A DNA stretch of 60,063 nucleotides, counting the filler. It is 3 parts of 3 records of this genome, joined end to end, with 100 filler letters (N's around TTAATTAATTAA, not from the genome) between each part and the next. Parts side by side here need not be neighbours in the genome. Positions count along the whole stretch, not along the records: positions 1 to 20,550 come from SRR20825019_370; 2 more parts are not named here. One strand, given 5' to 3'. Positions within the stretch are counted from its first letter, which is position 1; every line of letters begins with the position of its first letter. Shown piece by piece: positions 1-60,063 of this stretch. Under the pieces are notes generated by a model. That model searched no databases. It saw only the letters and a program-made list of their open reading frames with translations, and had not been told where the DNA came from. Both the position numbers and the translations under genes were made by a program.

Positions 1-239
1 AGGTGAAACCCATCTTCAACAAGTCCACCTTTGACGTGGTGGTCGAAGGCACCCATTTGAGTCACTAGTCCCGCTGGGCGGCTTCCCGGGTCAGTCCCCA
101 GTGAGCCGGGCCCGGATGTTCACAGACCTCCTCAAGATAGTAACAAATTGATCCGCACACCCGTTAGCGACCGCTCAGGATGTCATTCCTTTGTTTATGT
201 ACTAGGCTGACATGACCTTGGAACGTAGCTCCGCCCACC

Positions 240-2246
240 TCATGTCGAAAAGTTGTTGAGTTCGTCTTCCAAAAAGGTATACTCAAACGTGAAGTCCGCC
301 TTAATCCGCTGACACCAACCACTTTCATAGTCGAAATAGACATATGTGCCCTGCTCGTACTCATCCGTAGTAACCTTGGGCTCCTCGTGCCGCTGGAACC
401 AAGTCAAATACTTCTTGTGATACCGCCAAGACTGCTTCTTAAGTTCCCGTGCAGCCAAATACTGCTGATAAGTCCCTTGCTGATAGTAAAACATGAAGAA
501 AAGCGTGTCAGTATCAAACTTCTGCTCAAATATCTGGGGATTATCAAAGAACAATGTCGATGGCTTAGTGGGGAAGCTCTGCGGAACTACACAAGGATTC
601 CGGGGTGCATATTGCTTGGGTCTATCGGAGTCATGGTGAGAGGGAAGTGCACCGAACGAAGTCTCTAACAACGACATTATCCGGCTGTGTTCTTCTTGAA
701 GAGCTTGGGGCGACATCGTGCGATCAGACAACGCAAGATCGCCTACGGTGCCCGCGAGATCATCAACCGTATCCTCAATTCCAGCAGGAGCCTGTCCGCG
801 ATTCTTTTGCAAACCCTCACTGTGCTCCTTCCCTGGAGCAGATGTATCCTGGCCTTGGGAAACATTAGAGTGTGAGAAGTCTGCACCAGCCCCTGGTGCC
901 ATTTGACCCCGAGCAGAACTAGCCGGGTGGCCGGGTGGCACCAAGCCACCCTGAGTCTTATCATCTCCGGCAGGTTTCGCCATGATATTCGAAAGAACAT
1001 CTACCGATCCACCAATACCCTTCACGTTGCTTGCAGCAACTTGACCATACGCTGGCTGGCCTGGGCGCAGACCACCAGGTATAGGAGCCGATGCTGGCTC
1101 CTTGGGAAGGGGAGCACCTCTGCCCGCAGTAACCTGGGCGGCATTCCGCTGAGGTTGTTGAATTTGAGGCTGTGCCGCTGCAGGCTGGGCGGGTTTCTCC
1201 GCTTTCTTCTCCTTTTCTACCTTCTTTTCCGCCTCTTTCTCTGCCTTCTTATCCTCCTTTTTGTCTTCTTTCGTTTCGTTCTGCTTTGCAGCGTGCTTTG
1301 CAGGCACGTTCACGGCCATACTACTGATTGTGAAGGCCTGCTTTCCCGTGGGCCCTACTGGCTCGTCCTTCTTATCATCTTTGTCATCATTGTCAACATA
1401 TGCACCAGACACAGATGTAGGGGCAGCGGGCTCCTCGTCCAAAGGAAGCGAATCGTATAGTTCATCGTCGTCAATGAAGTCGGCTTCTTGATTATTTTCT
1501 ACGTAGTACTCAACACCATCGCGGACATCGTTGAGTTCATCTACTGTAACACTATCATTTTCCAAATGGCGAAGAGCTAGTTCCAGCTTCTGCTCGTGGG
1601 TCTTATTTCTATCAATGGACACCATCAAATGTTGTCTCCGCTCAGAATTGTTATCGGTGTTTTGTTTTCCTTTCTTCTTGCCACTGGGAGGTGCCTGCAT
1701 GGATTCAAGCTCATTCTCGAAGCCGTCAATCTGAATCCGCAGCTGGTCCATCGCCGCTGTAACCCACTGTCTGACCTCATTTTTTGCAACAGCATTCGGA
1801 TCCCCCTTTGCAGCCTGCGCCAACCCTTCCTTCGAATATGCTTTTGTTTTTGTTTCTTTCTCGCATACTTTGAAGCGTTCCATTTCCTTCACCCAAATAG
1901 TTAGTCGAGAGAAAGTGAAGGCAGATCTGAAACTCACCTGCTCAATGGTTTTCCTTGCCGCAAGCAAGTCTTTCTTGTCTTTCACCTCAGATGATGCAAT
2001 CCATGTCTTAATCTGATCTCTGAAGCGCTGAAGCTTCTTGATTTCCTTCTTAAGATCAGCTTCATACTTCTCCTTTTGGTTTGCATTCTGCGCAGAGTAT
2101 ACTTTATCCCAGATCTCGTTGAAGATCTCTACACCCTCTTTGACCTTCTTGAGGACACGATCTATTTCGGCTGCAAAAACGCTCAGTCAGATTCCTACCA
2201 ATACAACAAAGGAGACTCATGTACTTTGTAACTTTCTGTGTGCCAT
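240..2246 (-). CDS. NOT3: CCR4-NOT complex subunit NOT3/CNOT3 (3 exons)
   Basis: Spliced N-terminus MAHRKLQTEIDRVLKKVKEGVEIFNEIWDKV..QKEKYEADLKKEIKKLQRFRDQIKTW is the Not3 N-terminal domain. C-terminal NOT-box DTLFFMFYYQQGTYQQYLAARELKKQSWRYH. GT-AG introns at 2224-2171 (54 nt) and 1937-1887 (51 nt, CTAAC branch site). Confidence 0.95.
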
Positions 2247-2354
2247 TACAAACAATGGGTCTTGCAAATGGAAAAGTTTTAAACATAAATATACCTAAAA
2301 AAGAGTGAGAAGGATGTACCAAGAGGCACCTATGGTCCAGCTTCCATCAACACC

Positions 2355-3140
2355 TCGCCCGGTCACGAAAACAGGCACACCACCGCCACGGCGCTCTGGG
2401 GGCGGTCAGTGTCAGTGCCCGGGGGTCTGTCCGGCCACCGTCACGCGCTCAACAGTCTTGAGTGAGGCGCCCACGATTGTCGTGGTGGCATGCCACACTC
2501 ACATTGACAATCCTGAGTTTCTTTGCTCGATCCCATGCGAAGTCACGCTTTACACTTGAATCAAACTTAGCAGAAGTTCGACCGCATACTGGAAACAATC
2601 TTGAATCTTGATATAATGAAGGAACAGGACATCCTTGTCTTGCATAGAGAATTTTGGTGTTTTCCAACGGTTCCACCAGCAGTTCCCGGACTGCCCACTT
2701 GTGCAGCCTTCTGGGCAGGATGATCATGTAGTCGTTGCACTGCGCAAGTGGGAGTGCTCGTCATGGTCGGTGTCACTTGACAAGTCGACACCACCCCGGG
2801 CCGCCCGTCCGTCGTCCCCCCTGGCGCGCCGCGTCGCGCCCGCCGGCCGCGGGGCCGGGGCCCATGGACGCGAGGCCACCAAAGTGCCTGGGCCCGCACG
2901 GGGCCGCCGGCCGGGGCCGGCCCGCTGGCCCCCGGCCGCGCCGCCGGCCCCATCGCGAAATGCAGCGGGGTCACTGCAAGTCCCAGTCGTGACGGCGGCG
3001 CCTGGACGCGTCCCTTGGGGCCGGGGGCCCCGGCGGGGCCCCTGCCACCTCGGCCACGCAGTGGGCCAGCTCAGTGGCCAGGCCCTTGACATTGGCGTGG
3101 ACCGGCTGGGTGAAGCAGGCACAGTGCACCGTCACCCTGG
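2355..3140. promoter_or_regulatory. GC-rich intergenic islands between divergent NOT3 and the unknown gene
   Basis: Extremely G+C- and CCGG-rich tracts (~2355-2490, ~2750-3140) with repeated GTCAGTG/GTCACT motifs, upstream of both start codons. TATATAAA at 3181-3188. Promoter role is inferred. Confidence 0.5.
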
Positions 3141-3312
3141 CAGACGCTTCATCTCTTACGCTGCACGATTGGCAACTCCTTATATAAATCAGAACGCATG
3201 ACTCATGATCACACGCAAAGATTGATCAGCATGTCGATGCTATGGAAGGTATTGTAGCAACCATGATATTAAACAGTTTTTCTAAACTTAGCTGCAGCTT
3301 GACCCACCGGAG

Positions 3313-4325
3313 ATGCCTGGAGGGCAAACCATGTGCCATGTATGTTTTCACCCCTCTTCATAGCCGGCGCTCACCCTGTTTCTTAGCTCAATGGTACGTG
3401 GAGGCAAGTAGTTGAAAAGGAGAAGGCTACAATTCGAGATAGTGAAAAAGCCAAAGTTCAGTTAAGAATGGATGAGATTGCCGACAAGAATATGCTCCGC
3501 AATGAGAGACTCAAGGATATGATGAAGAAGCATGAAAAAGTGAGTGTGGATGGAGACTAATCAAGCGATAAACTGATTCTTTGCTAGGTGAAGAAAGAAG
3601 TTTGTAACTTGAAACAAGATAAGATTCTCAATCAAAACGTGGACATCAGCATGCTTGAGTATGAGATGCACTCTAAGTTGAGGCAAATGCATGAAAAGCA
3701 AAAGAAAAAGGAAAGTAGGAGAGGGCTTAGGAAGTGGGAGGCGGAGTTTACAAGGAAGTTTGAGAGGGAGAAGAACTGCCAATGGGAGCAACCACCACCA
3801 CCTGATCCCTTCAAGCCCCCGGTAAAGGCAGGAGGGATAGCGCCAACAGCAAATGGTGTGCATTGTCCCGTGACGCTGAGCCCTAATAAGATCTCCATGA
3901 GTAAGAAGTTTGCAATGGACGGTTATGACAAAAATGCTGCACGCCAAATGTTCATGGAGAATGAGATCCTCCGTAAGGCTAATCGAGACAAGTATACTCG
4001 TCCCACTTGCGTCATGGTCACGTGTGGCCTCATGTATAATTCCCAAGAAAAAGTACCTAGCTTCCGACGATGCCAATCAGCAGAGCCCCGTAGACGAAAA
4101 GAAACTCGGAGTAAGACCCTCTCTCCATATGAGCTCGCTGCTTTGGAAGCAGACTTGAATAGACAGTCGTGGCACAAGGCAACTTGCGGCCCGGTGTTCT
4201 GTGAGTTGACTCACGATGACAAAGCTGCCCTCCGGCCTGGAAGAAGGCCTAAACACGTGATGCAAATGGAACGTGGCCGGGGTTGGCAAAGAGCTTCAGT
4301 CTTTGAACACGAGTCTTGGAGGTGA
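3313..4325 (+). CDS. Hypothetical eukaryotic protein (charged/coiled-coil N-half), 3 exons
   Basis: Continuous frame MPGGQTMCH|LNGTWRQVVEKEK..MMKKHEK|VKKEVCNL.. after removing GT-AG introns 3340-3386 (47 nt) and 3540-3587 (48 nt); joins ORF 3588..4325. No recognisable family. Confidence 0.7.
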
Positions 4326-4399
4326 AGGGTCTATAGCATGTATGAACAGTCAAACATGTACGGTAGGCTCAAGTAAGGCCATCAAAGGTTGAATGGTCA

Positions 4400-5020
4400 T
4401 CGCGGACGGGTGGATGGGTAGTCACTAGCCGCCATGACCGGTCCGGCCGGCAGGCGGCGGCGGCGGCCTCCGAACCGTCTCGTTTGGGCGTGAGCAGGCC
4501 CGGCCCGGACGATGCTGCCTGAGGCGCGGGCCAGTCTGCTCAGCACAGGAGTTCCCCAATTGGGAAGTCAAAACTTGACATATAAGTTTCGAGGTGGATC
4601 AGCAGGATTGAACGGAAAGCCATCCAAGGCGGGGTTCAGTTGCTGTGCTCCAGCCATCACACACACCGGGTGAGTGCCCGCCGGCTGCGGGCCGCCGCGT
4701 CGCTTGCCGTGGTGGACCGCAAAATTCAACTTTGTTGCTCGCATCGTCGGCGGGTGGCCCGCGAGTCGCGTCACTTGTCCGGGCCGGCAGGGGGTCCGGG
4801 CCGGCCCCGCGGGCTCCGGGCCGGCCCGGTAGCTGGTACAGTCGTCACCGCCGGTCAGGTCGCGAAACCGGCCCATCCGGTGCGAGTGACCGCGCCGGTT
4901 TTGGCCACGGCAGGCCCGGCCGGGACGGACGTCAGTCAGTGACCGGGGCCACAGCCCCCCGAGTGCAAGTACGGCGTGGTTCCCCATGTTCGCGGCGTTT
5001 CGGCGGCGCGTCCGACTGAA
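4400..5020. promoter_or_regulatory. GC-rich intergenic island upstream of the MORN gene
   Basis: GC-rich tracts with GTCACT (4421, 4770), AGTGAC (4885), GTCAGTCAGTGAC (4931); TATAAA at ~5161. Confidence 0.5.
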
Positions 5021-5206
5021 ATTATTCGGGGAGAGCAGAATGCTACTATGGGCGGACTATGTACCACTCATGATGACCGGCCTTTTCGCAGGCACACCAG
5101 GCGCACAGCCCTTCGGGTTGCTGTGGAGCAGATATAGCCAAAGTGCTCGCCGAAGAGCAATATAAACTCTCGTTTAACACCAAGTGGAAAGATTAATTTC
5201 AAAGTT

Positions 5207-7348
5207 ATGGAAGGTCACGAAGATCACGAACAACTAACGAGCGAGCCTAGTCTGGAAGGTGGACTTATGGAACAAACACATGCAGAACGGCCAGAGGAAC
5301 CACACGAAGATATCACGCAGGAACTGTCACAAGTGGATCCTCCCACAGCACAGGAAATATTGGCCAATGGTGTCCCAACAGACCAGAGGTCTGACTCACC
5401 CATTGTGATTGACCACAGTGACCCTGAAGCTCAAGGCGTCGCCATTCCCGACACACTTGAAAAAAGTCGCCCTGATGACGTCAGGTTTGTTTGGGCCAAT
5501 GGCTCTGTTTACAAGGGGGCCGATTTTCACGTGAAGAGTGTTCGTGGAAATGGTGAGTTTGTGTATCACAACGGAGACCGATACATTGGCGAGTGGAGGT
5601 GCGGTGTCCGCCAAGGCGCCGGAAAGTACGTTGCCATCGATGGATCTGAATTTGAAGGTGCGTCGCTTGATGGTCTGTCCATCCACTTCTCTAATTACAT
5701 GATAGGAAACTTTGCTGGAGGGATGCCTGTGAAGAAGGGAAAGTACATTGATAAGTCGGGTGTTATGGTAAATGTTCCGTTCGTGCGGCAACATCATCAG
5801 ACCTCTCATCCTTTTTACAGTATGATGGACAATACAATACCCAGTCGGAACCCCATGGCATGGGGACGCTGATGTGGGCGGATGGGTCGGTTCTAGAGGT
5901 CTGTGTTTAATGCTTTGATATCCGTTTCCAGCCGATCTGAGTTGTGACGATCAGGGAGAGTTCAAGGAGGGAGTACCAGACGGTCATTGCAAGTACACCA
6001 GTCGCAAAGGGACTTACGAAGGAGCTGTGCGTGGGGGTAGGAAGGAAGGTCGCGGGATTTTCAAGTATGCCAACGGTGATATATACGATGGATGGTGGAA
6101 ATATGATAAGTAAGTTCATGGTGTCTGTTTAAGGTGCTTCTGACATAGCCTTCTCCAGGCGGCACGGTGAAGGGAGTTACAAGACAGTTCACCCACCAAC
6201 ATTTTACAAAGGAATGTGGGAAAAGGGAAAGATGCATGGCAAGGGAAATTTCACAGACCCTGCCTCCAATACATATACCGGTGAATTCACAGATGGCCAA
6301 ATTACTGGAGAGGGTACCATGGAGTACAAATCAGGGCATAGATACAGTGGGCAATTTCGTAATGGTCTCCGTTGTGGTGAAGGGAAGATGGTCTATCCGA
6401 ATGGTGATCGATACACGGGCGGATGGTACGATGACTTGTGGCATGGAAGTGGAATTGTTGGAAGGAGGGACGGACGCAGCCTGGCATCAGAATTCAGCTT
6501 TGCCGCTATTGATGGGTCGATCAAGTACACCTCAGAACATGGAGAAGTGGTATGTCATAAAGCCTGTAATTGGAGAGGGGCACTCACACGCATGAATGAA
6601 AAGTTCAAAGGAAACGTGGATGCGAGGGGCATGCGACAGGGGCATGGGTTGTTGAAAGATAGCAACGGAAACACTTACCTGGGAGAATTCAAGGACAACA
6701 TCAGGCAAGGTCAAGGATCGTGTCAATTCCGAACGGCAAATACGTAAGTTTCCATTAGGGAAAAGTGTGCATTCGTCTTATGCATGAGCAGATATGACGG
6801 TCAGTGGAACGATGGCCAAATGGAAGGGCAAGGCACCATGAACTACAAGAACGGAAGGGAGTACAGTGGTCAGTTTGCCAATAATAAGAGAAGTGGTGAT
6901 GGCATTCTTAAGTTAAGGAATGGCGATATGGTAAATGCAATCGGATTCGGACGAAAAAGGGTGCCTGACATGTTGCTGTAGTACAAGGGAGGTTTTGAGA
7001 ACAACATGAGGACAGGATCCGGCACATACGAATACACAAATGGTGACTTCTTCCAAGGAGAGTACCTGGCAAACCGTCGTTATGTTGGTACGTTTGATGC
7101 GAAACTAATGAATGAAAATGATTTAATTTCGCGCTACAGGCTCCTATCTAGAGAAAAGGACTGGACATGTTGAGATCATCGACTATTCCGACTCGATTGC
7201 AGGTTGGGGGAAGGACATGGATGTTACTCGAGTGTCGAAAACCGTAAAAGACCACCCTGCCAAGATCCTGTCAAACGAGGTGTGTACAGCAACTATGATA
7301 GCTGTGAGGAGACTGACCCGAGTTCAGGAGGCGAGAGAGTTGTCATAA
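5207..7348 (+). CDS. MORN repeat-containing protein (multi-exon)
   Basis: Many YxGxWxxGxxxGxG repeats across ORFs 5207, 6214 and 6784. Short GT-AG introns, e.g. 5658-5705, 5768-5820, ~5899-5953. Stop TAA 7346-7348 inferred by manual splicing. Confidence 0.88.
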
Positions 7349-7455
7349 TGATATCAAACCATTTATTGCGGACAAGAAGAACATGCTCTCACCGCGAGAA
7401 ACTTATTCAATGCCGAAAATATTCTAGATCTGTTCCAAGCTCAGGCCGCAAGATT

Positions 7456-8679
7456 TTACTCCTCGGCTGCCTGGTTCCCACGACGGCCCATAATGGACTC
7501 CAAATCGTAAACAATGTTTCCGGCGACCAACAATACGAACCCAACAAGCTGGAGGAAGTTCCAGTTAGTCCACGGCGTCCCGACACCCTTGGTGTGATCA
7601 AAGATGTTGAGCTCTTTGTTCAAATAGTAGAAGCCAGTCATGAAAATCCAGATGAGGATGGTACGCAGGCAATCAATCAAAGCACGAGCAAGAGAAGACA
7701 CATGCTTGGTCACAGACACACCAAAGAAGTTGTAGAAAGCAATGGAGAATGAACCACAGAGACCCAGAACAATAATCCAGTAGTTGTTCTTCATCTGCAG
7801 CAGAGCGTCGTAGGCGTTGTCATACCTACCGCCGTAGTACAGGGCATCATCACCGGTCTTATTGTCGGGGGAAGGTACGAAATAGCCAATTGGAACCAGG
7901 GCAATAACGGTGAACAGAAGACCCCAGAAACCCTCCCATCCCACTACCTGAAGAGGAGGGTAGGACCTCTTCTTAAGAGCAACTTCCTCCAAAACAAACT
8001 GCACGGCGTTCATGAACATGCCGGTCAGCACAAAGGTAATGCCAATCAAGTAGTTCTTAGCAGAACCGCCAAAGCCAGTACCTCCCTCAGTGGTCAACTG
8101 CTCACCGAGACCAGAGCCAGCAACGCACAACAAACCCAAGCACACAATGGCCATGCCAGCATAGTTGTACAAGTTAAGGCGGCGGCGAAGGAATATAAGA
8201 GACAAAAGTCCAGTGAACACAATGATGGAGGCACGCATCATCTGCCACAGGGGGGGAGCAAGGTAGAGGAGAGCAATACCAGAAAGAGTAGATCCAACAA
8301 GATCACACATGGCAGGGGGGAAGAGAACGAACGGGTTGAAGCACATCTTCTTTTGCGACTCATCTTCAACTGTCACTTCTTCTTCGTCAAGGAGAGGCTT
8401 CTCCACGTCATTGCTCCTGGACTCTTCCAACCGCTGCCGAGAACCGAAAAGGCCCCCAACAAGGCTGAGGATATAAAAGGCTGCCAAGCACAAGAGCTCT
8501 CCGCCAAACATGAAAAGAGTTTGGACGAAAGGATGATTGAAGTTGTGTTTTCCGTACTTCTCGCGTTCAATACCGTAAGCATTGGCTTGAATTTGAAGAC
8601 CCAGGAAAATAGTATTGGCGGCACCGGTTATCACCATGCCAACAATAAGCACGAGCTTGAAGGACAAACTGATCGCCAT
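7456..8679 (-). CDS. SLC35F6-like nucleotide-sugar/DMT-superfamily transporter
   Basis: 407 aa, ~10 hydrophobic helices; motifs FNHPFVQTLFMFGGELLC, PAMCDL, QMMRASIIVFT, VVGWEGFWG, SIAFYNFFGVSVTKHVSS..R..ID.LRT typical of SLC35F6. No coding intron needed. Confidence 0.9.
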   Translation of the reverse strand: MAISLSFKLVLIVGMVITGAANTIFLGLQIQANAYGIEREKYGKHNFNHPFVQTLFMFGGELLCLAAFYILSLVGGLFGSRQRLEESRSNDVEKPLLDEEEVTVEDESQKKMCFNPFVLFPPAMCDLVGSTLSGIALLYLAPPLWQMMRASIIVFTGLLSLIFLRRRLNLYNYAGMAIVCLGLLCVAGSGLGEQLTTEGGTGFGGSAKNYLIGITFVLTGMFMNAVQFVLEEVALKKRSYPPLQVVGWEGFWGLLFTVIALVPIGYFVPSPDNKTGDDALYYGGRYDNAYDALLQMKNNYWIIVLGLCGSFSIAFYNFFGVSVTKHVSSLARALIDCLRTILIWIFMTGFYYLNKELNIFDHTKGVGTPWTNWNFLQLVGFVLLVAGNIVYDLESIMGRRGNQAAEE

Positions 8680-8989
8680 TTTCGTGTAAACCTAACGATC
8701 ACTTCTACCACATTCACTTGCGCAGGTGGCAATCATATATGTGATGAGGAAAGCGCCTGTGGTCGCACTATTCCGCCGGGCCTGATGTGTGACGACAGAG
8801 AGGTAGGTTGGGTGAGGGCGCCACATGGCGGGCAAGACCGGAAAATAACATGCGGTGGTGGAAACCATGACGGTCTGGGCTTCAATGGGTAGAAGAGTTG
8901 GCCCCAAACCCGAACCCTAAGGTGTGAACGAACTTGTGGGCACGACAACCTGATGTCATCAGTTGGTCATGAACGGAATGAACTGGCTA

Positions 8990-9620
8990 GGAGGGCACCC
9001 GGGGCGCTGGGCCAGAGGTGTCAGTGAGTGTCGTGCCGGCTGACGGAGATGAGATTGCGCTGTGGCGTCCCTCACTTTCCGCCGGGGTCGTCCGAGTCTC
9101 ACATTGATGAGATGTCGGGCGGGTCGGCTAAGTTTAGAACCACCGCCCGACTGCGGTGACTGTTGACAAATAATCGCAGTCGTGCCGGTTTACGTAAAGG
9201 AAATCTGTGGCCTCTCCTCGAGCGATCTGGGGACCCTGAGATGCGATCTCGTGGCCCTAAACCTCACATCGCGGCCGCCCGGCGGACTGCTGGCCCGGCT
9301 CCGGCGGCCGGGCCCGGCGGGGGGCCGCCGCACTGATGAGGCGGTCAAAACCGGCAGTCCGGCCCGGGGTGCGGGGCCAGGAGGCGGCGGCGGCAGTGCG
9401 GATGCCCGCCGGGGCCCATGCCTCACTGTCTGGCGGGACCGACCGGGCGCGGGCCGGGGGGCGGCCCGGGTCGGCCGCGCCTACGCGGCCAGTGGCCCGC
9501 GCGGCGCTCACGCCCTCCCATTCGGTAACGCCTGGCTTAGCGAGCAGCACGATGAGAGAAGAATGCCGGAGTGGAAATGCGGCGGCGCCCCGCAGGCCGG
9601 CAGGCGTGAGCTTGCCCTCC
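8990..9620. promoter_or_regulatory. GC-rich intergenic island (divergent SLC35F6 / RCC1-repeat genes)
   Basis: Very GC-rich 9270-9620; GTCAGTGAGTG (9019), GGTGACTG (~9155), CACTGA (9331), CTCACTG (9422). Confidence 0.5.
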
Positions 9621-9721
9621 GCTGCCATCCTTTTTAGAAGCCGTCTCATTAACACTATGAAGAGTACAGCCATTCAGTGCCAAAACCTGCGCCACAACCT
9701 GTCGTTTCCGTCTCCTTGGCT

Positions 9722-12045
9722 ATGACCGAACAGGAGAAGAAAGGAGAGACGGGCGAAAGGAGCTCATGGAGTGGCGTAATATCTTCAGCGTCGGCTGGTT
9801 TTTCGCACTGCATGATGGTGACCGGAACAGGAGATGTTTGCTCTACTGGCTGGAACCTGTATGGGCAACTTGGTCACGCAGTCGACTATGACATGTGTGT
9901 ACCTCGATGTATTCAGGGCTTTAAGGAAGAGAAACAGAAGGTGTCCGCTGTGAGCGGCGGATGGATGCACTCCATGGCGCTCACAGTGAAGGGTCAAGTG
10001 TATACCTGGGGGAACGATAAGAAAGGACAGTGCGGTCATAATGGCGAACATGCAGACAGTTCAAAGCAAGGTGAGAGCTCAGAGGGTCATTCCCATTGAG
10101 TCTGATGAGTGCGCCTTGCAGTCCCGCGTATTGTTTCAAAGCTTCAAAATGAGTTCGTTGAGTGTGTGGACGCTGGCAGGGAGCATTCAGCAGCAGTGAC
10201 AGCAGCAGGGAAGGTTTATGTATGGGGAGCAATTCCTGGGTACGAAGAAATTGAGAAGGAGCCTCTATTCTTGTTTGAATTGCAAGACAAGGTATGCAGT
10301 GCATTACAGTGTACGGCAACATTGTGATCTAACATCGTGCACAGATCGTTAAGTCGGTATCGTGTGGATGGTATCACACCGGAGTCTTAACTGAAGAAGG
10401 ACTGGTGTACATGTGGGGAAATGGGTCATTCGGCAGGCTTGGGCTTGGCCGTGAGGCCAATGAGCGGTCTCCAACGCTAGTGGAGTCACTATACGGAAAA
10501 AGAGTAGCTGTTCTGTCGTGTGGATTTTCTCATTCCGCTGTAGCGCTTGGTGAGTGAGATGCCGATTATATAACACTTGACAGGTTCTCATTTTCTCGTA
10601 GATGATGGATCTTTGTACACATGGGGCAGCGGTGCGTTTGGACAGCTTGGCCATGGGTCGGAAACTTCGTACAACACACCGCACTGGTGCGACAGACTGA
10701 AATCCATGAAGGTGGTCGCCGTGTCGTGTGGCTTTTCGCACACTTTGGCGTCTACAGGTGGGCATATGTGATGACCTTTGCCGGCGTGAGGCGATCCAAC
10801 TGAGACACGATTTTATCAAGATGAAGGCGAGTTGTATGCATGGGGTAGCGGTGAATTTGGAAAACTGGGCCTAGGGTCTGAGGAAGGTCGCTCAGTGCCT
10901 ACACATGTTCACGTAATGTCACTCTTATTCTAGATGTACTTTGTGTCTTATAGGGCTTCAGGCTTGCCGCGAAAGGAATATTCGTAGCGTTTCGGCAGGT
11001 TGGAATTTCTCCTTGGTAGTAACTGCAACAGGGGAAGTGTTGGCTTGGGGACAGGGGGAATGTGGGCAAATTGGGAATGGAAGCGTGGAAGACATTACCC
11101 TTCCGTCAAGAATGCAACTGTCGGACATAAATTGTACACCTTGTAGAGAGGATGCCACGGAATTAGGTCGTGAGGTGTGTTCCGTCCTGAAATGATATTG
11201 CATTGGCTGTAAGCTCACTTCTACTGCAGTCATTCCCACGTTCACCAAATGCCAATGCCAGGAAAAACACCCTGCCAGCTGTGGACGACTCAGCTGGGTT
11301 GCGCACAGAACTCATCAAGACCAGTGAGAAGCTCATGAAGGTGAACGCAGCCATCTATGTTGTGTTGGCTGAAGTCCTCAAGTTGTCTCTATCAGGCTGA
11401 GGCGTTAGCTGAGGAATTTAAAAAGGAGGCCGATAAGTGGAAAACAGAGGCCTTGAAAATTAGAAACGAGAATGCCCGCTTGAAAACAGCAGCGGATGAA
11501 GCAAAAGCAGAGGCTGAAAAGCATAAGGTTGAGCTCAAGCAGATCAAAGCAGAACGCTTTATGTCGAGTCTGAGCCCCAACGACAAGAGCGGCGGAGGGA
11601 TGGCAACACCATCACCAGTGAAGGGCGGCATGCAGCCAAGGGCCAGCACGGCGACCATTGTTCGAGGGGTAAGCTGCCAATCTGACCGGAACATATACCC
11701 TGTCTGACTCTCCTACAGAGAGACATAATTGCTCAAGAAGGGCCCCTCCCCTCCCCTAACCGAATCTCGAGTCCGTCAATTGCAGATCAGTCACCCAACT
11801 CTGAAATGTTACAAAAGTCCAAATGGAAGCAACGAATCACCAAGTGGAAGAATCGGAGGAATTCAAGTTTGGATTCTTCGGCAACAAATGACTCAGACTT
11901 TCATAACGGGGACGACACTCCAGAACGGCGTCCGGGAACTGGAGTTTCGCCAATTCAGTACAACCAACCAATACCTGAGAATGGTTCAGGAATGACTCCA
12001 GAGCGAAAGAAGGGGCTTGTGTCCAAGCTCAAACGGAATAAATGA
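9722..12045 (+). CDS. RCC1/UVR8-like repeat protein with C-terminal coiled coil (multi-exon)
   Basis: Repeats of S[AC]GxxHS..GxVYTWGxxxxGQLGxG across ORFs 9677, 10109, 10577 and 10941; coiled coil in ORF 11357; short GT-AG introns between them. Start and end by manual reading. Confidence 0.85.
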
Positions 12046-12073
12046 GGATTCCGTCCTGCATATCCCATGTGAC

Positions 12074-13443
12074 CTACATCGGATCCGGCAGTTCAATTCC
12101 TTTCAGTTCAGCCTCAGAGTAGTTAAGGGCCGATCCTGTTCGCGACAGTGGTGGCATGGCGGCAGCAACATCACAACTTTCTGGTTTTGGACGATGTGCG
12201 ACATACTCCAAAAGAGAGAGCCATAGGTTTTTCAGAGAGAATATAGATTTCTTGGAGCGGGCTGAAATGGTTTAAGCTAAGCTGAAAGGCGACGATAGAT
12301 GAATCCGAATACCTTTCTTTTCTTCCTTTTGGTAACGCATCAGCTCCTTTACAAACTTCTTCGGCGCTCCGCTACTCCTTGCTAATTCCACAATATCCTT
12401 ATGATTCAAGTCTAACATTCTGATGAATGAGCTGACTCCATTGTCCAAGAGAAGCTTGACCATTAAACCATTTTGGGCTTCCACGGCGAAGTGCAACGAG
12501 TGCCTTCCATCCTGATTGAAGCTTCAGATTCAATATCAGAACACAGGTGCAGTAGCATCAATGTCACCTGAACAACTGCTGCGGTGTCTGCACCATTAGC
12601 AATGAGCAGTCTAGCAGCTTCTACATTCCCACTTTCAATAGCTAAGTGCAGCGAGTTCTTTCCATCTTTCAAGGCGGCCAAAACATCCGCACCACACTCC
12701 AATAGGTACAAAACCATGTCATATTTGTTGCGCGATGCCGAAATCAAAAGTGGAGTCATTCCAGTGTCACTCAAGCACTCAACGTCAGCACCATGTTGTA
12801 CAAGTACACGGGCATTATCCACATTTCCGATCCATGCAGCATAATGCAACGGGGTCTCATGGTTCTGAGCACGAAGAGTTTCAGCGTCTCCATGGGTTTT
12901 AAAGCAAAGTCGCGCACCATATTCACAGCGTTCACCATACCACCCTTGTTGATAAGCATCTCCACCATATCGGGCGCGTCGGAAAGCGCAGCGTGATGCA
13001 GCGCAGTGCACCCTTGCCAAGAAGTGCTATCCACATCTGCGCCTGCACACTTCCTTATTGGAAAATGGTAACTTCATCCGACTTAAGCCTACTTACCAGC
13101 ATTTAGTAGCGCCATGGAGCGCCCGATATCTCCGGAAGAAGTGGTGACGTGGAGGGGTCCCCATCCAGTCTTTGACTTTTTATCTAAAATCTCAGGCCTC
13201 CAAAGAAAATCAACAAGAAAAACGTCACAACGTGATATCGACATACCCTTCTGCCTGCAGCCTTGCCACCATCTGAGATATAGGTATTTTCGTAGAGACC
13301 TGACGAACAAGAGACTCTTTCCGATGTCTTTCTGGCATTCTTGCGAGGCTTTCAGGAAGAGTCTCTGAGGTAGACGCAGCCGTGGCAGGTGACCCGGAAG
13401 AGTTCTCATCTGGCCTCTCCTTCTTAGGTCGCTTGAAGACCAT
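12074..13443 (-). CDS. Ankyrin repeat protein (multi-exon)
   Basis: GWGPLHV, GCTALHHAA, ETPLHYAAWIG, GMTPLLISA, GKNSLHLAIESG, LHFAV ankyrin motifs split by ~50-nt introns. Last exon reads ..ELKGIELPDPM* with TAG at 12074-12076. Confidence 0.85.
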
Positions 13444-13499
13444 CGCAAAAGGGGACAAGAGTTCTGTAAGTGATAATGACGTAGGTAGACTTATACCTT

Positions 13500-13930
13500 T
13501 CAGTGCCGACTGCCCCCAACGCCTATTCCATTCAGCATAAGCCAAGGTTCTCCGTTTCGGAGAGAGAGGGGACGCCACGCCCAGCTCGACGGCAACACGA
13601 GTCAGTGCCGCACACTCACGCCTCACAGAATGCAGGTGGCAGGGCCGCGGCCACTATCAGTGTAGGATGGCCCGACCCTGCCGGTTCCGGGTGGGACCGT
13701 GAGAGTCGCCGACCTCGGATGCCGTCCGTCAGCGCGACCCGGCGGCCGGCGGGCGCCCGCGGGTGACGGGCGGCCGGGGGCGTGGCAGGCGGCCCGGGGC
13801 CGACCGGGCCGCGCGGCCCGCGCGGGCGGCGCCGGCCAGCGGAGGCCGGCCGCTTCAGTCCGTTCCAGCTCCTCGACTGAGATTGATGAGAGTACTCACG
13901 ACCGCAGTTTAACACCAGTGCGCAGACCGT
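13500..13930. promoter_or_regulatory. GC-rich intergenic island (divergent ankyrin / kinase genes)
   Basis: GC-rich 13720-13860; TCAGTG at ~13500, ~13602, ~13657. Confidence 0.5.
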
Positions 13931-14636
13931 TGACGTGTTTTTTTGAGTGCTGGTCGGAATCTTGGCTTCCTGTATGTTTCGTTATATTGTGTATCTTCGT
14001 TCTAGAGAGCCAAGTAAACTCCATGACATTGCCAAATTTGGCAATTGTGGAAAGTTAAGGTGGCCATGATGGCGATACGGGCTCGGGGAGAGGAAATTGT
14101 ACTGGGATTCACCATTAAAAGTAATGGTATCTGTCTAGCTGGAACATCCTGGAACTGCGCTACCAAATTGAGTCTTGAGACAAACACCAAAATTGACAAG
14201 AAGGCTCGGTGTTGTGTCATCCAACCAGAATTGGAAGTTCAACTGCCCCAACTCCCCTCTCAAAATTCTCCTGAACAGGCAATCAAGTGGCCCTGTGAAT
14301 AGCCCGGCGCCAAATTTGGGGGACAACACCATCCACAAATCCACATGGTGAGACCGACGAATGGGTATCATTGTTGGGGAAGAGTCGCGTGCGATGGGCA
14401 CTTCCGGCACAAGTTGGACGAGCAGCTGATTTTGGGAGTGCTGTGATCGTAGGCCAAGCGAAATCACCTTGCTTCAACGGTTGTGGTGCGCTGAGTCTGA
14501 TGAGTGTAGGCTACACTCTCACACCTCAGTTTCCACCAAGCTCCACCAGCACAGGCACTTTGCCCAGAAGGTGAGGACACCTATGAGTATGTGTTGCCCA
14601 AAAAGAGATACACAGGTATCTCTTTCACAAGCGAAT

Positions 14637-15680
14637 ATGAAACGAGAGTCTTGTTCATCCCAAGAGCCTCGGGAAGAAGCAAGGGAGCTTCCTAAGGCTA
14701 AAAGAGAGGACCATGACATTGTTTTCAATGATACCCTTGGGGAGATATACAAGAAGTACGAGTCCCAAGGGAAAATAGCTGCTACCAAGTCATGCACACT
14801 TTTCCGCTGTGTTGATAGAACAACAGGCACGAAGGCGTGTGTTAAAGTTCGCATGAGGTCAAAGAAGCAAAGTGAGGACTCAGCGTTGAATTGGGAGTGG
14901 AAGGGGCTTTCCTCTTGTCTGCATCCAAACCTTTTGCAAGCTCTAGAGCTTATAGAAGAAGATCATGGCACCTACAGTGCACTGGTCACAGAGCTCATGG
15001 ACTGTGACTTATTTGCTCTGGGTCTAAGTGACGTGGATCTTCCTGTAGAATGTATTCGCCATATTTCCTTGGAAATTGCTAAAGGGATCCATTATCTTCA
15101 CTATAATAAGGGCATGTGTCACATGGACATAAAGCCTGAGAATGTGTTGGTCAAGTTCCCTGGGGGTCTCAACAAACACGGTCGAAGGTACTGTCTTGAA
15201 GATATAGCAGACCCACTTGAAGTGCATAAGTTTCAATTCAAAATTGCGGACATGGGATTTTGGGCAAAGTGCGTCACAAGTGAGGGGAAAACTCGTTGGC
15301 TACGGGGGGTGTGTGGCTCAAGAGGGTACACTGCCCCTGAAGTGACGACCCCAGGATATGATGGTGCCAAAGCTGACATGTGGAGCTTGGCTCGAACCAT
15401 ATTTGTGCTGGCTGTGCGATTTCCGCCTTGGGAAAAAGCTGTCGACAAGGACCCTTACTTCAATGTGTGGAAGCGTGGGATGTTGCAAACCTATTGGCAA
15501 GCCATTCGAAAGCATTGCCATCATTGGGATATTCCCGACTCCTTCGTGCACTTGATTTCTCACATGCTGCACTTTGATCCAGATACAAGACTGAGCTGTA
15601 TGGAAGTGGTCGACCATCCTTTTTTTAAGGGCGATGGGTCATTTCACTTTGCACCTACAAACGAGTTCTGGAATGAGTGA
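14637..15680 (+). CDS. Ser/Thr protein kinase with atypical motifs (start uncertain; ORF open from 14469)
   Basis: ACVK, HPNL, HMDIKPENVL, KIADMG, CGSRGYTAPE, DMWSL, HPFF kinase subdomains. Confidence 0.9.
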   Translation: MKRESCSSQEPREEARELPKAKREDHDIVFNDTLGEIYKKYESQGKIAATKSCTLFRCVDRTTGTKACVKVRMRSKKQSEDSALNWEWKGLSSCLHPNLLQALELIEEDHGTYSALVTELMDCDLFALGLSDVDLPVECIRHISLEIAKGIHYLHYNKGMCHMDIKPENVLVKFPGGLNKHGRRYCLEDIADPLEVHKFQFKIADMGFWAKCVTSEGKTRWLRGVCGSRGYTAPEVTTPGYDGAKADMWSLARTIFVLAVRFPPWEKAVDKDPYFNVWKRGMLQTYWQAIRKHCHHWDIPDSFVHLISHMLHFDPDTRLSCMEVVDHPFFKGDGSFHFAPTNEFWNE

Positions 15681-16492
15681 TGGGGAGCTGTTTTGTGAAA
15701 TAGTTTCTGCGGCTTGAGAACCATTCTTGGATAGACAAGCAGCGCTGTATCAGGTATCCCTGTAGTCGGGGTCTGTTTCCAGCATCTAGAGGGCTCAGTT
15801 GTATCTGGCCCCAATCCTTCATCAGTGTATAGTAAACAATGTATAGAGTATATAAGTTTGAGATATGGTCTTTGGTTGAGTTGTCATTTTGTTAGGGTTG
15901 TTCAAGGCATACTAAAAACCGTCAGACTGCCTAAAACTTCAGGAGGCTATCTGTCCGATCAACGTCTCTCATCAGACTCTCCGGCAATGGCCACAAGCAT
16001 TAGTCTACATTCTGTTTTGATTTTACACGATTAATTGCGGGTAGATCCTTTTCTATTCGCTTTGTTGACGTGTATCCATTATTGTTGTCACTGAAGTTCC
16101 GTCCCTACGCGCCTGGCCGACTGGCCCAACTCGGGGCCAGAGTCACTCCTCACGATGAGACCGGCTGCACAGCGACTTCTCGCGGGAGCGGGATCCGTCC
16201 TTACCAGCGGTGCTCGCTTTTCAGGGCCTTATTGGGCTGAAGCCTTATGTTCAATGGCCCCCACTGGTACGTTCACCACTCCTCTTTGTAGTCGCCCTTG
16301 CCATTCAAGGGTTTCTCTTACGACCCAGGCCGGGCAGGGAGTGTGAGCCTTTGCGGCAGTGACTTGCATCCTTCTAAAGCTTTAGGCTATCGAATACGCC
16401 TATACATACACGGATAGATACAAGAGTAACCTGCGTGTGAACACCACTTGAACGCTGTCTTCCCAAGATCTTACCTCCCCACGGCCGCAGGG

Positions 16493-19051
16493 ATGGTTAA
16501 GGGGGCCCTTGTGTCAACAAAAAAGAAAAATTCTATCCTAGTCCTTGAGGAAGAGGTTGTAGACGTTCCTTACTGTGAAGGAATTGTCAGCCCTGAGTTT
16601 GTCGACGAAGAAACACGAACAGTAAGACCATCTTAACTGTTTTTTTGTGTATGACTTAACTCCTGTGCGTAGTGCAAAAGACTTGAGCCGGATCACTTGC
16701 CCCCTCTGGACCCAAAATACTTTTGCATTGGAATAGTATTTAAGCCAGAATCTCAATTTGACGACCATGACCGACAACTGAGAGAGATTATTGAAAGGAA
16801 ACTTCGGGATCAATGGTTCATGGTGGCAGAGAGACGAACCACTGTTGATGAAAGCGCAGCTAGTGAAGAGCAGCGCTATTTACTTATTGGTGTCACAGAG
16901 CAGTGGCTTGAGTTGGCTGCTGAGCGGTTGTATTGGGAGCTACCTTTGCACAGTCCTCCAAGAGGCACTGGTTGTGTGTACAGACCATATGAGATAGCAA
17001 AGAAAGCAAAATTCAAGACATACGACGGCTGTGTTGAAACAGAAGACCCAACTGGGTCTGTGTTTACTCCTGCAACAAGGATTGCTATTGTGTACAGAGT
17101 GATCGAGGATACCTGTAGGTTTGTCTGAACAGGGTGCTTGCTGTGTTGCTTACTGGCTTTTTCGCAGTGAAATATGCATTACACCTTCCTCCCGTCAAAA
17201 AGGTGTTTCCTCTTCACAACAATCGGGAAGTCAAGCAAATCGGAAAGCAAACTGGAAATATTATGTTCTGGCCACTGTTATCTGCAAGACGTAGATGGAC
17301 CTTCCTCGAGTTGATTCGTAGATATTTTGGTGAACGCCGGAGTCTCTACTTCGCTTTCATATGTAAGAACTTTCCTCATTTCCTCGAGATATTTCCTGAC
17401 CCGAATCTAAACAGTATTTTACACTCTTACCCTTGTGCCTATTGGAATCATTGGCGCAGTAGCCTATGTTGTTTTTCGGGATACTAGTCTCCGAGCTTAT
17501 GCGGAGCCCATCTGGGTTACACTATTGATGATGTGGACAGCATCGTGGATTGTCTTTTGGATTCGTCTGCGAAATGATTGGGCATATAGCTGGGGAACAT
17601 TGGGATTCAAAGGAAGAGTGAAAGAGAGGGTTCAGTTTACGGGAAAGAGCGTCTACAACGATATTACTGGGCAGATGGAGAAGGAGTACCCTGAGTGGAA
17701 ACGAGTATTCTTCAGATATTCCATGAGTGTATTTGTAATGTCACTGATGGTTATGTGTGCTGCTCTGATGGTTGTGGGGTGTATAGTCTTTAGGGGGGCA
17801 CGATTGATACCGGGATTTTGGTCTTACAAGGCAGCGGGTTTTCTGATGGGAATTTCTTCGCACTTTGCGAATCATGTTATGGGGAACATAGCCAGAGCGT
17901 TGACAAACTTCGAGAACCATCGGGAGGCACATGCGTGGGAGAACCAGTACATCTTGAAAACCTTCGCCATTTATTCGGTGAATTCTTTCATGTACTTCTA
18001 TTATGTTACATTCCTTCAAGGTCGTCTCAAACCCTATTTCGGAATCGATGTATGGTGGGATACACCATGCCCAGATAATGACTGTGTCCATGTTCTGGAG
18101 CTTCTTGTGTGCTATCATATGTTGGCAAGCATTTTCGTACAGCAGATATTGGAGATTGCAGTGCCGTTTGGGTCGTACTGGCTAAGGGTGAAATGTGCGA
18201 AGAAAGCTGATGATGGGGAAGATGTCAACGCGACCTTTTTGAAATATGCTGACAAGCAGAGGAAGAGAGATCCCCTCAACGTCTTTGATGACTATGCTGA
18301 AATGGTTCTACAATTCGGTCTGGTCTCCTTATTTGGTGCGGCATTTCCTCTTGCGCCACTTTTGGCCCTCTGCAACAATATTACAGGTAACACCCGGTGT
18401 TTTTCATTTGTATCATTGAGCTAACCTCATCAAAGAAATCTTCTTTGACTATTTCAAGTATGTTTTGATCGGTGGAAGACCTATTCCTCAAAAAGCAGAA
18501 GACATTGGCACTTGGCTCCTTTGTATCAAGATAACGGTATGTACAGTAAGCAGCCTTGTAAATCAAAGATTGACCATTTGCTACCACAGGCCTTCTTTTC
18601 TATTCTTACGAATGCTGCATATCTATGCTTCGTTTCGACAACGTCATCAGTTCGAGGCCAGTCATGGACTACAAAGGCGTTCGCATTCTTTGTTCTTGAG
18701 CATATCTTCGTAATCATTCAATACGTGTTACACACAGCAATACCACAAAAGACTCGATCGCTTAGGAATAAGCTGAGAAAAGTTGCGGACTACAATCATC
18801 TTGAAAGTGTCAGAGCACAGAGAGACCGTGATCAACTTTTCAAAGAATTATCGGAGCAACGGGGTAAAGAAATTCGTGAAAGGCAAGAGGACGAGAGAGA
18901 ACGTGCGCGAAGCGCAAGTAAGTTGAGTGATCACTGTGATGAAGACGAGGCAGATGGAAACGAGGATCAACCCCTTCTAAGGGAAAAGAAAACCCTTACT
19001 TTCAATTTCTTTGGAGGACACAATAACAAACCATCGGACATTGAAGGGTGA
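16493..19051 (+). CDS. Anoctamin/TMEM16 family protein (multi-exon)
   Basis: IRRYFGE..LYFAF, LTNFENHR, FDDYAEMVLQFGLVSLFGAAFPLAPLLALCNN, RPIPQKAEDIGTW, FFVLEH are anoctamin signatures. ORFs 16448-19051 joined by short introns. Confidence 0.92.
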
Positions 19052-19581
19052 TTCTGATTGCTTCGATTGCTCAATGATCACCGTCTCTGGTTGTGTACGT
19101 TCAGCGTCGGATGTAATCGTTGGGGCGTCCAAGAATGTCCGCATACGGAAATATACCACAATCCGTCATTCCATGGGCCATACTCAACGAGGTCTGGAAG
19201 GAGGCCAAATATCATCATAGTTACTAGAATTCGCGATGGCTGGCTCATGATGATAGTCCCTTCATTTGGAAATAAATTGTTCAAATTATTTGTAGCAGTA
19301 GTGTCGTTTGACCGGGAATCAGTGGATATTCCGGAAGTGTTAAGACACTGCATGCATTCGAAATTGCACCTTGCATGCTCTTCTTCCGTTTTCCGGCACT
19401 TCAAGCTTACTTATAATACCCAACCCGGCAAAGCATGGCCAATTGTCATGTGAAGATGTGCATGTTGCACGTACATTCTCTACTATTATTGAATTGTATC
19501 AAATTAATATTGGACTGGTGAACGTAAATTTAAGATGAACGATACCGTGGAATTGTCATCCGTTCATCGCAGGCTGAAGGT

Positions 19582-19706
19582 TTTAACAAAAGGATGCGCT
19601 CATGTAACTGGGATGTATTCAAAACTCACGGTACTTACTAACCAATGTGCGGCTGTTGCGGATTCGGAATTATACTATTAACAGCTGAGTACGATTTGGA
19701 ATGCAT
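19582..19706 (+). mobile_element. Possible third, internally deleted TnpB/Fanzor-like relic (copy C)
   Basis: Frame FNKRMRSCNWDVFKTHGTY*PMCGCCG. Ends in GTACGATT(19689-96)..GAATGCAT(19699-706); both 8-mers also occur in the copy A tail. Confidence 0.35.
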
Positions 19707-19744
19707 GCAAATAAATATCGGTTAATGACTAAAGTTGATGTAAT

Positions 19745-20045
19745 ATGCATTCATGATACCAAAAATGATATCAATCGTACGGCAATACCAATACCTCATT
19801 TGCAAGCCTTGAAAGATCAGGTTCATACCAACCAAGCCCTCAACAAGATGTTGAGGTCGCCGTTCACCCTTCTATCGTGTGTGAATAACTTACATGACGG
19901 ACAGATAAACGTTTTGGCCCCTGTCCCCATCGAGCCAATGATTCAATGGGGGTTCAATTCTTCGCAGACGGTCCGCATGTGTGTGAATGTAGTATACGAT
20001 TTATCCCAAAGAATGTCTTCACTGCGTCGGTTCTTGTACTCAATG
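19745..20045 (-). mobile_element. Degenerate TnpB/Fanzor2-like 3' end plus putative omegaRNA/right end (copy A)
   Basis: Minus frame IEYKNRRSEDILWDKSYTTFTHMRTVCEELNPH*IIGSMGTGAKTFICPSCKLFTHDRRVNGDLNILLRAWLV* (stop 19823-25) matches the TnpB/Fanzor zinc ribbon plus RuvC-III. The 3' non-coding tail is homologous to copy B up to AATGCAT. Confidence 0.7.
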
Positions 20046-20206
20046 TAAGTTCGCTCTCGATAGAGACGTGAACGACACCCATAACATTATGTTGCGGGCT
20101 TTGCTGTTATGGACCTGGTTCTCGAAAGAGAAGAGCCGGACTTGCAAAAGGGGTATTGGTAATGGATGTGTTCATGGTGACCGCATTTTGATATCACGCA
20201 ATGCAT
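20032..20206 (+). mobile_element. Degenerate TnpB/Fanzor2-like 3' end plus putative omegaRNA/right end (copy B)
   Basis: Frame SCTQCKFALDRDVNDTHNIMLRALL; TTCTC-GAAA-GAGAA hairpin at 20119-20132; tail homologous to copy A, ending AATGCAT at 20206. Confidence 0.7.
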
Positions 20207-20382
20207 CACCCGGTGTACGGTATCCGCAAAGCGTATCACATCCGGTCCCCCCCCTCCCCGGGCCCCCGGCGCCCTCTGAGCCCTCCTCCGTAGATTCAAG
20301 TATGTAATATGACAATTGCTAGATGAGCTCTAAAGAGTAGACGGTATACAAACACTCCGCTTCCTTCTCTACTTCAAAAACA

Positions 20383-20550
20383 ATGAGCTCGCCCAACCTC
20401 GCGATTATCTTCGAAAAGCCTAGGCTGGGCACGGCTCACAACTCCTTCCGAGTCAGGCTTCCTTCGTTCTTTCCCTGTGGCGACCAAGAAGCACCAATAC
20501 TGCACAGGGAGCAGTGCAACGCAAGCTTGCCCCTCCTGAGCACTCCACGA
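20383..20550 (+). CDS. Possible 5' fragment of a eukaryotic gene, truncated by contig end
   Basis: AAAACA-ATG context downstream of a small GC island (20240-20290); open to the gap; no recognisable domain. Confidence 0.3.
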
Positions 20551-20650
20551 NNNNNNNNNNNNNNNNNNNNNNNNNNNNNNNNNNNNNNNNNNNNTTAATT
20601 AATTAANNNNNNNNNNNNNNNNNNNNNNNNNNNNNNNNNNNNNNNNNNNN
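20551..20650. other. Artificial contig-joining spacer
   Basis: N run containing TTAATTAATTAA (stops in all six frames); eukaryotic sequence on the left, bacterial on the right. Confidence 0.97.
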
Positions 20651-20697
20651 CCGGAATTTCTTCCGACCACTAGTGGCCAAATTGGCCGCTTTTTTTA

Positions 20698-21318
20698 TTA
20701 ATATATCTCAAGGCTGCCCTTGCCTTCCCGAATTACTTCCGGTTCGTCTCCTGAAAGGTCTATTACCGTAGAGGCAACGTTATCACCGTATCCGCCGTCG
20801 ATCACAATATCCACAAGATTCTGCCATTTCTCATAAATAAGTTCAGGGTCGGTAGTATATTCCAAAATATCATCATCATCCCGTATAGACGTAGAAACAA
20901 TGGGATGTCCCAACCCTGTCACCAAGGCACGTGCAATTGAATTGTCGGGAACACGGATACCTACCGTTTTCTTTTTTTTAAAGTCCTTTGGTAAATTATT
21001 GTTTCCCGGTAGAATAAAAGTATAAGGCCCTGGCAAGGTTCTTTTTAGAATCTTGAACGTAGGGCTATCTATTTGGCGAACATAGTCCGAAAGATTGCTC
21101 AAATCCGCACAAATAAACGACCAATTGGCCTTTTCAAGCTTTATTCCCTTAATCCGGGCAATTCGCTGCAATGCCTTGGTATTGGTGATATCGCAACCAA
21201 GTCCGTAAACCGTATCCGTAGGGTAGATCACAAGGCCGCCCTTTCGGAGCACGTCCACAACTTGCTGCACCTGCTTAGGGTTCGGGTTTTCTTCATAAAG
21301 TTTAATAAACTCTGCCAT
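20698..21318 (-). CDS. Sua5/YciO/YrdC family (threonylcarbamoyl-AMP synthase-like) protein
   Basis: YPTDTVYGLGC, LPGPYTFIL, VGIRVPD, STVIDL, REGKG motifs. Confidence 0.93.
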   Translation of the reverse strand: MAEFIKLYEENPNPKQVQQVVDVLRKGGLVIYPTDTVYGLGCDITNTKALQRIARIKGIKLEKANWSFICADLSNLSDYVRQIDSPTFKILKRTLPGPYTFILPGNNNLPKDFKKKKTVGIRVPDNSIARALVTGLGHPIVSTSIRDDDDILEYTTDPELIYEKWQNLVDIVIDGGYGDNVASTVIDLSGDEPEVIREGKGSLEIY

Positions 21319-21359
21319 TTTTTATTTAGATAAGTAAAATGAAGCCAAAGAGCCAAGTA

Positions 21360-21367
21360 CAAAGATA
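21360..21367 (-). promoter_or_regulatory. Bacteroidota sigma70 -7 element (TAnnTTTG)
   Basis: TATCTTTG on the minus strand ~40 nt upstream of the yciO-like start; no clear -33 TTTG. Confidence 0.5.
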
Positions 21368-21449
21368 CGCTTATAATTCAGCAGAGCGTTTAAGCCGTCC
21401 ATATTAACAACGAGCTTAAATCGAAATATTATAGTAAAATATTGATGCT

Positions 21450-23666
21450 TTATCTCCCTGCTCGGTATAACCCAATATCATCAAGAATCACTACCCCAAT
21501 AGAATCCTTATCAAAAACCATATGGATACTTTTAATCTTGTCCAGCTTTAAGCTATCGTTTTCTTTTAAGAAAGATGACATCGGCAAATAGCAGCTTTTT
21601 AATTGGTCTTCAGCGTTTTTTCCTATCATGTTTTTGTCCAGAAAATCGAACTTGGTAAACTTGGTCTTGATAATTCCGGGCAAAGCATTGTAATCCGATA
21701 TTGCCACCGATGCGGTGTTTCCAGTGCTATCTTTAAGCATTACACTAAAATTGAAACCAAACTTTGGTGGATTGTCCTTTTTGTCCCAATCCTTTAGTTC
21801 CAATTCTGAAATATCACCCATAGCCATGGATAAAGCGAGGGTATCTGCATCACTGAAATTCTTCAATGTATCGGGCAGCGAAATACTGAACACCGGAATG
21901 GAATCCTTTTGCACATTCCTGCCATGGTGCCAACCCAAGACCAAAATATTGTTTTGCTGGCTCCCGCCATCTCTGGACATTAACTCGGTTTCACGCCAAA
22001 CTTTGAAGTTATTGGCTGCAAGTAAAATGCTGTCAGAAGCATTGGTCAAGTCTATGTCACCTTCAAAATTTACCAGCACGTTCTTATGTATGTCGCTATA
22101 TTGACTTCTATAGGTTTCTTTGGGCAACCAATCATGCACCAAATCAACATTTTTGAACATGGGTCGGTAACTTTCATCGCCTTTAAATATGCTCTCGGCA
22201 AATGCACTGACATAAACCTTTGCCACTTGCCTTTGCTCCTCCCCCGTGACCAGTGGTTCAAGATTGAGCAACCATTTCATAGGAGCGCCAAAATCCGAAC
22301 GTCCCCACGATGAATTAAATTGACCATGATTGGCATGGTTCATATACAATCCGGTTTTAAAGCCATCAAAATCATCGGAAAATTGCAGTCTGTGATATGG
22401 GCGCATTCCCCAAAAACTTGTTTCATCAGCGTCTGATGCACCTTGAATGCTCAAATAGTTGATGTCCTTTAAACTAATCTCACGATTGTACCTATAATCT
22501 GTGGGTGCTACGGTAATAATACCTTTAATCCCAAAACCAAAGTCGAACTTCTCATTGCCATTATCGGGAAACCTCTCTAATTTATTAAAAGCTGCCGCTA
22601 TGGATACCGCTTCGCCCCCTCTGGAATGCCCCATTAAGATTACATTGTCCAAATCTGCCTTTCCTGATAATTCGGAAGTCTCATCATTGTTCCAATTTCG
22701 CCATTGTTCCAGATGTTTGAGCAACAACCAACCACGCGTTGGCATTTCCTTGCCCATAAAATCACCGGACCAATGTCCGTTGATGAAGTTTTCGTCAACC
22801 GAGACCCCAATAATACCTCGGCTGGCCAAAAGCTCTCCGAGATAGGCATAACCGCCATCGGAATAATCGAGCATACTGTGGTTGCCATGTACCATCATCA
22901 CCATTGGGAAAGGACCTTCACCTTTGGGCATATATACCCGGGCATTCAACGGGAAGCTGTCCACGCCAAACCCCCAATATTTTTCGCGCCATTTTTTCTT
23001 TTTGCCCTTCCATTCCGGAAGTAACAAAGTTGCGTTTACAGTAGGTGTCTTGAATCTGACACCTTCCGCATATTCTGTTCTTTTCTCATCGGTTCCACTG
23101 CCGTAGGTAAAGACTTCAGTTTCAAAATCGCCATTTTTTGATGGGTCAGCAACGCCAAGTTCACTCAAAGTTGTTTCGGGCATTCTTTCTTCGGATGATA
23201 ACTCTTCCAAATATGGGTCGCCATCCAAAGCATTGAATCCATAAAGCCCTAATGCAATCAGAACAATCCCAATAAGAATAAGTGCGCTGCCCTTTCCAGT
23301 ATTTTTATTTTTTATGATTTGCCAGACACCCAAAACAATCAATACCAAACAGATAAACCCGAACAAGGCGAGACTATAGAACAAAAGGGATGGCCACCTA
23401 AAGGCATACATCCTCATAATATAAAGCGCCAAAAAGCCTCCCAAGATTGTTGTTGCAATCGGCACTGGAATCTTCTTGGCCAATGGAAAGAGCCAAGTCA
23501 GCAATAATTTTAAAACTAGAATCAGCACGATGCCTATCAATATTCCGGCCACCATGGTAACCCAAGCGGGATATCCAATGGCGTAATGATAACCGGCCAC
23601 TCCGAAAAGGGTGACAACCAGAATGGCAACTGCTATAAATACAGGTCTGAGAAATAGATTCTTCAT
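21450..23666 (-). CDS. Membrane-anchored alpha/beta hydrolase
   Basis: ~5 N-terminal TM helices; HGNH, GYAYLGELLASRG, nucleophile elbow GHSRGG, ANHGQFN. Confidence 0.85.
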   Translation of the reverse strand: MKNLFLRPVFIAVAILVVTLFGVAGYHYAIGYPAWVTMVAGILIGIVLILVLKLLLTWLFPLAKKIPVPIATTILGGFLALYIMRMYAFRWPSLLFYSLALFGFICLVLIVLGVWQIIKNKNTGKGSALILIGIVLIALGLYGFNALDGDPYLEELSSEERMPETTLSELGVADPSKNGDFETEVFTYGSGTDEKRTEYAEGVRFKTPTVNATLLLPEWKGKKKKWREKYWGFGVDSFPLNARVYMPKGEGPFPMVMMVHGNHSMLDYSDGGYAYLGELLASRGIIGVSVDENFINGHWSGDFMGKEMPTRGWLLLKHLEQWRNWNNDETSELSGKADLDNVILMGHSRGGEAVSIAAAFNKLERFPDNGNEKFDFGFGIKGIITVAPTDYRYNREISLKDINYLSIQGASDADETSFWGMRPYHRLQFSDDFDGFKTGLYMNHANHGQFNSSWGRSDFGAPMKWLLNLEPLVTGEEQRQVAKVYVSAFAESIFKGDESYRPMFKNVDLVHDWLPKETYRSQYSDIHKNVLVNFEGDIDLTNASDSILLAANNFKVWRETELMSRDGGSQQNNILVLGWHHGRNVQKDSIPVFSISLPDTLKNFSDADTLALSMAMGDISELELKDWDKKDNPPKFGFNFSVMLKDSTGNTASVAISDYNALPGIIKTKFTKFDFLDKNMIGKNAEDQLKSCYLPMSSFLKENDSLKLDKIKSIHMVFDKDSIGVVILDDIGLYRAGR

Positions 23667-23812
23667 AGGGGGAGGTTGGTTGGTTTGGTCTTAAAATTCA
23701 GAATAATAGCTCTGAATTTAAGCATTTTTGTCCATAGCAACCTACTCCCAAAAATTAATTAGAAAATCCCCAAACCAGTAAAGGTTAAATTATCAGAAAG
23801 CAAAAATTTGCA

Positions 23813-26143
23813 TTAGGCATTGTCCAAAACCTCAAGCTTGGCAAAGCGCAGCAATAATTTTTTTATTCCACCCTGATCAAAATGTATTTCCGCTTTTCTA
23901 TCGTTACCGGCACCTTCAATATTAAGGATTTTTCCCCTTCCAAAACGCGTATGGTTCACACGAGCACCTGTTACCAGACCTGGGTCCAAATCCATTGGTT
24001 GTGAAGGAGAAGATATTTCGGGCTTTAGTTTGCGCAGCTTACGCAATTGGTTTTCATTTGGCCCCTGAACACTGGGAGGTGTTCCGTTCGATGGCTTTAC
24101 CTGACGTAGCTTGCTCTTGTCCACCTCGCCAAAAATATTCTTATCGATTGTTGATTTGTATCGGTAGCCATCATTGACCGGCGTTAGGTTCTCTACATAT
24201 TTTTCTTCAATTTCCTCCAAAAAACGACTTGGTTCGGCATCAATCAATTTTCCCCAACGATAGCGATTTTGTGTATAGGTAAGAAATGCCTGTTTTTCTG
24301 CCCGGGTGAGTGCCACATAAAACAGTCGTCGCTCTTCTTCCAGCTCGCTCCTAGTGTTCATGCTCATGGCGGATGGAAACAAATCTTCTTCCATTCCCAC
24401 GATATAGACGTAGGGGAATTCCAGACCTTTGGCCAGGTGAATGGTCATGAGTGCAACTCTGTCATCATCCTCTATATCCTTGTCCATGTCCGTTGCAAGG
24501 GCCACATCCTCCAAAAATTCGGTTAAACTTCCTGTGGCATCTGCAATTTCTTTTTGGCCCTCCACAAAATCCTTGATGCCGTTCAAAAGCTCCTCAATGT
24601 TCTCCATTTTGGCAATGCCTTCCGGAGTACCATCCTTTTTAAACTCCAACAAGAGACCTGTTTTTTTGGCCACATGTTCCGCCAAAACAAAAGCATCGGA
24701 GCCTTCGTTCATAATTTGGAAGCTCTTGATCATGGTGACAAAATCCGCCAGTTTACGTTTGGTACCGGCATTGATGTTCATATTGAGCTTATCCAAATGT
24801 TCCATGACCTCGTAAATGGAACGCCCATAATGATTGGCTGCAACCACAAGTTTATCAATCGTGGTCTGCCCTATTCCGCGCGTAGGAAAGTTTATGACCC
24901 GTTTTAGCGCTTCCTCATCTTTGGGGTTGATGACCAACCGTAGATAAGCCAATACGTCTTTGATTTCCTTGCGCTGGTAGAAAGATAATCCACCATAAAT
25001 ACGATATGGGATATCCCGCTTGCGCAGTGCATCCTCAATGGCGCGGGATTGTGAATTGGTACGATACAACACGGCAAACTCACCGTTCTGCATCTGGTTC
25101 TGCATTTTGTTCTCAAAAATGGAACCTGCCACATAGCGACCCTCCTCGGCATCGGTAACGCTTCGATGGATTTTTATGAGCCCCCCATCATCATTGGAAG
25201 TCCATACATTTTTTTCCAGCTGATTTTTATTGTTTGCAATGATGGAGTTTGCTGCATTTACAATATTCTTGGTGGAACGGTAATTCTGTTCCAATCGATA
25301 TACGGCCACATTGTCGTAATCCCGTTGAAAATTGAGTATGTTACTAATGTTCGCACCACGGAAGGAATAAATACTCTGTGCATCGTCCCCCACCACACAA
25401 ATATTTTGGTAACGGTCCGATAACGCCTTTACAATCAAATACTGGGAATGGTTGGTATCCTGGTACTCATCTACCAAAATATATCGGAAACGATCTTGGT
25501 ATTTCATCAATACCTCAGGAAATCGGGTCAGTAGCTCATTAGTTCGTAGCAACAAATCATCAAAATCCATGGCACCCGCCTTAAAGCATCTATCTACATA
25601 GTTCTGATAGATTTCACCCAAACGTGGACGCTTTGCCATGGCATCGGCTTCCATTAATTCAGGATTTTGAAAGTATGCTTTCACGGTAATCAAGCTGTTC
25701 TTATAGGATGAAATGCGGTTCTGGACCTGTTTGTACTTGTAAATATCCTTGTCCAGCCCCATTTCTTTGATAATGGCAGCAATCAAACGTTGTGAATCTT
25801 GGGTATCGTAAATAGTGAAGTTGCTCGGATAGCCCAGTTTGTCACCATCAAAACGGAGCAATTTGGCAAAAACGGAGTGAAACGTACCCATCCAAAGGTT
25901 CTTCGCCTCGGAATTGCCAACAATTGTAGCAATCCGCTTCTTCATCTCACGTGCTGCCTTATTGGTAAAGGTCAACGCCAAAATATTGAAGGAATCCACT
26001 CCTTGCTCCATTAAATGTGCGATTCGGTACGTAAGCACTCGGGTCTTCCCAGAGCCTGCACCGGCAATCACCATTAGAGGTCCATCCTTATGCAGCACGG
26101 GGGCGCGCTGCGCATCATTCAATTCATCTATAAAATTACTCAA
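23813..26143 (-). CDS. pcrA: UvrD/PcrA ATP-dependent DNA helicase
   Basis: AGAGSGKT, TFTNKAA, DEYQD, GDDAQSIY, LEQNYRST, TIHLAKGLEF, YVALTRA. TTG start at 26143 preferred (ORF open to 26182). Confidence 0.95.
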   Translation of the reverse strand: MSNFIDELNDAQRAPVLHKDGPLMVIAGAGSGKTRVLTYRIAHLMEQGVDSFNILALTFTNKAAREMKKRIATIVGNSEAKNLWMGTFHSVFAKLLRFDGDKLGYPSNFTIYDTQDSQRLIAAIIKEMGLDKDIYKYKQVQNRISSYKNSLITVKAYFQNPELMEADAMAKRPRLGEIYQNYVDRCFKAGAMDFDDLLLRTNELLTRFPEVLMKYQDRFRYILVDEYQDTNHSQYLIVKALSDRYQNICVVGDDAQSIYSFRGANISNILNFQRDYDNVAVYRLEQNYRSTKNIVNAANSIIANNKNQLEKNVWTSNDDGGLIKIHRSVTDAEEGRYVAGSIFENKMQNQMQNGEFAVLYRTNSQSRAIEDALRKRDIPYRIYGGLSFYQRKEIKDVLAYLRLVINPKDEEALKRVINFPTRGIGQTTIDKLVVAANHYGRSIYEVMEHLDKLNMNINAGTKRKLADFVTMIKSFQIMNEGSDAFVLAEHVAKKTGLLLEFKKDGTPEGIAKMENIEELLNGIKDFVEGQKEIADATGSLTEFLEDVALATDMDKDIEDDDRVALMTIHLAKGLEFPYVYIVGMEEDLFPSAMSMNTRSELEEERRLFYVALTRAEKQAFLTYTQNRYRWGKLIDAEPSRFLEEIEEKYVENLTPVNDGYRYKSTIDKNIFGEVDKSKLRQVKPSNGTPPSVQGPNENQLRKLRKLKPEISSPSQPMDLDPGLVTGARVNHTRFGRGKILNIEGAGNDRKAEIHFDQGGIKKLLLRFAKLEVLDNA

Positions 26144-26283
26144 GGGCCAGAAGCTTTTAAAAGTAGCCGTGAAATTAGCCAATATTGAGCTCTTGCTAAA
26201 ATCAAGCTTTCAATTTTTATAAACATCGTTTTCGGATTTGGACCTATTTTTAAATATATTTAACGTCTCAACTCAAATAGCTG

Positions 26284-26823
26284 ATGAATTTTCAACGTTT
26301 ACCTCAATTCCTTTTACTTTTTCTTGTGTTTTCTGGATTTTCTCAAACCACCAAATCGGGCCCCGTGATAGAAGGCTACGGTGCGGTATGGGAAATCAAC
26401 GACCCCGACTTTGAGACGGACACATCCCAAGAATTTAAAGTGGTTTTTGATGTTAAGGATGGCCCTGAGTCTAATACAGAACTTAACAGGAACATTAATA
26501 CCGTTGCCCGTTTTTTGAATATGCACGCCCAAAGTGGCATACCAACCGCGCAATTAAAGGCAGCATTGATAGTGCATGGCACCGCAGCAAGAAATTTACT
26601 TTCCGACGATGCACATAAAGCTAGGTATAAAGTAGAAAATCCAAATAGAGAACTCGTTGAAGAACTGTTATCCGCAGGTGTGGAAATAATCATGTGCGGA
26701 CAGTCTTCCAAAACAAGGGACCTACCAAAAGAAGATTTGATTCCTGGGGTAAAAATCGCGCTCTCCGCCATGACAGCCAATATTCAATTGCAAAACCAAG
26801 GTTACCGCCCGATTAAACTATAA
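26284..26823 (+). CDS. Secreted DsrE/DsrF-like family protein
   Basis: Signal peptide; FKVVFDV, ARFLNMH, IVHGTA, GVEIIMCGQS, SAMTA..LQNQGY. Confidence 0.8.
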   Translation: MNFQRLPQFLLLFLVFSGFSQTTKSGPVIEGYGAVWEINDPDFETDTSQEFKVVFDVKDGPESNTELNRNINTVARFLNMHAQSGIPTAQLKAALIVHGTAARNLLSDDAHKARYKVENPNRELVEELLSAGVEIIMCGQSSKTRDLPKEDLIPGVKIALSAMTANIQLQNQGYRPIKL

Positions 26824-26845
26824 ACTAACTCAACACAATTATATT

Positions 26846-28132
26846 ATGAAGAACGTTTTAGCACTTGCACTTTGCACAGCAAGTTTATCCATGTATGCCC
26901 AAGATCATGGGCTGGAAAAGGACATCGCTGCCGTTGAATCCAAAGTGATTGAATGGCGTCGAGACATGCATCAACATCCTGAACTGAGCAACCGAGAGTT
27001 CAAAACTGCGGAGAAAATCGCTGCCCACCTAAAATCCCTTGGCATAGAGGTACAAACAGGTGTTGCCCATACTGGGGTTGTAGGTCTCTTAAAAGGGGAC
27101 CATCCGGGAAAAGTGGTCGCTTTGAGAGCGGATATTGATGCCCTACCGGTGACAGAAAGAAACGACCTACCATTTAAATCAGAAGTAAAATCCGAGTATT
27201 TGGGCGAAGAGGTCGGAGTGATGCATGCCTGTGGACACGATACACACATTGCTATCATGATGGGAACAGCTGAAGTCTTGGCCAAGAACAAGGACAAAAT
27301 CCATGGTACCGTAAAATTCATATTCCAACCTGCGGAAGAAGGTGCTCCTCCCGGAGAAGAAGGTGGCGCAGAACTTATGGTCAAAGAAGGTGTTCTTGAT
27401 AATCCAAAAGTTGATGCGATTTACGGACTTCACATTGGCTCCTACTTACCTGTGGGTCACATTGCCTACAAACCAGGCGGAGCAATGGCCGCGGCACAAC
27501 GCTTTGTTGTTAAGATCAAGGGAAAACAATCCCACGGTTCACAGCCTTGGGGCGGTATCGACCCCATTTTTGTGGCATCCAAGATTGTAGATGGGTACCA
27601 GTCCATCATCAGCCGGGAATTGGAATTGACCAAGGAAGCTGCCGTTATCACGGTCGGAAAAATCAGTGGCGGAGTACGTAACAATATCATTCCGGAAAGT
27701 GCCGAGCTTATCGGAACCATTCGTACGTTGGATTATGATATGCAAAAACAGGTAAACGACAGAATGAAGGAAATGGCGGAAAACATTGCCAAAGCCTACC
27801 GCGCCGAAGCGACCGTGGAAATTGCAAAAGGTGTTCCAATCACCTACAACGACCCCGATTTAACAGCAACATCGTTGCCCAGTCTTCAAGAAGTGGCAGG
27901 AGCGGAAAATGTACATTTGATCAAGGCCATAACAGGAGCTGAGGATTTTTCGTTCTATCAAGAAAATATACCCGGTTTCTTTTATGTTTTGGGAGGAAAA
28001 GACCCTAATGCAGGTCCTGATGAGCACTTTCCCCATCACACTCCCGATTTTAAAATTGACGATAGCGGATTACAATTGGGTGTGAAAGCCATGACGGAAA
28101 TCGCTTTGGATTACTTGGATAGAAGCAAATAA
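26846..28132 (+). CDS. M20 family amidohydrolase (secreted)
   Basis: HPELSNRE, LRADIDALP, MHACGHD, FQPAEEG, GAEDF, HHTPDF. Confidence 0.93.
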   Translation: MKNVLALALCTASLSMYAQDHGLEKDIAAVESKVIEWRRDMHQHPELSNREFKTAEKIAAHLKSLGIEVQTGVAHTGVVGLLKGDHPGKVVALRADIDALPVTERNDLPFKSEVKSEYLGEEVGVMHACGHDTHIAIMMGTAEVLAKNKDKIHGTVKFIFQPAEEGAPPGEEGGAELMVKEGVLDNPKVDAIYGLHIGSYLPVGHIAYKPGGAMAAAQRFVVKIKGKQSHGSQPWGGIDPIFVASKIVDGYQSIISRELELTKEAAVITVGKISGGVRNNIIPESAELIGTIRTLDYDMQKQVNDRMKEMAENIAKAYRAEATVEIAKGVPITYNDPDLTATSLPSLQEVAGAENVHLIKAITGAEDFSFYQENIPGFFYVLGGKDPNAGPDEHFPHHTPDFKIDDSGLQLGVKAMTEIALDYLDRSK

Positions 28133-28159
28133 TCAATATTAATAAATACATATTTTTAG

Positions 28160-28200
28160 GCCCCAATGTCCTCCAATATTTGGAATTTGGATGTTGGGGC
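28160..28200. repeat. Intergenic inverted repeat (hairpin)
   Basis: GCCCCAATGTCC..GGATGTTGGGGC 12-bp stem (two G-U pairs) enclosing TCCAA-TAT-TTGGA. Confidence 0.6.
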
Positions 28201-28234
28201 TTGATATTTGTAGCTACTATATCAAATTGAATAA

Positions 28235-29797
28235 ATGGAAGGATTCCTTGATTTTTTAGGCGACGTCCCTTGGTGGACTTGGGTTTTGATTTTTCTGGCG
28301 ATAGTGGCCATACGTGACATCTTTTTTCAAAAGGCCCATACCATCAGCCACAACTATCCGGTGGTGGGGCACCTAAGGTACTGGCTGGAAAGTATAGGTC
28401 CGGAAATGCGGCAATATTTTGTTGCCAACAATCGGGAAGAACTTCCTTTTAATAGAATAGAGCGAAGCTGGATATATGCATCGGCCAAAAAAGAAAACAA
28501 TTATGAAGGGTTTGGTACCGATAGGGACATTTACAAGCACCAACATCTTTTTATAAAAAATGCAATGATAGGGTTCCAGGTCCCAGAAAAGCATCCAAAT
28601 ATTGAACATCCATATTTTATACCGTGCGCAAAGGTAATGGGTGCCTATAATAAACGAAGAAAACCATACCGCCCGGCATCCATCATCAATGTATCCGCAA
28701 TGAGTTTTGGCTCGCTTTCCGCGGCTGCCATCGAATCATTGAACAAGGGAGTTGAAAAGTGCGGCGCCTATCACAATACAGGTGAAGGGGGCCTTTCACC
28801 CTATCATAAACAAGGCGGCGATGTGATTTTTCATTTTGGAACCGGATATTTTGGAGTTCGTTCAAGAGATGGAGGGTTTTCAATGGATAAATTAAAAGTC
28901 CTTGTTGATGAAAATCCATGTATCAAAGCTATTGAGATCAAGCTTTCCCAAGGAGCCAAACCTGGAAAGGGAGGAGTACTTCCTGGTTCTAAAATCACCC
29001 ATGAGCTTGCTGAAATCCGTGGCGTGGAAGTTGGAAAAGATGTCATCTCCCCTCCTACACATAAAGCATTTTCCACAATTCCAGAGCTTATGGAGTTTAT
29101 TGAGTCCATAGCTGAGGAAACAGGACTCCCCGTCGGAATTAAGGGTGCCATAGGTAAAATTGACCAATGGCAAGAACTTGCCGATTTAATGAAGAAAACG
29201 GGCAAAGGCCCAGATTTTATAACCATTGATGGCGGTGAAGGAGGCACAGGAGCAGCGCCTCCAAGTTTTGCCGACCATGTTTCCTTGCCTTGGACCTATG
29301 GGTTCTCTTCGGTCTACAAGCTATTTCTAGACCATGGCCTTACGGATAGAATTGTTTTTATTGGAAGTGGAAAATTAGGTTTCCCCGGGAAGGCCGCCAT
29401 GGCATTTGCTATGGGCGCGGACTGCATCAACGTGGCCCGGGAAGCCATGATGAGCATTGGATGTATTCAGGCACAGGTTTGCCACACCAATAGATGTCCT
29501 GCTGGTGTTGCTACGCAGAACAAATGGAGACAGAGCGGAATCAACGTGCCGTTGAAATCGGATAGGTTGGCCCAATATTTCAATACCTTCAAAAAAGAAT
29601 TCTTGGAAATCACCCATGCTGCGGGTTATGAACATCCCTGCCAATTTCATATGGAGGATATACAAGTGAATGTGGACGATGATTATCTTAGCAGCGATAT
29701 TAGAAGGGTCTACAAGTACCAAAAAGAGAAAGTGCCCTTCACCTCTATGCAGGAGCTCTATAATTGTGAGCATCTTGGAGGCAAGAAAACAACTTAA
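28235..29797 (+). CDS. FMN-binding glutamate synthase family protein
   Basis: SAMSFGSLS, NTGEGG, EIKLSQGAKPGKGG, DGGEGGTGAAP, GCIQAQVCHTNRCPAGVATQ. Confidence 0.93.
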   Translation: MEGFLDFLGDVPWWTWVLIFLAIVAIRDIFFQKAHTISHNYPVVGHLRYWLESIGPEMRQYFVANNREELPFNRIERSWIYASAKKENNYEGFGTDRDIYKHQHLFIKNAMIGFQVPEKHPNIEHPYFIPCAKVMGAYNKRRKPYRPASIINVSAMSFGSLSAAAIESLNKGVEKCGAYHNTGEGGLSPYHKQGGDVIFHFGTGYFGVRSRDGGFSMDKLKVLVDENPCIKAIEIKLSQGAKPGKGGVLPGSKITHELAEIRGVEVGKDVISPPTHKAFSTIPELMEFIESIAEETGLPVGIKGAIGKIDQWQELADLMKKTGKGPDFITIDGGEGGTGAAPPSFADHVSLPWTYGFSSVYKLFLDHGLTDRIVFIGSGKLGFPGKAAMAFAMGADCINVAREAMMSIGCIQAQVCHTNRCPAGVATQNKWRQSGINVPLKSDRLAQYFNTFKKEFLEITHAAGYEHPCQFHMEDIQVNVDDDYLSSDIRRVYKYQKEKVPFTSMQELYNCEHLGGKKTT

Positions 29798-29838
29798 TTA
29801 AAAACATTATAACTTAGACCCAAATAATTGTACTACTT

Positions 29839-30612
29839 ATGAAAAACAATCTACTCGTCATTGCGCTTCTTATTATCACCACAAGTGTTTATTCGCAGAG
29901 AAAAAGTGATTTAATTGCTGAAATAGACAATCTAAAATCAAAAATATCCGAGGTGGAACAAGAACTCGCTGTTGCAAAAAGGGAAATATCATCCAGTAAT
30001 GCCGAAGCAGAGGCCTTGAAATCGGAAAATTTAACCCTTCGTGATGCAAATGCAACCCTGTTGGGCAACATGAGCAATTTTTCACAGTTGTCAAAACAGA
30101 ACTCGGACAATGTAGACCGGGCCATGGCTGCTCTTGCCAGAAAAGAAAAACAGTTAAGTGGAATTAACGATATGATTTCTGCAAACGACTCTACCGCTAT
30201 TGTTTCTCTGACACGAATTAAACAGACCTTGGGAGAAAATGCCAAAGTAAGTGTTGAAGCTGGCGTAGTGGTCATCAGTAATAGTTTGAATACACTTTTT
30301 GGCTCGGACACCTCTGATAAATTGACGGAAGAAGGCAAAACGTGGTTGGCCGGTGTGGCAGATATTATCAAATCCAATCCAAGTTTTAAGGCCGAAGTCG
30401 AAGGATTGAACATTACCGGTGAATTTGGCCCTACCTATGACCAAGTGGCTTCTGTGGCCTCCGAACTCGTAACCAGTTTGGAAGTTCCTGCCCAAAACAT
30501 AGGCATTTCCGCCAAGGATGGTAATTTTAAAGAGGGAATCAACATAAGACTGCAACCCGATTACAAAGGTTTTTACGCTAAGGCCAAAGAAAGTGCCAAG
30601 GCGACCCAATAA
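29839..30612 (+). CDS. Secreted coiled-coil protein with degenerate OmpA/MotB-like C-terminus
   Basis: Signal peptide, long heptad region, then LFGSDTSDKLTEEGKTWLAGVADIIKSNP..AEVEG (OmpA-like start) lacking the canonical D/R peptidoglycan-binding residues. Confidence 0.6.
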   Translation: MKNNLLVIALLIITTSVYSQRKSDLIAEIDNLKSKISEVEQELAVAKREISSSNAEAEALKSENLTLRDANATLLGNMSNFSQLSKQNSDNVDRAMAALARKEKQLSGINDMISANDSTAIVSLTRIKQTLGENAKVSVEAGVVVISNSLNTLFGSDTSDKLTEEGKTWLAGVADIIKSNPSFKAEVEGLNITGEFGPTYDQVASVASELVTSLEVPAQNIGISAKDGNFKEGINIRLQPDYKGFYAKAKESAKATQ

Positions 30613-30688
30613 CCTTTAGTCAAAAATACTTTTTACAATTTTGATGCGTTCTTGGTAGTGTAAAATCAATAAAAAACCAGACTACCTT

Positions 30689-31210
30689 ATGAGTGGAGAT
30701 CAAATCCTTCAGTTATTCGCTTATTTAATGCCGGCCGTTGTAACGGGCGCCGTGGCCTTCTACTTTTTTAGATTGCATACCCGAAACGAAGATGGGCGCA
30801 GACGATTTTTATTGCACAAAGATTCCCAAAAGGACACTTTACCGATTCGTTTACAGGCCTATGAGCGCATGGCCCTATTTTTGGAACGAATTGCCCTCAA
30901 CAGTTTAGTAGTTCGCGTTGCGCCGGCCAGTAAAAACAAAGGTGATTATGAAAACTTGCTCATAAAGCAGATAGAAACTGAGTTCGAACATAATCTATCA
31001 CAACAAATATACATGTCGGATGCTTGTTGGAACATCATCAAAACTGCAAAGAACACCACGATACAGATAATCCGTTCAGCTGGAATGAGCGCAACTGATT
31101 CTCCCGATAAATTGCGAGAAGATATCTTGAACCAGACCATGGAAAAGGAATCACCTTCGAATGCAGCCTTGGCTTATGTTAAAAAAGAGGTGAGCGACCT
31201 TTGGTCTTAA
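30689..31210 (+). CDS. Conserved hypothetical membrane-anchored protein
   Basis: One N-terminal TM; LPIRLQAYERMALFLERI..EFEHNLSQQIYMS. Confidence 0.75.
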   Translation: MSGDQILQLFAYLMPAVVTGAVAFYFFRLHTRNEDGRRRFLLHKDSQKDTLPIRLQAYERMALFLERIALNSLVVRVAPASKNKGDYENLLIKQIETEFEHNLSQQIYMSDACWNIIKTAKNTTIQIIRSAGMSATDSPDKLREDILNQTMEKESPSNAALAYVKKEVSDLWS

Positions 31211-32125
31211 TCATTCCTGTTTTTCAGGTTCGATAGGGCTCGTTTCGTCGTTCTTGTTCTTGGCATACAGATAACCGCGTTTCCACCACAAGGTCATACG
31301 TTCCTTATTGAATATCAATGAGTTTGTGGTGAGAACCGTTGGTGTATAATAAAAATTGATGATAGCATCTTTCTGATTGGCCACCAATTTTCCAATACGC
31401 ACATTTTGGTTCTCGATACGGTCGAGCATAAAACCAAAAATGGTTGTTATCAAATCAAAAGGGTTTTTAGAGGACATACGGTTCAAGTGGTTTACCTCGG
31501 TATGAAGTACCACAACATCCACTTCGGTCGCACCTCGTAACAAAGCCTCCTCTATTGGCACCAGAGTACCAAGCCCTCCATCGGCATATTCACATCCATC
31601 TTTCTTTACCAAGCTCATAAATGGCGTATAGTTGGAGGAAATCCAAATCCAATCACAGAATTCGTCGTAGGTGCAGTCATTAATGGATTTATATTCGACC
31701 TGGTTCAATGATAAGTTGGATACGGTAACCACTACATCTACCTTACTTTTTTTGAGCTTATTGAACTCTTGGACGGTAATGGAACTACGAATCAATTTTC
31801 TAAGGTTCTCACTTTCTCCAAAGGTCTTTTTTCCTTTGATAAAGTTTTTGATAACGTTCCAGTGGTTGATAGCAATGGTCTCTACTCCGTGCTTTTTCTT
31901 GATGATAAAAGGGCAATTGTTGAAGATGCTATCCTGATTAACGTTTGAGTAGATATTCTTGATCTTGTCCAACTTGTTCAGGGCCAAATGGGAAATCAGA
32001 AGGCTTCCTGTGGATGTTCCGACGAAAAGATCATAATCATGCTTGGCCTCTTGAATCAAAAATTGGGCAACGCCGCCCGCAAAGGCACCCTTGCTACCTC
32101 CTCCCGAAATGACCAATGCCCTCAT
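31211..32125 (-). CDS. Patatin-like phospholipase
   Basis: SGGGSKG, GTSTG, DGG motifs; start overlaps the upstream M1 gene stop. Confidence 0.92.
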   Translation of the reverse strand: MRALVISGGGSKGAFAGGVAQFLIQEAKHDYDLFVGTSTGSLLISHLALNKLDKIKNIYSNVNQDSIFNNCPFIIKKKHGVETIAINHWNVIKNFIKGKKTFGESENLRKLIRSSITVQEFNKLKKSKVDVVVTVSNLSLNQVEYKSINDCTYDEFCDWIWISSNYTPFMSLVKKDGCEYADGGLGTLVPIEEALLRGATEVDVVVLHTEVNHLNRMSSKNPFDLITTIFGFMLDRIENQNVRIGKLVANQKDAIINFYYTPTVLTTNSLIFNKERMTLWWKRGYLYAKNKNDETSPIEPEKQE

Positions 32126-34212
32126 TCACCTAAAGTTTTCTCCAAATATTGCTTTTCTTCCTGACTTAACAAAGGGTAAAGTCCTTTAATACGGGCCGTA
32201 TTTCCTTCGGATTGCAGAAAGTCGCCCAAAATGGTTCGGGCCGATTTTTTAAAGTGCCACACGTGATGATTGCATGCATCCACGAGGTTTTTTAGCACGA
32301 TATCGGTAAAGCCACCAATATTTTTAAGATACTCAAAAGCTATCAAACGGGTCTCAAAATGGTGTTCCGCACCCGTGTAACCGCTCAATTCGTCAAAATA
32401 AAGCGCCTTTGAATCGGGATTATATTCAGGGGTTACCAAAGCCAGTGTCAACCAGAGCAGTCGAATGTTTTTATTTGGGAAACCTATAATACCATCGGTT
32501 TCATTGAGGTATTTGCTCCTATTTTTGGGGAAATCCGTCCATAATCGGTACAAAGCAGCCTCTTTGGTGGTATAGCTTTTGTCCTTTAAAAGGTTCTCCA
32601 TCTGCATTTGTAGCTCTGCTGGAATTTTGTCTTGGGAGAGGATTGTCGCCTGCCTGGTCTTTAAATCTCCAGATTGAAGGATAGTGCCCAAAAAATCGGC
32701 CGACAACTTGTCCCCATAATCCAAAACAAGGTTTTCCTTTAATTGACGGGATTTTAATTTTCTCCAATTGTGCTTTAATATTGCTTCGGCCTTGTCGGGT
32801 TGCTCCGCTATCTGTTTTTTAAGCTCAAAATACGTTTTAATGGATGCATTCTTTTCTTGCAAAAAAGAAACCACCTGATTATAGGGAAAATCTGGGTTTT
32901 GCAACCACAATTTTTCAAAATCCTCAAGATTATCGTTCGCTGTTTTTTCAATTTCCGCTATAAAATTGGGAATGGTCACATTCTTAAATGCGTATTTGCC
33001 AAGGTAGTTTTGAACCCCTTTTTTAAAGGCCGTCTCTCCTACCCTGTCTTGTAGCATCACCAAGGCCCATGCACCTTTTTCGTAGAAGGTTAAGCTACCT
33101 GCTCCAGAATTTCGCAAAGCTTCGCCCTGATCATCCTCGGAAAAATTCCGCAGCGCTTGTGCTGTCTTCAATAAATGCCAATAATAATGATCATCGCCAA
33201 AAATATCCTTTTCCGCCAGATATGCGTAAAATGTGGCAAAACCTTCGTGCAGCCAATGGTGTTCACTACTGGTTTCCGTGACCAAATCGCCGAACCACTG
33301 ATGCGCAAGTTCGTGCGCATTGACGTTTACATAGTTTTTGTCCACAAAGGCAGTAGAATCTATCACATACTGATTGGAAAAAATGGTACAAGTGGTATTT
33401 TCCATTCCAGCGTAGAGAAAATCCTGAACCGGAACTTGCTTATAGTTTTGCCAAGGATATCCCACGCCGATTTCGTCCTCTAGAAAGTCAAAAATATGTT
33501 TGCTGTATCGGTACGTGGGCTCCACTTTAGTAAAATCCGTGGGTTCATAGTACAGTTCAATTGGAATTCCAGAAGAGGATTCAACCGTTTTTTTATTGTA
33601 GTCCCCAATGGCAAAACCCACCAGATAGCTGCTCATTGGTTTTTCCATATCAAACTGCCAGGAATACCCTTCGGAATCGGGCAAGGTGTCTTTCTTGACC
33701 AACTTGCCGTTCGCAATTACCGTATAATCCTGTTCTAGGATGATATCCAGATCAAACTCGACCTTTTCGGTCATATCGTCAAAACTGGGCAACCAGCGAC
33801 TGGTATATTTCCCCTGTCCCTGCGTCCAAACTTGCTCATTGTTCCTAACGCCATCATTCCATCCTAAAAAATATACCGTTTGTTTAGGTTTGACTTTATA
33901 ATCCAGCTTCAAGATATGGGTATCTCCTTTTTCCATCTTTTTATTGATGGTAATTTTTCGGCCATTGTAATCAAAATCTATCTTTGTATCATCCAGCAAA
34001 ACCGATGAAAATTCCAAGTCCACAGCATCAAGGTAAACGGAACCTACATCTTCAATTACATCAAATTGATAGGTCACGCTACCATTTATGCGGTTTTCGG
34101 AGGGTGTGGGTTCAATTGCGACTTGGGCGTGGACAAAGTCCACCTTATCCTGAATTTGGGCGGACAACAACTGTGCGAATAAGAAAAAAACAAATACGGG
34201 GCTCAGCTTCAT
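32122..34212 (-). CDS. M1 family zinc aminopeptidase (secreted)
   Basis: AGMEN, HELAHQWFG..WLHEGFA, YEKGA. Confidence 0.93.
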   Translation of the reverse strand: MKLSPVFVFFLFAQLLSAQIQDKVDFVHAQVAIEPTPSENRINGSVTYQFDVIEDVGSVYLDAVDLEFSSVLLDDTKIDFDYNGRKITINKKMEKGDTHILKLDYKVKPKQTVYFLGWNDGVRNNEQVWTQGQGKYTSRWLPSFDDMTEKVEFDLDIILEQDYTVIANGKLVKKDTLPDSEGYSWQFDMEKPMSSYLVGFAIGDYNKKTVESSSGIPIELYYEPTDFTKVEPTYRYSKHIFDFLEDEIGVGYPWQNYKQVPVQDFLYAGMENTTCTIFSNQYVIDSTAFVDKNYVNVNAHELAHQWFGDLVTETSSEHHWLHEGFATFYAYLAEKDIFGDDHYYWHLLKTAQALRNFSEDDQGEALRNSGAGSLTFYEKGAWALVMLQDRVGETAFKKGVQNYLGKYAFKNVTIPNFIAEIEKTANDNLEDFEKLWLQNPDFPYNQVVSFLQEKNASIKTYFELKKQIAEQPDKAEAILKHNWRKLKSRQLKENLVLDYGDKLSADFLGTILQSGDLKTRQATILSQDKIPAELQMQMENLLKDKSYTTKEAALYRLWTDFPKNRSKYLNETDGIIGFPNKNIRLLWLTLALVTPEYNPDSKALYFDELSGYTGAEHHFETRLIAFEYLKNIGGFTDIVLKNLVDACNHHVWHFKKSARTILGDFLQSEGNTARIKGLYPLLSQEEKQYLEKTLGE

Positions 34213-34258
34213 ACCATCATCTTATCAAAAGTCCTTCCAAATTACATATTTTAGTTCG

Positions 34259-36364
34259 ATGAATCCCAATTTTCTGCAAACTCCCATAGCATATCTCAAA
34301 GGAGTTGGCCCCAATAGGGCCGATGTCCTAAAGGCCGAATTGGGCATTGAGACCTTTAGGGACTTGTTGCATCTCTTCCCGAATCGCTATTTGGACCGGA
34401 CGAGTTATTATAAGATCGATCAACTGCAGCCCAGCGGTGCGGATGTCCAAGTGGTTGGGAAAATTGTTCATATAAAAACGGTGGAACAAAAACGGGGCAA
34501 ACGTTTGGTGGCCTCTTTTGTGGATGAAACGGGGCAAATGGACCTGGTTTGGTTCCGAGGGCACAAATGGATCAAGGAAAATTTAAAACTGAACGAGCCC
34601 TACGTGGTTTTTGGAAGGATAAACAAATACGGAAGTGCCTTCTCGATGCCACATCCCGAAATGGAGACTTTGCAAAAGCATCAACAAGGGTTGAAAATGG
34701 TAATGCAGCCCATCTACCCTTCTACGGAAAAATTGAGCAACAAGGGGATCACCAATCGGGTCATCGGAAAAATGGTTCAACAATTGTTCCTGGAATGCCA
34801 AGGCAAGTTTCCCGAATCCTTGTCACGCCCCATTTTGGAAGAATTAAAGTTGATTTCCAAGAGCTCTGCACTCTTCAACATTCATTTTCCGAAGAATCAA
34901 GAATTGTTGGCAAAAGCGCAGTTTCGATTAAAGTTTGAAGAGTTGTTTTTTGTGCAGTTGCGGTTGATATCCCAGAATTTACAGCGGAAGCAAAAGATAA
35001 AAGGGATGCCCTTTGAGGCCGTGGGCGAAAAATTTACCGAATTCTTTGAAAACCACCTACCCTTTGAGCTTACGACAGCGCAAAAAAGGGTAATCAAGGA
35101 AATTCGGAACGATTTGGGCAGCAACGCCCAAATGAACCGATTGCTGCAAGGCGATGTGGGGTCTGGGAAAACGATTGTGGCCTTGATGTGTATGCTTTTG
35201 GCCATTGACAACGGTTTCCAAACCTGTTTGATGGCTCCCACTGAAATTTTGGCAGCCCAACACTACAATGGGCTCAAAGAACTGTTGGAAAACATGGACG
35301 TTAAGATTGCCCTGTTGACCGGTTCCACGAAAAAGTCCGAACGCACCTTGCTCCACAATCAACTGGAAAATGGCAATTTGAACATACTGGTCGGCACACA
35401 CGCGGTTTTGGAGGACAAAGTGCAGTTTCAAAATCTTGGGTTGGCCATAGTGGATGAACAGCATCGGTTTGGTGTGGCGCAGCGGTCAAAATTGTGGCAT
35501 AAAAATCAGACGCCTCCCCACATTTTGGTTATGACGGCAACCCCTATTCCCAGAACCTTGGCAATGAGCCTTTATGGAAATTTGGACATCTCTGTGATTG
35601 ATGAGCTACCGCCCGGAAGAAAACCCATCAAAACGGTCCATAGATACGATAGCAACCGACTAAAGGTGTTTGGTTTTATCAAAGATGAAATTAAAAAAGG
35701 CAGACAAATCTATATTGTCTATCCACTGATTCAAGAATCCGAAGCGCTCGATTATAAAGATTTGATGGATGGTTATGAAAGTATTGTCCGTGATTTTCCG
35801 CAACCCGAGTATCAGATTTCGATTGTACACGGCAAAATGAAGCCGGCTGACAAAGATTATGAAATGGAGCGTTTTGTTAAGGGCGAAACACATATCATGA
35901 TCGCCACCACGGTCATCGAAGTGGGCGTTAACGTTCCCAACGCCTCCGTAATGATCATTGAGAGTGCCGAACGCTTCGGGCTATCGCAATTGCATCAGCT
36001 TCGAGGTCGCGTGGGCCGAGGTGCGGAACAGAGCTTTTGTATTCTAATGACGGGCCATAAACTATCTGAAGATGCCAAAACCCGTTTACAGACTATGGTA
36101 CGCACCAATGATGGTTTCGAAATTGCCGAGGTCGACCTTAAGCTTCGTGGCCCGGGAGATTTGATGGGCACCCAACAAAGCGGTATGCTGAACCTCAAAA
36201 TAGCGGATATCGTTAAAGACAATCAAATTTTGAAAACGGCCCGCTATCACGCCATTCAATTGCTGAAGGAGGACCCAAGGCTGGAAAAAACCGAAAATGC
36301 GCCTATTCTAAATGCCTTCACCAAAATGATGGCCAACAAAACCATTTGGAATTATATTAGTTAG
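34259..36364 (+). CDS. recG: ATP-dependent DNA helicase RecG
   Basis: LQGDVGSGKT, DEQHRFG, MTATPIPRT, QLHQLRGRVGRG, DLKLRGPG. Confidence 0.97.
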   Translation: MNPNFLQTPIAYLKGVGPNRADVLKAELGIETFRDLLHLFPNRYLDRTSYYKIDQLQPSGADVQVVGKIVHIKTVEQKRGKRLVASFVDETGQMDLVWFRGHKWIKENLKLNEPYVVFGRINKYGSAFSMPHPEMETLQKHQQGLKMVMQPIYPSTEKLSNKGITNRVIGKMVQQLFLECQGKFPESLSRPILEELKLISKSSALFNIHFPKNQELLAKAQFRLKFEELFFVQLRLISQNLQRKQKIKGMPFEAVGEKFTEFFENHLPFELTTAQKRVIKEIRNDLGSNAQMNRLLQGDVGSGKTIVALMCMLLAIDNGFQTCLMAPTEILAAQHYNGLKELLENMDVKIALLTGSTKKSERTLLHNQLENGNLNILVGTHAVLEDKVQFQNLGLAIVDEQHRFGVAQRSKLWHKNQTPPHILVMTATPIPRTLAMSLYGNLDISVIDELPPGRKPIKTVHRYDSNRLKVFGFIKDEIKKGRQIYIVYPLIQESEALDYKDLMDGYESIVRDFPQPEYQISIVHGKMKPADKDYEMERFVKGETHIMIATTVIEVGVNVPNASVMIIESAERFGLSQLHQLRGRVGRGAEQSFCILMTGHKLSEDAKTRLQTMVRTNDGFEIAEVDLKLRGPGDLMGTQQSGMLNLKIADIVKDNQILKTARYHAIQLLKEDPRLEKTENAPILNAFTKMMANKTIWNYIS

Positions 36365-36530
36365 CAGCGATTTAGGTTTGTAATTGGAAGACCATACAAT
36401 TCCGCACACTTCTTTGTTATAAATTGAAAATCAACCCTTAAGATTTGTTAACTTTAAAAACAACCCATTGAAATTGCGGTTGAACATCGTAATTTTACCA
36501 GAACCGAAAATCGGTTTCACATACAAATTT

Positions 36531-36538
36531 TAACTTTG
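36531..36538 (+). promoter_or_regulatory. Bacteroidota sigma70 -7 element upstream of the leu operon
   Basis: TAACTTTG matches TAnnTTTG, 14 nt before the ORF start. Confidence 0.55.
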
Positions 36539-36552
36539 TAGGCTTACAAATT

Positions 36553-37977
36553 ATGGAAGACACAATGAGCAAGACACTTTTTGATAAAGTTTGGGATTCC
36601 CACGTGGTAAAGCATATTGAGAATGGTCCGGATGTACTCTTTATTGACAGGCATTTGGTCCACGAAGTAACGAGTCCCGTAGCTTTTTTAGGATTAAAGA
36701 ACAGAGGAATTAAAGTATTGTACCCAGAGCGCACCTTTGCGACCGCAGACCACAATACCCCGACCCGAAACCAGCACTTGCCCGTTAAGGACCCTTTGTC
36801 CGCCAATCAATTAAGGGCATTGGAAGAAAACGCCAACGCCCACAACATACCGTATTGGGGACTTGGACATAGGAAAAACGGCATTGTACACGTAATTGGC
36901 CCGGAAAACGGAATAACGGTCCCCGGAGCCACTATTGTTTGTGGAGATTCGCATACCTCTACCCACGGAGCCTTTGGTGCCATTGCCTTCGGTATTGGAA
37001 CCAGTGAAGTGGAAATGGTATTGTCCACCCAATGCATTATGCAGCCCAAGCCCAAAAGTATGCGTATCAATGTAAGTGGAGAATTGAGCGAAGCCGTCAC
37101 TCCCAAAGATGTGGCGCTTTTCATCATTTCCAAATTATCCACCTCCGGTGCTACTGGATATTTTGTGGAATACGCTGGAGATGTTTTCAAAAATATGTCC
37201 ATGGAAGGCCGTATGACGGTTTGTAACCTGAGTATTGAAATGGGTGCCCGTGGTGGTATGATTGCTCCTGACGAGAAGACATTCGACTACATCAAGGGAA
37301 GAGAATATACTCCAAAAGGCAAGGACTGGGATGCTGCGATGGAATATTGGAGCACGCTTTATTCTGATGGAGATGCTGATTTTGACAAAGAGGTCATTTT
37401 TGATGCGAGCGAAATCGAACCTATGATCACTTTCGGTACCAACCCGGGTATGGGCATTGGAATCAGTAATACCATTCCTTTGGCCGAAACCATTGATGGT
37501 GCCGTTGCGACCTACAAAAAATCCTTGGAGTATATGGACTACAAAGAAGGAGAGCCTATGGTGGGCAAGCCTATCGATTTTGTGTTCCTTGGAAGTTGTA
37601 CCAATGGTAGGATTGAAGACTTTAGAGCTTTTGCATCGATCATAAAAGGAAGAAAAAAGGCCGACAACGTAACCGTTTGGTTGGTTCCTGGCTCGCACAA
37701 AGTGGAAGAAGCCATCAAGGAAGAAGGTATCTTGGATATTTTGACCGAAGCTGGTTTTGAATTAAGAGAGCCTGGATGTTCTGCTTGCTTGGCGATGAAC
37801 GATGACAAAATTCCCGCAGGCAAATATGCCGTAAGTACTTCCAACAGAAACTTTGAAGGGAGACAAGGCCCAGGTGCCCGCACACTTTTGGCCAGTCCAT
37901 TGGTGGCCGCTGCAGCTGCTGTTACAGGTAAAGTAACCGACCCAAGGGAGTTAATTCACGAAGAAGTATTGGCGTAA
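36553..37977 (+). CDS. leuC: 3-isopropylmalate dehydratase large subunit
   Basis: [41 protein letters not shown]; start could be 36565. Confidence 0.97.
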
Positions 37978-38052
37978 CAATAAACAATGTGCAATTATCA
38001 TTGGACAATCCATTGGTAATTGAGAATTGAAAAACTGATAATTAAATTAGAA
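37978..38052. repeat. AT-rich palindromic intergenic repeat (copy 1)
   Basis: Hairpin CAATTATCATTGGA-CAA-TCCATTGGTAATTG (37992-38022); 3' half homologous to 40203-40240. Confidence 0.6.
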
Positions 38053-38649
38053 ATGGCTTACGATAAATTCAACATACTAACCAGTTCAGCGGTACCATTA
38101 CCCATCGAAAATGTGGATACTGATCAGATAATTCCTGCTCGATTCCTAAAAGCTACCGAGCGTAAAGGGTTTGGCGACAATTTGTTCCGTGACTGGCGAT
38201 ACAATTCAGACGGAACACCAAAGGAGCAATTCGTGCTGAACAACCCCATCTATTCCGGAAAGATTTTGGTGGGCGGAAAAAACTTTGGTTCCGGTTCTTC
38301 AAGAGAACACGCAGCTTGGGCGGTTTACGACTACGGATTCCGCTGCGTAGTATCCAGCTTTTTTGCGGATATTTTTAGGGGCAACTGTCTGAACATCGGT
38401 GTACTTCCTGTTCAAGTGAGTCCAGAGTTTTTGGACAAAATCTTCAAGGCAATTGAAGCCGACCCAAAAACGGAGTTGGAAATCAACCTGCCAGAACAGA
38501 AGATTACCATTCTGGCAACCGGTGAAAGTGAAAGCTTCGACATCAACGATTATAAAAAAGGCAATATGCTCAACGGATTTGATGACATCGACTATTTGTT
38601 GAACATCCAAGGAGATATTGAAAAATACGCAGAAAACACACCCCTATAA
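38053..38649 (+). CDS. leuD: 3-isopropylmalate dehydratase small subunit
   Basis: NVDTDQIIPARFL, NFGSGSSREHA, FADIFRGN; ATG at 38053. Confidence 0.97.
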   Translation: MAYDKFNILTSSAVPLPIENVDTDQIIPARFLKATERKGFGDNLFRDWRYNSDGTPKEQFVLNNPIYSGKILVGGKNFGSGSSREHAAWAVYDYGFRCVVSSFFADIFRGNCLNIGVLPVQVSPEFLDKIFKAIEADPKTELEINLPEQKITILATGESESFDINDYKKGNMLNGFDDIDYLLNIQGDIEKYAENTPL

Positions 38650-38679
38650 CTCATTCGTCGGAACGCTACGTCCATTACA

Positions 38680-40197
38680 ATGAAAACACGCACCATAGAA
38701 ATTATGGACACCACCCTACGGGATGGTGAACAAACCTCTGGGGTTTCTTTTTCGGCTTCAGAAAAACTTACCCTGGCCAAACTCTTGTTGGAAGAACTCA
38801 AGGTAGATCGCATCGAGGTGGCTTCGGCCCGTGTTTCCGAAGGAGAGTTGCAAGCTGTAAAAAGCATTACCGATTGGGCCGCTACGGAGGATTATTTGTC
38901 CAAAGTGGAGGTATTGACCTTTGTGGACAATGGGGTATCGCTCAAATGGATGCAAGAAGCTGGCGCCAAGGTTCAAAACTTGCTCACCAAGGGTTCATTG
39001 AATCATTTAACCCATCAGCTTAAAAAAACTCCAAAACAACACTTTACGGAAATAGAAAAGGTTGTTTCGGAAGGGAATAAACTAGGGATAGACACCAACG
39101 TTTATCTTGAGGATTGGAGCAATGGAATGCGCAGTTCCAAGGACTATGTTTTTCAGTTTTTGGATTTTTTAACCGAGCAACCCGTTAAACGAATTCTGCT
39201 TCCGGACACCCTAGGAATTCTTACACACACCGAGACAAGCGCTTTTCTAAAAGAAATCATTGAAAGGTATCCCAATACCCATTTCGATTTCCACGGCCAT
39301 AACGATTACGATTTGAGTGTTGCCAATGTAATGGAAGCCTTAAAGGCCGGGGTCCACGGATTGCACCTTACCGTAAACGGGATGGGCGAACGCGCGGGAA
39401 ACGCACCTTTGGCAAGTGCAGTTGCAGTAATCAACGATTTTTTACCGGAAATCAAGATAGGCGTAAAGGAATCATCTCTTTACAAAGTAAGTAAATTGGT
39501 ATCTGCCTTTACAGGCTTCAGCATACCTGACAACAAACCTATCGTTGGAGACAATGTTTTTACCCAAACTGCTGGAATACACGCAGATGGAGACAGCAAG
39601 AAGAATCTTTACTTTAACGACTTGCTCCCTGAAAGATTTGGTAGAAAACGTAAATATGCACTGGGCAAAACATCAGGAAAGGCCAACATCCAAAAGAACC
39701 TTCACGAGCTTGGATTGACCTTGAACGATGATGAACTGAAAAAGGTTACCGAACGCATCATTGATCTTGGAGACAAAAAAGAACGCGTAACCAAAGATGA
39801 TTTGCCCTACATCATTTCCGATGTGCTGGACAACAAGCTGCATCAGCAAAAGGTATTTGTAAAATCGTACGTGCTGACCCATTCCAAAGGTTTGAAGCCC
39901 TCCACTACCCTTTCCATCGAAATTGAAGGAAAGACCTATGAGGAACACGCCCAAGGGGATGGTCAATTCGATGCTTTTATCAACGCATTGAAAAAAGTAT
40001 ACAAAAAGGAAGGGAGAGAACTCCCAAAATTGGTGGATTATGCCGTTCGTATCCCGCCAGGCAGTAACTCGGACGCACTTTGTGAAACCCTGATCACTTG
40101 GCAGACCAAGGATAAGGATTTTACCACACGCGGGCTGGATTCAGACCAAACGGTATCTGCCATAAAAGCCACTGAGAAAATGCTAAACTTGGTTTAA
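38680..40197 (+). CDS. cimA: Citramalate synthase / 2-isopropylmalate synthase family
   Basis: DTTLRDGEQ, HGHND, GMGERAGN, AGIHADG plus C-terminal regulatory domain; resembles the Bacteroidota/Leptospira CimA type (inference). Confidence 0.8.
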   Translation: MKTRTIEIMDTTLRDGEQTSGVSFSASEKLTLAKLLLEELKVDRIEVASARVSEGELQAVKSITDWAATEDYLSKVEVLTFVDNGVSLKWMQEAGAKVQNLLTKGSLNHLTHQLKKTPKQHFTEIEKVVSEGNKLGIDTNVYLEDWSNGMRSSKDYVFQFLDFLTEQPVKRILLPDTLGILTHTETSAFLKEIIERYPNTHFDFHGHNDYDLSVANVMEALKAGVHGLHLTVNGMGERAGNAPLASAVAVINDFLPEIKIGVKESSLYKVSKLVSAFTGFSIPDNKPIVGDNVFTQTAGIHADGDSKKNLYFNDLLPERFGRKRKYALGKTSGKANIQKNLHELGLTLNDDELKKVTERIIDLGDKKERVTKDDLPYIISDVLDNKLHQQKVFVKSYVLTHSKGLKPSTTLSIEIEGKTYEEHAQGDGQFDAFINALKKVYKKEGRELPKLVDYAVRIPPGSNSDALCETLITWQTKDKDFTTRGLDSDQTVSAIKATEKMLNLV

Positions 40198-40202
40198 CCA
40201 TA

Positions 40203-40240
40203 CATTGATAATTGTTTATTGAAAACTGATAATTGAAGAA
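40203..40240. repeat. AT-rich intergenic repeat (copy 2)
   Basis: CATTGATAATTGTTTATTGAAAACTGATAATTGAAGAA resembles 38011-38052. Confidence 0.55.
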
Positions 40241-41299
40241 ATGAAATTAAACATAGCGCTCTTGGCCGGAGATGGAATTGGCCCAGAAGTAATAGATCAA
40301 GCCGTAAAAGTATCCGATGCCGTAGCTGCGAAGTTCGGACACGAAATTAGTTGGACACCTGCACTTACGGGTGCTGCAGCGATTGATGCTGTTGGCGAAC
40401 CATATCCAGATCAAACCCACGAAGTCTGTGTGGCCGCTGATGCCGTTCTTTTTGGTGCCATTGGTCATCCACGTTTTGACAACGACCCATCTGCCAAGGT
40501 ACGTCCCGAGCAGGGTTTGTTGAAAATGCGTCAGAAGTTGGGATTGTTTGCCAATGTACGCCCAACCTTCACCTTTCCATCTTTGATAGAAAAATCCCCT
40601 TTGAAAAAAGAGCGCATTGAAGGCACCGACCTTGTTTTTCTGCGTGAACTCACTGGAGGCATCTATTTCGGAAAAAGAGGTCGTGAGGATAACGACAACA
40701 CGGCTTACGATACTTGTACCTATACCCGTGCAGAAGTGGAGCGTTTGGCCAAAAAAGGTTTTGAAATGGCGATGCAGCGTTCAAAAAAGCTATGCTGTGT
40801 GGACAAAGCAAACGTTTTGGAAACGTCCCGTTTGTGGAGAGAAACCGTTCAGAAACTGGAAAAAGACTATCCTGAAGTGGAAGTGTCCTATGAATTTGTG
40901 GATGCCGTGGCCATGCGTTTGGTACAATGGCCAAGCGCTTATGATGTGTTGATCACAGAAAACCTATTTGGCGATATTCTAACGGATGAAGCTTCTGTGA
41001 TTTCAGGATCTATGGGCTTGATGCCTTCCGCTTCTTTGGGTGAAAAGACATCGTTGTTCGAGCCCATCCACGGTTCTTACCCACAAGCGGCCGGAAAAGA
41101 TATCGCCAACCCATTGGCGACGGTTTTGTCCGCTGCAATGATGTTCGAAACGGCATTTGGACTTAAAGACGAGGCCGAGGCCATTCGCGAAGTGGTAAAC
41201 AAATCACTGGCCGAAGGTGTGGTCACCGAAGACCTTGCCGATGGCGGAAAAGCTTACAAGACCAGCGAAGTTGGCAACTGGTTGGCTGAAAATATTTAA
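40241..41299 (+). CDS. leuB: 3-isopropylmalate dehydrogenase
   Basis: [41 protein letters not shown]. Confidence 0.97.
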
Positions 41300-41326
41300 T
41301 CGACCCCCCACATAAAAACCAATAAG

Positions 41327-41353
41327 AAAGCCCCGAATTTCGGGGCTTTTTTT
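41327..41353. terminator. Bidirectional rho-independent terminator
   Basis: AAAGCCCCGAA-T-TTCGGGGCTTTTTTT between convergent leuB and gapN. Confidence 0.9.
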
Positions 41354-41375
41354 ATATGAAAAATGTGTTTCTCCT

Positions 41376-42968
41376 CTACAAAATATAATCGGTACTCAAA
41401 AAATTGCTCACTTTGGCTTCCATTAGTTGCTCCACGGTTTGAACGTTCAAATTGTTGTCCTTAAATGCGACAAATGTTCGGATAGAGAACGAACGCAATG
41501 CATCATGCACGCTCAATGTGGATTGCGCAGAGTCCTTTCTTCCCGTAAATGGGTACACATCCGGTCCACGCTGGCAAGAACTGTTCAGGTTCACCCTGCA
41601 CACCAAGTTGGCCAAGCTGTCGATAAGCGGTGACAAAGTATACACGTCTTTCCCGAACAAGCTTACTTGCTGGCCATAGTTGGATTCTGCCATATCATCC
41701 AATGGCTCTTCAATATCTTGAAAAGAAAGTACAGGAATTATTGGTCCAAATTGCTCTTCTTGATATACTCGCATATCCTTGGTTACAGGATAAAGCACTG
41801 CTGGCCATATGTAATTGTCAAAATGCTTCCCTCCTTTTTTGTTGATGATTTTAGCGCCTTTAGCCAAAGCATCATCCAACAACTCCTGAATATATGCAGG
41901 CTTATCGGGTTCGGGAAGTGGTGTCAGGTTAACGCCGTCGTCCCATGGATTACCGAATTTTAATCCATCGACTTTCTCTGCGAAATTCTTTAGGAATTTA
42001 TCCTTGATTTCATCGTGAACGTAGACCACTTTTAATGCGGTACAACGCTGCCCATTAAAGGACAAGGTACCCGAAATACACTCGTTGACGGTTAAATCCA
42101 ATTCAGCATCGGGAAGTACAATGGCGGGGTTTTTGGCTTCCAAGCCCAAAACCAAACGCAATCTGTTGCTCTTGGGGTGTTGTTCTTGTAAGGCATTCGC
42201 TGATTTACTGTTTCCTATCAAGGCCAGCACATCCACCTTTCCTGTTTGCATTATGGGGGCCGCTACGGTTCTTCCTCTGCCGAAAAGTATATTCACCACT
42301 CCTTTTGGAAAACAACTCTGAAAAGCTTCCAGAAGTGGCGTAATCAACAAAACTCCGTGTTTTGCCGGCTTAAAAATGGTCGTGTTCCCCATGATGATAG
42401 CGGGAATCAACAAAGCAAAAGTCTCATTCAACGGATAGTTGTATGGCCCAAGGCACAACACCACTCCAAGAGGCCCCCTGCGAATGTGGGCATAAACACC
42501 ATCATGCTTTTCAAATTTCGCATTATTGCGGTCTAATTGCTTATATTCCTCAATGGTGTCGTAAATATACTCAACGGTACGATCGAACTCCTTGTAAGAA
42601 TCTGGCTTGGATTTTCCTATCTCCCACATCAAAAGCTTCACTACTTGTTCACGCTTTTGCTCCATTTTTTTTACGAAGGCTTCCATACACTCAATACGGT
42701 CCTTCACTTTCATGGTTGGCCAAAGCCCCTGTCCTTTGTCGTAGGCTGCCAAAGCGGCCTCCAAAGCATCCAAGGCCTCGGCTTCTCCCATATCGGGCAC
42801 ACTCCCCAAAGCGGTAGGCGCGTATTCTTCAGTTGATGAAATGGTAGATACTACTGGGGTGGTTTCACCCTCCCATTTACGTAATTCCCCGTTGACCAAA
42901 TATGTTTTTTGATGAATCTCTTCGGTTATCTGAAAAGCTTCTGGTATTGCCTTTGTAGTTGTTGCCAT
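41376..42968 (-). CDS. gapN: NADP-dependent non-phosphorylating glyceraldehyde-3-phosphate dehydrogenase
   Basis: ALDH fold: [46 protein letters not shown]. Confidence 0.88.
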
Positions 42969-43128
42969 TAGTTATTGTTTTTAAGCGATTAGTGTTGATA
43001 AATGGTCGCCCATTCTACACAAAGCTAACAGAAAAACCATTGAAAATCACGTTGTTTTTTACGCAAACGCTTTCGTGTAGATCGAAAACCAACCTTTATA
43101 ATAATGATGCTTGAAAATGTTGGTGGCA

Positions 43129-44394
43129 TCACACCAAATACTGGAACAAATCAGGTTTGTTATTGAGATAATCCCCATAGAAATTGTTCTCTTTCATCCG
43201 TTGGATCAAAGGCTCCAGATCGTCGGGCGATTTTAGTTCCACCCCAACAATGGCAGGCGCATTTTCCCTACTCGATTTTTTGGAATATTCAAAATGTGTA
43301 ATGTCGTCATTGGGCCCCAAGATATCCACTACAAACTCTTTCAAAGCCCCTGGACGCTGCGGAAACCTCACTATAAAATAATGCTTCAATTGGGCATACA
43401 ACAAGGCCCTTTCCTTGATTTCGGCCGTACGGGTAATATCGTTATTACTTCCGCTTACCACACAAACGACGTTTTTGCCTTTGATTTCTTCCTTAAAATA
43501 GTCCAAAGCCGTAATCGTCAGGGCGCCTGCGGGTTCCACCACAATGGCATCCCTGTTATAGAGATCCAAGATGGTCTGGCACACTTTCCCTTCGGGAACG
43601 GTGATCATTTTATGTAAATGCGCTTTGCAAATGGGATAGGTCAACGACCCAACCTTTTGAACGGCTGCTCCGTCGATAAACTTATCGATGTTTTCCAACT
43701 CCACCAGTTCACCCTCTTCTATGGATTTAAGCATGGATGGTGCTCCTTCCGGCTCCACCCCAATAATCTTTGTCTTGGGGGACAATGCTCGGAACGTGCC
43801 ACACAATCCCGATGCCAATCCACCACCGCCAACGGCCACAAAAACGTAGTCGATGGGTTCATTGGATTGTTGCAGTATCTCCAAACCAACGGTTGCTTGG
43901 CCCTCGATGGTTTTTTCATCATCAAACGGATGTACAAAGGTTTTACCCTCTTGCTCACAAAATATTTGGGCGGATTTTTTGGAATCGTCAAAGGTGTCTC
44001 CCTCCAAGACCACATCAACCCATTCACCACCGAACATCTTGGTCTGGTCTATTTTCTGCTTTGGAGTCACCACGGGCATATAAATGGTCCCTTTTACCCG
44101 CAAACGACTACAGGCAAAGGCAACCCCCTGCGCGTGGTTTCCAGCACTGGCGCAAACCACACCGCTGTCCAATTGTTTTTGGCTTAACGAACTTATTTTG
44201 TTGTACGCACCGCGGATTTTGTAGCTGCGTACCCTGTGAAGATCTTCTCTTTTGAGAAGAATATTGGCCCCATGCGATTTGGAATAGCGGATACTTTGCT
44301 GCAAGGGTGTTTCCTCTGCCACTTGGGCAATGGTCTTTGCTGCTTGATAAATATCCGCTATTTGCGGAAAATAGGTTTCCACAGTTTCAGTCAT
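43129..44394 (-). CDS. ilvA: Threonine ammonia-lyase (short biosynthetic form)
   Basis: RSYKIRGA, ASAGNHAQG, VGGGGL, FPQRPGAL (single ACT domain). Confidence 0.95.
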   Translation of the reverse strand: MTETVETYFPQIADIYQAAKTIAQVAEETPLQQSIRYSKSHGANILLKREDLHRVRSYKIRGAYNKISSLSQKQLDSGVVCASAGNHAQGVAFACSRLRVKGTIYMPVVTPKQKIDQTKMFGGEWVDVVLEGDTFDDSKKSAQIFCEQEGKTFVHPFDDEKTIEGQATVGLEILQQSNEPIDYVFVAVGGGGLASGLCGTFRALSPKTKIIGVEPEGAPSMLKSIEEGELVELENIDKFIDGAAVQKVGSLTYPICKAHLHKMITVPEGKVCQTILDLYNRDAIVVEPAGALTITALDYFKEEIKGKNVVCVVSGSNNDITRTAEIKERALLYAQLKHYFIVRFPQRPGALKEFVVDILGPNDDITHFEYSKKSSRENAPAIVGVELKSPDDLEPLIQRMKENNFYGDYLNNKPDLFQYLV

Positions 44395-44412
44395 GGGGCC
44401 AATGGTTTTGCG

Positions 44413-45888
44413 TTATCCTATTGGCTTCATTGCGGTCATGGATGCACGCAATCTTGCACCGACAACTTCTACATCATGCTCGCGGATCGCTTTGTTCACA
44501 GCAATCAACCTTACGTTGTCCACGCCGGTATCTTTGCCTTCGCCAAAGTGTTTTCCAATGATTTCCGTATCCACCTGCTTCATAAAATCGGTCAACAATG
44601 GCTTACAAGCATGATCGAACAAATAACAACCGTATTCAGCCGTATCGGAAATCACACGGTTCATTTCGAACAATTTCTTTCTTGCAATGGTGTTGGCAAT
44701 CAATGGTGTCTCATGCAACGATTCGTAGTACGCGGACTCGCCGATGATCCCTGACTCGGTCATGGTCTCGTAGGCCAATTCCACACCGGACTTCACAAAG
44801 GCGACCATCAACACGCCATTGTCGTAGTATTCCTGCTCGGAGATTTCCATATCCCCTGCCGGTGTTTTTTCAAATGCGGTTTCTCCCGTGGCAGCTCTCC
44901 AGTCCAATAGGTTTTTATCCCCATTGTCCCAGTCTTCCATCATGGTTTTGGAGAAATGTCCGCTCATAATGTCATCCATATGCTTTTGGAACAATGGACG
45001 CATGATCACTTTCAATTCTTCGGCCAAATCAAAGGCTTTGATCTTGGCTGGATTGGACAAGCGGTCCATCATATTGGTAATACCTCCCTGCTTCAAACCT
45101 TCGGTAATGGTTTCCCACCCGTATTGAATCAATTTGGAGGCGTAGGCTTCATCCACTCCTTTTTCGACCATTTTGTTGAAGGAAAGAATAGATCCTGTTT
45201 GCAACAAACCACAAAGAATAGTCTGCTCTCCCATCAAATCTGACTTTACTTCCGCCACAAATGATGACTCAAGAACCCCTGCCTTGTCCCCACCGGTTCC
45301 AGCCGCATACGCTTTGGCCTGTTCCAAACCTTTTCCTTCCGGGTCGTTTTCTGGATGAACGGCAATCAAAGTAGGTACACCGAACCCTCTTTTGTACTCT
45401 TCACGCACTTCCGAACCAGGACTTTTTGGGGCCACCATAATCACAGTAAGGTCCTCACGTACCTGCATTCCTTCTTCCACAATATTGAAACCGTGCGAGT
45501 AGGACAACGTAGCTCCTTTTTTCATCAAAGGCATTACTGTGCTTACCACATTGGTGTGCTGCTTGTCCGGGGTAAGGTTGATGACCAAATCAGCGGTTGG
45601 AATCAATTCCTCGTAAGTTCCCACCGTAAAGTTGTTTTCCTTTGCGTTTTTGTAGGATTGACGTTGTTCCTTGATTGCAGCTGGACGCAGAGCATAGGAG
45701 ATGTCCAAACCGGAGTCACGCATGTTCAGTCCTTGGTTCAACCCTTGGGCACCACACCCAACAATTACAATTTTTTTTCCTTTTAGTGCGGTAACACCAT
45801 CAGCAAACTCGCTGGAATCCATAAATCTACATTTCCCCAACTGTGTCAGTTGTTCGCGAAGTGATAGTGTGTTAAAGTAATTTGCCAT
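44413..45888 (-). CDS. ilvC: Ketol-acid reductoisomerase (long, class II)
   Basis: [35 protein letters not shown]; 491 aa. Confidence 0.97.
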
Positions 45889-45912
45889 TTTTAATATTTG
45901 ATTTTACGCTAT

Positions 45913-46364
45913 TTAGTTTTCTTGAAATTCCTGTAATATTTCGCTGATCGGCATTGCCGCCTTCGTCACCGCAATGCGACCCGAACGCACAAACTGCATA
46001 ATGCCGTAGGGCAAAAGCGCATCGTGCATTTCGTCTATTTCGTGCCTGCGACCTGTTTTGGCCAAGGCAAAAAACTCACGGTTCACGGTTACGATCTGTG
46101 CATTGCTTTCTTTGATGATATTCTGAATCTGCCTTTCATCGAACAACAAATGCGAAGCGATCTTGAACAATGCCGATTCTTGATAAATGGTTTCATCATC
46201 GGTATGGTAATAGGCCTTAATGACCTCTATCTGCTTTTCAATCTGACCCACGATCTTGCGTGTCCAATCCTCTGTCGTGAAAACCACAATCGTAAATTTT
46301 GAAACACCCTCAATCTCTGATTTTGAAACATTTAAACTTTCAATATTAATGTGTCCCTTTAAGA
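45913..46364 (-). CDS. ilvN: Acetolactate synthase small subunit (5' truncated by gap)
   Basis: INIESLNVSKSE.., QIEKQIEVIKA, FVRSGRIA; directly upstream of ilvC. Confidence 0.9.
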
Positions 46365-46464
46365 NNNNNNNNNNNNNNNNNNNNNNNNNNNNNNNNNNNN
46401 NNNNNNNNTTAATTAATTAANNNNNNNNNNNNNNNNNNNNNNNNNNNNNNNNNNNNNNNNNNNN
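46365..46464. other. Artificial contig-joining spacer
   Basis: N run containing TTAATTAATTAA at 46409-46420; G+C rises sharply after it. Confidence 0.97.
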
Positions 46465-47051
46465 ATCTGGACGGCACCACCGATATCACCCGCACGGTGA
46501 TTGTGGGCACCCCAACGGACGAGATGAAAGACCGCTTCACCCGCGTGCTCAAGGGCCATATCGCCATTGCAACTGCACGCTTCCCTGAGGGAACTGCGGG
46601 CATGGCGCTTGATGCCATGGCACGCCGCCCACTGTGGGACATTGGCTGTGACTATGACCATGGCACAGGCCACGGTGTTGGCTCCTTCCTTGCGGTGCAT
46701 GAAGGGCCGCAGCGTATAGCCAAAAAGGGCACCGACGTACCGCTTGAGGAAGGCATGATCTTGTCTAACGAGCCAGGCTATTACCGCGAAGGTGCCTACG
46801 GCATCCGCATTGAAAACCTGATTGTGGTGCAGAAGGTACAGGAGAAAACCGAGCGGCCGATTTTCGCGTTTGAAAACCTGACATGGGTACCGATCGACCG
46901 CAACCTGGTGGATGTGAACTTGCTTGATAGCCGGGAGCTTAAGTGGCTGAACGACTATCATGCCCGCGTGTTTGAGCTGATTGGCCCGCTGGTGGATGAT
47001 AGCACCAAGGAATGGCTGCAGGTGCAAACCGCACCCCTGATGGCAGCCTGA
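46465..47051 (+). CDS. Xaa-Pro aminopeptidase (M24B), 5' truncated
   Basis: DGTTDITRT, HGTGHGVG, HEGP, SNEPGYY, GIRIEN. Confidence 0.93.
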
Positions 47052-47101
47052 TATAAGCCGCTCTAGCCGCCGCCGTGTCGCGGCGGCTTCTACCGCCAGT
47101 A

Positions 47102-47530
47102 CTATGCTGCGGCGATGATCTCAAAATCTGCCGTGATGTCCGCAAGCGCACCAAGCTGCACCGACGCTGAGCAGTATTTTTCCTTGGAAAGCTTGATCGC
47201 ACGCTCAACATGCTTGGGGTCAACCTCCACGCCTGTTACCACAAAATGCATGTGAATTTTAGTGAAGTAGCGTGGGTGCTCTTCCGCGCGTTCGCTGGTC
47301 ATATCAACCCAGCAGTCGGTTACCTTTTGCCGCGCTTTCTGCAAAATCATCATCACATCGATTGACGAGCAACCGCCAGCACCCAAGAGCAGCATTTCCA
47401 TTGGGCGAATACCATGGTCACGACCACCGCTGTCTGCGCCTGCATCCATTACCACCGCGTGGCCTGAAGGGCTTTCGCCAATGAAGGTCATGTCACCTGC
47501 CCATTTAACCCGTGCAGTTTTTGCTGCCAT
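47102..47530 (-). CDS. OsmC/YhfA family protein
   Basis: RPMEMLLLGAGGCS..LSKEKYCSAS. Confidence 0.9.
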   Translation of the reverse strand: MAAKTARVKWAGDMTFIGESPSGHAVVMDAGADSGGRDHGIRPMEMLLLGAGGCSSIDVMMILQKARQKVTDCWVDMTSERAEEHPRYFTKIHMHFVVTGVEVDPKHVERAIKLSKEKYCSASVQLGALADITADFEIIAAA

Positions 47531-47602
47531 TTGATTACTCCTCAAAATGATATTTCCCGCTTTTAGCCGGGCTTGTGCCTGGGCGCAACCATCAGCGCTG
47601 TG

Positions 47603-48259
47603 TCAGTCTGCCGGGAAAATGGGTTCTTCCATGCCCTCATGCCACTGCCGATATTTACGCATCACGGCTTTGAAGCGCGCGCTTGCCTTAAAGTCTTCAA
47701 GCCAGCGGCGCATATGTGAATATGGCGCGTCTTCCCACCAGCCTTTGGCGGCGCCCGCGAACTGGCGGATGAACGGCAGGATGGCATAATCTGCAAGGCT
47801 TGGCCGCGCACCAAACAGCCATTTGTTTTCACCCAATTGAGCCTCAAGACGCTTGAGATAAACCTCAGCCCCGGCGCGGTGCTCTGCGGGGTCTGCATCC
47901 TCATAGCGGGTGGCGTATTTAAAACGGTCCAGATGGTGTTTGAAATCACCGTCGTTCAAAGCGATCAGCTCAAGCATCTGATCCATGCTGCCATACTCAG
48001 GGGCCAGCCAGCCCTCAGGGTCGCTCTTCCTCAGCGCCCACAGCATGACATCAAGGCTTTCATCAACCACAGCACCACCGTGCAGTACCAGCACTGGCAC
48101 CGTGCCCTTGGGGGAAGCCTTGAGCATAGCTGCCGGTTTGTCGCGCAGCACCACTTCCCTGAGCTTTACCTCAACCCCGGCGGACGCCAGCGCGAGCCGG
48201 GCCCGCATGGCATAGGGGCACCGGCGAAAGCTGTAGAGAATGGGCCGCGTATCCGTCAT
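47603..48259 (-). CDS. Glutathione S-transferase
   Basis: LYSFRRCPYAMRAR, SPKGTVPVL, ES, SLADYAILPF. Confidence 0.93.
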   Translation of the reverse strand: MTDTRPILYSFRRCPYAMRARLALASAGVEVKLREVVLRDKPAAMLKASPKGTVPVLVLHGGAVVDESLDVMLWALRKSDPEGWLAPEYGSMDQMLELIALNDGDFKHHLDRFKYATRYEDADPAEHRAGAEVYLKRLEAQLGENKWLFGARPSLADYAILPFIRQFAGAAKGWWEDAPYSHMRRWLEDFKASARFKAVMRKYRQWHEGMEEPIFPAD

Positions 48260-48264
48260 TGCTT

Positions 48265-49221
48265 TTATGCGTCCTCGGCTACGACGGCAGCCTCGTCACC
48301 AGCGCGCGGCTTGGTGATGCCAATGTGTTTTTCACCGCGATTTTTCGCCAGCATGATCTGCTTCTGCCGCTCCGCAAACCGCTCCTTCTGCTCAGGCGTG
48401 GTTTCCTCATGGCAATATGGGCAGCTCACCCCCTCCACAAACTCGGGCAGCTCTTTTTCTTCTTCCGAGATGGGGCGGCGGCAGGCGCGGCACATGTCAT
48501 AGTCGCCCGGCTCAAGGCCGTGGCGCACCGACACACGCTCATCAAACACGAAGCAGTCACCTTCCCACAGGCTTTGATCTTCCGGCACTTCCTCAAGGTA
48601 TTTCAGGATGCCGCCCTCAAGATGATAAACTTCGTCATAACCCTGCTCTTTCATGAACGCCGTTGACTTCTCGCACCGGATACCGCCGGTGCAGAACATG
48701 GCAACCTTGGGCTTTTTGAGCGTGTCTTTGTTTTCTGCGGCCCACGCCGGAAACTCTCGGAAAGATTTGGTTTTCGGATCCACCGCACCCTTGAAGGTGC
48801 CAATCGCGACCTCATAGTCGTTACGCGTATCAACCACCACCGTATCCGGGTCCGAGATCAGTGCGTTCCAATCCTCAGGTTTCACATAGGTGCCAACGAT
48901 TTTGTTGGGGTCGATACCGTCCACGCCCATGGTGACGATCTCTTTTTTGAGACGAACCTTGGCACGCAGGAAAGGTTCCTCGTCAGCCCAGCTTTCCTTA
49001 TGGATGAGGTCAGCAAACTCGGAGTGCCCTCGCAGGTAAGCCAGCACATTGCGCACACCAGCTTCAGGCCCCGCGATGGTGCCATTGATGCCTTCTGCCG
49101 CCAGCAGGAGCGTGCCCTTGACGTCATTGGAGATACAGATTTCAGTGAGGGGCGCCTGCAAAGACGCATATTCAGGCAACCTCACAAATTTGTAGAGGGC
49201 CGCAACAAGATAGTTCGACAT
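48265..49221 (-). CDS. trhO: Rhodanese-domain tRNA uridine-34 hydroxylase (YceA/TrhO)
   Basis: [37 protein letters not shown]. Confidence 0.9.
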
Positions 49222-49520
49222 ATGTTTCCCATTTCAGCAGTTCGGCTCGCAAAGCCGGATCCAAAATTGAGGGGCGTTATACAGGCGTTAGAACCAGATG
49301 TAAAACCTGCACAAAATTGCCCGGCAAAGAAGTGGAAAACGGGCTGATTTTTCACGCGCTAAAAGCGAGTGATTTTCACTCTCATACGCAACTGGAAAAC
49401 TGGAAAAAGTCGTGCAATTAATAGGGATTAGCAACTATAGAAAGAGTTTGGCGCATGCCGCTATGGTTGTTATAGTAGGGGCCAATTCAGATATCCCCAC
49501 CGTATGCAAGGAGGCTCGTC

Positions 49521-50000
49521 ATGAAAGGCGACAAAAAGGTTATCCAATACCTGAATGTGATTCTCAAAAACGAGCTCACGGCCATTAACCAATATTTCCT
49601 CCACTCCCGCATGCTCAAAGACTGGGGCATGAAAAAAATTGCCGATAAGGAATATGAAGAGTCCATCGACGAGATGAAACACGCCGATAGCCTTATAGAG
49701 CGAATTCTGTTCCTTGAAGGCCTGCCAAACCTGCAGGACCTTGGCAAATTGATGATCGGTGAGGACGTGAAAGAGATCCTCGAGTGTGACCTCAAGATGG
49801 AACACACTGCCCATGTGGACCTCAAGGAAGCCATCGCTTACTGCGAAGAGGTGCGTGACTATGGTTCACGCGACCTGCTGGAAGATATCCTTAGCTCAGA
49901 GGAAGAGCATATCGACTGGCTGGAAACGCAGTTGAGCCTCGTTGGCAAAATGGGCATGGAAAACTACGTTCAACTGCAAACACCGGCGGCGGAGGACTAG
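49521..50000 (+). CDS. bfr: Bacterioferritin
   Basis: [39 protein letters not shown] Shine-Dalgarno. Confidence 0.97.
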
Positions 50001-50022
50001 GTTTCACACCCGTTTGAAAGAC

Positions 50023-50057
50023 AAAAAAGCCACTGATTTCTCAGTGGCTTTTCTTTT
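50023..50057. terminator. Bidirectional rho-independent terminator
   Basis: AAAAAAGCCACTGA-TTTC-TCAGTGGCTTTTCTTTT between convergent bfr and bfd. Confidence 0.88.
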
Positions 50058-50091
50058 CCCCAATCACACACCTGACTTGGTGTTGCAATTT

Positions 50092-50283
50092 CTATTCTGC
50101 CGCAAGCACTCGCCGGTTAGGCAACTCTTCCTCTACAAGGTTGGTTGCACAGTCACGGCACGCGCCACAGCAAAACCCGTTGCCGAGTGACATATAGGCT
50201 TCGTCCACGCAATTAACCCCGCCTTCGCGCACAGCGCTGCGGATCTCACGGTCAGTATAGCCATTACATAAACATACGTACAT
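50092..50283 (-). CDS. bfd: Bacterioferritin-associated ferredoxin
   Basis: MYVCLCNG..CCGAC (2Fe-2S), 63 aa from ATG 50283. Confidence 0.9.
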   Translation of the reverse strand: MYVCLCNGYTDREIRSAVREGGVNCVDEAYMSLGNGFCCGACRDCATNLVEEELPNRRVLAAE

Positions 50284-50306
50284 TGAGCGACTCACATGTC
50301 CTTGCG

Positions 50307-50325
50307 ATTGCGAACAATTCGCAGT
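50307..50325. promoter_or_regulatory. Putative alphaproteobacterial Fur-type operator
   Basis: Palindrome TGCGAA-CAA-TTCGCA (50309-50323) just upstream of bfd; resembles the TGCGA-N5-TCGCA Fur-alpha/Mur box. Confidence 0.65.
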
Positions 50326-50510
50326 ATCAATACCGAAATTCTCAGATACGGTCAACAAAAACCGCATGAACATGGGGTTTTTCGCCTCATTCTCAGATGT
50401 ACGCCAGATAAGCTATTGTAATAATTCACAGTCTGAGGATGCAATTATAGGGCGAGGCTGCTAATATCTAAGGCCTCGGCACCAATCTGACTGGAGTTTA
50501 TTGGAACCGT

Positions 50511-51080
50511 ATGATTCTTAACCGCGACAATCTGACAATAGATAGCCAAGGCGGGCTCGACCTCCCGAGCGCCATTCAGCCCATGTGGCAGATTTGGCAG
50601 GGCTTGCGAAACGGTGACCCGGCAGTCATTCCACCCAAATCGGCGATCAGCATTCAGGGCCTCAGGAACATCCTGCCCGGTATTGTGCTCAGCGAACGGC
50701 TTAATGCACAAACAATCACCATCAGGCTTGCGGGTTCTGCGGTTGAAGAATCTGTGGGTCAGCGTCTGGCTGGTCTCAATCTGGTTGATCTGAGCCCGGC
50801 CAACCAGCGTGAAGGCATTCAGGCCATCTACGCGGCCGTATTCTCCAAGCCCTGTGGTTTCCATATCACAGAAGTGCTGCGCCTTCGCGGGGACCGGAAA
50901 GCCCGCCTGCACGCGCTGGTTTTGCCGCTCAGCGATAAGGACGGCAATGCGCGCTTCACCATCGGGCACTATGTGTTCACCGGCGCCGGGTATGACGACG
51001 CTCAGGGGCAGGCTGCCATTGAGCACCGACAGATCGACCTTTTTGGCCATATCGATCTTGGCTTCGGCCTTCCGGACTAA
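50511..51080 (+). CDS. PAS_5 (DUF1457-like) domain protein
   Basis: W..LR.....P, IRLAGS..E...G..L.G.N, LVLPL pattern. Confidence 0.75.
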   Translation: MILNRDNLTIDSQGGLDLPSAIQPMWQIWQGLRNGDPAVIPPKSAISIQGLRNILPGIVLSERLNAQTITIRLAGSAVEESVGQRLAGLNLVDLSPANQREGIQAIYAAVFSKPCGFHITEVLRLRGDRKARLHALVLPLSDKDGNARFTIGHYVFTGAGYDDAQGQAAIEHRQIDLFGHIDLGFGLPD

Positions 51081-51293
51081 TTTTTCATAAAACTAAGGTT
51101 TACTGCCGCATTTTCGCCATTTCGCCATGCTTTGGTGTGTGCTTGTGGCCAGCTTATTTTGCAATGTTCATCAAAGTTTCAAAATGCGTTGCGAGGAGTG
51201 GTCCAAAGGTTTTATTAGCCGTCTTCGTTCGGCAAAAATTTATGTTAGAATATAGGCAGCCGTGTGTACCTGCCCCTATTTTGGGAAATACAT

Positions 51294-52505
51294 ATGCCCT
51301 TTGATACTCACAACCTGCGCCCCAAACGCATCGCGCTGTTTTCCGGCAATTATAACTATGTGATGGACGGCCCAGTTCGGGCGCTCAATAAGCTTGTGGA
51401 GTATCTTGAAAAACAGGGTATTGAGGTCCTGGTTTTTGCGCCCACAGCAAAAGAGGCCGCCTTTCGCCACAAGGGAACACTTGTCTCCGTGCCATCGGTT
51501 TGCCTGCCCGGAAAGCGCAGCGAATACAGGCTGGCGCTTGGCATGCCGCGCCGGGTTAAACGCCAACTGGAAGCGTTCGAGCCTGACCTGATCCATCTGG
51601 CCGCACCAGATATTCTTGGCTGGCGTGCGCTTGCATGGGCAAAAAAACACGGCGTGCCCGCTGTGGCATCCTTTCACACACGGTTTGATACCTACCCGCG
51701 CTACTACCACATGGCATGGCTGGAAAAATATATCACCGCGCTGATGCGCCGGTTTTATCACCGGTGCGAACAGGTTTATGTGCCCTCTGAATGCATGAGA
51801 ACTATCCTTTCAGAGCAAAATATGGCGAAGGACCTTCGCATCTGGAGCCGGGGGATAGACGCAGAGCAATTCTCACCAGAACGCCGTGAGATGAGCTGGC
51901 GCCGCAGCCTTGGCATCAGGGATAGCGAGGTGGTCATCTCTTTCGTCGGGCGGCTGGTTCTTGAAAAAGGGCTTGGTGTTTTTGCCGATACGCTGGACGC
52001 GCTCAAGCGGCGCGGCGTGCCCTATAAAGCGCTGATCGTGGGGGCGGGGCCAGAGCGTGAGCGTTTCGCGGAACTTCTGCCCGAAGCTATCTTTACCGGT
52101 TACCTGCAGGGTGATGATCTTGCCCGCGCATACGCGAGCAGCGATATTTTCTTCAACGCCAGCATCACGGAAACCTTTGGTAACGTGACGCTCGAGGCCA
52201 TGGCATCCGGAGTGCCTGCGGTGTGTGCGGATGCAAGCGGCAGCCGCTCGCTCGTCACATCAGGCGAAACAGGCTTTCTGGTGGAACCCGGCAATGTCGA
52301 AGCCTTTGCAGACAGACTTGCGCTTTTGATTGAAGACCCTGTGCTCCATAAAGCGATGGCAAAAGCCAGCTATGAAACAAGCAAGGGCATCACATGGGAC
52401 GCCGTGCTCGGCAGGCTGCTGGAACAGTATAGTGAAGCCGTCAGCAACTGCCCGTCAAAGCCATGGCGGCAATCAACCCGCCCGGATTTTTCCGCCGCAG
52501 AATAG
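51294..52505 (+). CDS. GT4 family glycosyltransferase
   Basis: SFHTRF..Y, WSRGID, FVGRLVLEKG, ETFGNVTLEAMASG. Confidence 0.92.
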   Translation: MPFDTHNLRPKRIALFSGNYNYVMDGPVRALNKLVEYLEKQGIEVLVFAPTAKEAAFRHKGTLVSVPSVCLPGKRSEYRLALGMPRRVKRQLEAFEPDLIHLAAPDILGWRALAWAKKHGVPAVASFHTRFDTYPRYYHMAWLEKYITALMRRFYHRCEQVYVPSECMRTILSEQNMAKDLRIWSRGIDAEQFSPERREMSWRRSLGIRDSEVVISFVGRLVLEKGLGVFADTLDALKRRGVPYKALIVGAGPERERFAELLPEAIFTGYLQGDDLARAYASSDIFFNASITETFGNVTLEAMASGVPAVCADASGSRSLVTSGETGFLVEPGNVEAFADRLALLIEDPVLHKAMAKASYETSKGITWDAVLGRLLEQYSEAVSNCPSKPWRQSTRPDFSAAE

Positions 52506-52607
52506 TGCGGCGCCCCGCGCGGGTTTGACAGCGGGTGACCGGTACGTCATAAGCCCGCGGCAGAACTCCCCCAAAGGCTTTGGGGCCAAAACGATAAAGG
52601 TAGCTCT

Positions 52608-53615
52608 TTGCAGGCCATTAAAAATCTGTTGTCGACCGAGACTTTTGAACGCGTTCAGGCCAACCGCCCCTTGATGCTTCTGCTGAAGGCCCTCCAGGTT
52701 CTGGTGATGGCTGGCGTTGTGCTGTTTCTCGTCAGCAAACTCACGGATATTGGCTGGCATGAGGTTTGGGAAGCGCTGCCCACCACGCCCTGGTTCTACG
52801 TCATTTTTATCGTGATGTTTTTCACGTTCCCGCTGGCGGAACTTCTGGTTTACCGCATCATGTGGAAGGTGGATTTCAAAGGCCAGTTTGGTGTTTTTGT
52901 CCGCAAGCGGGTTTATAATTACGCCGTGCTTAGCTATTCGGGCGAGGCTTATATGGCCTTCTGGGCACGCAGGCGGCTTGATATCCGTGACCGTGTGATC
53001 TTCTCCACCATCAAGGATAGCAATATCCTCTCAGGGTTAGCGTCCAACAGTTTCACGGCCATTTTGCTGGCGGTGTTTTTTCTCACCGGCCAACTAAGCA
53101 TCATCACCGACGCCGATCCGGACTATAAAAGCTATCTGATACTGGCCGCCCTTGTGGGGCTTATCCTCGTGCCTGTAGTGCTGCGTTTTCGCAAACACAT
53201 CATCTCGCTTGCACCTGACGTAGCGAAAAAGGTGTTCCTTATTCACCTCACGCGCCTTGTGCTGCTGCTACTTTTGCAGACCTTGCAGTGGAGCGTGGTG
53301 CTACCCGATGTGCCGTTTAACATGTGGATGCTGTTCCTCACGGCGCAACTGGTGCTGACCCGTGTGCCTTTCCTGCCGAACACAGACCTTCTCGTGGCGG
53401 GGCTTGGGCTAACCCTCATGGGGTATGTGGACGCACCGCAGGCGACGCTTGCCAGCATGTTTGTGGCTGCTGGCGCCCTGTCGCAAGCCATGAACTTTGC
53501 GGCTTTCCTCGCCACATCTGTCCGGCTATACGCGCCGCGCCAGCGCCCGCTGGTGCCCGGCGGCGCAGAAGATGAAGAGCCCGGCGAAGGCGCCGCAGCC
53601 GCCAAGTCGGCTTGA
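52608..53615 (+). CDS. Multi-pass membrane protein, lysylphosphatidylglycerol synthase TM/flippase-like
   Basis: ~8 hydrophobic segments, N....YSGE motif; adjacent to the GT4 gene. Family assignment is inference. Confidence 0.6.
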   Translation: MQAIKNLLSTETFERVQANRPLMLLLKALQVLVMAGVVLFLVSKLTDIGWHEVWEALPTTPWFYVIFIVMFFTFPLAELLVYRIMWKVDFKGQFGVFVRKRVYNYAVLSYSGEAYMAFWARRRLDIRDRVIFSTIKDSNILSGLASNSFTAILLAVFFLTGQLSIITDADPDYKSYLILAALVGLILVPVVLRFRKHIISLAPDVAKKVFLIHLTRLVLLLLLQTLQWSVVLPDVPFNMWMLFLTAQLVLTRVPFLPNTDLLVAGLGLTLMGYVDAPQATLASMFVAAGALSQAMNFAAFLATSVRLYAPRQRPLVPGGAEDEEPGEGAAAAKSA

Positions 53616-54217
53616 CCTCAACACCGCGTTTACCTTTCCTTGAAACTAGCATGCTACGCTGTGCTCAGGTCTTCCAGGAATCAGGATATCGGGATATCAA
53701 TTTGTTCAGCACCAACAGTACCAGCCCCATTTCGCACACTGAATTTGGCGAATTCACCCAGGTTCAGGGCGACGCAGTGCGTGGCCGTAACCGTGTGACC
53801 GACTATTTTTACGACTATTGGCTGTCAAAACATGAGGGTGACAAACTGCCCTGCCGCGCTGATATCCGCCCCAATGACCTTTCTCGCTACCTTGACCATG
53901 TGGTGATTATGGACGTGAGCGATGAAGAGGCTTTCCGCCTGACGGTGCGCCTCATCGGCACCCATGTTGCCAATTTCTATGGCGAGATAACCGGTAAAGA
54001 CATTCACACCATGGCCAACCAGCAGGCGGCGGAACGCATTTATCTCGTTTCAAAACGTGTAGTGCGTGAACGTCTGCCCTTCCTCACCATCACGCCCGCG
54101 TTTGCGCAAGAACGCCAGTATCTTGAGGCCTTCGCGCTTTATCTTCCGCTTTATAATGCTGCGACAGAGATTGAAAAAATCCTCGTTGCTGTGGATATCC
54201 GTTCGTTATACCGCTAG
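53612..54217 (+). CDS. PAS_5 domain protein (true start probably later)
   Basis: YWLSK..LPCRADIRP, RLIGT, YGEITG, LYLPL. Confidence 0.78.
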   Translation: MTSTPRLPFLETSMLRCAQVFQESGYRDINLFSTNSTSPISHTEFGEFTQVQGDAVRGRNRVTDYFYDYWLSKHEGDKLPCRADIRPNDLSRYLDHVVIMDVSDEEAFRLTVRLIGTHVANFYGEITGKDIHTMANQQAAERIYLVSKRVVRERLPFLTITPAFAQERQYLEAFALYLPLYNAATEIEKILVAVDIRSLYR

Positions 54218-54404
54218 GCTGAACCGGCTTTCAAAGGGCTTGGCAAAAACGCGTAAGCTAGGTAAGCTGACCATATGGTCAAGATTGAAGCATAGGGCAA
54301 TCCAAAGGCCTTTCAGCAACGAGAATGGATAGCAGGCTCAACAGAGAACAAGGCGCAATGCTGCGCCTGACGGGTCGAGCCCTGCGCGAAACGGGAAAAG
54401 CATC

Positions 54405-55706
54405 GTGTCGGTAAAAGCGTATCTTGGGTCGATATTTTACATGACAGACGACCCCGCTGTTGTCGCAGTGCCAGACTGCTACCGCTACGTGGCCGACGGC
54501 ATGCTCATAGTTGAGGGCGGCATCATCACTGCCATCGGCGCGCGGCGCGAGCTGGAAGAAAACCTGCCCAAAAGCGCCGAGGTCCTTGACCACAGCGGCA
54601 GCATGATCACACCCGGTTTTATCGATACCCATATCCATTTCCCGCAGCTTGATATGATCGCGTCCTTCGGCGAACAGCTTCTGGACTGGCTGGACCGATA
54701 CACCTTCCCTGAAGAAGCCAAATTTTCAGACCCGGCCCACGCAAAAGAATGTGCCGAGTTTTTTCTGAATGAGCTCTTACGCAACGGCACCACCACGGCG
54801 CTTATATACGGCACGGTGCACAAGCAGTCGGTCGAGGCACTTTTTGAAGAAGCGTTTGCGCGCAACATGCGCATTGTCGCCGGCAAAGCGCTGATGGACC
54901 GCAATGTGCCAGAAGCCGTGCGTGACACAGCCGAGACAAGCGACCGTGACAACAGGGAGCTGATTGCGCGCTGGCACGGCAAAGGCCGATTGGGCTACGC
55001 CATCACCCCGCGCTTTGCGCCTGCCTGCTCTGACGAACAGCTGACAATGGCTGGCAAGCTTCTAGGTGAGCACCCGGACGTGTTGATGCACACCCATCTT
55101 TCGGAAAACGTCTCTGAAATTGATTGGGTGAAAGACCTGTACCCCACTGCAAAAGACTATCTGGACGTTTATGACCGCTTTGGCCTGCTGACAGACCGCA
55201 GCGTGTTTGCCCACTGTGTGCATCTGGAAGGGGAAGAGTTTCAGCGCATGGCAGAGCGCGGCGCCGCCATCAGCTATTGCCCCACCTCAAACCTGTTCCT
55301 TGGCTCAGGCCTCTTCAACCTGAAGGAAGCAGAGAAATACGGCGTGGACGTAGGCCTCGGTACAGACGTAGGTGCAGGCACCAGTTTCTCGCTCCTGCAA
55401 ACCATGAACGAAGCTTATAAGGTCTGCCACCTGCGCGGCCATAAGCTGGACGCGTTTAAATCTTTCTACCTTGCAACACTGGGCGGCGCCAAGGCACTCA
55501 ATATGGCCGATAAAGTCGGCAGCCTTGAGGTTGGCAAGGAAGCTGATTTCCTTGTGCTCGACATGCACTCAACGCCGCTTCTAAGCCGCAGGCTCAAGCA
55601 CGCAAGCACGGTGGAGGAAACGCTTTTTGTGCTTTCCATGTTAGGGGATGACCGCGCCATCAACCACACCTATGTGGCAGGCGTGTGCCAACACCGCAAA
55701 GGTTAG
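54405..55706 (+). CDS. guaD: Guanine deaminase
   Basis: PGFIDTHIHFPQ, LLDWL..YTFPEE, TPRFA, HTHLSEN, HCVH, GTDVGAG. Confidence 0.96.
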   Translation: MSVKAYLGSIFYMTDDPAVVAVPDCYRYVADGMLIVEGGIITAIGARRELEENLPKSAEVLDHSGSMITPGFIDTHIHFPQLDMIASFGEQLLDWLDRYTFPEEAKFSDPAHAKECAEFFLNELLRNGTTTALIYGTVHKQSVEALFEEAFARNMRIVAGKALMDRNVPEAVRDTAETSDRDNRELIARWHGKGRLGYAITPRFAPACSDEQLTMAGKLLGEHPDVLMHTHLSENVSEIDWVKDLYPTAKDYLDVYDRFGLLTDRSVFAHCVHLEGEEFQRMAERGAAISYCPTSNLFLGSGLFNLKEAEKYGVDVGLGTDVGAGTSFSLLQTMNEAYKVCHLRGHKLDAFKSFYLATLGGAKALNMADKVGSLEVGKEADFLVLDMHSTPLLSRRLKHASTVEETLFVLSMLGDDRAINHTYVAGVCQHRKG

Positions 55707-55816
55707 CAGAAACCAGCGTTCGCCCTACAAAAGGCTACTTTTCTCAACGCATTGGTGTATTCTGGCGCCATATTCAACTTTTTGTTTGGAGTTCACATCG
55801 CACCAGGGGAAAGCGA

Positions 55817-57631
55817 ATGTACTCTGAAACTATCTCACGGCGGCATATGCTGAAGCTGACCGCCGCCCTTCTGGGCACCACGGCACTTGCTGGTTGTTTT
55901 GGCCGGGGCCTCAAGATCCCGCCAGGCACCTATGACCCACAACCCGATACACCGCTCCGGATCGACACCCACGCCCACATCTTCAACGCTGAAGACCTGC
56001 CCATCCGGGGGGTGGTCGGGTTTCTGACCCAAACTCACCTACCGCTTGGTGAACTGGGCGGCGTGATTGGTCGCTCGCTTGCCTTCCTGCTTGAAGTGAT
56101 TGTGCAGGCGGTCGCCCCCGGCTTCAAAAAAGAGTGTGAAGAGCTTGATGCGATCCTTGATGGGCAGAAAGCCTATCAGGCCCCTCCTCAGCTTAAAGAC
56201 AAAGACATGATCAGAATCATTCAGGACGGGTTGGAAAACGGGGGCGACCCCAAGAAAGACCTGGCCAAATTTCGCGAGCATGTCGCCATCACGATCGAGG
56301 CGAGGCGAAGAGGCGCTTCCTTCACCAGCCCCCTAGCCCTGAGCGCAGAAGAAGAAGCTGATTTTGGCCGCTGGCAAACTGAGCTGGGCGAAGAAGTGCT
56401 TGAAGAAGCCTACCGGCAGTCCGAGAAGGCGGATGACCGCCGCCGCGAGGACAGGTTCGTGCCAACGACGCTTGCCGCCTATGCCCTCGCCATCTTTATT
56501 TTCTACTTGCTCGCCCCTGAAGTATTGCGGGCCGCGATCAGCTCCCACATTGGCAACGCTCACCGCCTGATGCGCATATTTGGTGAAGCGCGAGACGGCT
56601 CTCCAGCCATTGATCTTTTTGTCACCGCAGAAGTCGACATGGATATCTGGGTGCACCAAAGCCATCGCGGCAGCAAAAATACCCAGGATGAAACCCAAAT
56701 CCTGATGGAGAAGGTGGCATTGGCAACCGGTGGCCGCATGTTGCCCTTTGCCTCCTTTGATCCTTTGCGTGAGGTTGTCTCGCGAGAGAGTAACACCGCT
56801 CTAACAGACCAAGATACAGCACCCGAGATCACGCCGCTTGAGCTTGCGAAACGCGCGGTGATGGAGCGCGGGTTTGTGGGCATAAAGCTATATCCCGCCA
56901 TGGGCTTCAAACCCTATTTCAACAATGAGTTTGATGCGGACCCCAACGCTCGTTGGCCCAAAGCGGGCTGGGGCATCGAAAACCTGGGCGCCAAGCTGGA
57001 CGCCGCGCTTTTTGACCTTTACCGCTTTTGCCTTGATAACGACGTGCCGGTCATGTGCCACGCCAATACATCCATGTATTCCCACAGGGATTACAAAACG
57101 CGGGGCCAGCCAAAAAACTGGCAAGCCCTCTTTGACGCACAGATCAAGGGACTGGAAGACATCAGGAACCTTCGGCTCAATCTCGGCCATCTGGCGCGCA
57201 TCGATAGCACCACGCCTTATGAAGGTAGCTGGGTCGAGCAAGCCGCAAGCACCATCGCGTCAGACAACCGGGTTTTTGCAGACTTCGCCAATTATGACGG
57301 GGTGCATACCGCCACCGGGCGCGAGAGGCTGCAGGCAAACCTGCGCAAACTCCACGCCAACAGCCCAGCCATTGGCAGCCGGGTTATGTTCGGCACTGAC
57401 TGGTGGATGCTCGCGAGCGACAAGAAGGTACTGAGCTATGTGGATGATATCCGCAACACGGTCTCCGGCACGGACGGCATCGTCAGTGAGGCACGCTTCC
57501 TCGGTGGTAACGCGGTCGATTTTCTCGGCCTCAAATCCGGTGAAAAACCCTTCGAACGGCTGAAAACCTATTATGCGACCAACCCACACAAGCCCATTGA
57601 GCCAAAATGGCTGGCTCGGGCTAACGCGTGA
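55817..57631 (+). CDS. Tat-exported lipoprotein, amidohydrolase_2 family
   Basis: SRRHMLK twin-arginine signal, LAGC lipobox, IDTHAHIFN, GIKLYP, CHA, LGH, MFGTDW. Confidence 0.85.
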   Translation: MYSETISRRHMLKLTAALLGTTALAGCFGRGLKIPPGTYDPQPDTPLRIDTHAHIFNAEDLPIRGVVGFLTQTHLPLGELGGVIGRSLAFLLEVIVQAVAPGFKKECEELDAILDGQKAYQAPPQLKDKDMIRIIQDGLENGGDPKKDLAKFREHVAITIEARRRGASFTSPLALSAEEEADFGRWQTELGEEVLEEAYRQSEKADDRRREDRFVPTTLAAYALAIFIFYLLAPEVLRAAISSHIGNAHRLMRIFGEARDGSPAIDLFVTAEVDMDIWVHQSHRGSKNTQDETQILMEKVALATGGRMLPFASFDPLREVVSRESNTALTDQDTAPEITPLELAKRAVMERGFVGIKLYPAMGFKPYFNNEFDADPNARWPKAGWGIENLGAKLDAALFDLYRFCLDNDVPVMCHANTSMYSHRDYKTRGQPKNWQALFDAQIKGLEDIRNLRLNLGHLARIDSTTPYEGSWVEQAASTIASDNRVFADFANYDGVHTATGRERLQANLRKLHANSPAIGSRVMFGTDWWMLASDKKVLSYVDDIRNTVSGTDGIVSEARFLGGNAVDFLGLKSGEKPFERLKTYYATNPHKPIEPKWLARANA

Positions 57632-57754
57632 CAGTAAGAGGATGGCAATTGATATTTTTCTTGCAACATCTGTCGGGGGCTTGGTTGCCCATTCGTCCTC
57701 TGGTCGAGAGCAGGACAATCAGCCCGCGCGAAAACCGCTATAGGAGACATTTGC

Positions 57755-58093
57755 ATGCAGTATCTTGTTGCCATTCATCACCCCGATGATTACGACCCCG
57801 CCAATGCGGAAGACGAGGCCATGCACCGCGACATCGACGCACTCAACGACGAGATGGTTGCAGCGGGTATCAGGATTTTTGTTGGCGGCCTGCGCACGGT
57901 AAAAGAAGCAAAATCGATAAAGCAGAACACGGGCGGCGACATTCTTGTCACCGACGGGCCATTCCTTGAAACCAAAGAACATATTGGTGGTTTTTGGGTG
58001 CTTGAGGCCGCGAGCATGGAAGAAGCGCTTGAATGGGGGCGCAAGGCGGCTATTGCCTGCCGCGCACCGGTTGAGGTGCGCCAGTTTCACTGA
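57755..58093 (+). CDS. YciI/DGPF family protein
   Basis: TDGPFLETKEHIGGFW, EEALEW, VEVR. Confidence 0.92.
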   Translation: MQYLVAIHHPDDYDPANAEDEAMHRDIDALNDEMVAAGIRIFVGGLRTVKEAKSIKQNTGGDILVTDGPFLETKEHIGGFWVLEAASMEEALEWGRKAAIACRAPVEVRQFH

Positions 58094-58187
58094 TTGAACT
58101 GTTCCCGAAAAGCTCACGCTTTCATCAGCGCAAAAAAAGGGCTTCGCTATTCAGCTGAGCCCTTTTCCTTACCGCAGCCCATGAGGG

Positions 58188-59771
58188 TCAGGCCGCTTTG
58201 CGGTCAGCTTGTGCGCGGTATTTTTTATAGTCGAGCAGGTCACCGTCAAAGTCTGTCACGGTGCCATTGTCTATGAGCCAGTATGTGTCGACCACTGTCT
58301 CGATAAGCGCTGTATCGTGAGACACCAGCACAACAGCGCCGGTAAAATCCTGCAGCGCCATTGTCAGCGCTGAGCGCACCTCAAGGTCCAGGTGGTTGGT
58401 CGGCTCATCCAGCAGCAAAAGATTAGGCCGGTCCCAGATGATCATGGCAAGCACAAGTCGCGATTTCTCGCCGCCCGACATGGTGCCCGTGTTCTGGAAC
58501 ACAGTCTTGTCGGAAAAATCGAAGGTGCCGAGATAGGTCCTGAGCTCCTGCTCCCTCGCGCGCGGTGCCTTCTGCTTCATATGCCACAGCGGCGATTGCT
58601 CAGGGTCCAGCGTTTCAAGCTGGTGCTGCGCAAAATATCCAATCTTGATACGGCGGTCGAGGATCAGCTCCCCGCTCTCGCTTTCAATCTCACCCGCGAT
58701 CAGTTTGATCAGCGTTGACTTGCCTGCCCCGTTACGCCCCAGAAGCCCAACACGTGTGCCTGCGCCAATATGAACAGTGATATCACTCAAAATACGCGCG
58801 CCCGGATAACCCGCGTCAGCGCCCGCCGATTCCCAAAGCGTTGTGGCCATGGCGTCAGGCTCGCGAAACTTGAAGGTGAAAGGGGTATCGATATGCGCGG
58901 CGGCAACACGCTCCAGCTTCGCAAGCGCCTTGATGCGGCTTTGTGCCTGCCGGGCTTTGGAGGCCTGCGCGCGGAACCGGTCAATAAATGATGAAATATG
59001 CGCGATCTGGCGTTGCTGTTTTTCAAACATTGCCTGCTGCTGCATCAGCCGCTCAGCCCGCATGTTTTCATAGTCGGAATAACCGCCGGTATAGAGCGTG
59101 AGGGTGCCGCCCGCCAGCTCGAGAATTCGGTCAACCGTGGCGTCGAGGAAGTTCCGGTCGTGGCTGATCATCAGCACCGTGCCTTCAAATGACTTCAGCC
59201 AGTCCTGCAGCCAGACGATGGCTTCAAGGTCAAGGTGGTTGGTTGGCTCATCCAGCAGCAACAGGTCAGACCGGCACATGAGTGCCTGCGCGAGGTTGAG
59301 CCGCATGCGCCAGCCGCCGGAAAAAGTGGAAACCGGGTTTTCATGCACCGCTTCATCGAAGCCAAGACCAACAAGCAGATCCGCCGCCCGGCGTTCAACC
59401 GAATAGGCATCGATGCGCATGAACTCTTCATAGATGCGGCCGATCTCGTAGCCGTCTTCAGCTTCCTCAGCTTTCGCGAGCTCAGCCTCCAGCGCGCGCA
59501 ATTCCGCGTCACCATCAATGGCGAACTGCAGCGCTGATTTCTCGCTGCCTTCGGTTTCCTGCGCCACATGGGCGATACGCCAGCGGTTCGGGAAATCAAC
59601 CGTGCCGGTCTCGGCAATCAGCTCATGCCGCAACAGCGCGAACAGCGACGACTTGCCAGCCCCGTTTCCACCCACAAGGCCCATCTTCTCCCCGGCATTG
59701 AGGTTAAAGCTGCCATCTTTGAACAGCAGCTTGGAGCCGCGGCGCAGCGCAACATCGGAGAAAGTGATCAT
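58188..59771 (-). CDS. ABC-F family ribosome-associated ATPase (YheS-like)
   Basis: Two ABC domains (GGNGAGKS/FSGGWRMR/LDEPTNHLD; GRNGAGKS/MSGGEK/LDEPTNHLD), no TM segments. Confidence 0.93.
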   Translation of the reverse strand: MITFSDVALRRGSKLLFKDGSFNLNAGEKMGLVGGNGAGKSSLFALLRHELIAETGTVDFPNRWRIAHVAQETEGSEKSALQFAIDGDAELRALEAELAKAEEAEDGYEIGRIYEEFMRIDAYSVERRAADLLVGLGFDEAVHENPVSTFSGGWRMRLNLAQALMCRSDLLLLDEPTNHLDLEAIVWLQDWLKSFEGTVLMISHDRNFLDATVDRILELAGGTLTLYTGGYSDYENMRAERLMQQQAMFEKQQRQIAHISSFIDRFRAQASKARQAQSRIKALAKLERVAAAHIDTPFTFKFREPDAMATTLWESAGADAGYPGARILSDITVHIGAGTRVGLLGRNGAGKSTLIKLIAGEIESESGELILDRRIKIGYFAQHQLETLDPEQSPLWHMKQKAPRAREQELRTYLGTFDFSDKTVFQNTGTMSGGEKSRLVLAMIIWDRPNLLLLDEPTNHLDLEVRSALTMALQDFTGAVVLVSHDTALIETVVDTYWLIDNGTVTDFDGDLLDYKKYRAQADRKAA

Positions 59772-59955
59772 GAACGGGTCCTGTGTATAAATTCAGCGGC
59801 GCTTATACAGCTATCCGCGCCGCATGACACATAAATAGTGCCGCCAGACTGTGCCGGAATTGCCCTACCTGAACTCGCAACCAACAACATCTGCTATTTG
59901 CACAGCCGGGGAAGCTCGTTTGAAACTGTTTTAGCGACGTATTTACTTGCTGGCT

Positions 59956-60000
59956 AAAAACAAAAAAGGGCTTAGCAGATAATGCTTAAGCCCTTGTTTT
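59956..60000 (-). terminator. Probable terminator downstream of tRNA
   Basis: AAGGGGCTTAGCA..TGCTTAAGCCCTT imperfect stem flanked by A/T runs. Confidence 0.6.
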
Positions 60001-60003
60001 GAG

Positions 60004-60063
60004 TGGCGCACCGGGGAGGATTCGAACCCCCGGCCCCCAGATTCGTAGTCTGGTGCTCTATCC
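60004..60063 (-). tRNA. tRNA-Arg(ACG), 5' end beyond window
   Basis: Minus strand GGATAGAGCA CCAGA CT-ACG-AA TCTGG GGGCC GGGGG TTCGAAT CCTCC CCGGTGCG CCA. Confidence 0.93.

Follow-up and report, generated by a model that had tools for sequence, protein, structure and literature searches.

The described systems closest to the locus analyzed in this work are the Fanzor elements of eukaryotes and the TnpB-encoding elements of prokaryotes. For CRe-1 of Chlamydomonas, 5'-truncated copies of Fanzor1 with 3' ends in excess were described, and the truncated Fanzor1 copies of this alga are Helitron-borne (Bao & Jurka 2013, PMC3627910). In the known TnpB systems, the guide begins at the first base past the right end of the element (Yoon et al. 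2023, PMC10711439).

The object of this study was a window of 60,063 nt (the whole stretch of DNA that was analyzed), and within it a 462-bp segment (19745-20206), which had been presented in a preliminary description as two TnpB/Fanzor2-like relics, each keeping a conserved omegaRNA-like tail. We found that this segment consists of two diverged copies of a single sequence, which lie in inverted orientation within a 1.3-kb intergenic region. In our opinion (with a probability of about 0.75) it represents dead transposon debris, i.e., two old, 5'-truncated right (3') ends of a TnpB/Fanzor-type element lying head-to-head, and the two copies most likely do nothing at present.

When compared with the Fanzor elements, as described for CRe-1 (PMC3627910), the relics share with them the eukaryotic host, the presence of a C-terminal zinc ribbon, here only partly preserved, and of a RuvC-III motif, and the retention of the 3' end combined with the loss of the 5' part; they are also decayed, as in many Fanzor families. 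Unlike those elements, the relics have no known full-length member, and they pair two 3' ends head-to-head, an arrangement which does not appear in the available part of the CRe-1 description. In both the profile and the pairwise comparisons, the relics are most similar to the TnpB proteins of the prokaryotic IS200/IS605 and IS607 elements (PF07282, NF040570, NF038281, and ISDra2 TnpB), and they share with the TnpB genes, whose right end bears the omegaRNA/reRNA, the order of a coding end followed by a conserved stretch which runs to a sharp end. On the other hand, they differ from the latter in that only 25-60 residues are left, all scores are below the cut-offs, neither a match to an Rfam family nor a common RNA fold was found, and the location is a eukaryotic chromosome.

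Composition of the Window and Characteristics of the Host Contig

The window is composed of three contigs, artificially concatenated via two N44-TTAATTAATTAA-N44 linkers (20551-20650 and 46365-46464). Contig 1 (1-20550, GC content of 0.50) is eukaryotic and bears the relic pair. Contig 2 (20651-46364) shows 100% identity to one of the prokaryote genomes (G001), and contig 3 (46465-60063, GC content of 0.55) is densely packed with prokaryote-type ORFs and is absent from that genome. Since contigs 2 and 3 are prokaryotic or prokaryote-like, the assembly carries bacterial companions or contaminants.

The eukaryotic character of contig 1, postulated previously, was borne out by its genes for a Not3 protein, an anoctamin, and a transporter. 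The first of these encodes a Not3-type subunit of CCR4-NOT (PF04065 and PF04153 were found on its homologues), whose best relative (48% identity) comes from a pelagophyte, followed by those of plants, a haptophyte, and an oomycete. The nearest clusters of the EamA/SLC35-like transporter are exclusively eukaryotic. The anoctamin-family gene (17411-19051, plus strand; PF04547, E-value of 2e-62) contains short GT..AG introns and terminates with a TGA codon at 19049-19051, i.e., about 700 nt upstream of the relics. By-eye reading of contig 1 indicated also MORN-repeat, RCC1-like, ankyrin, and kinase ORFs. The host is a protist of a poorly sampled lineage.

Several other features of this contig are worth mentioning. 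The anoctamin intron at 18387-18449 is approximately 63-72 nt long, starts with GT, contains a CTAAC-like branch site, and ends with AG, and beyond it the conserved RPxPxxAxxIGxW stretch resumes in a different frame. On the other side of the relics, an ORF with an ATG start (MSSPNLAIIFEKPRLG..; 20384-20550) begins 178 nt past the end of the plus-strand copy and reaches the end of the contig, and it may represent the host gene that follows. Moreover, contig 1 contains sharp-edged GC-rich islands (2801-3200, 4401-5200, 9201-9600, and 13601-14000; GC content of 0.63-0.75 versus approximately 0.47 in their surroundings), which are localized between large ORFs, and a short GC-rich island is also present at about 20240-20290, just after the plus-strand relic. 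The islands may constitute promoter regions, and the ORFs found on their opposite strand look like composition artefacts.

Geometry and Boundaries of the Inverted Pair

The repeat search revealed two pairs of inverted arms, i.e., 19818-19885/20050-20117 (68 nt, 74% identity, 50/68) and 19783-19806/20141-20164 (24 nt, 88% identity, 21/24). In the blastn comparison of the reverse-complemented minus copy with the whole window (+1/-1 scoring), the 68-nt arm was recovered with an E-value of 3.5e-9 and the colinear 24-nt block with an E-value of 0.015. This block, conserved within the tails of both copies (19783-19806 on the minus strand and 20141-20164 on the plus strand), was also used as a degenerate pattern, which has two sites in the window, both within the relics, and gave no matches in 100 shuffles. 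Alignments of the two copies demonstrated that they share the terminus TTTTGRTATCAYG(C)AATGCAT and that no similarity is detectable beyond 19745 and 20206. The 21/24 tail block and the abrupt ends noticed earlier were thus reproduced, and the continuation of the shared sequence past the protein motif to a common end is what is expected of the right end of a transposon. Overall, the arms are approximately 79% identical (21% diverged), with three indels, and the core between them, approximately 130 nt in length, is unique.

The longer relic occupies positions 19745-20005 on the minus strand, while the shorter one is localized at 20032-20206 on the plus strand. The alignments and hhalign delimited a junction zone (20006-20050) with the truncated 5' sides of both copies; the breakpoint cannot be placed within it, because the same 12-15 nt give 'IEYK' when assigned to the minus copy and 'CTQCK' when assigned to the plus copy, and hhalign would extend the homology of the minus copy to about 20053 (including the said 'IEYK'). 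As regards the orientation, the copies had been called back-to-back; they do form an inverted pair, but the arrangement is in fact head-to-head, with the truncated 5' sides meeting at about 20005-20050 and the tails facing outward. No target-site duplication was found around the 462-bp unit, which is flanked by ..GTAAT and CACCC.. sequences.

The two tails differ in their details. In the minus tail (19745-19830), approximately 13 nt are duplicated in tandem (..TTGATATCAT.. / ..TTGGTATCAT..), and this duplication produces an 8-bp terminal hairpin. The plus tail (20105-20206) is devoid of this duplication and carries 12-nt and 16-nt insertions elsewhere.

Searches with the 24-nt pattern and with nhmmer did not indicate any further copy of the tail or of the unit in the window. 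Within the viral contigs, the tail pattern had no matches, and the protein patterns pointed to 14 stretches, none of which was confirmed. A single match of the tail pattern was obtained for the metagenome contigs (L001), with the similarity confined to the 24-nt block and approximately 30 nt, and another single one for the prokaryote genomes, upstream of a ribosomal protein gene. Both were rejected as true relatives, as one match per collection corresponds to the chance level. In L001, the 24-nt block matches exactly (1705-1728) about 670 nt upstream of an ORF (1-1032) for a pogo/Tc5-like DDE transposase, and a poly-T end is present. The preliminary description had proposed both a search with TnpB/Fanzor profiles and a search for other copies with the AATGCAT boundary; profile matches do exist, at scores below the cut-offs, but no further copy with this boundary was found in the collections searched, i.e., none in the window and in the viral contigs, and only the above-mentioned chance-level matches in the metagenome and prokaryote sets.

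According to the preferred reading, the right end of the ancestral active element would have contained the coding sequence for the C-terminal zinc ribbon and the RuvC-III motif of the nuclease and, by analogy with the characterised TnpB/Fanzor elements, it may also have carried the 3' part of a guide-RNA scaffold, running to the element end. The head-to-head arrangement could reflect two insertions at one site, each of them truncated, or abortive products of gap repair there; it could also be a foldback/MITE-like derivative of a single element end. That one relic was simply duplicated in place, in inverted orientation, was judged less likely, since the same element-end motif terminates both arms.

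DNA transposons have miniature derivatives of foldback or palindromic structure (MITEs), to which the palindrome-associated elements correspond in the case of IS200/IS605. Similarly to such derivatives, the locus is a short non-coding unit with inverted arms composed of element-end sequence, and one may consider that the whole 462-bp segment is a single mobile element of this kind, both arms of which come from the right end of the parent and which was inserted as a unit. The same terminal motif at the outer boundaries of the arms, their inverted orientation, and the unique core of the above-mentioned size are in agreement with this idea, and terminal inverted repeats (TIRs) occur in some Fanzor-bearing elements, e.g., SPu-1, with a 33-bp TIR and a TA duplication (PMC3627910), and TIR-bearing Fanzor2 elements (PMC10711439). 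We nevertheless regard it as unlikely, given the lack of a target-site duplication, the 21% divergence and three indels between the arms, and the lack of a second copy in the collections listed above.

Reading Frames and Their Decay

The translations quoted in the preliminary description were confirmed, with ..EDILWDKSYTTFTHMRTVCEELNPH(TGA)IIGSMGTGAKTFICPSCKLFTHDRRVNGDLNILLRAWLV(TGA) in the minus frame and ..CVGSCTQCKFALDRDVNDTHNIMLRALLLWTWF.. in the plus frame; the latter stays open to position 20307, i.e., through the whole tail. Each copy can be read as the C-terminal 25-60 residues of a nuclease of the TnpB type, comprising the second CxxC of the zinc ribbon and the RuvC-III motif. The order of elements in the minus copy is as follows: the YT(T) motif, the eroded first half of the zinc ribbon, the intact second CxxC, DRRVNGDLNI, and a tail of about 80 nt. 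In the plus copy, which retains approximately 25 recognizable residues, CTQC (the second CxxC) is followed by DRDVNDTHNI, LRA, and a tail of about 95 nt. Regarding the zinc ribbon, which in the superfamily has four cysteines (two CxxC pairs) and is preceded by a YTS motif, the minus copy has SYTT and CPSC, with the first pair reduced to one Cys, and the plus copy retains CTQC alone. The RuvC-III motif (D-R-D-x-N-x-x-x-N-I, near the C-terminus) is complete in the plus copy, while in the minus copy the second Asp of DRD, presumably the catalytic one, is replaced; the motifs of both copies align to the final positions of the profile.

The front of the gene, which in a complete ORF of about 350-700 aa bears the RuvC-I Asp, the RuvC-II Glu, and the wedge/REC parts, is missing in both copies. 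Among the 40 ORFs of at least 25 aa distinguished in the region 19058-20550, there were no remnants of RuvC-I, RuvC-II, the REC/wedge domains, or a transposase, and no IS607-type recombinase or other part of an element. The minus copy additionally contains an in-frame TGA codon at 19943-19945. The arms differ at 21 of the 75 aligned coding positions (nine, seven, and five differences at the first, second, and third codon position, respectively), with dN/dS of 0.54. Purifying selection between the arms is not supported by this value, which was calculated for 25 codons and is accompanied by no excess of third-position differences. The decay is evident from the in-frame TGA, the DRD-to-DRR change of the minus copy, the absence of the upstream RuvC and transposase parts, and the dN/dS value, and neither copy is able to make a nuclease.

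The stop codon of the minus copy (TGA) is aligned to TGG in the plus copy, in which the frame is open through the tail, and therefore part of the tail may originally have been coding. Within the minus relic and its tail (19753-19945), each of the five in-frame stops is a TGA codon, and opposite two of these the plus copy has TGG (Trp). The chance of such an all-TGA set is about 0.04-0.05, as TGA constitutes 51-56% of the stop triplets here. Reading of TGA as a sense codon was rejected, since this triplet is so frequent among the stops and what looked like read-through of a TGA within the anoctamin gene turned out to be a GT..AG intron. TGG-to-TGA transitions are the simple explanation of the TGA codons in the minus relic.

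Probable Assignment of the Relics to the TnpB Superfamily

For both copies, the best Pfam match was PF07282 (Cas12f1-like TNB), aligned up to its last positions. The 65-aa read-through of the minus copy scored 19.6 bits (E-value of 0.001; residues 6-58 aligned to positions 23-60 of the 60-position profile), and the plus copy scored 15.1 bits (E-value of 0.027; residues 11-29 aligned to positions 42-60), with the cut-off at 26.3. A search with a zinc-ribbon profile had been recommended in the preliminary description, and thus both frames do match it, but below the curated cut-off. Among the 40 local ORFs mentioned above, PF07282 was the sole family matched by two members. Within NCBIfam, TnpB models alone were matched, at their C-terminal ends (341-389/389 and 337-359/360), i.e., NF040570 (14.6 bits, E-value of 0.015, cut-off of 100) and NF038281 (E-values of 0.15 and 0.048, 12.8 bits, cut-off of 425), so that no curated cut-off was reached by either copy. 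In each case (PF07282 and NCBIfam), the match lies at the C-terminal end of the profile and adjoins the stop codon.

A tblastn search of 7.3 Gb of plasmid sequences, in which each match was individually insignificant (E-values of 1-9), resulted in 13 records for the minus copy: four TnpB, four 'transposase', one AraC, two hypothetical, and two unannotated ones (one without a feature under the match and one lacking any annotation). The 19 records obtained for the plus copy comprised eight TnpB, four 'transposase', and seven without a listed feature; no other genes were hit. For all seven plasmid loci that were inspected, the match was localized close to the terminus of a gene for a protein of about 350-410 aa, with 3-147 nt remaining after it. 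A separate HMM was constructed from the C-termini of 12 TnpB genes, which were picked by PF07282 in 61 prokaryote genomes, and not by the query. When it was used to scan all 2162 stop-to-stop ORFs of at least 15 aa present in the window, the relic ORFs ranked first and second (E-values of 0.0049 and 0.0081), and the third one had an E-value of 0.29. Comparison by hhalign with the C-termini of seven plasmid TnpBs gave probabilities of 96.9%, 96.1%, and 91.2%, which are inflated, because these templates were chosen from among our own tblastn matches. The two-copy profile compared with solved structures indicated, at the top of the ranking, TnpB-type chains, namely a designed TnpB-like nuclease (E-value of 0.007), Cas12m (0.033), and ISDra2 TnpB (8exa/8h1j; 0.048).

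Some results point in the opposite direction. In the last comparison, the chains of TnpB, Cas12m, and TranC (E-values of 0.007-0.4) were mixed with zinc fingers of the glucocorticoid receptor (0.04-0.26), and neither mimivirus L79 nor the Guillardia Fanzor1 was found at an E-value ≤ 10; both are present in the same structure library and were recovered by the TnpB C-terminal profile. Application of phmmer to the 65-aa read-through and 1.84 billion representative proteins gave two matches at an E-value ≤ 0.001, both with unrelated repeat proteins, and the word-based protein search with the two-copy alignment yielded 70 candidates for 'longer', none of them at an E-value ≤ 10, and no candidates for 'near'. 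The matches of the two relics are not independent, because the copies are homologous to each other, and the interpretation of the locus as a transposon end is drawn from these two copies only.

Since every profile score is under the curated cut-offs, and C2H2 and nuclear-receptor zinc fingers score alike in the comparison with solved structures, it may be argued that the relics contain a zinc-finger-like motif which appeared by chance inside an unrelated inverted repeat, with no derivation from TnpB. This is quite improbable in the light of the first two ranks among 2162 ORFs in the HMM scan, the strong enrichment of TnpB genes among the tblastn matches, and the position of the matches at the extreme C-terminal end of every profile, beside the stop codon. 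The concordance of the profile, tblastn, and HMM tests, each of them weak, thus upholds the C-terminal TnpB-superfamily origin proposed before, and, judging from sequence comparisons, both fragments are very probably derived from this superfamily. Because the contig is eukaryotic, 'Fanzor-type' is a fair and natural label for the relics, with 25-60 residues being too few to decide between the Fanzor1 and Fanzor2 types.

The best pairwise similarities were those to bacterial and haloarchaeal TnpBs, which, together with the occurrence of bacterial contigs in the same assembly, would fit a remnant of a prokaryotic TnpB introduced through assembly chimerism or recent transfer. However, the pairwise searches covered prokaryotic collections only, and thus their best matches are uninformative on the origin, and the identities amount to just 37-60% over 20-54 residues. 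The prokaryote genome identical to contig 2 has no match to the region 19500-20550, and the neighbours of the relics are, on the left, the anoctamin gene with its spliceosomal introns, and, on the right, a short stretch rich in GC followed by the ATG-started ORF from 20384. A prokaryotic source of this kind is therefore highly improbable, and we maintain the interpretation of the locus as old debris of a Fanzor-type element.

The Tails as Putative Guide RNAs

The position of the tails fits that of the TnpB guide RNAs, if the analogy with the known systems holds. No matches to Rfam (E-value ≤ 10) were found in the region 19000-20550, the fold z-scores were -1.75, 0.04, -0.20, and -0.31, with energies no better than those of shuffles, and the minimum-energy folds of the two tails differ from each other. 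In the consensus fold, the 24-nt block pairs with the conserved terminus, with 13 of the 13 pairs kept and one compensatory change, and the resulting helix encloses the indel-rich middle. In the pairing test, for which the structure came from the very two sequences examined, the observed values were reached by 236 of the 500 shuffles, so the consensus fold, as based on two sequences only, carries no weight. Hence, of the 'omegaRNA-like tail' of the preliminary description, the position and the conserved blocks stand, but the folds are unremarkable.

The same description went further and spoke of non-autonomous 'ghost' copies; as functional units, these would have tails serving as guide-RNA scaffolds, with the flanking host DNA providing the guide and an intact Fanzor acting in trans. 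The conservation of the tails (21/24 and about 18/21) is no lower than that of the coding part (50/68), their conserved blocks can pair in both copies, and TnpB guides start directly after the right end (PMC10711439). The difference between the tail and coding identities is, however, small at these lengths, the fold energies, the differing individual folds, the pairing test, and the Rfam search presented above all speak against this reading, and no intact partner gene is known. Functional units of this type thus found no support and appear to us very improbable. Another, still bolder possibility is that an unsampled, divergent Fanzor lineage exists, and that the 462-bp segment is its palindromic, non-autonomous right-end/right-end unit, the tails of which are still transcribed as guide scaffolds that extend into the host DNA at either side and serve intact relatives in trans; we would treat it as a long shot.

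Significance of the Relic Pair

The relic pair looks like ordinary dead transposon debris, and not like a working RNA-guided system. The locus itself is most likely non-functional and leaves the understanding of the TnpB/Fanzor systems unchanged. If the proposed interpretation is true, one more eukaryotic lineage would join the past hosts of TnpB/Fanzor transposons. As the search of 1.84 billion representative proteins gave no close relative of the relic, intact family members encoded by the source genome could provide divergent, compact RNA-guided nucleases. The value of the locus is that it points to a Fanzor family, possibly a divergent one, in a protist that is under-sampled.
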